DNA of 33,988 nt, from the IMG/VR virus record IMGVR_UViG_3300021405_000008. The stretch is one strand, 5' to 3'. The DNA is from a virus (taxonomy: Duplodnaviria; Heunggongvirae; Uroviricota; Caudoviricetes). Positions 1 to 33,988 of this stretch are shown one piece after another. Below the pieces are notes generated by a model. The model made no database searches. It was not told the origin of the DNA and saw nothing but the letters and a program-made list of their open reading frames with translations. A program made the position numbers and the translations under genes. How positions within the stretch are numbered: the first letter of the stretch is position 1; each line of letters begins with the position of its first letter.

Positions 1-40
1 CGAGGCGGTACATTGCATTCCTAACTTGCTGCTCGTTCAA

Positions 41-289
41 CTACTCCTTCTCCTTTGGGAGCATGCCCTGCCTTCTGAGGTCATCGCGTCGGGCCTCGAA
101 CTGCGCCATTACTGACGCCATTTCTTTGGTGTATCGATCGATATTGAGTGCCGGGTTACGGAGCGACTTCCACAGAACATGCTCGGCCAGTTCAAGATTG
201 AGCCGCTGCTGCTCCACCCTTCGGAATGCCACGACGGATATGGTGGTAACCTGGACAGACTGCTCCGCTTGTTTCTGCGCATCATCCAT
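41..289 (-). CDS. hypothetical protein (82 aa, helical)
   Basis: ORF with AGGAG RBS upstream, co-oriented with neighbours. Confidence 0.75.
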   Translation of the reverse strand: MDDAQKQAEQSVQVTTISVVAFRRVEQQRLNLELAEHVLWKSLRNPALNIDRYTKEMASVMAQFEARRDDLRRQGMLPKEKE

Positions 290-301
290 TAAGCTCTGCT
301 C

Positions 302-679
302 CTAGCAGGAAATGCACTCGCCAAGGTCGATGACGGGGACGGTCGGACTGGTCCCCGTGAGGTCAGTGATGCTCTTGATGAGGTAGAATGCGCCGACACC
401 AGGGTCGCCTTCGCCGGTGTCCTCGCTTCGCACGCAGACCTCAACCACAGCATGGTCCGAGTAGTCGAGCAGTCGCGCCCTGACGTCCTCGACATTCATG
501 AAGTTGGGCTGACTTGACTGCAGCTGGTCCCTGAGCTTGGCAAGTGCACCGAATGCTTCCTTGAGCGGAGTCCTGGTCTCGACGATGCTGCCTGTGTCGC
601 CCTCCTCGATGAGCAGCTCCATGCGGAGAGTCTGCTTCTTGAGTTCCTCAATCAGATCAAGTGTGCGGTTGCGATCCAT
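302..679 (-). CDS. hypothetical protein (125 aa)
   Basis: ORF, GGAGG RBS (AAGGGAGGAAACTC-ATG), GC3-rich codons. Confidence 0.8.
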   Translation of the reverse strand: MDRNRTLDLIEELKKQTLRMELLIEEGDTGSIVETRTPLKEAFGALAKLRDQLQSSQPNFMNVEDVRARLLDYSDHAVVEVCVRSEDTGEGDPGVGAFYLIKSITDLTGTSPTVPVIDLGECISC

Positions 680-1068
680 GAGTTTCCTCCCTTGTCTTCC
701 TTGTGGATGTGTGGAATGTCCCCGCCGACATCACAGAAGCATAGATCACCGGATGGCTCCGGCTTCTTGCAGATGTGATCGCTGATAGCGGCGAGGATTG
801 AATTGATGTTGTCGTCTGTGGGCGTCCACTTCTGGCATTCCGGATTAGGGCAAACCACGCATCCGTCGTAGTGTGTCCAGCCTACGTAGTCCGGCTTGGG
901 TACCATCTCGGTCATTGGTGCATAACCCTCGGCCTCGATGCACTCAATGGTAGCCGTGCCGAACTTCTCCGCGACCCTGCTTATGGCATATTCCATGTCA
1001 GCGTAATTTCCGCTGTCCTCGGGATATTCGATCCAGACATTCCCCTTTGGGTCTCTCAGGACTTTCAT
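652..1068 (-). CDS. hypothetical protein; N-terminal domain paralogous to 1070-1255, C-terminal Cys/His cluster (CPNPEC...HIC)
   Basis: ORF in coupled minus-strand string; motif DxxGxxW[IV]E[YF]PxxS shared with neighbour. Confidence 0.8.
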   Translation of the reverse strand: MKVLRDPKGNVWIEYPEDSGNYADMEYAISRVAEKFGTATIECIEAEGYAPMTEMVPKPDYVGWTHYDGCVVCPNPECQKWTPTDDNINSILAAISDHICKKPEPSGDLCFCDVGGDIPHIHKEDKGGNSWIATAHLI

Positions 1069-1069
1069 G

Positions 1070-1255
1070 TCATTCCATTTCTACTAGTGGACCGTAGTAC
1101 TCTGTGGCCTCTGGTAGTGCCATCGGCCTGCTCTTCTCTGCTAGTCTGCGGAGCACCTTCTCTTCCAGGCTATATAGCATCCTGCTGCCCGGCGGGAATT
1201 CGACCCATGGGTCTCCGTCCTTGTCCGCGAATATCCGGAAGTTTGGCATTTTCAC
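1070..1255 (-). CDS. hypothetical protein (61 aa)
   Basis: GTGA overlap with upstream gene; paralogous to N-terminus of 652-1068. Confidence 0.75.
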   Translation of the reverse strand: MKMPNFRIFADKDGDPWVEFPPGSRMLYSLEEKVLRRLAEKSRPMALPEATEYYGPLVEME

Positions 1256-1572
1256 TCTCCGTAGGGCGGGGTGGCAGTCCAGGATGTACCGGGCGGCGGG
1301 TAGTCCCGCCTGGAGCCTACCATGCCGGTATCGGCCAGGTCGCAGACACTCTGCAGCTCCTCGTCGGTCAGCCCCATTGACTCGCCATTGATCAGTAGTA
1401 GGCCATCGTCGGTGAACTCCAGGAACACCGCAACCTGGTTCGTCTCCGGGCGGAAGCCATGTGGTATTGCGATCCGCTCCACGAGGTAGGCGGCATATGG
1501 CGGTTCACTGCCGTGCCTGACCATAGTTACTCTGACCGGCTCCCGGACCGGCCACAATGGATATGTTGTCAT
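1252..1572 (-). CDS. hypothetical protein, paralog family A
   Basis: ATGA overlap, GGGAG RBS; WxxxEP...YLVER...NG motif shared with 2258-2677 and 12278-12592. Confidence 0.8.
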   Translation of the reverse strand: MTTYPLWPVREPVRVTMVRHGSEPPYAAYLVERIAIPHGFRPETNQVAVFLEFTDDGLLLINGESMGLTDEELQSVCDLADTGMVGSRRDYPPPGTSWTATPPYGE

Positions 1573-1901
1573 GTGACTCCCCTATTTGCCTGTAGTGTAG
1601 CGCCCACCCTGATGAAGCAGAGCGGGTCGAATTCCGCATCCCAATCGTGTTCCGGTAGTTCTATCGTGCTTCCCGGCGTGACACTCGTGCTTGCGGCGTG
1701 CATCCAAGTCACCAGGCACTCGGCCGCTACCTCGCCCGTGACATACATCTCCTCGTTGAAGAACATGATGTCAGTGTCGCCCGCATACCGTACTACGACC
1801 GCTTTGGAATGGTCGGTAGTCTCGAAGACCGCATGGTATTCACCCATAGTCGATCCGAGCGGTCGAATGTATTCCGCTTCGGTCATTACCCATTCGAACA
1901 C
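1569..1901 (-). CDS. hypothetical protein (110 aa)
   Basis: GTG start with GAGGAG RBS; stop overlaps next start. Confidence 0.75.
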   Translation of the reverse strand: MFEWVMTEAEYIRPLGSTMGEYHAVFETTDHSKAVVVRYAGDTDIMFFNEEMYVTGEVAAECLVTWMHAASTSVTPGSTIELPEHDWDAEFDPLCFIRVGATLQANRGVT

Positions 1902-1912
1902 TTATTGCTCCT

Positions 1913-2248
1913 CTAGTCGCATGGAGTTTCGAACAAACTACCCTGGAACTGAATTTCCTCCCCGCTATTGAGCCGGAGCCGGCAGGCCATGAGTGGCTCG
2001 TCGGTCCATACCCCGGTCCCCAGGTCATAGTGCCGGAAGTATCCGGGCACGATGAACGAGAAGCTTGTGATGGTGCCGAACTGATTGTGGTACTTCCCGT
2101 CATGAACGAAGTCGTTCGCGATGTACCCAGAGTCGCCGGGACGGTACGGGTAGCAGTTCGCCCTGCTGAGCGCGGGAGGCAGGAGTATTACGCCGAATTC
2201 ATTGACAGGCCAGATCGCTGCGGCCTCGGGGTTATCCTTTGCTAGCAT
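1913..2248 (-). CDS. hypothetical protein (111 aa)
   Basis: GGGAGG RBS, ORF in operon. Confidence 0.75.
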   Translation of the reverse strand: MLAKDNPEAAAIWPVNEFGVILLPPALSRANCYPYRPGDSGYIANDFVHDGKYHNQFGTITSFSFIVPGYFRHYDLGTGVWTDEPLMACRLRLNSGEEIQFQGSLFETPCD

Positions 2249-2257
2249 TTGTCCTCC

Positions 2258-2677
2258 CTAGTTAAGTGTGTGGTGCTCGTCATTGAATGGTGCTGAGTTC
2301 CAGCAGGTGCCTGGCTCGGGGTAGCCCGGGACAAGGTCTGCTTCCTCCAGCATGCTGGTGTAGCTCATGAAGTCGTCGCCGACGTCATATCGCTGCCCAT
2401 TGACGTACATCCTGCCGTCTTCCCGGAAGCTGAGCACGACCGCGACCGGAGCGTATGGTACATCTGGCCTGAATTCTGTGTCATGCGGGCCGTAGAAGCT
2501 CTGGTTGTGCTCGTACGGCTTCAGCAGGGCGAGACGCTCCACGAGGTAGGCTGTCATGCACCATGTATCGGCTGTGCTCGTCGGATCGGCTGTGCTTGAT
2601 GACTGAATGAGTGTAATCCGGACGGGCTCTCGAATGGCCCAGGACGGGTCAGGCATTTCGTTTCTGCTATTGGGCAT
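2258..2677 (-). CDS. hypothetical protein, paralog family A
   Basis: AGGAGGAG RBS; shared motifs with 1252-1572. Confidence 0.8.
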   Translation of the reverse strand: MPNSRNEMPDPSWAIREPVRITLIQSSSTADPTSTADTWCMTAYLVERLALLKPYEHNQSFYGPHDTEFRPDVPYAPVAVVLSFREDGRMYVNGQRYDVGDDFMSYTSMLEEADLVPGYPEPGTCWNSAPFNDEHHTLN

Positions 2678-2777
2678 TTCTTCTCCTCCTGTTACCCCTA
2701 GTATACGCGCGGTCGGGGCTGGATACTAGTCGTGTCTTACAAGATCTGGATCAATGCCCGGTATCCCAGGGCGGCCA

Positions 2778-2981
2778 TCATGCAGAAGAGAGCCATCGGT
2801 AATGTCGACATAGATCAGGCCATCGTCGCCGTACCGGATGAACCTGCCCGGCCTGCCTGCGGAGTTCGCGCTCTGTCTCCTCGATAATGCCGAGAGTAGT
2901 GCCAAAGCCGCCCCGGTACTTTCGCATGAGGGCGAGGGCGAGGGCGAGGGCGAGGGCGAGGGCATCGGCTTCTGCGATCAT
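2778..2981 (-). CDS. hypothetical protein with (AL)n repeat; possible frameshift into 2726-2965 frame
   Basis: ATG 2981 after CAGGAA; N-half codon usage good in this frame, C-half looks better in the +1 frame. Confidence 0.45.
   Translation of the reverse strand: MIAEADALALALALALALMRKYRGGFGTTLGIIEETERELRRQAGQVHPVRRRWPDLCRHYRWLSSA
2928..2963. repeat. (GAGGGC)6 perfect hexamer tandem repeat
   Basis: six consecutive GAGGGC units read directly. Confidence 0.95.
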
Positions 2982-2994
2982 TTCCTGATTTATT

Positions 2995-3249
2995 TCATTC
3001 CCCACGGCACATCTCCATGAACTCGGCGTGCCTGGCGAACAGGCCAAGACGTACCGTTGCCTCGGTGGAATCTATTGCCAGTTCAATGAAGTCGCGCTGG
3101 CTGTAGGTTGAGCAGCAGATTCCGCCGCCAGCAATATCCTCAGCTTCATGTAGGCTATTGGCGAACACTGTGGCCAGTGGGTAGCCATAAATCTGGTAGC
3201 CCATCTTCCAAGGGTAGCTGCCGTCAGGCGGGTCGGGCATCGTGAACAT
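2995..3249 (-). CDS. hypothetical protein (84 aa)
   Basis: TAATG coupling with upstream ORF. Confidence 0.7.
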   Translation of the reverse strand: MFTMPDPPDGSYPWKMGYQIYGYPLATVFANSLHEAEDIAGGGICCSTYSQRDFIELAIDSTEATVRLGLFARHAEFMEMCRGE

Positions 3250-3371
3250 TAGTCGACTTCTTCATCCTCATCGTCATCCATGATGTAAGTGTCGTCATCA
3301 TCGGGGTCACCGCATAGCGCGAGGTTGATCTGCTGTAGCGGGGTCATTTCCGAGAACCGCATCATTTTCAT
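3249..3371 (-). CDS. small acidic protein (40 aa, MKMMRFSEMTPLQQINLALCGDPDDDDTYIMDDDEDEEVD)
   Basis: manually translated; ATGA overlap upstream and TAATG downstream; not in ORF track. Confidence 0.65.
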   Translation of the reverse strand: MKMMRFSEMTPLQQINLALCGDPDDDDTYIMDDDEDEEVD

Positions 3372-3529
3372 GGCAGGAACCTCACAGATGTCGGGTCGAT
3401 AGCCGTGTTCCAGCCGTGTCCGCTGTGAAATGCGAACCCTCCGTCTGGCTCTTTATCTGGGTCAACCAGGTAGTCCTGGATGCGCTCTGCGGTCTCGTTG
3501 TCCACGTCCGCCTCAATGATGATCCTCAC
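3368..3529 (-). CDS. hypothetical protein (53 aa, MRIIIEADVDNETAERIQDYL...)
   Basis: manually translated; GTGA and ATGA overlaps at both ends. Confidence 0.7.
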   Translation of the reverse strand: MRIIIEADVDNETAERIQDYLVDPDKEPDGGFAFHSGHGWNTAIDPTSVRFLP

Positions 3530-3852
3530 GGCTCTGTGGTCAGCTCCGCTCCCCGGACGATGGAGAACTTCTCCTGCGGCGCGAACCGGTCGGTCACCAC
3601 GAAGAACAGCTCACGCAGGTCATCGTCGAATCCATCCCATCGGATGTCGAGCGTGCCGCTGAGGGAGATCTCGGCATAGGTCATAATGGCCTGCCCGGTG
3701 CCGAGGTAGGTAATCAGCAGTGGCTGAGATGAGATAATGCCGGGCCCTTCCAGCTTTGCTCCATTCTCCTCAACGCTGAAGAACCTGTCGTCGAGCTGAA
3801 TGATGATGTCGGCTCGGAAGCATGTGGGTGCGGGCGGGGTTGAGCTCGTCAT
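3526..3852 (-). CDS. hypothetical protein (108 aa)
   Basis: ATGA overlap, operon context. Confidence 0.7.
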   Translation of the reverse strand: MTSSTPPAPTCFRADIIIQLDDRFFSVEENGAKLEGPGIISSQPLLITYLGTGQAIMTYAEISLSGTLDIRWDGFDDDLRELFFVVTDRFAPQEKFSIVRGAELTTEP

Positions 3853-4064
3853 GATGGTCGGACCACCTCAGGGCAGAATACCGCGTGAGTTCCATCAGAC
3901 AGGGAAATCCTTGGCCACCAGGTCCTGCCTGGCGAACCACTTGGGCATTTGTGGTAAAGGATCTCGATAAGCTCCGTAACGGTACCGGTGCGCTGAGCAG
4001 TATTGAAACCCTGTACCGTTACCTTCTGGCTTGTGTAGAATTCAGATGGACGCTCTTCCATCAT
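3849..4064 (-). CDS. hypothetical protein (71 aa), first gene of a transcription unit
   Basis: CAGAGGAGAA RBS. Confidence 0.75.
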   Translation of the reverse strand: MMEERPSEFYTSQKVTVQGFNTAQRTGTVTELIEILYHKCPSGSPGRTWWPRISLSDGTHAVFCPEVVRPS

Positions 4065-4235
4065 TTCTCCTCTGGGACTGCGGGACTCGCGGTCGGGCCG
4101 CTAGCGGTAGCCTAGCGGAGATTCGCGCTGAACGGGAAGAATCGCGGGAATAATTCTCCTGCGGTGTGCAAGGCGACTGGGGTTTCGGGGTAGGTAGTTA
4201 GTTTCCGTCGCTAACCTTTATAAGGGGTCTACGAT

Positions 4236-4306
4236 GGCCGTAGGCGGCCGATCGGCTTTCCCGGGTACCTAGCGGCGTTCCGGGGGCCGATCGGCCGCCT
4301 ACGGCC
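4236..4306. terminator. perfect 21-bp inverted repeat (long hairpin); terminator or structured RNA
   Basis: GGCCGTAGGCGGCCGATCGGC (4236-4256) / GCCGATCGGCCGCCTACGGCC (4286-4306). Confidence 0.6.
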
Positions 4307-4330
4307 GCCCTCCGCCCCGTTCCAGCGGTA

Positions 4331-4360
4331 CCCCGCCCGGCGGCCGAGGGCCGGGCGGGG
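4331..4360. repeat. 11-bp GC hairpin, GCCCGG-core family member
   Basis: CCCCGCCCGGC/GCCGGGCGGGG; 15 nt (4335-4349) identical to 15607-15621. Confidence 0.75.
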
Positions 4361-4376
4361 GACCGGCGGCGGTGGC

Positions 4377-4589
4377 TCAGGGTGCATCTCGCTTCAGCCA
4401 CATGATATCGACTGGCCCGAGGAGTAGCTGGATCTTGAGGCTGGTGTTGGAGTATTGGATGTCCCGGGGAAATGGGATTTTGAAGTGCATGCCTGCGTCG
4501 AAGCGGCCAACCGCGAGGTAGCAGCCCTTCCTGCCTATGCTGAGGATGAGGTCGGTGGCCTCTGTCCTGCCGTGGTGTGATAGTCTCAT
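4377..4589 (-). CDS. hypothetical protein (70 aa)
   Basis: ATGA overlap with upstream ORF. Confidence 0.65.
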   Translation of the reverse strand: MRLSHHGRTEATDLILSIGRKGCYLAVGRFDAGMHFKIPFPRDIQYSNTSLKIQLLLGPVDIMWLKRDAP

Positions 4590-4729
4590 GCTGATCTCGT
4601 TATCCTGGTGAGGAGCAGGGCGAGGTAGAGCGCGACCCCGAAGACCACTTCCCGCCAGTTGTACATGCGATTCATGATGGCGATAATGCCCGCCATCAGC
4701 AGGATCTGCCTAATCAGTTTTGGTGGCAT
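4586..4729 (-). CDS. small membrane protein (47 aa)
   Basis: manually translated MPPKLIRQILLMAGIIAIM...VVFGVALYLALLLT; two hydrophobic stretches. Confidence 0.6.
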   Translation of the reverse strand: MPPKLIRQILLMAGIIAIMNRMYNWREVVFGVALYLALLLTRITRSA

Positions 4730-4997
4730 TGTCCGGGGTTTCCTTTTTCCACATCCAGAATGACTTGAGATCTTCCTGCACGTGCCGCTGACTCACGAGC
4801 TGCGCTATGATGAACTTCCCATCTTTGGTGGTGCTGAGTTCGAACTCCTCCCCAGACTTGTTGAGCGTGGGGTCTGTGACTGCGTCCCTGACATCCCGCC
4901 AGGTCGCGGCGAGGATCTGAACTGAATTACCATTGATCGGGAAGCAGGTCGGGCAGAAGCAGCCGCCCGGGTGGATTTCTCTTGGCTGGCTGTTCAT
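4710..4997 (-). CDS. hypothetical protein with N-terminal CxCxxC
   Basis: ATGA overlap; GGCFCPTC motif. Confidence 0.7.
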   Translation of the reverse strand: MNSQPREIHPGGCFCPTCFPINGNSVQILAATWRDVRDAVTDPTLNKSGEEFELSTTKDGKFIIAQLVSQRHVQEDLKSFWMWKKETPDNATKTD

Positions 4998-5149
4998 GGC
5001 AGGAACACCCCGAATAGGATGACATGCCTCGGACCACTGAACGCGCGGTAGTGGCGGCGATATGCCGGGGATGTAGCCACTATCTGCAGCAGAGTGAATC
5101 TCTGGGTCTCCCAGTGGAGTATCTGACCCTGGTTATCGCGCCAGCTCAC
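4994..5149 (-). CDS. hypothetical protein (51 aa)
   Basis: manually translated; GTGA and ATGA overlaps. Confidence 0.55.
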   Translation of the reverse strand: MSWRDNQGQILHWETQRFTLLQIVATSPAYRRHYRAFSGPRHVILFGVFLP

Positions 5150-5607
5150 TTGATCACCATGACCATTCCGTGTACCGAGCAGTAGTGCGTTGTGCCTACT
5201 TCCAGCTCGTCCTCTGTGTCCAGCTCGTGCCCGCAGTCGAGCTTGTTGACGACGTTGTTCTCGGTCTGCCCGGGGGCGAGCATCGGGTTGATGATGGGCT
5301 CCCAGAGTATTGGATTCCGACCTTCCTGGCCTAGAGCCAGCATCTGATCGATTCTGCCACGGAGAAGCTTGAAGTGACTGCCCCAGTTGATGAGCTTATT
5401 GTTGACCGTGAGGTGGCCGGTGCTGTCATCCGTGTCGAGGATGGCGGCAAAGGTGGAGGACTCGTCTACCGCCAGTACTGTGTCCTGGTTGATGAGTGTG
5501 AGCCAGAGTTCCTCGGTGAGCAGCCAGTCGTAGCCGGAGGCTGTGGGGGATTCCTGGATGTACCAGAATGCCTTGAGGTGGGAGTCTTCTGGCTCGTTGC
5601 TGCTCAT
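5146..5607 (-). CDS. hypothetical protein with C-terminal CxH...CxxH zinc-ribbon-like motif
   Basis: start reassigned to ATG 5607 (ATGA overlap, AAAGGGA RBS); LDCGH...YCSVHG. Confidence 0.75.
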   Translation of the reverse strand: MSSNEPEDSHLKAFWYIQESPTASGYDWLLTEELWLTLINQDTVLAVDESSTFAAILDTDDSTGHLTVNNKLINWGSHFKLLRGRIDQMLALGQEGRNPILWEPIINPMLAPGQTENNVVNKLDCGHELDTEDELEVGTTHYCSVHGMVMVIK

Positions 5608-5825
5608 GGGTGATCCCTTTCTGTGAGTTCGTATGTGTCGCCCTGCGGGAAGATGCCGAGCACGAGGTCGCCGTCTGGGAGCCTGACCCAGACCCACTGG
5701 CTGCGGCCGTCTGGGTCGCTGACTGATGATGATAGCACTTCTGAGACGGATTCGCTGGAGGCGGTCTTGATGGTGTAGTATTGCTCTTCATCCGTGAGTT
5801 TGTAGGTTTTGTCGGGGACTTTCAT
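5604..5825 (-). CDS. hypothetical protein (73 aa)
   Basis: ATGA overlaps at both ends. Confidence 0.75.
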   Translation of the reverse strand: MKVPDKTYKLTDEEQYYTIKTASSESVSEVLSSSVSDPDGRSQWVWVRLPDGDLVLGIFPQGDTYELTERDHP

Positions 5826-6121
5826 GTCCTGTTCATCCTAGTCTGGATTTCTTCGAGGAGATCAGCGTCTGTTAGCTGGTATCCAAATCTCCTCTTTATC
5901 TGATCTGGGGTGAGCCTACGACGGAGTTCCTCCACTAGGTTGTCCGTGTCGACGTTCTCCAGTCCGAGGAACTCATCGATCTGGAAGACCGCGAACGGGG
6001 CGGTATTGAGTCTGCTGTTCTCGCTGCCGACGCCGGGGAGATATCCGCTGGTACGAACCTCGGCTGCTATGTTTCCGTTTGTTCTTTTCCGGAGCTGAAT
6101 GTACATGAATCCTGCACTCAT
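5822..6121 (-). CDS. hypothetical protein (99 aa)
   Basis: start reassigned to ATG 6121 (ATGA overlap). Confidence 0.7.
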   Translation of the reverse strand: MSAGFMYIQLRKRTNGNIAAEVRTSGYLPGVGSENSRLNTAPFAVFQIDEFLGLENVDTDNLVEELRRRLTPDQIKRRFGYQLTDADLLEEIQTRMNRT

Positions 6122-6351
6122 GACTGGGTCTGCCTTTCTGTGTGCTGGTAATGGTCGAATTGAATCTGAAGAATGGCCATCTTGTTCTGCCAATCTACTG
6201 TGTGCATGATCCCCCTGGACTTCTCGGCGTTGTAGGTGGCCAGCCTGCTGAACTCAATGCCGGTCAGCCCGTGGTAATTGTCCTGGGGTTCGAACAGCTT
6301 CTGGATCCGCCGCTGGTCCCTGTCTGCCCTGATCTGCCTCGGTGATCTCAT
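6118..6351 (-). CDS. hypothetical protein (77 aa)
   Basis: ATGA overlaps, GGGGAG RBS. Confidence 0.75.
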   Translation of the reverse strand: MRSPRQIRADRDQRRIQKLFEPQDNYHGLTGIEFSRLATYNAEKSRGIMHTVDWQNKMAILQIQFDHYQHTERQTQS

Positions 6352-6659
6352 GCCTGCTCCCCTAGGTAACGCACAAATTCGGGCTTGTAGCTCATGCTGT
6401 CGTCGCTGTAGCTATTGTTTTCCATGCCTAGCTCAAATCTGAACGGGCCGACTTCAACTCCGGACTCGACCTTGCCGCCAAGGACATAAAGCATGACAAT
6501 GCCGCCGTCGGGGTAGGCGGCGATTGTATTGCTACGGCCGTCCCGGGCAATGGCTCTGAACTCCATGCCGTATCTGTACCATGGCTGAGTCTCAGCAATC
6601 TGCCTCGTGATAGCGTCGCACTGGACACCGCCCCTGTTTGCGCTTGCTCCGTCTGCCAT
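6348..6659 (-). CDS. hypothetical protein (103 aa)
   Basis: start reassigned to ATG 6659 after AGGAG RBS. Confidence 0.7.
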   Translation of the reverse strand: MADGASANRGGVQCDAITRQIAETQPWYRYGMEFRAIARDGRSNTIAAYPDGGIVMLYVLGGKVESGVEVGPFRFELGMENNSYSDDSMSYKPEFVRYLGEQA

Positions 6660-6661
6660 TA

Positions 6662-6862
6662 TTATTCTCCTGTTCTGATAGACATTGGGATACCTGTATT
6701 GATGGGACTGGGCGGCCAACGCTTATGCTGACGCTTTGCGTATGCCTTTGCTATTGCTATGGATACTGCTTCTGGATTAAGGTCCGTAATCTTTGTGTCT
6801 GGGTCGGATAGCTCCTCTGCGATAGCATTGTACTCGTCGGAGCCCGGGGAGTGTTCTCTCAT
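6662..6862 (-). CDS. hypothetical protein (66 aa)
   Basis: start reassigned to ATG 6862 (ATGA overlap). Confidence 0.65.
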   Translation of the reverse strand: MREHSPGSDEYNAIAEELSDPDTKITDLNPEAVSIAIAKAYAKRQHKRWPPSPINTGIPMSIRTGE

Positions 6863-7119
6863 ATGGGCTTCTTGCCCTGGGTGAGTTTGGACCATTCCTC
6901 GTGGGTGAGCATGCGGGCGGGTCCTTCCACTTCAGCGTAGCCGCCGTAGGAGTCAAGTCTCATATCCTTGTGCCTTAGGGCGTACTCGGGTGCGTGGAAG
7001 ATGATCTTCCGGTAGCCTGCTCCCTGAACAATTGTGCCCTCGTAGACGGCAGGGAGCATGGCCGTGTTGCCGTGCTCGTCGGCGGGTAGCTCGATGTAGA
7101 ATTTTGGCTGTGTTTCCAT
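6859..7119 (-). CDS. hypothetical protein (86 aa)
   Basis: AGGAGG RBS. Confidence 0.75.
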   Translation of the reverse strand: METQPKFYIELPADEHGNTAMLPAVYEGTIVQGAGYRKIIFHAPEYALRHKDMRLDSYGGYAEVEGPARMLTHEEWSKLTQGKKPI

Positions 7120-7120
7120 G

Positions 7121-7312
7121 CTAGTACCTCCTGGGCACGATGTTGTGCCTGTTTACCATGACCCCTAGGCTGACGCCGCAGGGGATCCACTGGATGTTGT
7201 ATGTTGGAGGGTTTTCTTCCGTGTTTACTTTTGATATGCGGCCCTTGATCCTGCGCCCCCAGGATATGGTGCTGACTGGGTTGCCGACCTTGTGTTGCAC
7301 TTCGTCTACCAA
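7121..7312 (-). CDS. hypothetical protein (63 aa)
   Basis: fills gap in operon; TTG start overlapping upstream stop region. Confidence 0.6.
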   Translation of the reverse strand: MVDEVQHKVGNPVSTISWGRRIKGRISKVNTEENPPTYNIQWIPCGVSLGVMVNRHNIVPRRY

Positions 7313-7491
7313 CGGACTTCGCCTATCGGGATGAAGTGCCGGAGGTTATCGGGCAGGCGTGTCTCGTCCAGGATCTGCCAGTGCCAGTAGTCGGGCTCTG
7401 GCAGCAGCTCGCGGCCGAGGATGCCCTGCTCGACCAGATCCTGAATCTGCTCGAAATCTCGCCGCCGTGCTGATTTATCGTTGTCTGCCAT
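7306..7491 (-). CDS. hypothetical protein (61 aa)
   Basis: GGAAGGAAG RBS-like sequence upstream. Confidence 0.7.
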   Translation of the reverse strand: MADNDKSARRRDFEQIQDLVEQGILGRELLPEPDYWHWQILDETRLPDNLRHFIPIGEVRW

Positions 7492-7561
7492 CTTGGATCT
7501 GCGCTTCCTTCCGTGTGTACACTCTCGTGTGCTCTACCGCGTGCGCTCGGGAACCCCGATA

Positions 7562-7597
7562 CGCCCGCTACCCCCGATACGCCTGGGGGTGCGGGCG
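7562..7597 (-). terminator. GC hairpin just downstream of DUF3631-like gene
   Basis: CGCCCGC...CCCCC / GGGGG..GCGGGCG pairing; no clear U tract. Confidence 0.4.
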
Positions 7598-7603
7598 GGG
7601 TCT

Positions 7604-8806
7604 TTACTCGTCTGGGGTGCCTAGCTCGTCGTCGATGGGGTCTTCCTCCTCTGGCTCCTCAGGCCAGAGCCTTGCCGTGATGTCTTCTGCCTGTTCTTTG
7701 ATTGGCTTCGTGTCCCGGCCCTTGCCATTCCACTTCTCGCCGGTGAATCTTTGCCCTCTGTGCTGGCGTGTGGTGCCGAGGGCTCTCGTGAGGGACTGGA
7801 GCAGGAACTCCTCTGACCAGTCCTCGTAGATGTCGCGCTCGGGCAGGTTGCTGATGAGGTCGATCGTGTAGAGGAATGCGAGCGGCTCTGCTGTGGGGTC
7901 GGCTTCTTTGTTATTTTCGTCCTGCTCCTGGATGATGCTATGCGCGTCCAGCACGATCTGCTGATTGATGGTAGGCTTGGCTCTGCCGGCGTCGAGGCCG
8001 AGGGTGAGGAATGCATCCATGAAGAGCTTCGGCCACTTGCCTCCAGCCGCGAAGGCGATGCCTGCAAGCGGACCCCAGATCTGCCTGCGTCGGGATGTCA
8101 TCTTCGGGTGAATCCGGCGGGTATTGTTCTTGCCGAACCAGACGAGATAGGCGTGGTTGCTCATCACCCACTCGTGCAATTGCTCTTGGTAGGCGTTGCC
8201 GGTCGCCCAGACACTGTCGTCGAGCGTATCCCACTTTTCGACGCTGTCTGGCTTGTGAGCCATCTCGATCCGGATGCCCCGGTCCATCATGTCTGTGGGC
8301 ACGCAGTCCCCGATACCCGCAAACCAGGCGACGCCGTAGGAACTGACGATGGTTAGGGCCCGGGCTACGCTGAATGAGAGTGTTGCGCGCCGCCGGTAGC
8401 CCTCCACGCCGACCTTGTAGAGTTCTAGGCCCTTGCCCAGCATGCCGGTCTCGCCAAAGTAGCGCTGGGACTCGTCGCAGAAGAGCGTGTGCTCGCCCTC
8501 GGTGTTGTAGAATGCCCGGATGCCGGCGTTCGTGCTATTGGACATCCAGCCGTTGTTGGATAGCATCAGCCCGACGTCCATCACGGTGGATTTGCCTGAC
8601 TGCTTCTTGCCGGTAACGATGATGCGCGGGACGGAGCCTGTGGCTCTCGGGTCGTGGCTGAGGGCGGATGCGAGCACGACTACGGTCTGCTGCTCGCGGG
8701 TGAGGTAGAGGCAGTTGCCGGCGAACACGTCGATCTCATCGAGTGTCGTGGAGTCGCCGAGGTTGCTCTCTTTTTCTATGTCTTCGGGTGGCGGTGCTGG
8801 TACCAT
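7604..8806 (-). CDS. DUF3631-like P-loop NTPase (putative replication-associated protein)
   Basis: PRIIVTGKKQSGKST Walker A, TLFCDE Walker B, FAGIG...P...DRGIRIEM, RRRQIWGPLAGIA...GGKWP motifs recalled as typical of DUF3631 proteins; start moved to ATG 8806 after GAGGAGG. Confidence 0.75.
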   Translation of the reverse strand: MVPAPPPEDIEKESNLGDSTTLDEIDVFAGNCLYLTREQQTVVVLASALSHDPRATGSVPRIIVTGKKQSGKSTVMDVGLMLSNNGWMSNSTNAGIRAFYNTEGEHTLFCDESQRYFGETGMLGKGLELYKVGVEGYRRRATLSFSVARALTIVSSYGVAWFAGIGDCVPTDMMDRGIRIEMAHKPDSVEKWDTLDDSVWATGNAYQEQLHEWVMSNHAYLVWFGKNNTRRIHPKMTSRRRQIWGPLAGIAFAAGGKWPKLFMDAFLTLGLDAGRAKPTINQQIVLDAHSIIQEQDENNKEADPTAEPLAFLYTIDLISNLPERDIYEDWSEEFLLQSLTRALGTTRQHRGQRFTGEKWNGKGRDTKPIKEQAEDITARLWPEEPEEEDPIDDELGTPDE

Positions 8807-8857
8807 CTCGTGCTTCCCTCCTCTGGGATGCAATGCTTGCTTGAGCTTGTGCTTGTG

Positions 8858-9025
8858 CTACTCGACGACGAGGATGAAGTCTGCGTCGGTGCAGTGATCT
8901 GTGCCGTCGATGACCTCGATCACGCTGTAGCCGTATTCCTTGGCCTGTGTGGTGGCTTCCTCGTCGGACTGGGCCTGGATCGTTGCGCCGAAGATGCCGT
9001 TGCGCGTCATTGTCTCGTATTCCAT
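8858..9025 (-). CDS. hypothetical protein (55 aa)
   Basis: start reassigned to ATG 9025 just after upstream stop. Confidence 0.65.
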   Translation of the reverse strand: MEYETMTRNGIFGATIQAQSDEEATTQAKEYGYSVIEVIDGTDHCTDADFILVVE

Positions 9026-9026
9026 G

Positions 9027-9335
9027 TTATTTGTATCCCCATGTCCCGTGGTACTCGAAGCGCCCGGACGATGTGTTGAATGCGACGCCTTCCTCGTCAT
9101 CAATGTCATAGTCTTTGTCTATGTCCTCGTCGTCTGCCTCCTCATCCTCGTCGTCTGTGTCCTCGTCCTCGTCGTAGTCTTTGTCGTCGGCTTCGCAGAT
9201 GCCGTTCTCGTGGTCGCACATGAGGTGCGGGTCATTGGCCCATTCGGCTGATGTCTTGAAGCCGAATGCCTCGGGGTCGCAGGGATCTTGCTCGGTATGC
9301 CCGCAGCAGGGGTAGTCCTCGCAGCGCTTTGCCAT
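9027..9335 (-). CDS. Cys-rich N-terminus plus poly-acidic tract protein (102 aa)
   Basis: RCEDYPCCGH...C...C...C then D/E-rich run; AAAGGAAG RBS. Confidence 0.75.
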   Translation of the reverse strand: MAKRCEDYPCCGHTEQDPCDPEAFGFKTSAEWANDPHLMCDHENGICEADDKDYDEDEDTDDEDEEADDEDIDKDYDIDDEEGVAFNTSSGRFEYHGTWGYK

Positions 9336-9397
9336 TTCTGGGCTTCCTTTCGTTCTTCTGGTAGTACTATTCTACTCTTTTCGGGGACGCAAAGATA

Positions 9398-9423
9398 GCC
9401 CCCGGCCTGAGATCGCCGGGGGC
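9398..9423 (-). terminator. GC hairpin between 9468-10340 and 9027-9335
   Basis: GCCCCCGGC-8 nt-GCCGGGGGC perfect 9-bp stem. Confidence 0.6.
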
Positions 9424-9467
9424 CTGTCCTTGGTTGCTTCCCTTGGTTGGGGATGCTGGTTGCTTTG

Positions 9468-10340
9468 TTATGCCGCGTCCTCGTCTGTGTCGGTCTCTTC
9501 GTCCTCTTCGTCTGTGGTCTCGGTTGTCTCTGCGGTGTTGCTGGCTGTGGTTACCTCGCGCCAGTCGGAGCGGTCGGGGATGGGCATGCCGGAGTCGACC
9601 CAGCGCTGGCGGTCGGCGGGGTAGTGGTGGCACCAGGCAGATGCGATCTTGTCGATCTGCTCGTTGGTCAGGTTGGACAGGATGAACCTTTGTTCCTGTG
9701 TTTCTTTCGTGGTGTCGGTGAGGTTCGTGTCTTTCAGTGTGGTGAGTTCCCTGGCCATCGCCTCGATCATGCGGGCCGCGAGGAGACGGCGGGCATCGCG
9801 GTTGCCCTGGCCCTTGGCCTTGTTTGATTTGCCTTGTTCGAACCCGGGGACCTTGCCGAGGCAGCGCGAGTGGAAGTGGGTGGCGTTGTAGTAGTGGTGC
9901 TCATTGAGGAAGCTGTCCGGGACTAGTGACAGGTCCTCACGCTGTGCTTCGGTGAGGTCGTCCTGCTCGCGGAGCTGGTCATCCCAGAGCTGGATCACTG
10001 CATCGTGGGCGTCGGTGGCGACGAGCGTGGCGGGCTTCTGGTAGTCGGACTTGCCGGCCTTGATGTCTCTCGCGGGCTGCGGGCAGGTAGCGCTGTGCAC
10101 CTGGAAGTCCCCGTTGGTGAGGATGTACCGCAGCTCGGTGCCGTCGACCTCAATATCGTGCTGGGGGAGTGTGCTGGGCGTGATCTTGCCTGTCTTGGCG
10201 TTGGTTCGTGTCTTGATGTTGAGCTCGCTGGGGGCGTTGGACAGCTCGCAGACGGGGCAGGTCAGGGTGGGCGGGGTGGTGGAGTTGTCCACGTTCCAGG
10301 GCTTGCCCTGGCCCTCGCAGCTAATGGTCGTTGTGGCCAT
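9468..10340 (-). CDS. hypothetical protein (290 aa), N-terminal CxxxG...CPVC, C-terminal domain paralogous to 15653-16066
   Basis: long ORF, GGAAGAGGAA RBS, strong GC3. Confidence 0.85.
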   Translation of the reverse strand: MATTTISCEGQGKPWNVDNSTTPPTLTCPVCELSNAPSELNIKTRTNAKTGKITPSTLPQHDIEVDGTELRYILTNGDFQVHSATCPQPARDIKAGKSDYQKPATLVATDAHDAVIQLWDDQLREQDDLTEAQREDLSLVPDSFLNEHHYYNATHFHSRCLGKVPGFEQGKSNKAKGQGNRDARRLLAARMIEAMARELTTLKDTNLTDTTKETQEQRFILSNLTNEQIDKIASAWCHHYPADRQRWVDSGMPIPDRSDWREVTTASNTAETTETTDEEDEETDTDEDAA

Positions 10341-10446
10341 GGTCGTGTTCCTCTTCCTGTGGGGGTTTGTCCTGTGTTGTTAGTCTGTGGGGTCTTCTTA
10401 TTGCTGCTTCTAGCCTACTCCATTACCTTTGTGGGATCTAGTCTTT

Positions 10447-11079
10447 CTATGATTCTCTTTCGAGGTAGCCTGTGTAGCTCTCTGGATCGGCGAGGTACTC
10501 CTGCATGTGCTTCTCCTGAATCCAGACCTGGTGGTCCGGGATGAAGATCAGGTCATCGTCATCGAGGAATTCCTCTGTTGTGTCTTGCTGCTCTTGTGCT
10601 TTGTTTCTCTTGTTATTTTCCTTGGTTCTGTAGTGGGCGGGCCTGGGGGCTTGTGGGTCGTTGGCGTTGTCTTGCTGGTCTCCCGGGAACTCTCGGACCC
10701 ACTCCCAGTACTGGACGCCTAGGATGCCTTTGGTTCTGTGGGGCTTTGATGTGATGCCGAGTTCCCGGCGGATGATTGAGAGGTATGATGCCTTGGCTGT
10801 TGTGCCAGGCGTGTTGATAATGAAGTCCTTGACGTACTGGGCTGGGTGAATAGTGCCCACCGTGGGGAAAAGCTCTAGCAGGATCTCTTTGGTCTTGGTT
10901 CTGATCTGGGATAGGTCCTCGTTGACTGCGAGCTTGTCCCAGTTTATCTTGGCCACAGGCATTACTACTGCATGATAGCCGTAGCGATCCTTGAGTGTTG
11001 TGATGTCGGCTTCTGCTTCTTCGACGTCACTGTAGGTCCCGTATGCTTTCCCGTCTGAGATAACAATGTAGATCGGCAT
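10447..11079 (-). CDS. putative DNA-binding protein (winged-helix-like segment), next to origin-like region
   Basis: IIRRELGITSK...WEW resembles wHTH tails of phage replication ATPases (recalled, not searched); ATG 11079 preferred because upstream ATG 11130 lies in the inverted repeat. Confidence 0.6.
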   Translation of the reverse strand: MPIYIVISDGKAYGTYSDVEEAEADITTLKDRYGYHAVVMPVAKINWDKLAVNEDLSQIRTKTKEILLELFPTVGTIHPAQYVKDFIINTPGTTAKASYLSIIRRELGITSKPHRTKGILGVQYWEWVREFPGDQQDNANDPQAPRPAHYRTKENNKRNKAQEQQDTTEEFLDDDDLIFIPDHQVWIQEKHMQEYLADPESYTGYLERES

Positions 11080-11114
11080 AGATCGAGTATACCCGATAAT
11101 ACGAGCGCTTAGAA

Positions 11115-11170
11115 CCCGCATAGAACCCATAGAACCGTTGAATTTCAGGGTTATGTGTAAGAAACTACCG
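11115..11170. repeat. left arm of 56-bp imperfect inverted repeat
   Basis: reverse complement matches 11563-11618 with 3 substitutions and 2 single-base indels; first 20 nt identical. Confidence 0.9.
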
Positions 11171-11562
11171 TATCTCCCCGCTCTACCCTCCTGTTAATTA
11201 TTATTATTGAAAATGCAGTATTTACATTTATCCTAGTAGTCTATAATATCATATTTTAGAAACGGTAGTTTCTAGGGAAGAAACGGTAGTGCCGGTAGTT
11301 TCAAACGATTTCTCCGACTGCACAGCGGTTCTAGAAATTCTAGCTACATCAGTGAATTATTGATTTTCATTGCAGTAAATACTATATTCATTACATTTGA
11401 TAATGCAGTATTTCTAGAAACGGTACCCCCGGCCTGCACACCCCTAGAAACGGTAGTCCGATTTTTCCGATTTTCTGGGTGCACAGTTATCTGCATATAT
11501 GCGTCTACCTGCGGCAATACTCTGAGTACACTGTAAAATTCAGGGGGTTTAGAAACGGTAGC
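11171..11562. other. AT-rich non-coding region with GAAACGGTA(G/C) iterons; candidate replication origin
   Basis: GAAACGGTA[GC] at 11259, 11280, 11417, 11447, 11552; CGGTAGTTTC at 11263, 11293, 11563 and inverted at 11161; visibly AT-rich versus flanks. Confidence 0.6.
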
Positions 11563-11618
11563 CGGTAGTTTCTTACACATAAGCCCTAAAATTAACGTTT
11601 CTATGGATTCTATGCGGG
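11563..11618. repeat. right arm of 56-bp imperfect inverted repeat
   Basis: see left arm 11115-11170. Confidence 0.9.
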
Positions 11619-11668
11619 ATCTATGGGTCAATATGGTAATCTATGTGGATTTTCATGTTATTACACGC

Positions 11669-11705
11669 AAAAAGGCCCTAAATCGCAGTGATTTAGGGCC
11701 TTTTT
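11669..11705. terminator. bidirectional rho-independent terminator
   Basis: AAAAAGGCCCTAAATC-GCAGT-GATTTAGGGCCTTTTT perfect 16-bp IR with A/T tails, downstream of 11736-11891. Confidence 0.9.
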
Positions 11706-11735
11706 GGCGGTATTTTGGGCTATTTCAGTGGTATT

Positions 11736-11891
11736 TCACACGTTCCGGGCGCGTAGGAACTGTATAAATCTCGCCATTTCCTGCTCTCGGAAGTGCTGCA
11801 AGCGGAAAATTGCCTTGGGACGGGTGTCGACCGGCAGTGAATTGATGTAATCCTGCTCCTCGGGCGACATATGCGGTGCGTCGATCAGCAT
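11736..11891 (-). CDS. hypothetical protein (51 aa, MLIDAPHMSPEEQDYINSLP...)
   Basis: manually translated; starts within stop region of 11885-12124; protein-like, unlike track ORF 11725-12108. Confidence 0.6.
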   Translation of the reverse strand: MLIDAPHMSPEEQDYINSLPVDTRPKAIFRLQHFREQEMARFIQFLRARNV

Positions 11892-12124
11892 AACTCGAAG
11901 CACATGCAGTCGCGGCCATCGAAGTCTGCGCCGCAGTGGCAGCCTCGGTTGCGGAGTGGGGTGTACTCGCTGGGGACACCCAGGTGAGTGTCTGGGTCAT
12001 CGCAGTCGAACGGCGCGCAGATCTTGCAGTCCATGCTGAGTTCCTGCTCGCCATCACCTGACTCCAGCAGCGCGCGGTTGTAGTTCTCTTCTGCGAAGTC
12101 GCGCTCATCGTCGTTGTTTGCCAT
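11885..12124 (-). CDS. Cys-rich small protein (79 aa)
   Basis: CAGAGGAGAAG RBS; CKIC...C, CHC...CMC...C. Confidence 0.75.
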   Translation of the reverse strand: MANNDDERDFAEENYNRALLESGDGEQELSMDCKICAPFDCDDPDTHLGVPSEYTPLRNRGCHCGADFDGRDCMCFELC

Positions 12125-12146
12125 GTCTTCTCCTCTGGGAAAGTGC

Positions 12147-12193
12147 AGCGGTACTGAGTACCGTTTTCGTTCGAATTAGGGCTCCTACCTGCG
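12147..12193 (-). promoter_or_regulatory. operator-like palindrome CGGTACT-G-AGTACCG plus bipartite promoter-like motif, copy 1
   Basis: 29 nt identical to 12973-13001, then CCTACCTGCG at same spacing. Confidence 0.75.
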
Positions 12194-12212
12194 GTAACAT
12201 GGATTCTGCAGT

Positions 12213-12281
12213 CTGAGTTGCCCGGCCGAGTTCTGCGAAAAATCGTATACGATCCGGCGCAGAACCGGCCTAGCAGATCAG
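12213..12281. repeat. intergenic hairpin, GCCCGG-core family
   Basis: begins CTGAGTTGCCCGG (identical to 14989 and 15151); GTTCTGCG/CGCAGAAC inner stem; overlaps TGA stop of 12278-12592. Confidence 0.8.
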
Positions 12282-12592
12282 CTACTCGGGTCTACGGTCA
12301 TTTCGCAGTGAAAGCCGACCGGGGCTGGCCTCCAGACGTCGATCTCTGTGTGACCGAGTTCATCGACGTGCTCGAAGATGCTCCAGTAGCGCGAGTCGTC
12401 GCCAAGATTCACATACTTGCCGTTCGCGCTGAGCTCTCCATTCCAGTTTATCCGGAGCAGAACTGCGCCGGGGCCGAGAACACGCTCGATCAGCAGCTCG
12501 GTGTGGACCTTGTCATTGTCCTCGGTGCCGGGATCGGTGCTGGTGACGGTGATTTCGATCGGCTCGGTCAGAATCCAGTCCTGGAATTCCAT
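12278..12592 (-). CDS. hypothetical protein, paralog family A
   Basis: GGAGGAGAA RBS; WILTEPIEIT...LLIERV...NGELSANG motif. Confidence 0.8.
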   Translation of the reverse strand: MEFQDWILTEPIEITVTSTDPGTEDNDKVHTELLIERVLGPGAVLLRINWNGELSANGKYVNLGDDSRYWSIFEHVDELGHTEIDVWRPAPVGFHCEMTVDPSS

Positions 12593-12610
12593 TTTCTCCT
12601 CCGGTTCTGT

Positions 12611-12652
12611 GGCCCGGGGCGGGCCGCTAGGCCAATTCTACCGCGTCCGGCC
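12611..12652. repeat. intergenic hairpin, GCCCGG-core family (weak)
   Basis: GGCCCGG/TCCGGCC with C-C mismatch; loop contains CCAATTCTACC also in loop at 13868. Confidence 0.55.
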
Positions 12653-12660
12653 GCTGAAAG

Positions 12661-12954
12661 CTAGGCCCGGTAGATGGTTGCGGCGAACTGCGCGCCGTAC
12701 TTGCTGATGATGGCATTGTGTACCAGCATCTCGTCCAGCGTCATGTCACTGGCGATGAAGCCTGCCCAGCCACCCTCGAAGTTCCTGTGGACCAGGATCA
12801 TGGCCGTGGTGTCGGCGATGTCCGCAGGCACCTCGTCTGTGCAGTCATAGATGAAGCCGCGCGCCTCGTTCATGAGATCACGCAGCATCGCGTCCGTGTC
12901 TGCGGGCTTCGGCGTGTTGAAAATCTGGCCGTGGTAGCCACGCTCGTCGTCCAT
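12661..12954 (-). CDS. hypothetical protein (97 aa)
   Basis: GGAGGAGGAG RBS. Confidence 0.8.
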   Translation of the reverse strand: MDDERGYHGQIFNTPKPADTDAMLRDLMNEARGFIYDCTDEVPADIADTTAMILVHRNFEGGWAGFIASDMTLDEMLVHNAIISKYGAQFAATIYRA

Positions 12955-12972
12955 TTCTCCTCCTCCGGGTTG

Positions 12973-13019
12973 AGCGGTACTGAGTACCGTTTTCGTTCGA
13001 AAAACGCTTCCTACCTGCG
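12973..13019 (-). promoter_or_regulatory. operator-like palindrome plus bipartite promoter-like motif, copy 2
   Basis: 29 nt identical to 12147-12175. Confidence 0.75.
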
Positions 13020-13085
13020 AGGTTACCTCTCAGGTAACTAGTTAGCTAGGTTAACGAATGGGGGCTTGCACTGCCCGGGCACTGT

Positions 13086-13105
13086 CCGCTAGATATATCT
13101 AGCGG
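13086..13105. promoter_or_regulatory. perfect 20-bp palindrome CCGCTAGATATATCTAGCGG
   Basis: read directly; intergenic. Confidence 0.6.
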
Positions 13106-13129
13106 CCAGCACCCCCGGCGGAACAGACC

Positions 13130-13564
13130 TCAGTGCGCGTCGTGATAGAGGCAGAAGCTGTCTCCTGTGCAGCCCTCGACTGCGGCGTCCGCCTGCTGAT
13201 CGGACCAGACGTCGACGCAGGATGCCAGAGTGCTGTTGGTGATGGCCTCCTCCAACGTCGCGGCCTGGTGGGGCTGGGTGTTACCAGGACCCCAGACGCT
13301 GAGCGCGCCCCGGATCTTGTCCGGTGACCAGCATTCAACGATGACGTCCCAGCCGCCACAGTCGTAGTGCCCGCTCGCGTAGCCGCGAATTTGCTCGACT
13401 AGCGGCATATTACCGAGCGCGATATCGTGCAGGATATGTCCCGGCCAGCCATCCCGGAGCTTATCTGCGCGGGCGGGCTCCAGTAGTAGGAAGATCTGGC
13501 CGCTGTAGTCGACGGGCACTTCATTGCCCTTGGCGTCTGTGAATAGGTACCAGCTCACTTGCAT
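13130..13564 (-). CDS. hypothetical protein (144 aa)
   Basis: start reassigned to ATG 13564 after CAGAGGAGAAG RBS; HYDCGGWDVIVECWS motif. Confidence 0.8.
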   Translation of the reverse strand: MQVSWYLFTDAKGNEVPVDYSGQIFLLLEPARADKLRDGWPGHILHDIALGNMPLVEQIRGYASGHYDCGGWDVIVECWSPDKIRGALSVWGPGNTQPHQAATLEEAITNSTLASCVDVWSDQQADAAVEGCTGDSFCLYHDAH

Positions 13565-13599
13565 TTTCTTCTCCTCTGTATTTTCGATCGGATACGCTC

Positions 13600-13625
13600 C
13601 GTTCGAATTAGGTCTTTGACCTGCG
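13600..13625 (-). promoter_or_regulatory. bipartite promoter-like motif, copy 3 (no operator palindrome)
   Basis: CGTTCGAA-N11-ACCTGCG, same spacing as copies 1 and 2. Confidence 0.65.
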
Positions 13626-13823
13626 CTAACATCCGCAGGTTTTGGCGATTGACCGGGCCTCGTAGCAGTCCGGGCAAACGTTCTTCCGGCTGCGCTGCGC
13701 GCCCTTATAGCCGGGCGCGAACTTCTCGTCCGCAATCCGATCGAGCACAGACGGCGGCGGGCAAGGCCGCTTTTCGTCGTCCTGCGACCTTACGATCTTG
13801 CTATACGTATCGTTTACGTACAT
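13626..13823 (-). CDS. small protein with C-terminal CxxC...CxC (65 aa)
   Basis: start reassigned to ATG 13823 after CAGGAG RBS. Confidence 0.7.
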   Translation of the reverse strand: MYVNDTYSKIVRSQDDEKRPCPPPSVLDRIADEKFAPGYKGAQRSRKNVCPDCYEARSIAKTCGC

Positions 13824-13837
13824 TTTTCGCTCCTGCG

Positions 13838-13897
13838 GACTCCGAGGCCCGGTCGGCCCCTTCAATTCCAATTCTACCCGACCGGGCTGCTGGAGTC
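13838..13897. repeat. intergenic hairpin, GCCCGG-core family
   Basis: GACTCC/GGAGTC outer and GCCCGGTCGG/CCGACCGGGC inner stems; abuts TAG of 13897-14100. Confidence 0.8.
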
Positions 13898-14100
13898 TAG
13901 CCCTTCCTTGCAATGCGGATGGTCATAAAGTCAACGTCCACGACCGAGTAGATCAGGTTGGTCTTGCGTGGCTCGTTGGCCTTGATGGTCGATTCCGGGT
14001 ACCACCCACACTCAGCAGGCCTAGTCCGGAATACGCAGCCGTCACGCCACTCTGTGATGTAGAACAGCTGCCTGTACAGTTCGTACTTCTGCTTTACCAC
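13897..14100 (-). CDS. hypothetical protein (67 aa)
   Basis: GTG 14100 after GAGGAGGAGAA RBS. Confidence 0.7.
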   Translation of the reverse strand: MVKQKYELYRQLFYITEWRDGCVFRTRPAECGWYPESTIKANEPRKTNLIYSVVDVDFMTIRIARKG

Positions 14101-14118
14101 ATTCTCCTCCTCTGTGGG

Positions 14119-14174
14119 CTGATACCGCCCGGCCAGCCTCCAGTCACACTCTGGAGACCAGCCCGGTGATTCAG
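14119..14174. repeat. intergenic hairpin, core copy 1
   Basis: about 24-bp stem, loop TCACACT; includes TGA stop of 14171-14350. Confidence 0.9.
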
Positions 14175-14350
14175 TCCTCCGGGTAGCGCGCGTCCCTCTG
14201 GTCCATGACCAGTTCGGCCTGGTTGTCGTTGAGCTGATCATATGGCTTGCCGAATAGCTCCTGTGCGATCTCGTCCATGTGGCGCTCGGCCTGCTCATCG
14301 CGCATGCGCTGGCCGTCAGCCTCATAGTCTGACCAGTCTAGGTCCCTCAC
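14171..14350 (-). CDS. hypothetical acidic protein (59 aa, MRDLDWSDYEADGQRM...)
   Basis: manually translated; GTGA overlap. Confidence 0.7.
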   Translation of the reverse strand: MRDLDWSDYEADGQRMRDEQAERHMDEIAQELFGKPYDQLNDNQAELVMDQRDARYPED

Positions 14351-14508
14351 TTCTGCTCCATCCTGATGTCGTCGTTGCGGATGAGCTCCAGCTCCTGGGC
14401 GTCCACGACTCGGACGCCCAGCTCAATGAGCTCACCCCTGTAGTGTAGGTCGGTCGGGTTGGCCAGCCAGGCCGCCCGCTGCTCGCTGAGGATCGGGTCG
14501 ATTATCAT
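14347..14508 (-). CDS. hypothetical protein (53 aa, MIIDPILSEQRAAWLANP...)
   Basis: manually translated; ATGA overlap. Confidence 0.7.
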   Translation of the reverse strand: MIIDPILSEQRAAWLANPTDLHYRGELIELGVRVVDAQELELIRNDDIRMEQK

Positions 14509-14969
14509 GACAGACCGCGCTCCAGCAGGTACATCTTCACGATGTCCGTGATGTCCCCGCCGTCCGCGTGCTCCAGCAGGAATCGTCCGATCTGCAGGAA
14601 TGCTCTGACGTCTGCGCCGTCATCCGGCTTGTTCCACGGCGGGAAGATGTATGAAGTCCCGCCGCCCACAGAGCACACGATCTGCGCGGTGCCCGTGTTG
14701 TAGAGGTAAGCCGAGGCACCCTCACGCAGCTCATGCTCGGGGTGCCCGGCCGCCTTGGCCTCGGCAGCGTTGACTGCGAACCGCCGGAGTACGTACCGCA
14801 CGCAGGTCCGGTCGTACAGCACGTCGTCGCTGTGGCGCTTGCTGAGGTCTGGCTCGATCACGTAGCGGTACACGATTGGCGTGTCAAGCATGCGCTGCCT
14901 CTTGGCCGCATGCTCCGCCTGCCGTGCCGCCCTGAGCTGAGACTCCAGCCACTCGATTGAGTTCTCCAT
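14505..14969 (-). CDS. hypothetical protein (154 aa)
   Basis: GAGGAGGAGAA RBS. Confidence 0.85.
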   Translation of the reverse strand: MENSIEWLESQLRAARQAEHAAKRQRMLDTPIVYRYVIEPDLSKRHSDDVLYDRTCVRYVLRRFAVNAAEAKAAGHPEHELREGASAYLYNTGTAQIVCSVGGGTSYIFPPWNKPDDGADVRAFLQIGRFLLEHADGGDITDIVKMYLLERGLS

Positions 14970-14988
14970 TATTCTCCTCCTCTTTGGG

Positions 14989-15043
14989 CTGAGTTGCCCG
15001 GTCGGAACACAGTCACACTCTGTGCTCCAGCCCGGTGACTCAG
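14989..15043. repeat. intergenic hairpin, core copy 2
   Basis: 24-bp stem, loop TCACACT; includes TGA stop of 15040-15132. Confidence 0.9.
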
Positions 15044-15132
15044 ATGCCGGTGTTCCGGAAGTAGCCGATGAAGAATCCGACGACCAGGACTATCACCGTG
15101 ATCGATGTTGTGTCCAGCAGCAATGTCTTCAT
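15040..15132 (-). CDS. small single-TM membrane peptide (30 aa, MKTLLLDTTSITVIVLVVGFFIGYFRNTGI)
   Basis: manually translated; GAGGAGGAGAA RBS; sits alone between two hairpins. Confidence 0.7.
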   Translation of the reverse strand: MKTLLLDTTSITVIVLVVGFFIGYFRNTGI

Positions 15133-15150
15133 TTTCTCCTCCTCTGTGGG

Positions 15151-15210
15151 CTGAGTTGCCCGGGCCAGGCAGGAGCAGTCGTGAACTCCTGCCTCGCCCC
15201 GGTGACTCAG
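15151..15210. repeat. intergenic hairpin, core copy 3
   Basis: 25-bp stem with AGGCAGGAG/CTCCTGCCT inner arms; includes TGA stop of 15207-15380. Confidence 0.9.
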
Positions 15211-15380
15211 GCGTATACTACCTGGCCATTGACGCTGGCCAGCCTGCGGGCGCTCCTGAACTCAGCGCTCGTGTCTGCGTGCTGCCCGGCTTTCCAGGCG
15301 GCCTCTGCCTCGCTGACGGCGGGCACGTCGATGGTGTGCTCGATGCCGTTGAACATGTACCGTACCTCGTACATGTCCAT
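15207..15380 (-). CDS. hypothetical protein (57 aa, MDMYEVRYMFNGIEHTIDV...)
   Basis: manually translated; starts 2 nt after upstream stop. Confidence 0.7.
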   Translation of the reverse strand: MDMYEVRYMFNGIEHTIDVPAVSEAEAAWKAGQHADTSAEFRSARRLASVNGQVVYA

Positions 15381-15382
15381 GG

Positions 15383-15568
15383 CTAGTATGTCGCCAGGTA
15401 CTCGGTGACGACGGCGCGGGCAGGCCCGCAGCCGGAGGTCAGATCGTACATGGCCTGGTCGTACATCATGTACTCAAAGCCCAGGTTGGCACCAGGCACG
15501 CACATGTAGTAGAAGTACCGCGCGGTGATGATCCGACGCGCCACCTCAAGGGCCATCTTGGTTGGCAT
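15383..15568 (-). CDS. hypothetical protein (61 aa)
   Basis: CAGAGGAGAAG RBS. Confidence 0.7.
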   Translation of the reverse strand: MPTKMALEVARRIITARYFYYMCVPGANLGFEYMMYDQAMYDLTSGCGPARAVVTEYLATY

Positions 15569-15593
15569 TTTCTTCTCCTCTGGGATACTTGGT

Positions 15594-15657
15594 TCTAGTC
15601 GAACCAGCCCGGCGGCCGAGGCGCAGCGCGCCCCGGCTTCCGAGCTTACCGACTAGA
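15594..15657. repeat. intergenic hairpin, GCCCGG-core family
   Basis: TCTAGTCG/CGACTAGA outer stem contains TAG stop of 15653-16066; AGCCCGG/CCCGGCT core with C-C mismatch. Confidence 0.75.
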
Positions 15658-16066
15658 CCCACTCGCTCCGCTGGGGGAGCGGCAGGCCCTCCACGTCCCA
15701 GCCCGTCTTGGGCGAGGCCAGGTGGTGGAGCTGGTTGGCGATGAGGTGCTCGACGTCCTCGCGCAGCTCGTCCGGGATGTCGGCGTCGGCGACGATCTTG
15801 CCGGCCGCCTCCAGGATCGCCCGGTCCAGGTCCCGCACGAACGTCCGCGCGGTGACCGGCTTCGGAGCGTTGGCGGCTGCCTCGCGCGCGGCGTCGCGCG
15901 CGGCCTTGGCGTCGGCGGAGGCCTTGGCGAGCGCGTCGCGCGCGTCGTCACGGGCCTTCTTGGCAGCCGCAGCGGCCGCCTTCTTGATCTCGACCCCGGC
16001 AGTCGCGTCCGCGTTGGTGCGGGTCTTGGGCGCGTTGACGGCGTTGAGTTCGGTGATGCTGGTCAT
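15653..16066 (-). CDS. Ala/Lys-rich protein with C-terminal domain paralogous to 9468-10340
   Basis: CAGAGGAG RBS, very high GC3; LHHL...W...GLPLPQRSEW. Confidence 0.85.
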   Translation of the reverse strand: MTSITELNAVNAPKTRTNADATAGVEIKKAAAAAAKKARDDARDALAKASADAKAARDAAREAAANAPKPVTARTFVRDLDRAILEAAGKIVADADIPDELREDVEHLIANQLHHLASPKTGWDVEGLPLPQRSEWV

Positions 16067-16688
16067 GATTCTACTCCTCTGGGATTCGGGTCGGTCCGAT
16101 ACCGCCCGGACGCGGGACCGCAGATCGGCCTACCTACCGGCCGTCCCGTCGGTCCCCATCCGCGCGCTACGCACGCCGAGGAGAGAAGAATTCTCCGCTG
16201 TTGAGTTATCAAGATGCGACTGTCCTCTCGGACTTCTCTGCCCTGCTTCTCGCGGGCGCGACCCCTACGGGGGCCCTTCCCGCGTCCGTCCGGCGGCCGC
16301 CCCGCCCCCGCACCTCCCTTCCCGCTCCGTTTCCGTCCTGCCCTTCTAGGGCAATCCTACCGGAGAAATGCGTTGAACGGAAGCATTTTCGGCCGATTTT
16401 TGGTCTCGTTTCGGTAACGGAATGCAGTTCCTCTCCGTAGCCGCACGGCTACCCTCCGCTAACCCTTACCAAACCACTCCTAGGAACTGTTCCTACCGGA
16501 ATGGTCGGGAATGTCGTCGCTCTCAGTTACCATCCGCTACCCTCCGTAGCTGGTCCAAGCGGGGTCGACCATTCCGACCGGGATAGTAGGGAATGTCGAA
16601 CGTCAGTTCGAATGGAGACGCGCGATGGACCAGTACTCAAAAAATGTTCCGCAACAGCGCTAGCGCTGTTCGAGCTTCTCTTTCATCT

Positions 16689-16780
16689 GCTAACACAGTT
16701 TTAGCTGTTTCTGAAGACTGCAGTCGTAAATCCGAAATTGCGCTAACACAGTTTTCCATGTTTTCTGGAAAGTGCAGTCA
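16689..16780. repeat. two imperfect ~38-nt direct repeats (53-nt period) in divergent intergenic region
   Basis: GCTAACACAGTTTT at 16689 and 16742, each followed by TTTCTG...TGCAGTC. Confidence 0.75.
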
Positions 16781-16782
16781 GA

Positions 16783-16992
16783 CTACCTGCGGGAGAGCCT
16801 GCATACTCCAACGATGACCACTAGGAAGAGCACCCAGCCTGCCAGGACAGGCCACCAGTAGGGACGGGGCAGGAAGAACGGCCAGCAGACGAAGAGGGCC
16901 GCTACGATGACGTTGATGTGATTGGATCGGACACTAGGGCCGACGGGACGGTTGGGACGGCCGGAGCGAACACGGCGGCGGTATCTTTGCAT
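16783..16992 (-). CDS. small membrane protein (69 aa, basic N-terminus, two TM)
   Basis: hydrophobic VIVAALFVCWPFFL and WWPVLAGWVLFLVVIVGV. Confidence 0.6.
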   Translation of the reverse strand: MQRYRRRVRSGRPNRPVGPSVRSNHINVIVAALFVCWPFFLPRPYWWPVLAGWVLFLVVIVGVCRLSRR

Positions 16993-17180
16993 ACCCGGAA
17001 GTATACTCTATGCACGGGAGAAGGGAAACCCGGGTTTACCTGCGGGGATAGTAGAAATTTGGCGATACCCTACCCAAATCCGCGATAATAGGCTATACTC
17101 AGGTCGAAGAGGCCTGGGGTCAGGCAGAGCGAAACTGGGGCCGGTAACCCCGGTGCGGCTCTCGGGAGTGCTGGAGAGAC

Positions 17181-18227
17181 ATGTCAGGCAGGGAAGCGCA
17201 AGAAGCAGGCGATGGCGGGGCGGCGCGTAGCGTAGGCGCGTCACGCTCACGCCAGTCAGCGGCTCGCACCCCTAGCACGACTAAAAGTGCTTCGGATCCA
17301 AGGGCAGCAAAGGCAAAGGCTCCGGTTAGACGCCGGGTGGCAGTGGCAAACACGGCAAAGAACGCAGATGATGCGGCGACACCCTCGTTGACACCCCCCG
17401 TCACGCGGGTAACGCCAGCCGTGCGGCGGAAGGCTGTTCATAGGTCAGCTCAGCCCGAGTCAGTCAGCTCGCCCCCGGTAACGGAGCAAGACAACGATGC
17501 TGCCCTAGATGAGTCCGAGCTGGCGGGAGAGTCCCTCAGCACCCCCGCTCTAACACACAGCAACAGCAATGAACCGGAAGACCACGTCTATGACCCCAAT
17601 AGGCACACGTCCGATGGCATGCACACTATGGACGGGAAGCCTGCAGAGCCCAAGCCAAGGCCAGTCAGCCGGAACCTAGACCCATCCCAGCTCTACCGGG
17701 GCCGGGCGCGGATGGCCCTGATCCGTGACCTCGCCATGGGTGAATGGACAAGCAGATCCATCGCTGATAGCGTTGGCGTCCCTGTCGAGATCATCGAGGA
17801 CTTCAAAGAGACATACGAGCACGAGATCTCTGAGGTTCGCGCTGCGCTAGCCGGGCAGCTCGCGATTGAGAGTGCTGGTCTCTGGATCTCCAAGCGGCAG
17901 AACCGCATCAGCGAGCTGCAGAGCGACTTCGAGGACATCGATCTGGTCATCGAGGTCATGCGGAAGAACACCAAGCAGAAGCTTGAGGAAGAGGCAATCC
18001 TCAGTGGTAGTGATAGCATGGTCAAGGGTGACGTCTTCGACACCGACCTGCTGCTGGGCTCCCGGCGTCACCAGAACCTGCTCCGTGCCAAGATCGCAGT
18101 CCTGAGGGCAGTCGCGGATGAGTACGCCCCGAACAAGCAGAAGAAGGATGCAGAGCAAGAGGACAAGAGCATCCGGTACGTCATCGAGCAGGACACAGGC
18201 GACGACATCCTGGAGTCCCTGACGTGA
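17181..18227 (+). CDS. putative terminase small subunit / HTH packaging protein with long disordered N-terminus
   Basis: first gene of virion arm; LIRDLAMGEWT-HTH-...LWISKRQNRI..LQ...VLRAVADE pattern recalled from actinophage TerS-like proteins; GGAG RBS. Confidence 0.6.
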   Translation: MSGREAQEAGDGGAARSVGASRSRQSAARTPSTTKSASDPRAAKAKAPVRRRVAVANTAKNADDAATPSLTPPVTRVTPAVRRKAVHRSAQPESVSSPPVTEQDNDAALDESELAGESLSTPALTHSNSNEPEDHVYDPNRHTSDGMHTMDGKPAEPKPRPVSRNLDPSQLYRGRARMALIRDLAMGEWTSRSIADSVGVPVEIIEDFKETYEHEISEVRAALAGQLAIESAGLWISKRQNRISELQSDFEDIDLVIEVMRKNTKQKLEEEAILSGSDSMVKGDVFDTDLLLGSRRHQNLLRAKIAVLRAVADEYAPNKQKKDAEQEDKSIRYVIEQDTGDDILESLT

Positions 18228-18418
18228 CAAATACAACTACCGACTGGCGCACGGTATTCATGAAGTACCTAGAGATTGTGGGCGATGCAGAGGGCGTGGA
18301 CTTCATCGACCTACGCGATGGGGCAAAGCAGTACCCGGTAGATTTTGGCGATGACTGGCCAGAGGTGGAAAAGGCCATCATGGAATCCCGCAGCCGCAGT
18401 ATGGAGTCCCTGACCTAA
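18224..18418 (+). CDS. hypothetical protein (64 aa)
   Basis: GTGA overlap, GGAG RBS. Confidence 0.75.
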   Translation: MTNTTTDWRTVFMKYLEIVGDAEGVDFIDLRDGAKQYPVDFGDDWPEVEKAIMESRSRSMESLT

Positions 18419-18537
18419 TGGAGATATTCTACGCGGTCCTCTCGGCCATCCTCGGTATCCCCGCCCTCGCGCTGCTAGCCCTCATCTATGGTGACCTAGA
18501 CTGGATCCTGTTCCGGGATGATGATCATGCCAAATAG
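18418..18537 (+). CDS. small membrane peptide (39 aa, MEIFYAVLSAILGIPALALLALIYG...)
   Basis: manually translated; TAATG coupling, GGAG RBS. Confidence 0.65.
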   Translation: MEIFYAVLSAILGIPALALLALIYGDLDWILFRDDDHAK

Positions 18538-18703
18538 GAGCAAAGACGTAACACCAAAAGATTTGGCAGTAGCAGTCATTATCGGCCTGGCAATAGGGAT
18601 CTCGGACCTAATCGGACTCGGCAAGAACACCCCCGAGGCGATCGGGTTTTACACCTTCTGCACAGCAATCATAGCAGCGGGCCTAGCGAGGCACAACAGA
18701 TGA
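18518..18703 (+). CDS. small two-TM membrane protein (61 aa)
   Basis: two hydrophobic segments; operon context. Confidence 0.65.
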   Translation: MMIMPNRSKDVTPKDLAVAVIIGLAIGISDLIGLGKNTPEAIGFYTFCTAIIAAGLARHNR

Positions 18704-18993
18704 GGATCACAAAAGCAAGTCAACTCCTCCCGCCCGAGTTCTACCACATGCTAGCGCAGGAACTCCCAAATATCAGGTTCGAGGGCACAGGCTCGCAGGG
18801 CCTTGCTCAGTGGAGCACTCCACCGGCCGAGGTGACGCCCTGCGAGCCTCCACCGGCCCTGTCTGGTCTGGCCGCCCGGTTTGAGGGCACAGCCAAAATC
18901 CTCAACCGGTCGCTGCAAATCCAGGATTACTTCCTGAACGGCAAGAATGATGAAAAGATTCATGAGCTAGCGCAGGAAGAAGAGAACAAATAG
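18700..18993 (+). CDS. hypothetical protein (97 aa)
   Basis: ATGA overlap. Confidence 0.7.
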   Translation: MRITKASQLLPPEFYHMLAQELPNIRFEGTGSQGLAQWSTPPAEVTPCEPPPALSGLAARFEGTAKILNRSLQIQDYFLNGKNDEKIHELAQEEENK

Positions 18994-18995
18994 CA

Positions 18996-19364
18996 ATGGC
19001 CACGGCAACAGCGATCGCTACCGACCCCAGAAACATCAGCGCGGGCTCCCTCGCGCTGATAGGGCTTGCCAACTGGCTACTGCAGACGTATGTGTTCCAT
19101 GGTGCGACCCCTGCCCCGGTAGCCACTTCCCTCTACATTATCCTGCCTGCGCTAGTCGGTTACCTGACGACCCACATTGCCCTGAACATGTATCCGCCGA
19201 AGCAGCTCCGGGAACTCAAGGCCAACTTCCAGGCCGCAATGAAGAGCGACAGGCCCCTAGTAGTCCTCCCGAATACCACAGAGAAGACCCTCAGCACAGC
19301 ACCACCCTCAACCAGCTCCACTACACCACCAGAAACAAATACTACGCCCAAGGACGTCGCATGA
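18996..19364 (+). CDS. two-TM membrane protein, possible holin
   Basis: two N-terminal TM helices, polar C-tail; no endolysin recognised nearby. Confidence 0.4.
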   Translation: MATATAIATDPRNISAGSLALIGLANWLLQTYVFHGATPAPVATSLYIILPALVGYLTTHIALNMYPPKQLRELKANFQAAMKSDRPLVVLPNTTEKTLSTAPPSTSSTTPPETNTTPKDVA

Positions 19365-19795
19365 GAACTGAAGATGGCGTCTTCTGTGACATCAGGAACA
19401 AGAAGACTGGCCGGGTATGCGGGAACCAGGCCAATTACGTTCACCCCTGCAAGATTGAGGGATCTGAGTTCGCGTTCTGCAAGGGACATGAGGCTGAGTG
19501 GAAGGCACAGACCACCAATCAGCCGAACTTTCAGGTTCGCTGCCCGCGCTGTCTTCCGCAGTTCCTGGCTAGCGTTGATGCGAGGCTGCTACGGCCGGTC
19601 AGTAGCCTGCCAGAGCCCATTACCGGGCCGCTCGCGGATGCGATCGATATGGCCATGTACCGGGAGGGGATTCTGACCCCGATCCGGATGAACGTGCTCC
19701 GCAGGCTTGGCAAGAATGACAGCTCTTACGTCAATGCAATCTTCCGCTCCACAGCGAACACGCCAGATCAACAGCAAGTACAGGCACAGGCATAG
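19361..19795 (+). CDS. Cys/His-rich putative zinc-binding protein (144 aa)
   Basis: FCD...VCG, HPC...FCKGH, RCPRC. Confidence 0.7.
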   Translation: MRTEDGVFCDIRNKKTGRVCGNQANYVHPCKIEGSEFAFCKGHEAEWKAQTTNQPNFQVRCPRCLPQFLASVDARLLRPVSSLPEPITGPLADAIDMAMYREGILTPIRMNVLRRLGKNDSSYVNAIFRSTANTPDQQQVQAQA

Positions 19796-19796
19796 C

Positions 19797-20003
19797 ATGA
19801 GTATGCACACAGCGTACCTCGATGAGGCCGAGCATTATCTTGCTGTTCAGCTTTCGCCTGCAAGTAAGTGCATTGCCAGAGGTATGCTCCGGCTCGTGGC
19901 TTCTCTAGATGAGCGTGGCCTGAACTTCCCCATTGTTACTGCATCTATCGATGGCACGGTTCAGGCCAGATGCAATAATGGCGTTTTCGAGGTAACAGCG
20001 TGA
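19797..20003 (+). CDS. hypothetical protein (68 aa)
   Basis: start reassigned to ATG 19797. Confidence 0.6.
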   Translation: MSMHTAYLDEAEHYLAVQLSPASKCIARGMLRLVASLDERGLNFPIVTASIDGTVQARCNNGVFEVTA

Positions 20004-20353
20004 ACGTTGGCGGTCACAGCCTTTACCAGAACAACAGCGCGGGCTACTCTCCCTATGGGGCCTGCAATATCAACATAGATACTGGCTGTGACCTCGACCC
20101 AAGATGCACGCTCTTCCAGCAGTGCATCCCACTAGCCGCTGCGGACATGCAGAAAGACAGCAACGGCACAAGCACACAAGGCATCCGTCCCCACAGGCAG
20201 ATGACCGAGAATGAATATCAGGAAAGAAAAGCACTAATTGACAAATGGCTGAAGAGCCCGCAGGCAGAAAAACTTATTGCCCAGGGTCAGCTTGAAATTG
20301 GCGACAAGATCCGGATTAGTAGTTCATCGCAGGAAATTGAAATAAGCACATAA
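20000..20353 (+). CDS. hypothetical protein (117 aa)
   Basis: GTGA overlap. Confidence 0.6.
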   Translation: MNVGGHSLYQNNSAGYSPYGACNINIDTGCDLDPRCTLFQQCIPLAAADMQKDSNGTSTQGIRPHRQMTENEYQERKALIDKWLKSPQAEKLIAQGQLEIGDKIRISSSSQEIEIST

Positions 20354-20378
20354 GCATTGCTACCGGAGTAGAACCCAA

Positions 20379-21803
20379 GTAACACAGCAGCAAGAGTCCA
20401 ATATACATAGGTATGGCCCGCGAGGAGCCTGCCGACTGGTACTAAAGGCGCGTGACCCGGAAGTCCTCATTGCCGGGCCAGCGGGTACAGGTAAGTCACG
20501 TGCTTGCCTGGAGAAGCTGCACCTTATGGCTCTTGCTAACCCCGGAAGCCGTTACCTGATCTGCCGGAAGACGGCGACCACGCTATCCTCCACTGCCCTC
20601 GTGACCTGGCAGAAGTTCGTAGCAACTGAGGCCATCGAGTCCGGGCATGTCTGGTTCTACGGTGGTAGCGCCCAGGACCCGCCGAGCTACAAATACCGCA
20701 ACAAGAGCGTCGTGGCTATCGGCGGTATGGACAACTCCATGAAGATCATGTCATCCGAGTATGATGTGGTCTACGTGCAGGAAGCTACCGAGCTAACCGA
20801 GAATGACTGGGAGACAATCACCACCCGGCTCCGGAACTGGCGTGTTTCCTTCCAGCAGATCCTCGCGGACTGTAACCCGTCTGCCCCTACGCACTGGCTG
20901 AAGCGACGCTGTGACGAGGGCAAGACCCGGATGCTGCACAGCACGCACGAAGATAACCCCATGCTATTCACGCCCAGTGGTGAGATTACTCCCAAGGGTG
21001 CGGACTACATCAGCAAGCTCGATGGCCTAACCGGTGTCCGATACCAGAGGCTACGCAAGGGCAACTGGGTCGCGGCTGAGGGCGTGATCTACGAGGACTT
21101 CCAGCAGCATACTCACGTTATGAGCAGGCAGACTTTCAGCGAACTTCTCGCAGAGGACGAGCCCACGGATGCCGCAGGAATCCCATTTAGCTGGCCGCGG
21201 TTCTGGTCCGTTGACTTCGGTTTCGTTCACCCCTTTGTTCTTCAGTGCTGGGCTGAGGATCCAGACGGGCGTATGTTCCTCTATCGCGAGATCTATCATA
21301 CTCACCGTACAGTAGACCAGCACGCCAAGCGAATCCTCGACATCGTGGCTCCATGCGTCAAGTCGGGCTGCGAGCATACTGGCAAGGTTGATTCCCCGCA
21401 GGCCTGCGAGCGAGAGTGGCTGGAACCCAAGCCAACTAACATCGTCGCGGACCATGATGCTGAGGGCCGGGAAGTCCTGGAGCGCGAGTTGGAGATGACT
21501 GTCCAGCCAGCACACAAAGCGGTACTGGAGGGCATCGAGGCCGTACAGGCAAGGCTGCGCAAAGAGGGTGACGGTAGGGCAAGGATCTTCCTGATCGCTG
21601 ATGCCATTGTGGAGCGCGACCCTGATCTGGTCGAGGGTGCTCGGCCTACCTGCACCATCGAGGAAGTCCCCGGCTATGTCTGGGATGGCAAGGGCAAAGA
21701 GCAGCCAGCCAAGGTTGATGACGACGGCTGTGATGCTATGCGCTACGCAATAGCTGACCGCGACTTCGGCATTCGTGCCCTGTACAGGAGTTTCTCAGCG
21801 TGA
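20379..21803 (+). CDS. terL: terminase large subunit (PBSX/SPP1-like)
   Basis: Walker A GPAGTGKS at 20475-20498 in frame upstream of track start; VYVQEATE Walker B, DCNP motif III, RNase H nuclease VDFG...ADHD...DDGCDAMRY; start codon uncertain (non-canonical). Confidence 0.95.
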   Translation, partial: VTQQQESNIHRYGPRGACRLVLKARDPEVLIAGPAGTGKSRACLEKLHLMALANPGSRYLICRKTATTLSSTALVTWQKFVATEAIESGHVWFYGGSAQDPPSYKYRNKSVVAIGGMDNSMKIMSSEYDVVYVQEATELTENDWETITTRLRNWRVSFQQILADCNPSAPTHWLKRRCDEGKTRMLHSTHEDNPMLFTPSGEITPKGADYISKLDGLTGVRYQRLRKGNWVAAEGVIYEDFQQHTHVMSRQTFSELLAEDEPTDAAGIPFSWPRFWSVDFGFVHPFVLQCWAEDPDGRMFLYREIYHTHRTVDQHAKRILDIVAPCVKSGCEHTGKVDSPQACEREWLEPKPTNIVADHDAEGREVLERELEMTVQPAHKAVLEGIEAVQARLRKEGDGRARIFLIADAIVERDPDLVEGARPTCTIEEVPGYVWDGKGKEQPAKVDDDGCDAMRYAIADRDFGIRALYRSFSA

Positions 21804-22141
21804 ATATCAGAGAAGCAATAGAGCAGCACAGCCCGGACGACGGCAGCATCAATTGGTATGTCGATGAGCACGTTATCGACTGTGACGCCGAAGAGTTCTG
21901 GAAGGTAGCGGAGGAAGCGGGAACGGCAAGTGCAAGTAGTCAGATCCCCCTGACGCTGGCCGAACAGGTTAGGGACATCGCCCCCGCAGGATCGAAGAAA
22001 ATACACTTTCCGGTGGCTCTCAGCAACGATGATATTGGCACAGCTCTCACCGCAGCGCTCATGACCTTCCCGGATGCTCCCGTGATAATCATCGACACCC
22101 CTGATGGCTCGGTCTACTACATGAACACGAGAGAAAAATGA
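21800..22141 (+). CDS. hypothetical protein (113 aa)
   Basis: GTGA overlap with terL. Confidence 0.75.
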   Translation: MNIREAIEQHSPDDGSINWYVDEHVIDCDAEEFWKVAEEAGTASASSQIPLTLAEQVRDIAPAGSKKIHFPVALSNDDIGTALTAALMTFPDAPVIIIDTPDGSVYYMNTREK

Positions 22142-22311
22142 TAGCGGGCATCTTCTTCATCATCCTTGGCTTCGTGTTCTGGATCAATACCAGACTAAGC
22201 CTGATTGAGGTTATCGCAATCCTCGTCGGCGTGATCGGTATCTGCCTCGTGATTAGCGCCATGAATACCCCAGATGACCCGAAGCACCAGAAGTGGACGC
22301 ACTTCCAGTGA
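22138..22311 (+). CDS. small two-TM membrane protein (57 aa, MIAGIFFIILGFVFW...)
   Basis: manually translated; ATGA and GTGA overlaps. Confidence 0.7.
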   Translation: MIAGIFFIILGFVFWINTRLSLIEVIAILVGVIGICLVISAMNTPDDPKHQKWTHFQ

Positions 22312-22730
22312 ATGACATGGGTAATCTGGAAACCTCAGCAGACTGGGGCGGTCCCATCTACTGGCGTGATGACACGGAAATAAAGAGTATGTCGGAGGGG
22401 CTGCGCGCCCCCACAGATCTGCACATTGACGGGATAAGCCAGGGCATTACTGTCAAGCCCGGTGAGACGCTTGTGCTCAGCTTCCGCCGCAGCCTGAGCG
22501 AGTACGAGGCTCATGAGATCAGCAGCAGGCTAAGGGGGCTTATCCCGGGCGTTACGATTGTCGTTGTCGACGATGACGTCAAGCTCACGGTCCTGTCGCA
22601 GGACAAAGAGGCTATGCGCGATCTCATCGCGGAGATGATGATCGATCACTTCCGCAAGGCAGCCCAGCAGGAGAAGAGAAAAGGCCAAATCAGCCAGTTC
22701 CCTCCGCAGACGGGCACACTACCATGCTGA
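22308..22730 (+). CDS. hypothetical protein (140 aa)
   Basis: GTG 22308 overlapping upstream TGA. Confidence 0.7.
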   Translation: MNDMGNLETSADWGGPIYWRDDTEIKSMSEGLRAPTDLHIDGISQGITVKPGETLVLSFRRSLSEYEAHEISSRLRGLIPGVTIVVVDDDVKLTVLSQDKEAMRDLIAEMMIDHFRKAAQQEKRKGQISQFPPQTGTLPC

Positions 22731-22984
22731 ATAATAATGAAAAACCAAGAGTACTTATGGCCGTCGAGTTCTGCAGGGAGCTTGCCGAAGTCGGCATTAT
22801 CCCGACGGACATGATGAACAGCATTGTCGATGTGTCAATAAAGCTCTCCCCGGGCGGCGCTGCTACCATGGTATTGGACGTCCTCCTTGATGAACGTATT
22901 TACAAGATCATGGACCCGCGTATCCGGAAGGCATTCACCGTTGAGACATTTGGACAACCGGAGCCGGAGGCCACAGATGTCTGA
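22724..22984 (+). CDS. hypothetical protein (86 aa)
   Basis: overlapping coupling on both sides. Confidence 0.7.
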   Translation: MLNNNEKPRVLMAVEFCRELAEVGIIPTDMMNSIVDVSIKLSPGGAATMVLDVLLDERIYKIMDPRIRKAFTVETFGQPEPEATDV

Positions 22985-23252
22985 GCCGGTGCCCGACTGG
23001 GGAGATGTGCTAGAAACAAGGCATATTGCTACTCAGGAGAAAATGCTCTGGTTCGAGTATGGGCATCTCCCGGAGGGTCTGCCTAGGCAGACCAGCGTAA
23101 GGTTCGCTACTCTTGCAATTGACCTCATTCAGTCTCTTCAGGATGGGCCGCAGCTCACCATTGCGCTTGACAAGCTGCGGGAGTCGAAGGATCGGGCCGT
23201 TAGTCAGGCGATTGTTGATGCAAAGAAAGCCCAAGGCAATGGCAATTCCTGA
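22977..23252 (+). CDS. helical-hairpin protein, Acb2/Tad1-hairpin-like (candidate signalling-nucleotide sponge)
   Basis: WFEYGHLP...FATLA...DGPQLTIALDKLRESKDRAV pattern; GGAGG RBS before ATG 22977; family link recalled, not searched. Confidence 0.5.
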   Translation: MSEPVPDWGDVLETRHIATQEKMLWFEYGHLPEGLPRQTSVRFATLAIDLIQSLQDGPQLTIALDKLRESKDRAVSQAIVDAKKAQGNGNS

Positions 23253-23394
23253 TCTGGTTCATGGCAGGCAGGGCATGTACTGCCCCGAGTTCTGCGGCGT
23301 GCGCTGGAACGGCAAGGGACGCAGGCGAGCACGCAGGGTAATGGGGCGTTACATCCAGCACTATATGCGGAGGCACGTCAATGTCGACGAGTAG
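23239..23394 (+). CDS. small basic protein with CxxxC...HxxxH (51 aa)
   Basis: YCPEFCG...IQHYMRRH. Confidence 0.6.
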   Translation: MAIPDLVHGRQGMYCPEFCGVRWNGKGRRRARRVMGRYIQHYMRRHVNVDE

Positions 23395-23623
23395 CACAGG
23401 AATAAGCAATAACACAAAGCCCCCGCACAACCGGACGCCGGGTACATCGGACATATGTAAATATGTCGGATGTAAGAGGCCGGGCGTTGGCGAGCTACGG
23501 GCGAACCACATTCTGGGGAACAATGGGATTCCCTGGACGATGTGCGATGACCATATTCTGCCCGAAGAACACCCGACGGATATACATGACAGGCTTGTGA
23601 GGTGGATCGATGTCGCTCAGTGA
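23381..23623 (+). CDS. small protein with CxxxGC...CxxH zinc-finger-like motif
   Basis: ICKYVGC...MCDDH; GGAGG RBS. Confidence 0.65.
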   Translation: MSTSSTGISNNTKPPHNRTPGTSDICKYVGCKRPGVGELRANHILGNNGIPWTMCDDHILPEEHPTDIHDRLVRWIDVAQ

Positions 23624-23954
23624 AGTTGACCGGCTCAGCCGGCGGATCTACCCGAACCACGATAACACGGGCCTAAGGTTTACTGATTTCAGCGAGATAG
23701 ATTATGCTCCGCCAGCGCCGAAGCATGAGCGGTTGGGGAAGGCCGCAAAGTGGCTCGGAAAAGCTGGTGCGAGGGCGGTGTCGGGGCTAAGGGTGGCCAT
23801 AGCCCCGACACTCCAGCAGGCGAAGGATCACCTGTTCACCATCGCTGCTATGACATGCTTCGATTGGGCAGCCTTCCTCTGGAATGACAAGGCTGGGCTA
23901 ATCACTACTGGCGTTGCTTTCATCCTGTTCGAGCTGAAGGTCTCAAGCTCATGA
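23610..23954 (+). CDS. membrane protein with C-terminal two-TM hairpin (pre-portal gene type)
   Basis: LFTIAAMTCFDWAAFLW...GLITTGVAFILFEL; similar small genes recalled upstream of actinophage portals. Confidence 0.7.
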   Translation: MSLSEVDRLSRRIYPNHDNTGLRFTDFSEIDYAPPAPKHERLGKAAKWLGKAGARAVSGLRVAIAPTLQQAKDHLFTIAAMTCFDWAAFLWNDKAGLITTGVAFILFELKVSSS

Positions 23955-24160
23955 CAATGACAAACAGCATTCCAGATCGTAATGTTGAGATAGCCATCGC
24001 CCGCGCCTACTACGAAGATGAAGTTGGCAAGAGTAAGTACCCGGACAGTACCCTGCCTTGGGATGATCTGCCGATCAATGTAAGGGTTAGCCGAGCCAAT
24101 ATCATCAATAGCCTGATCATTCAGGGTGTAATTCTACCCGGGTTCAAGGTCATGCCATGA
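23951..24160 (+). CDS. hypothetical protein (69 aa)
   Basis: ATGA overlaps. Confidence 0.7.
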   Translation: MTMTNSIPDRNVEIAIARAYYEDEVGKSKYPDSTLPWDDLPINVRVSRANIINSLIIQGVILPGFKVMP

Positions 24161-24480
24161 ACAGCAGCGAAGAGATTTACCTTGGTAGTGACCACTACAT
24201 CCGCATCGCGGTCTGGGATCCTGATCTCAGTCTTAACCCGACCGCAGTGAAGTACAAGGATAGCCTGCCGCTGAACTGCTCCGGGATTATCCGGCATAAG
24301 AACAGCGACGGAAATGATTGTGAAGGCGTTATCACTTTCGATAGCAAGATTGCCCGGGAAGTAATGATGGGACCGTTCTGGGAGGTAGAGAGCTGGGATC
24401 CTCTGACTCTATCTCCGAGCATTCTTTGTTCCTGCGGGGATCACGGATTTATCAAGCAGGGTAAGTGGGTGAAGGCATAA
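24157..24480 (+). CDS. DUF6527-like metal-binding protein
   Basis: C-terminal PLTLSPSILCSCGDHGFIKQGKW fits recalled DUF6527 pattern (TLxPSI...C..HGFIxxGxW). Confidence 0.6.
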   Translation: MNSSEEIYLGSDHYIRIAVWDPDLSLNPTAVKYKDSLPLNCSGIIRHKNSDGNDCEGVITFDSKIAREVMMGPFWEVESWDPLTLSPSILCSCGDHGFIKQGKWVKA

Positions 24481-25946
24481 TGACGAAGTCACTTGTTCGT
24501 GCGATCTCAAACCTTGCTACCACTTCGCACCACCCGATCCCGTTCCCGCAGCGCTGGAATACGCAGGGCGGGCAATTGTACGGTTCTGGTTTGCAGGACC
24601 GATTTACCCAGCTGAATGCTATGTCGGGTACTGGGACCCTATTTGCTATCATCCAATTGCTTTCCACCGGTGCCCAGGCAACTGGCTCCTGGAAGATGAT
24701 GAATAAGAGCCGGGACGGCCGAGTTCGCTACTCCAGTCATGACAAGGGTAGTGACCAGCGTGTCGAGGTATTGCAGCACCCCGCGCTATCTCTTTGGAAT
24801 AACCCGAATCCATTCATGACAGGAGAGCAGTTCCGTGAAATCGGCTGGCAGTTCATGGAACTCGTTGGCGAGTGGTACTGGATTCTCAACCGCGGAGCCT
24901 CAGGCAAGGGTATCCCGATTGAAATGTGGCCGGTGCGTCCAGATCGGATGGAACCGGTACCAGATCCCAAAAACTTCCTTGCCGGCTGGATATATACGGG
25001 ACCTAACGGCGAAACTGTGCCCCTTCTTGCGTCCGAGGTCATCCAGCTCAAATACCCCAATCCCCTGGATATGTACCGTGGCATGTCGCCCGTCCAGGCT
25101 CTGCTGGCTGACATCGATTCAGCCAAGTACACTGCCGAGTGGAGCAGGAACTTCTTTCTCAATTCCGCCACTCCCGGAGGGATTGTCACTTTCGCCAAAC
25201 GACTATCGGATACTGAATTCAACGAATTCGTGGCCCGCTGGCGTGAGCAGCACCAGGGTGTCGCACGTGGTCACAGGGTCGGGGTCCTAGAACAGGGCGC
25301 TACGTTTGACAACAACACTTATACCATGCACGACATGCAGTTCGTCGAGCTGCGGAACCTCAGCAGAGAAGTGATCCGGGAAGCATACCGGATTCACCAG
25401 GCTATGCTCGGCAACAGCGAGGATGTAAACCGAGCTAACGCGCAGACCGCCGAGGAAATTCACGTTGCATGGCACGAGATCCCCCGGCTCAAGCGTGAGC
25501 GCACCGTCCTGAACAATATGTTCCTGCCGATGTGGGGTGATACCTCACACAACCGGGAATTTGACTTTGATGACCCGAGCCCGACATCTGCCAATGATGC
25601 TAATGACGAGCTTACCGCAAAGAGCAATGCCGTGTCTATCCTGGTCGCGGCTGGATTCAATGCGCAGGATGCCTGCGAGGTTGTGGGCCTGCCGAATATG
25701 CGCTGGTCCCCGCCAATGCCCATTGCGGCTGGGCCAAGCGGACAGCCCAAGGACAGCCCTGATACCGGGGAAGACAGGCCATCGGACCTTGCCCGCGTTC
25801 CGAAGGTTACCCCGGTGCCAAAGGTAACTCCAGTACAGAAGGGCGATACGTTGGACAAGGAACTGTCTGACATGATTGTGGTGGAGTTTGCGGGCATGAT
25901 CCGTGATTCCTTCGAGGTAATACGGAGTGAAAGGGAACTCGTATGA
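24480..25946 (+). CDS. portal protein, HK97 family
   Basis: NPNPFMTGEQF, GMSPV, FFLNSATPGGI, DMQFVELRNL motifs; TAATG coupling at 24480. Confidence 0.95.
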   Translation: MTKSLVRAISNLATTSHHPIPFPQRWNTQGGQLYGSGLQDRFTQLNAMSGTGTLFAIIQLLSTGAQATGSWKMMNKSRDGRVRYSSHDKGSDQRVEVLQHPALSLWNNPNPFMTGEQFREIGWQFMELVGEWYWILNRGASGKGIPIEMWPVRPDRMEPVPDPKNFLAGWIYTGPNGETVPLLASEVIQLKYPNPLDMYRGMSPVQALLADIDSAKYTAEWSRNFFLNSATPGGIVTFAKRLSDTEFNEFVARWREQHQGVARGHRVGVLEQGATFDNNTYTMHDMQFVELRNLSREVIREAYRIHQAMLGNSEDVNRANAQTAEEIHVAWHEIPRLKRERTVLNNMFLPMWGDTSHNREFDFDDPSPTSANDANDELTAKSNAVSILVAAGFNAQDACEVVGLPNMRWSPPMPIAAGPSGQPKDSPDTGEDRPSDLARVPKVTPVPKVTPVQKGDTLDKELSDMIVVEFAGMIRDSFEVIRSERELV

Positions 25947-27460
25947 ATGGTACGCCCTGGCGGACTGCCAGGCGAGTGATGGCGCTAAGCCAGGGAAATA
26001 GCTGGTATCGAATTCGAAATGCAACCAGCAACGAGCCCGCTCAGCTCCATATTTATGACGAGATCGGCATGCTAGGCGTCAGTGCCAGCGATTTGATTGA
26101 CAAGCTGTCTGCTGTATCTGGCCCGATTGATGTTCACCTCAACTCCCCCGGCGGGGAGGTGTTCGAGGGTCTGGCTATCTACAATGCTCTGCTGCAGCGT
26201 GATGACGTCAACGTGTTCATCGATGGCATGGCGGCGAGCATCGCAAGCGTGATTGCAATGGCCGGCAAGAAGATCAGCATTGCCCGTAGCGCCCGGATGA
26301 TGGTTCACGACGGCTTCTGCCTCGCGATTGGCAATGCCAATGACATGCGGCAGCTGGCTGATCAGCTTGACTTCGAGTCCGACAACATTGCCGGCATTTA
26401 TGCCTATCACACCGGGCAGTCGCAGGCATACTGGCGCGATATCATGCGCCAGGAGAAGTGGTACAACGCCGAGATGGCGATCGAGGCTGGCCTGGCTCAC
26501 GAGATCATCGAGACTCGGGGCGGCGCTAACTCGGTCAGTGCGCAGGACCGGATTAACGCGAAGGACTGGGACCTCAGCATTTACAAGAATGCAAGGGAAC
26601 TGGAGCTAGCGGGCGTTCAGAACAAGGCGGACGTTCAGGACGCGGCGACGCACAGCTACACCGGTGATCATGATACCGCTCATGAGCCGATCACTGGCAT
26701 GCACACGCACAACCATGCTAGCTTCGGCTGCGTGGACGGCGATGATGGTATCCATAGTCACGCTCACACGCACAATGGCGATGCCGTGCACGATCACAGC
26801 CCGCATACTATGCACGAGCACAGCCACGCGCACGGCGGTGGACACACGCATGCGCATGAAGCCGGCATGGGAAATTACGGGCCGCACGCTCACGCGCATG
26901 CTCACGGCAATAGTGACCCGGATCATGACGGTGACAATGATGCCTCCGCGGCTGGTGACACCGATCATGACTACTGGGCTGCTCCTGCAAGGAATAATGC
27001 AGAAGACGAGGAGCGCACAGTAATCAAGATGCACGTTGATCTCCACAATGCGAGCTATGATGACTCGCCTTGGGATGGAGGCGCTGCTATGTCGGCTGCC
27101 TCTAGCTCGGCTAACCCGGCCAGCGCTCTAAGTGCTATCTGCGCTGGCAGGAAATCAGGCGATGCATCCAAGCAGGAGGCGCACGCGCTCCCGCATCACA
27201 AGCGTCCTGGGTCACCTCCGAATAAGGCTGGCGTTACTGCGGCCCTCGGGCGTCTAAACCAGACACAGGATCTTACCAACAAGAGCGCCGCCGAAGCGCA
27301 CCTGAAGGCTCACGCTGCTGCTTGGTCTAGCGGCAGTGATGATATGGCCGATGGCCATGGCATTACGAATCACACGCACACGCACGACAATGGTAACATT
27401 CTTGATTTTACCGATGAAGAACTGGCTCAGCTAGCCCAGACCCTGAAAGGGGTGCAGTAA
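25943..27460 (+). CDS. ClpP-type (S14/S49-like) prohead protease / scaffold with His-rich insert
   Basis: IYDEIG, LNSPGGEVFEG, AASIASVIAMAG (Ser), MMVHD (His), WYNAEMAIEAGLA; lies between portal and capsid. Confidence 0.92.
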   Translation: MNGTPWRTARRVMALSQGNSWYRIRNATSNEPAQLHIYDEIGMLGVSASDLIDKLSAVSGPIDVHLNSPGGEVFEGLAIYNALLQRDDVNVFIDGMAASIASVIAMAGKKISIARSARMMVHDGFCLAIGNANDMRQLADQLDFESDNIAGIYAYHTGQSQAYWRDIMRQEKWYNAEMAIEAGLAHEIIETRGGANSVSAQDRINAKDWDLSIYKNARELELAGVQNKADVQDAATHSYTGDHDTAHEPITGMHTHNHASFGCVDGDDGIHSHAHTHNGDAVHDHSPHTMHEHSHAHGGGHTHAHEAGMGNYGPHAHAHAHGNSDPDHDGDNDASAAGDTDHDYWAAPARNNAEDEERTVIKMHVDLHNASYDDSPWDGGAAMSAASSSANPASALSAICAGRKSGDASKQEAHALPHHKRPGSPPNKAGVTAALGRLNQTQDLTNKSAAEAHLKAHAAAWSSGSDDMADGHGITNHTHTHDNGNILDFTDEELAQLAQTLKGVQ

Positions 27461-28870
27461 ATGGCACCAACCCTAGTCATCCCGGACACTGCCGAAGGTC
27501 TGGAGGAGATGCTGTCTGATCTTCCCAGGGTACGGGCGATGATGTCCGAGCCTGGCAAGTTCAAGGAGTTCATGAATGTCTACGCCCGCCGTATGTGGGA
27601 TAAGGACAATGACCTAAAGCAGCAGGTCAAGGAGCAGGTTCAGACCACGATGGCGGAGTTCGCCCGTGATAATGGACTTGGCGGGGACCGACTGAACTTC
27701 GGCAATGCTCTTCCGAACATGACTCCTGGCTTCAATGCCAAGGCTGTCAGTCATGGCAAGGGTGCGGCCTACAACCGGGCGAGCTACGGTGCCCGACTGG
27801 AGATCGAGCAGGGCGCTGAGAACCAGTTCAACACGAGTGCTGAATTCTTCCAGGCGATCTGGCCGAAGTTTGAGACGCTGAAGAATGCGAGTGACCTGAG
27901 GCGGAAGCGCGATGCCGCGCTGACAATTCAGAACAGCTACGGCTCTGAGGTCCCGGCTGACGGTGGATTCCTGATTCCTGAGCGTCTGCGGAGTGACATT
28001 CTGCAGGTCGCGCTGGAGACGGCGATCGTCCGGCCGCGTGCCCAGGTCATCCCGATGGACAGCTTGCGAGTGCCGATCCCCATGATCGACACCACGAGCA
28101 ACGTCTCTAGCGTCTTCGGTGGCGTGGTCTGCTACTGGACGGAAGAAGGTGCGCAGCTCATTGAGAGCCAGGCGACCTTCGGCCGGGTTGTCCTGGATGC
28201 CAAGAAGCTGACTGGGTATGCGGAAGTGCCGAACGAGCTTCTGGCCGACGCGCCTGCGTTCTCGGCATTCTTCGACACCATCTTCCCCCGCGCTATCGCG
28301 TGGTACGAGGATGTTGCGTTCATGAACGGTACGGGTGTTGGTGAGCCGCTCGGCTTCGTCAACTGCCCGGCTTCCGTGCAGGTCGCGACCCAGGCTGGCC
28401 AGGCAACGAAGACGATTGTCTGGGAAAACGTCATCGGCATGTATGCTCGCATGCTGCCGACGGCGCTTGCCAACGCCGTGTGGATTGCCTCCATCGACAC
28501 CTTCCCCGAGCTGGCGACCATGGCTCTGTCCGTGGGTACTGGCGGTGGTCCGGTCTGGATGGGTAACTACACGAGCCCTGGTGCGAGCACCCCGCCCGTG
28601 ACCATCCTCGGCCGCCCGGTGTTTTTCACGGAGAAGACCCCGGTGCTCGGCACCACGGGTGCGATCAACTTCGTGGACATGTCATACTACCTGATCGGTG
28701 ACCGGCAGATGATGCAGTCTGCCTCCAGCGAGCAGTACCGGTTCCAGAACGACAAGACGGCGTTCCGCGTCATCGAGCGCCTTGACGGTCGGCCCTGGAT
28801 TCAGTCGTCCATCACCCCGCACAACGGTGGCCCGAACCTGACTCCGTTCGTTCAGCTGGCGACGGTCTGA
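27461..28870 (+). CDS. major capsid protein, HK97 fold
   Basis: DGGFLIPE, YWTEEG, ILGRPVFFTE, FRVIERLDG motifs; position after protease. Confidence 0.95.
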   Translation: MAPTLVIPDTAEGLEEMLSDLPRVRAMMSEPGKFKEFMNVYARRMWDKDNDLKQQVKEQVQTTMAEFARDNGLGGDRLNFGNALPNMTPGFNAKAVSHGKGAAYNRASYGARLEIEQGAENQFNTSAEFFQAIWPKFETLKNASDLRRKRDAALTIQNSYGSEVPADGGFLIPERLRSDILQVALETAIVRPRAQVIPMDSLRVPIPMIDTTSNVSSVFGGVVCYWTEEGAQLIESQATFGRVVLDAKKLTGYAEVPNELLADAPAFSAFFDTIFPRAIAWYEDVAFMNGTGVGEPLGFVNCPASVQVATQAGQATKTIVWENVIGMYARMLPTALANAVWIASIDTFPELATMALSVGTGGGPVWMGNYTSPGASTPPVTILGRPVFFTEKTPVLGTTGAINFVDMSYYLIGDRQMMQSASSEQYRFQNDKTAFRVIERLDGRPWIQSSITPHNGGPNLTPFVQLATV

Positions 28871-28871
28871 C

Positions 28872-29126
28872 ATGAGTTTCTCATTCTCGGCAGCGGGCAC
28901 GCGCGCGCAGACGCTAGCGAGTCTTGACGGCGTGAATGTGAATGAAAATAATCTCGGTGTTGTTGCTGCACTGTTCGCCAAGGAACTGGTGACTCAGGAT
29001 AATACCGAGCCTACCGATACGCAGGATGTTCGCTACAGCGTAAATGCTAGCGGACACTGCGGCAAGGGCAGTCTATCGACTGTGCAGTTGAGCTTTACAA
29101 CGCAGTACGTACCAAAGTCGGAATAA
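28872..29126 (+). CDS. hypothetical protein (84 aa)
   Basis: starts 1 nt after capsid stop. Confidence 0.7.
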   Translation: MSFSFSAAGTRAQTLASLDGVNVNENNLGVVAALFAKELVTQDNTEPTDTQDVRYSVNASGHCGKGSLSTVQLSFTTQYVPKSE

Positions 29127-29133
29127 CAGAGTA

Positions 29134-29161
29134 GGGGGCGGGCATTGAAACCCCCGCCCCC
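29134..29161 (+). terminator. GC hairpin after capsid operon segment
   Basis: GGGGGCGGG-10 nt-CCCGCCCCC perfect 9-bp stem; no U tract. Confidence 0.55.
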
Positions 29162-29209
29162 GAATGAGCAGTAGTGCAGTAACGCCCACTACCAAGAGAA
29201 GGTTACGAA

Positions 29210-29698
29210 ATGTCAGGTATGGAAATCCTTGGCCGGGATGTCAATATCATCCCCGTCGCGTCTGGTGCCCCCTTCAAGCTGCGCGGCGCTAGCACCGCGA
29301 TGATCGTGGTGACTGGCGCGACGGCCGTCATCTCCCTCCAGCAGCAGACCGGGTTCGGCGGCTCGCCGTCTTCCCTGTATGCCATCAAGAACGTCTACTG
29401 GTCAACGTCTTCGACTGGTACGGCTGCCTGGAGCAAGCTGACTTACAACTCTACGGTTGCGCCATACCTTACTGGCGGGCCGAGTAGCGGCCCCGGTCCT
29501 CTGCAGACGTACACGCATGGTACCACGACTGGTCTTACTACGGCTGTGATGTCGGCATTCCACGTCTTCACGTCTGAGCTGTCGGACCCGACTAACTACC
29601 TCTTGGCTACCGCCACTGGTAGCGGTCTCTGCTACGTTGTGCTGGGCGATCTGGTTGCCGAGCGCGCTCCGGCCAACCTTGAGATCCTGTCTAGCTGA
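29210..29698 (+). CDS. putative virion (head-associated) protein
   Basis: post-capsid position; GRDVNIIPVASG...LVAERAPANL resembles actinophage post-capsid genes (recalled). Confidence 0.6.
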   Translation: MSGMEILGRDVNIIPVASGAPFKLRGASTAMIVVTGATAVISLQQQTGFGGSPSSLYAIKNVYWSTSSTGTAAWSKLTYNSTVAPYLTGGPSSGPGPLQTYTHGTTTGLTTAVMSAFHVFTSELSDPTNYLLATATGSGLCYVVLGDLVAERAPANLEILSS

Positions 29699-29725
29699 CC
29701 TGACTTTTACAGAAGGGGAATAGTC

Positions 29726-30196
29726 ATGTCAGTAATCATCCAGGGTTACCAGCTGCGAGAAATCGCACTTGGTGTTCAGATCATTAAGGCGGGCCAGAAT
29801 CTCCCGCAGACTGCTACGGCCAACCTGTTCACCGTTAGTGGTGGCTCGGTCCTCGTGACCTCGCTACTCGGCGTCGTGTCCACGGTTATCCAGGGCACGG
29901 ACCCGGGCTTGTCGCTTGGTACTGCGCCGACTACCGGCACGGCCGAGACTTCTGGCATCGCGACCACCACGTCGATTGCTAGCGCTGAGGTCGGCACCTG
30001 GCTTGGCGTGCAAGCCTCTACCGGATCGGCCGGTGCGCTCGTTAACGGCGGGCACGCCGGAAGTGCGGTTTGGCTGTCTGCTCCGTTTGTTGTCCCAGCT
30101 GGAACCATCACTTGGACGACTACGGCGAGTAAGACTGGCGCCATCAAGTGGTACCTGACTTATGTTACCCTCGACACCGGTGCTGCGGTTAACTAG
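29726..30196 (+). CDS. putative capsid decoration/minor virion protein, paralog B1
   Basis: G/T/A-rich beta protein; shared motifs with next two genes. Confidence 0.65.
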   Translation: MSVIIQGYQLREIALGVQIIKAGQNLPQTATANLFTVSGGSVLVTSLLGVVSTVIQGTDPGLSLGTAPTTGTAETSGIATTTSIASAEVGTWLGVQASTGSAGALVNGGHAGSAVWLSAPFVVPAGTITWTTTASKTGAIKWYLTYVTLDTGAAVN

Positions 30197-30204
30197 GGAG
30201 CAAC

Positions 30205-30963
30205 ATGAGCTCACGTACCTATCCCCCAGGTGACGCACTGATCCAGGGCAATCAGCTCCGGAACATCGTTATCGGGACACTGGTCACAAAGGCAGCGCAG
30301 ACGCTGCCACAGAACACAACGAAGACCCTCTACACGGTGACTGGTAGTGCAGTTCTAATCACCGGGCTGATGGGTGTGGTAACTACTGCAATTGGCGCTA
30401 CCGCTACAAACCTCAGCGTCGGTATGGCTCCGACGACGGGGACGGCGGAAACCGCTGGAATTGCCAATGCCACGGCGATTACCTCCTTGGCAGTTGGGAC
30501 ATGGCTTCATGCCCCGATCAACGGCAGTGCGTCTGTGTCTGCGCCTACGTTCCCGGCGACGGGAACGCCGCAGTCTAACTCGAACTCGTTTGCCATTTCG
30601 GCCGTGATTAGCGCTAACGGCGCAACGATCACGAATGTAACAGTGAACGGGGCAACGGTTGGCACGACGGCGGGGACTTACACGGTTCCGGCGCACGGCA
30701 GCATCAGCGTCGCATACACGGTCGCAACGCCGACCTGGACCTGGGCTAATGCGAAGAGCCTTGGTACTGGTCCGGGCGGCGGGGCTAGCACTCTGGGGCA
30801 GCATGTGGGGCTTGCGGGCGCGTTCGTTGCGCCTCCGGGCACCATTACCTGGACCACAAGTGCGAATGATACGGGTGCGATCGCTTGGTATTTGCACTAT
30901 GTCCCGCTCGATAACTACCCGGGCGTGGGTATCGGTTCAACTCAGGTAGCGCAGGTACAGTAA
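30205..30963 (+). CDS. putative capsid decoration/minor virion protein, paralog B2 with inserted domain
   Basis: same scaffold as B1 plus about 75-aa insertion. Confidence 0.65.
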   Translation: MSSRTYPPGDALIQGNQLRNIVIGTLVTKAAQTLPQNTTKTLYTVTGSAVLITGLMGVVTTAIGATATNLSVGMAPTTGTAETAGIANATAITSLAVGTWLHAPINGSASVSAPTFPATGTPQSNSNSFAISAVISANGATITNVTVNGATVGTTAGTYTVPAHGSISVAYTVATPTWTWANAKSLGTGPGGGASTLGQHVGLAGAFVAPPGTITWTTSANDTGAIAWYLHYVPLDNYPGVGIGSTQVAQVQ

Positions 30964-30964
30964 C

Positions 30965-31486
30965 ATGTCTGTGTTCCCGAAGCCAAGCGAGCTGTTCGGC
31001 GTGTATTATGGCTTCTTGGTGACCGGCGGGGCGAAAACCCTGCCGGCCTCCACCAAGCAGAGCATATTCACGGTTGGTGGCGGCCGGGTAATTGTCACCA
31101 GTCTCCATAGCGTGGTAAGCACAGTCATTCAGGCTCAGGCCTGTACCCTATCGGTTGGCAATACTCCTACAGTAGGGTCTGCGGCTGCGGCTTCAATAGC
31201 TGCGGCTAGCGCCTCCCTCTCGGGTCTAGCTGTAGGTCAGTACCTCGCCGTTCCGCCCTTCACGAATGCTACAACTCCTGCGGCTCTCGTGCTTAGTGGG
31301 ACTAGTGGCGTCATGATCGGCAATGGGTCTACTTCAGCAATAGGCGTTCCGGTATCTAGCGGCGGTATTTGCATAGTGCCAGCAGGAACAATCGACGTTA
31401 CGACAAGCGCAACTAACACAGGGGCGATCGTCTACTCTATCACCTACGTTCCGTATGACGTTGGCGCAACGATTACGGCTCTGTGA
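30965..31486 (+). CDS. putative capsid decoration/minor virion protein, paralog B3
   Basis: LP...IFTV.GG.V.VTSL..VVSTVIQ...VPAGTI..TTSA..TGAI.Y..TYV scaffold. Confidence 0.65.
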   Translation: MSVFPKPSELFGVYYGFLVTGGAKTLPASTKQSIFTVGGGRVIVTSLHSVVSTVIQAQACTLSVGNTPTVGSAAAASIAAASASLSGLAVGQYLAVPPFTNATTPAALVLSGTSGVMIGNGSTSAIGVPVSSGGICIVPAGTIDVTTSATNTGAIVYSITYVPYDVGATITAL

Positions 31487-31493
31487 GGTAGCT

Positions 31494-31769
31494 ATGTGGG
31501 AATGCGAAGTATGTAGTACGACGGGTATCACCAACCAGTATTTTTGCCCGTCATGCTTTACGCCGCGCCCCGGGAAGGAAGCTGGTGAAATGGCGGAGAG
31601 CGACGGAGAGGCCCCGGGGGACGTTCCGGCCGCCGACGCTATCCCGGACGCCGAACCGGCCGTGAGCGGCGATCCTAGCCCGCCCGAATCGGCCGACTCG
31701 CCCGCGTCCGGCTACTCGGAAGCCGAGCCTAGCGCTGGCGGGTTCCTGACAGATTGGGGAAAAAGATAG
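31494..31769 (+). CDS. RanBP2-type-like zinc finger protein with acidic tail
   Basis: WECEVC-x10-CPSC; start reassigned to ATG 31494 after GAGG. Confidence 0.7.
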   Translation: MWECEVCSTTGITNQYFCPSCFTPRPGKEAGEMAESDGEAPGDVPAADAIPDAEPAVSGDPSPPESADSPASGYSEAEPSAGGFLTDWGKR

Positions 31770-32299
31770 TGCCTCGTGTTAGCAATGCAAGCGGACCTAG
31801 TAACGCAGACGTGAAACGAGAGCCTGATCTTTTCTTCAGGCAGGGCGGTGGTGAACCATCAGCTGGTACCAGCTTCTCGACATCCGCAAGCAAGCCAGAA
31901 TGGAGTGGCTCCGTAGCCCGGGAAACGGATCAGTTGATCCAATCGCCTGCCCAATATGCGGAGAACCCCTTCGCACAGGACCCTCCAATGGACCCAGCAC
32001 AATCCTCTACTGCTCCTTCGACGGATGGCAGTACCCAAGAGATTGGACAAGGCCAGCTGAGCCCCAAGGACTCTTCGGCGGACGAAATGTCGGTGACTCC
32101 GGCTATACCGGCGACTACTGAGGAAAAGAAGACTGCTGCTGATATGCTTCACCTGGCTCGCGAGGCTTTTGATGCCGAGGATTACGACATGGCAGATGAG
32201 CTACTCGATGAAGCCGACCTCACAGATCCTGCGCTCAAGGGGCAGATCGCAGAAGCTAGGTCAGAGATCCTGAGGGCTCGTTCCGTGCGAGGCAAGTGA
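31769..32299 (+). CDS. acidic low-complexity protein (possible scaffold/accessory)
   Basis: GTG 31769 overlapping upstream TAG; PRVSNASGPSNA N-terminus. Confidence 0.65.
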   Translation: MPRVSNASGPSNADVKREPDLFFRQGGGEPSAGTSFSTSASKPEWSGSVARETDQLIQSPAQYAENPFAQDPPMDPAQSSTAPSTDGSTQEIGQGQLSPKDSSADEMSVTPAIPATTEEKKTAADMLHLAREAFDAEDYDMADELLDEADLTDPALKGQIAEARSEILRARSVRGK

Positions 32300-32375
32300 T
32301 CACAAGATAGCCCAAAACTGAATATAAGCCAGTCCCACCCCAAGAGGGTTCTCGGCAAGGAAGCAAGGCACAGGA

Positions 32376-33506
32376 ATGGCAATTGCGACGGTAACTCGTC
32401 CGTGCTACTGCACTCGCGAAGAGGTAATGCGAGCGCTGGACATCAAGCCTGCCGCTTACACAGCGCCGCAGATTGACCGAAAGCTGGTCGCAGCTGCAGG
32501 CGCTGTAGATGGCATGTGCAAGCGCAAGTTCTATCCTGAAGATACTACATATGTATTTGACTGGCCAAATTACCAGTATGCCTATCCGTGGCGGCTCTGG
32601 CTCGACCAGTACGAGATGGCTGCGCAGCCGACGCTCGTGGTGTCCGGGACTTATCTGGACACCCCAGTTGTCATTCCCACCGGGACTTACTTCATGGACC
32701 CCATCAATGAGGGTCCGCCGTACAACTCCCTGCAATTGCGCCGGGATCTCAATTCGTCCTTCGGCAATAACACTACGCCGCAGAATGACATTGGGATCAC
32801 CGGCACATTTGGGTTCTGGACGAATACGACTCCCTGTGGGCCGATTGCTGCGGCAATTACATCCACAACCCAGAATACCGTTCAGATGGCCGCTGGGCCG
32901 CTCGCGGGAGCGGGCGTTGGGGATGTACTCATAATTGGTAGCGAGCGAATGCTCGTTACTGACTGCAACTACATCTCGACCGGTATTGCCACTACTGGTT
33001 CGGGCGGCAACTCGGCTCAGAATAACGATAACACACTCACTGTCCCGGATGGAACCCAGTTCTCGGCGAGCGAGATTCTTCTGCTCGATTCCGAGTGGAT
33101 GCTGATACAGACTATCTATGGCAATAATATTGTAGTGAAGCGAGGATGGGGTGGCTCTGTCCTTACGACGCACAATAATCCAACTATATGGGCTAATAGG
33201 CTTCTTTCGGTAAACAGAGGTGTTCTGGGCACAAGTCCGTCCACATATACCCAAGGCACCCAGGCTTCTATCAGTGAGGTGCCGGGTCTTGTAAAGGATG
33301 TTGCCATTGCAACGGCGGTGATTGGTATCACGAACGAACCGTCTGCTTATGCGATCCTGGTGCCTACGTACAACTCCCAGACCGGATCGGCAATGAACTT
33401 CCTTGGGTCTAATGCAGAGGCAGCCCCTGGCGTCGGATACCAGGGCCTGCTGCAGCTCCTAGGCGACAGCATTTACGTCCGCAAGCTAAGGACCCGAGTC
33501 ATATGA
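32376..33506 (+). CDS. head-tail adaptor (connector) with nested inserted domains
   Basis: YCTREEVMRALD N-terminus, VDGMCKRKFYP, VPGLVKDVAIA C-terminus typical of connector proteins; AGGAA RBS. Confidence 0.7.
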   Translation: MAIATVTRPCYCTREEVMRALDIKPAAYTAPQIDRKLVAAAGAVDGMCKRKFYPEDTTYVFDWPNYQYAYPWRLWLDQYEMAAQPTLVVSGTYLDTPVVIPTGTYFMDPINEGPPYNSLQLRRDLNSSFGNNTTPQNDIGITGTFGFWTNTTPCGPIAAAITSTTQNTVQMAAGPLAGAGVGDVLIIGSERMLVTDCNYISTGIATTGSGGNSAQNNDNTLTVPDGTQFSASEILLLDSEWMLIQTIYGNNIVVKRGWGGSVLTTHNNPTIWANRLLSVNRGVLGTSPSTYTQGTQASISEVPGLVKDVAIATAVIGITNEPSAYAILVPTYNSQTGSAMNFLGSNAEAAPGVGYQGLLQLLGDSIYVRKLRTRVI

Positions 33507-33928
33507 CGATGTCCAAGCAGCGTATTGCCATCATCCTGGGGTCAGCAGACGGTGTCACGCTAGCCGTATCGATCATGGCCAGCCTGACTGGAAATCAGAC
33601 TGCGATATGGCACGCAGGACTTGGTGATGGTCTCGGTGAGCTAGTGGGTATGTTCGCGGCCCTATACCTTAGTAGCAGCGATGACAAGACCGGGTTCTGG
33701 CCTGCAGTCTCCTGTGGCCTAGCGACCCTAGTTGCCTGTACTTTGCCGTGCGTGCCATTTATATTTACAAGAGGAATACTAGCATTTGCACTAGCAGCGC
33801 TTCTAGTTATTTTGGTAGGCGCAGCGATATCTAGACTGCGCCCCGAAAAGGGTGTCAAGGCAGTTCTAATCACCTATGGTGTAATTATCGGCGCTGGACT
33901 CCTGGCATGGGCGGGTAGTTACACATAA
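33503..33928 (+). CDS. VIT1/CCC1-like integral membrane protein (minimal, no cytosolic metal-binding domain)
   Basis: ILGSADG (TM1), GLGDGLGELVGMFAALYLS (TM2), LATLVACTLPCVPF (TM3), two further TMs; ATGA overlap with adaptor. Confidence 0.65.
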   Translation: MTMSKQRIAIILGSADGVTLAVSIMASLTGNQTAIWHAGLGDGLGELVGMFAALYLSSSDDKTGFWPAVSCGLATLVACTLPCVPFIFTRGILAFALAALLVILVGAAISRLRPEKGVKAVLITYGVIIGAGLLAWAGSYT

Positions 33929-33988
33929 TGTGGCACATTATACAGCACTGGCTATCGTATATGACCGGAAGCGAGAACACTTCTGGTG

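Follow-up and report, generated by a model that had tools for sequence, protein, structure and literature searches.

What are the repeated hairpins that separate the small genes in the early region of this phage, and do they act in the mRNA or in the DNA? The source is a soil actinophage with a full genome of 95 kb (CheckV completeness estimate 100%), and the window analysed here is a stretch of 33,988 nucleotides. Its genes at 11.7-16.1 kb are encoded on the minus strand, and the small genes of this early region are separated by RNA hairpins of about 55 bases. Thirteen small orphan genes of 30-154 aa, the cassettes of the array, were called on that strand at 11885-16066. The array is closed by a canonical bidirectional U-tract terminator (11668-11706; an inverted repeat with perfect 17-nt arms), which is the sole match of the terminator scan. 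An earlier note, made from the sequence alone, had pointed to three hairpins with common outer arms and different inner stems, and had likened them to the attC sites of integrons.

All three hairpins, which define what we call class A and lie on the minus strand, fold far beyond shuffled sequences (z -4.5 to -7.5). Each forms a single unbranched hairpin on the mRNA strand, with a stability that none of 200 shuffles matched. Copy 1 (14119-14174; -33.4 kcal/mol, z -5.2; 72 bits with covariance model R1), in which the lower stem is slightly diverged, and copy 2 (14989-15043; -30.1 kcal/mol, z -4.5; 79.5 bits) have in common the apical loop AGUGUGA, the preferred loop of the class A family. Copy 3 (15151-15210; -44.3 kcal/mol, z -7.5; R1 69 bits) has the upstream TGA at its bases 2-4 and is followed by the block carrying the ribosome-binding site (RBS). 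The common outer arms were recovered as repeat families D5, D11, D12 and D18 and in alignment A2, and the exact 13-mer of the arm occurs three times in the 95-kb genome, against zero for a reversed-pattern control. The inner stems do differ in sequence among copies and do retain their pairing. Across class A, the intercistronic helix on the sense strand is 19-22 bp long and has fixed internal loops. Its lower stem is conserved (CUGAGU/ACUCAG, followed by CC/GG and GG/CC) and is broken by the 2x2 internal loop and one purine-purine mismatch; above it, an upper stem of 12-13 bp can covary freely. The G-T, T-G and C-C positions noted earlier as fixed are present on the plus strand but, as this strand is antisense to the genes, they are not features of the mRNA, where they read A.C, C.A and G.G and form the 2x2 internal loop plus a 1x1 mismatch. 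The conservation of the position-7 partner is lost across the wider family.

The hairpins are tightly registered with the flanking genes. As noted earlier, each is anchored on the upstream TGA; in the three core copies the exact start is one base before it. Among 28 tabulated copies, 24 have a called upstream gene; the TGA occupies hairpin bases 2-4 in 19 of these, and the stop lies at bases 6-8 in two further copies. Stop codons in two or three frames are built into nine of 16 copies. On the other side, each core hairpin abuts CCCA(C/A)AGAGGAGGAGAA, as claimed: the conserved RBS block follows copy 1 at 14101-14118 (minus strand; repeat families D2-D5), with equivalents at 14970-14988 and 15133-15150. 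CCC and a purine-rich Shine-Dalgarno lie 3' of every copy. The Shine-Dalgarno is found about 9-15 nt beyond the 3' end of the hairpin and is left free of pairing by the predicted folds; the distance from hairpin end to start codon is usually 14-26 nt.

We built covariance models (R1 and R2) and searched the 95-kb phage and metagenome contigs. Matches in the phage are confined to the 3-kb array and have a single orientation, and homologous hairpin arrays are found on eight short metagenome contigs, so that the family extends beyond the window. The 16 distinct copies show strong covariation, in agreement with the earlier proposal that selection acts on structure rather than on sequence. Paired cells amount to 96.7% in these copies versus 80.2% when shuffled (0 of 500 shuffles reach 96.7%), a control that overstates the independence of copies that are kin by descent; controls with slid alignments give 27-47%. 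Two-sided changes affect 15 of the 21 pairs. An alignment that was not fitted to the model (MAFFT and RNAalifold) gives the same fold, with compensatory pairs at 14 of 20 positions, and the hairpins 3' of one gene family (F13) differ between contigs L095 and L097 by a C-G to U-A change. The fold is also specific to one strand. All 31 strong matches are on the gene-sense strand, the sense fold is more stable than the antisense one in 15 of 16 copies (mean difference 6.6 kcal/mol), and the conserved tandem U.G and G.U pairs would become mismatches on the opposite strand. Given this preference for the sense strand, a role at the level of the mRNA fits best, and a role in single-stranded DNA would also fit this asymmetry. 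The hairpin family is previously uncatalogued and absent from Rfam: a scan of 11000-17200 gave no family matching the hairpins, and models of twister, hammerhead and other self-cleaving ribozymes had no match there at E up to 1.

Four looser members had been proposed, and only one belongs to the family. The hairpin at 12213-12281 (minus strand; z -7.2; R2 29.4 bits, E 1.6e-6) is a true class A variant, with the family lower stem, a longer unrelated upper stem and a promoter-like repeat in place of the RBS. The one at 15594-15657 (minus strand; z -6.5; no R2 match) begins on a TAG stop and represents another type, class B, with counterparts 3' of the same gene family in relatives (L095 ~296-355, L097 638-701). 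A hairpin outside class A at 13838-13897 (minus strand; z -3.4) overlaps a conserved sigma-70-like promoter motif (TAGACT, 17 nt, TAGAAT), and the minus-strand segment at 12611-12652 is not significantly structured (z +0.43); it is perhaps the degenerate remnant of a hairpin of the CUAGCGGC type, which is intact in L103 and L104. A marginal family member absent from the earlier list is found at 13066-13126 (minus strand; z -4.3; R1 E 0.015, R2 E 0.012), beginning after the stop of the gene at 13130-13564. The promoter-like elements are separate from the core hairpins (12147-12200, 12973-13026, 13600-13632 and 13871-13899). The repeat at 12147-12200 (minus strand; repeat families D6 and D10) consists of GCAGGT, 8 nt and CCTAATTCGAA, followed by the palindrome GGTACTSAGTACC; it has further copies at 12973-13026 and 13600-13632 and is conserved in L095, L096, L097 and L101. 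Three hairpins in the window have such repeats after them, and most copies have none.

If the array has a cassette-like architecture, as was suggested, the genes between hairpins should change among relatives. They do: we observed replacement, order swap and loss of cassettes, with junctions at hairpins. L095 and L096 share 98.5% identity outside a single segment, whose limits are precisely the end of one hairpin and the first base of the following one; here the gene is changed and the downstream hairpin is kept. Between L095 and L097, two cassettes have swapped places and each gene retains its own downstream hairpin. One deletion is a microhomology event joining an RBS to the interior of a hairpin arm. 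More broadly, gene families recur in differing orders across four lineages, and the identity of cassettes ranges from 80% to 97% between a single pair of contigs, revealing unequal divergence. The genome encodes a Sak4-like AAA_24 recombination protein. The junction (stop, hairpin, CCC and Shine-Dalgarno; ~70 nt) is repeated between unrelated genes and thus supplies short homology, on which general recombination would produce replacement, reordering and deletion of cassettes. That recombination occurs at the hairpins may simply follow by accident from this repetition, without having been selected.

Could the exchange instead be site-specific, the hairpins being strand-specific recombination sites (attC-like or new) that fold from single-stranded DNA and are cut by an unrecognised recombinase? 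The array shares with integron attC sites, including the integrase-less CALIN arrays (PMC9892861), an imperfect palindrome placed after the ORF, conserved at its ends and variable in the centre, a strand-specific fold and cassettes without promoters; the two reordered cassettes keep their own hairpin, and attC arrays without integrase do occur in phages (PMC9892861). However, neither RYYYAAC (R'') nor GTTRRRY (R') occurs in any of the 16 distinct copies, on either strand. The irregularities in the predicted folds are symmetric, a 1x1 mismatch besides the 2x2 loop; conserved single-base bulges and extrahelical bases are absent. We searched the 95-kb genome for a recombinase or HUH nuclease, as the earlier note had advised, and found no tyrosine integrase (PF00589), serine resolvase or Y1 HUH protein (PF01797). 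The absence of PF01797, with copies in one array and one orientation only, also led us to reject REP elements with their RAYT transposase. Finally, one replacement keeps the downstream hairpin and one deletion joins the RBS into a hairpin arm, so there is no single crossover point, and the tight registration to stop codon and RBS points to translation. We therefore regard recombination sites of this kind as highly improbable. Also very unlikely is that the hairpins are recognised by a putative strand-specific cassette-mobility system whose recombinase, a single-stranded-DNA or RNA-guided one, would be hidden among the orphan genes, or which would use a host factor. Were it true, lytic actinophages would have an integron-like platform for gene exchange without known integrase, in which the conserved loop and lower stem would be the determinants of protein recognition and the built-in stops would correctly terminate any captured ORF.

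Given the fold, its covariation and strand specificity, the registration with stop and start and the exchange of cassettes at the junctions, all of which we regard as established, the best explanation of the class A elements is that they are cis-acting RNA hairpins of a polycistronic early mRNA. As to what they do there, we tentatively favour an intercistronic element for processing or stability of the mRNA that, being repeated, would in addition offer homology for shuffling. The hairpins would mark cistron boundaries in the early mRNA, as targets of a host double-strand-specific endonuclease (RNase III type), as barriers to 3' exonucleases, or both. In this way a protective hairpin would close the upstream message directly after its stop, and the following cistron would open with a ribosome-binding site free of structure. 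We infer both the cleavage or stabilisation and the nuclease responsible. No RNase III gene is encoded in the phage genome, so the model relies on a putative host enzyme, and because RNase III has no strict consensus, its substrates are not predictable. The conserved sequence of the loop and lower stem, superfluous in plain RNase III or exonuclease models, suggests a sequence-specific partner.

Other roles would involve no cleavage. The hairpin might couple or insulate translation by bringing the stop near the next Shine-Dalgarno and locking the upstream sequence locally, which would give efficient reinitiation and an RBS that is independent of the preceding gene. The stop at the base of the helix and the unpaired Shine-Dalgarno shortly past its other end fit this well, as do the conserved RBS blocks. 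Moreover, at other junctions in the same arrays the stop overlaps the next start (gaps of -4, -1 and +2), so coupling is the norm in these arrays. Yet strong consensus Shine-Dalgarno sites should initiate unaided, the conserved internal and apical loops are left unexplained, and a ribosome that has reached the TGA has to open the lower stem, which destroys the bridge geometry when it is needed; we consider this role unlikely. Alternatively, stable GC-rich hairpins directly after stop codons could be partial intrinsic terminators or attenuators without U-tract, grading transcription down the array. The early region of actinophage phiC31 offers a parallel, since stable hairpins without poly-U between small early genes were reported there as terminators (Ingham, Hunter and Smith 1995, as cited in PMC3993855), and the three hairpins in the window that precede promoter-like repeats resemble promoter-plus-terminator units of the PeSL type. 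But no copy is followed by a U-tract, a canonical U-tract terminator already closes the array, and in vitro mycobacterial RNA polymerase failed to terminate when the U-tract was missing (PMC3993855). Since most copies lack a downstream promoter, the genes beyond them would fall silent if termination were efficient; efficient termination is therefore improbable here, in contrast to phiC31, and we hold even graded termination to be quite doubtful. The conserved 13-bp inverted arms, dispersed along one transcription unit, might also be double-stranded operators bound by a dimeric regulator, in the manner of the stoperators known from cluster A mycobacteriophages. This is extremely improbable, as the 22-36 bp between the arms pair and covary, which is needless for a DNA-binding site, the spacing of the arms is variable and the G.U-type asymmetry favours one strand.

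For a processing or stability element, the closest known counterpart is in phage T7, whose early message is cleaved at irregular intercistronic hairpins. Its RNase III sites (R0.3, R0.5, R1, R1.1 and R1.3) are irregular hairpins of about two turns, with internal loops, located between the cistrons of the early polycistronic message; cutting leaves a 3' hairpin on the upstream message and frees the downstream ribosome-binding site. Our array is similar in being a series of irregular intercistronic hairpins with a helix of about 20 bp or more (here 19-22 bp) on one transcript. The two have no sequence similarity, our sites are predicted from sequence alone, and they differ in containing the stop codon itself, in the conserved apical loop and in the actinobacterial host. 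In terms of shuffling, the array resembles the PeSL (promoter-early stem-loop) cassettes of T4-type phages, which also have a repeated junction that begins at the upstream stop, includes a stem-loop and ends with the Shine-Dalgarno and the start codon, within a hyperplastic region of small orphan genes. Recombination between these repeats explains insertions, deletions and replacements among close relatives, and here too the differences of L095 from L096 and L097 are bounded by hairpins. PeSLs, for which mini-circles were demonstrated, have a sigma-70 promoter at their core and stem-loops with terminator function (PMC2839356, PMC4122927), whereas there is no promoter motif in or after the three core hairpins and the promoters are separate repeats. 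The SAS/ESAS repeats of cluster K mycobacteriophages (PMC3203893) are likewise conserved blocks at translation starts of an actinophage, in one orientation, preceded in about half of the cases by imperfect inverted repeats with variable spacer (ESAS arms of 17 bp, spacer of 4-13 bp). Neither a long covarying hairpin nor anchoring on the upstream stop is part of their description, and the sequences are unrelated.

The evidence for structure is unusually strong, and the locus is a clean natural example of a standard intergenic junction. Stop codon, structured RNA and next ribosome-binding site form a single conserved unit of ~70 nt that stays constant while the flanking genes are exchanged. The hairpins could be of use as portable insulators for synthetic operons in actinomycetes, and the hairpin family is a marker for the orphan-gene regions of an uncultivated phage lineage. 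If the hairpins are processing sites, they would represent T7-like punctuation in a high-GC Gram-positive host, where the processing of phage mRNA is poorly known. The idea of regulatory cassettes mediating modular shuffling, known in T4-type coliphages, is hereby extended to actinophages.

On the mRNA strand, the three core class A hairpins (14119-14174, 14989-15043 and 15151-15210, copies 1 to 3, all minus strand) each fold as a single intercistronic hairpin of ~55 bases, with -33.4, -30.1 and -44.3 kcal/mol, respectively (z of -5.2, -4.5 and -7.5; none of 200 shuffles folds as well). Strong local folds are ~4.5 times denser at 12.2-16.3 kb than in the whole genome (15 of 78 peaks in 4.3% of the sequence). 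The three copies have common arms, CUGAGUCACCGGG and CCGGGCAACUCAG, and upper stems that differ in sequence and retain their pairing, while copies 1 and 2 also have the loop AGUGUGA in common. Folding and alignment thus agree with the earlier note on the shared arms, the differing but paired inner stems and the near-identical ribosome-binding site (RBS) blocks. The G-T, T-G and C-C positions that it described as fixed come from a plus-strand, i.e., antisense, reading; in the message they correspond to a 2x2 internal loop (NA opposite CA) and a G.G mismatch. Its four looser members had mixed fates. The one at 12213-12281 belongs to the family (covariance model R2, E 1.6e-6), those at 15594-15657 and 13838-13897 are genuine hairpins but of different kinds, and the one at 12611-12652 folds no better than chance. 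The covariance models R1 and R2 added a marginal member at 13066-13126.

The hairpins punctuate an array of 13 genes of 30-154 aa (11885-16066, minus strand), within a region of minus-strand genes that runs from 1 to ~17 kb and has strong RBSs of the GGAGG type. In reversed orientation, the window corresponds to the final 34 kb of an IMG/VR virus record of 95.4 kb, complete according to CheckV (bases 1-50 of the window are absent from the record, and position 17393 is A in the window and G in the record). Searches in Pfam and PHROGs gave no function for any of the cassette proteins of the array, nor did the ESM Atlas yield a usable lead on the two most conserved of them. The first array gene (15653-16066, minus strand) encodes 137 aa with Ala/Arg-rich repeats and has a third-position GC of 0.95, against 0.76-0.86 in its neighbours; its homologues lie at or beside the upstream array end in every related contig that reaches that end. 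A 30-codon ORF with a perfect RBS (15040-15132, minus strand) makes up an entire cassette between two class A hairpins, and its strongly hydrophobic product may be a very small membrane protein. A canonical bidirectional U-tract terminator (11668-11706) closes the array, and an AT-rich iteron region comes next. This region (GAAACGGTA-type iterons, 11130-11700) adjoins the array and has a counterpart with the same motif (5200-5650) in L011, the locus of the closest terminase relative (74% identity), from which the array is wholly absent. Its presence in both suggests a conserved origin-like region.

The hairpins are in register with the codons around them. Each core copy begins one base 5' of the upstream TGA, and an RBS block that is nearly identical from copy to copy adjoins its other end. 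We tabulated 28 copies in all, 24 of which have a called upstream gene: the TGA occupies hairpin bases 2-4 in 19 of these, and in two more the stop is at bases 6-8. The usual distance from the hairpin to the start codon is 14-26 nt, with CCC and AGAGGAG, unpaired in the predicted folds, in between. All 16 distinct 5' arms contain a stop codon, seven have stops in two frames, and two (CUGAGUGACUAGG and CUGAGUAGCUAGG) have them in all three. A UGA at the base of a conserved hairpin brought selenocysteine insertion under consideration; it was rejected because the ORFs end at the UGA, a second in-frame UGA is in the loop, and the frame is not extended. One hairpin is followed by a mini-ORF of ~10 codons with a good RBS and GTG (2994-3048, 1827-1879 and 3352-3406 in the related metagenome contigs L095, L096 and L097). 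Its final motif, AGGTAGGATGACATG, is seen again at other junctions and resembles a signal for stop/start coupling.

Relatives of the element were found only in metagenomes. Megablast with the region as query matched no cultured phage, a distant blastn search with one hairpin and its RBS gave only a chance 30-nt match, pattern scans of IMG/VR gave chance matches or none, and IMG/VR locus searches with two window proteins (one encoded in the array, one beside it) found nothing. A 16-mer scan of prokaryote genomes returned at least 120 single chance matches, of which the model confirmed none (best 27 bits). Model R1 yielded nothing in the remaining 61 kb of the genome or in 80 terminase-relative loci (1.05 Mb), where the best matches were inside coding sequence. 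A two-arm metagenome scan recovered two 4-kb contigs, L095 and L096, in which the family is repeated many times on the gene-sense strand, and, through homologues of one cassette protein, further arrays came to light in L097 and L100-L104. Some of these contigs also carry a sister class of hairpins, whose arms are GUUAGCC and GGCUAGC (L103 3032-3086 and 3685-3741; L104 3035-3091 and 3808-3864; L102 1383-1465). A small second hairpin (GGCUACAGCC) and GUGAAUCCCAGAGGAG come after it, and the AGUGUGA loop is present in some copies of the class.

The window and the eight contigs gave 31 strong matches, of which 16 are distinct sequences, and these covary strongly, in line with the earlier proposal of selection on structure. 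In the model-fitted alignment of the 16 copies, 96.7% of the cells are paired, compared with 80.2% in column shuffles (none of 500 attains the observed value) and 27-47% in slid controls, and 15 of 21 pairs show two-sided changes; common descent of the copies means that these controls cannot be read as probabilities, although the margin is wide. MAFFT with RNAalifold, independent of the model, recovered the same structure, with compensatory changes at 14 of 20 pairs, and a compensatory change, from C-G to U-A, separates the hairpin downstream of gene family F13 in L095 from its counterpart in L097. The lower stem, the 2x2 loop, a purine-purine mismatch and a tandem U.G/G.U step are conserved across copies. 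The apical loop is AGUGUGA in 11 of the 16 and a UACG or UACU tetraloop in two others; AGUGUGA also caps a different lower stem in L104. All 31 matches lie on the sense strand, and the sense RNA is the more stable in 15 of 16 copies (mean difference 6.6 kcal/mol) because its wobble pairs turn into mismatches on the opposite strand. This bias argues for a role as RNA and against a duplex-DNA site, and we consider a duplex operator very improbable; that the bias reflects a role of single-stranded DNA is less likely.

The genes between the hairpins change order and content among relatives; the fixed gene order that the earlier note had named as a refuting outcome is thus not what the contigs show. 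Over 2.5 kb, L095 and L096 share 98.5% identity and differ in one segment, whose limits are exactly the last base of one hairpin (after CUCAGCCC) and the first base of the hairpin that follows. This segment holds two genes and an internal hairpin in one contig and a single unrelated 113-aa gene in the other. Between L095 and L097, two cassettes are in opposite order, each gene keeping its downstream hairpin. A gene family of L097 is absent from L095, its RBS (GGAGAAGT) being joined to the inside of the 5' arm of the next hairpin, and this loss junction sits at a short GGAGT microhomology. Clustering of the array proteins shows families recurring in different orders and combinations in four lineages, and divergence is uneven from cassette to cassette (80-97% identity). 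Homogenisation of the hairpins by gene conversion was considered and found no clear support: hairpins after the same gene family in two contigs are conserved to much the same degree as the flanking genes (87-100% against 80-97%).

The attC-like mechanism suggested earlier would make the hairpins sites of a dedicated recombinase. The element departs from attC in its defining features: core motifs occur in none of the 16 copies on either strand, and enzyme searches of the genome found no tyrosine integrase, serine resolvase or Y1 HUH enzyme. RecT, ERF, YqaJ and RNase III were also searched for in the genome and not found; the only recombination family found among those searched is an AAA_24 (Sak4-like) ATPase, whose gene lies elsewhere in the genome (G000:C1:21417-22022, E 1.6e-25). 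Exchange junctions lie at either hairpin end or inside the hairpin. Because they vary in place, and given the missing motifs and enzymes, the exchange is consistent with recombination at a repeated junction, whether general or by short homology or microhomology, and not with a site-specific system; we regard a site-specific recombination role of the hairpins as improbable. Such recombination has been shown for the promoter-early stem-loop (PeSL) motifs of T4-type phages (PMC2839356).

Two conserved promoter-like motifs occur near the hairpins. One consists of GCAGGT, 8 nt and CCTAATTCGAA, often followed by the palindrome GGTACTSAGTACC (window 12147-12200, 12973-13026 and 13600-13632; L095 3528-3601; L097 3290), and in L097 one copy falls within the upper portion of a class A hairpin. 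The motif misfits sigma-70 spacing, so that its recognition may depend on a sigma factor that is phage-specific or alternative. The other is of sigma-70 type, TAGACT, ~17 nt and TAGAAT or TAGGAT (window 13871-13899, minus strand; L095 3680; L097 4340; L103 2764 and 6359; L104 2789). The window copy lies within the 5' arm and loop of the hairpin at 13838-13897, so this hairpin could form on read-through transcripts only.

The T7 early region carries RNase III sites. Class A hairpins span about two helical turns with fixed internal irregularities, directly after a stop and directly before a free RBS, and because this anatomy and placement are closest to those T7 sites and to intercistronic stabiliser hairpins, we tentatively favour processing and/or 3'-end protection: hairpins between the cistrons of an early transcript would direct mRNA processing, protect 3' ends, or both. 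The main rival, translational coupling or insulation between neighbouring genes, would draw on the same register of stop, hairpin and RBS, and we hold it to be possible but clearly less probable. Attenuation is doubtful, and ordinary termination unlikely, since no copy is followed by a U-tract, most downstream genes are without a promoter, and a canonical terminator stands at the array end. An actinobacterial polymerase required the U-tract in vitro (PMC3993855), although U-less terminators have been reported in phiC31, according to reference 24 as cited there. The element therefore contains none of the known ribozymes, as it matched no relevant Rfam family. The sequence conservation of the loop and lower stem hints at a partner protein specific to the element, which none of the models requires.

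By sequence, the element belongs to none of the systems it resembles: T7 processing sites, which it may parallel in working mode; PeSLs, which evolve alike; and the SAS/ESAS repeats of cluster K mycobacteriophages (PMC3203893), where a conserved start block is likewise paired with upstream inverted repeats. Class A is a new and well-supported family of RNAs that embed a stop codon and occur in a rare phage lineage, and the sequence comparisons at its junctions are direct comparative evidence of cassette exchange.
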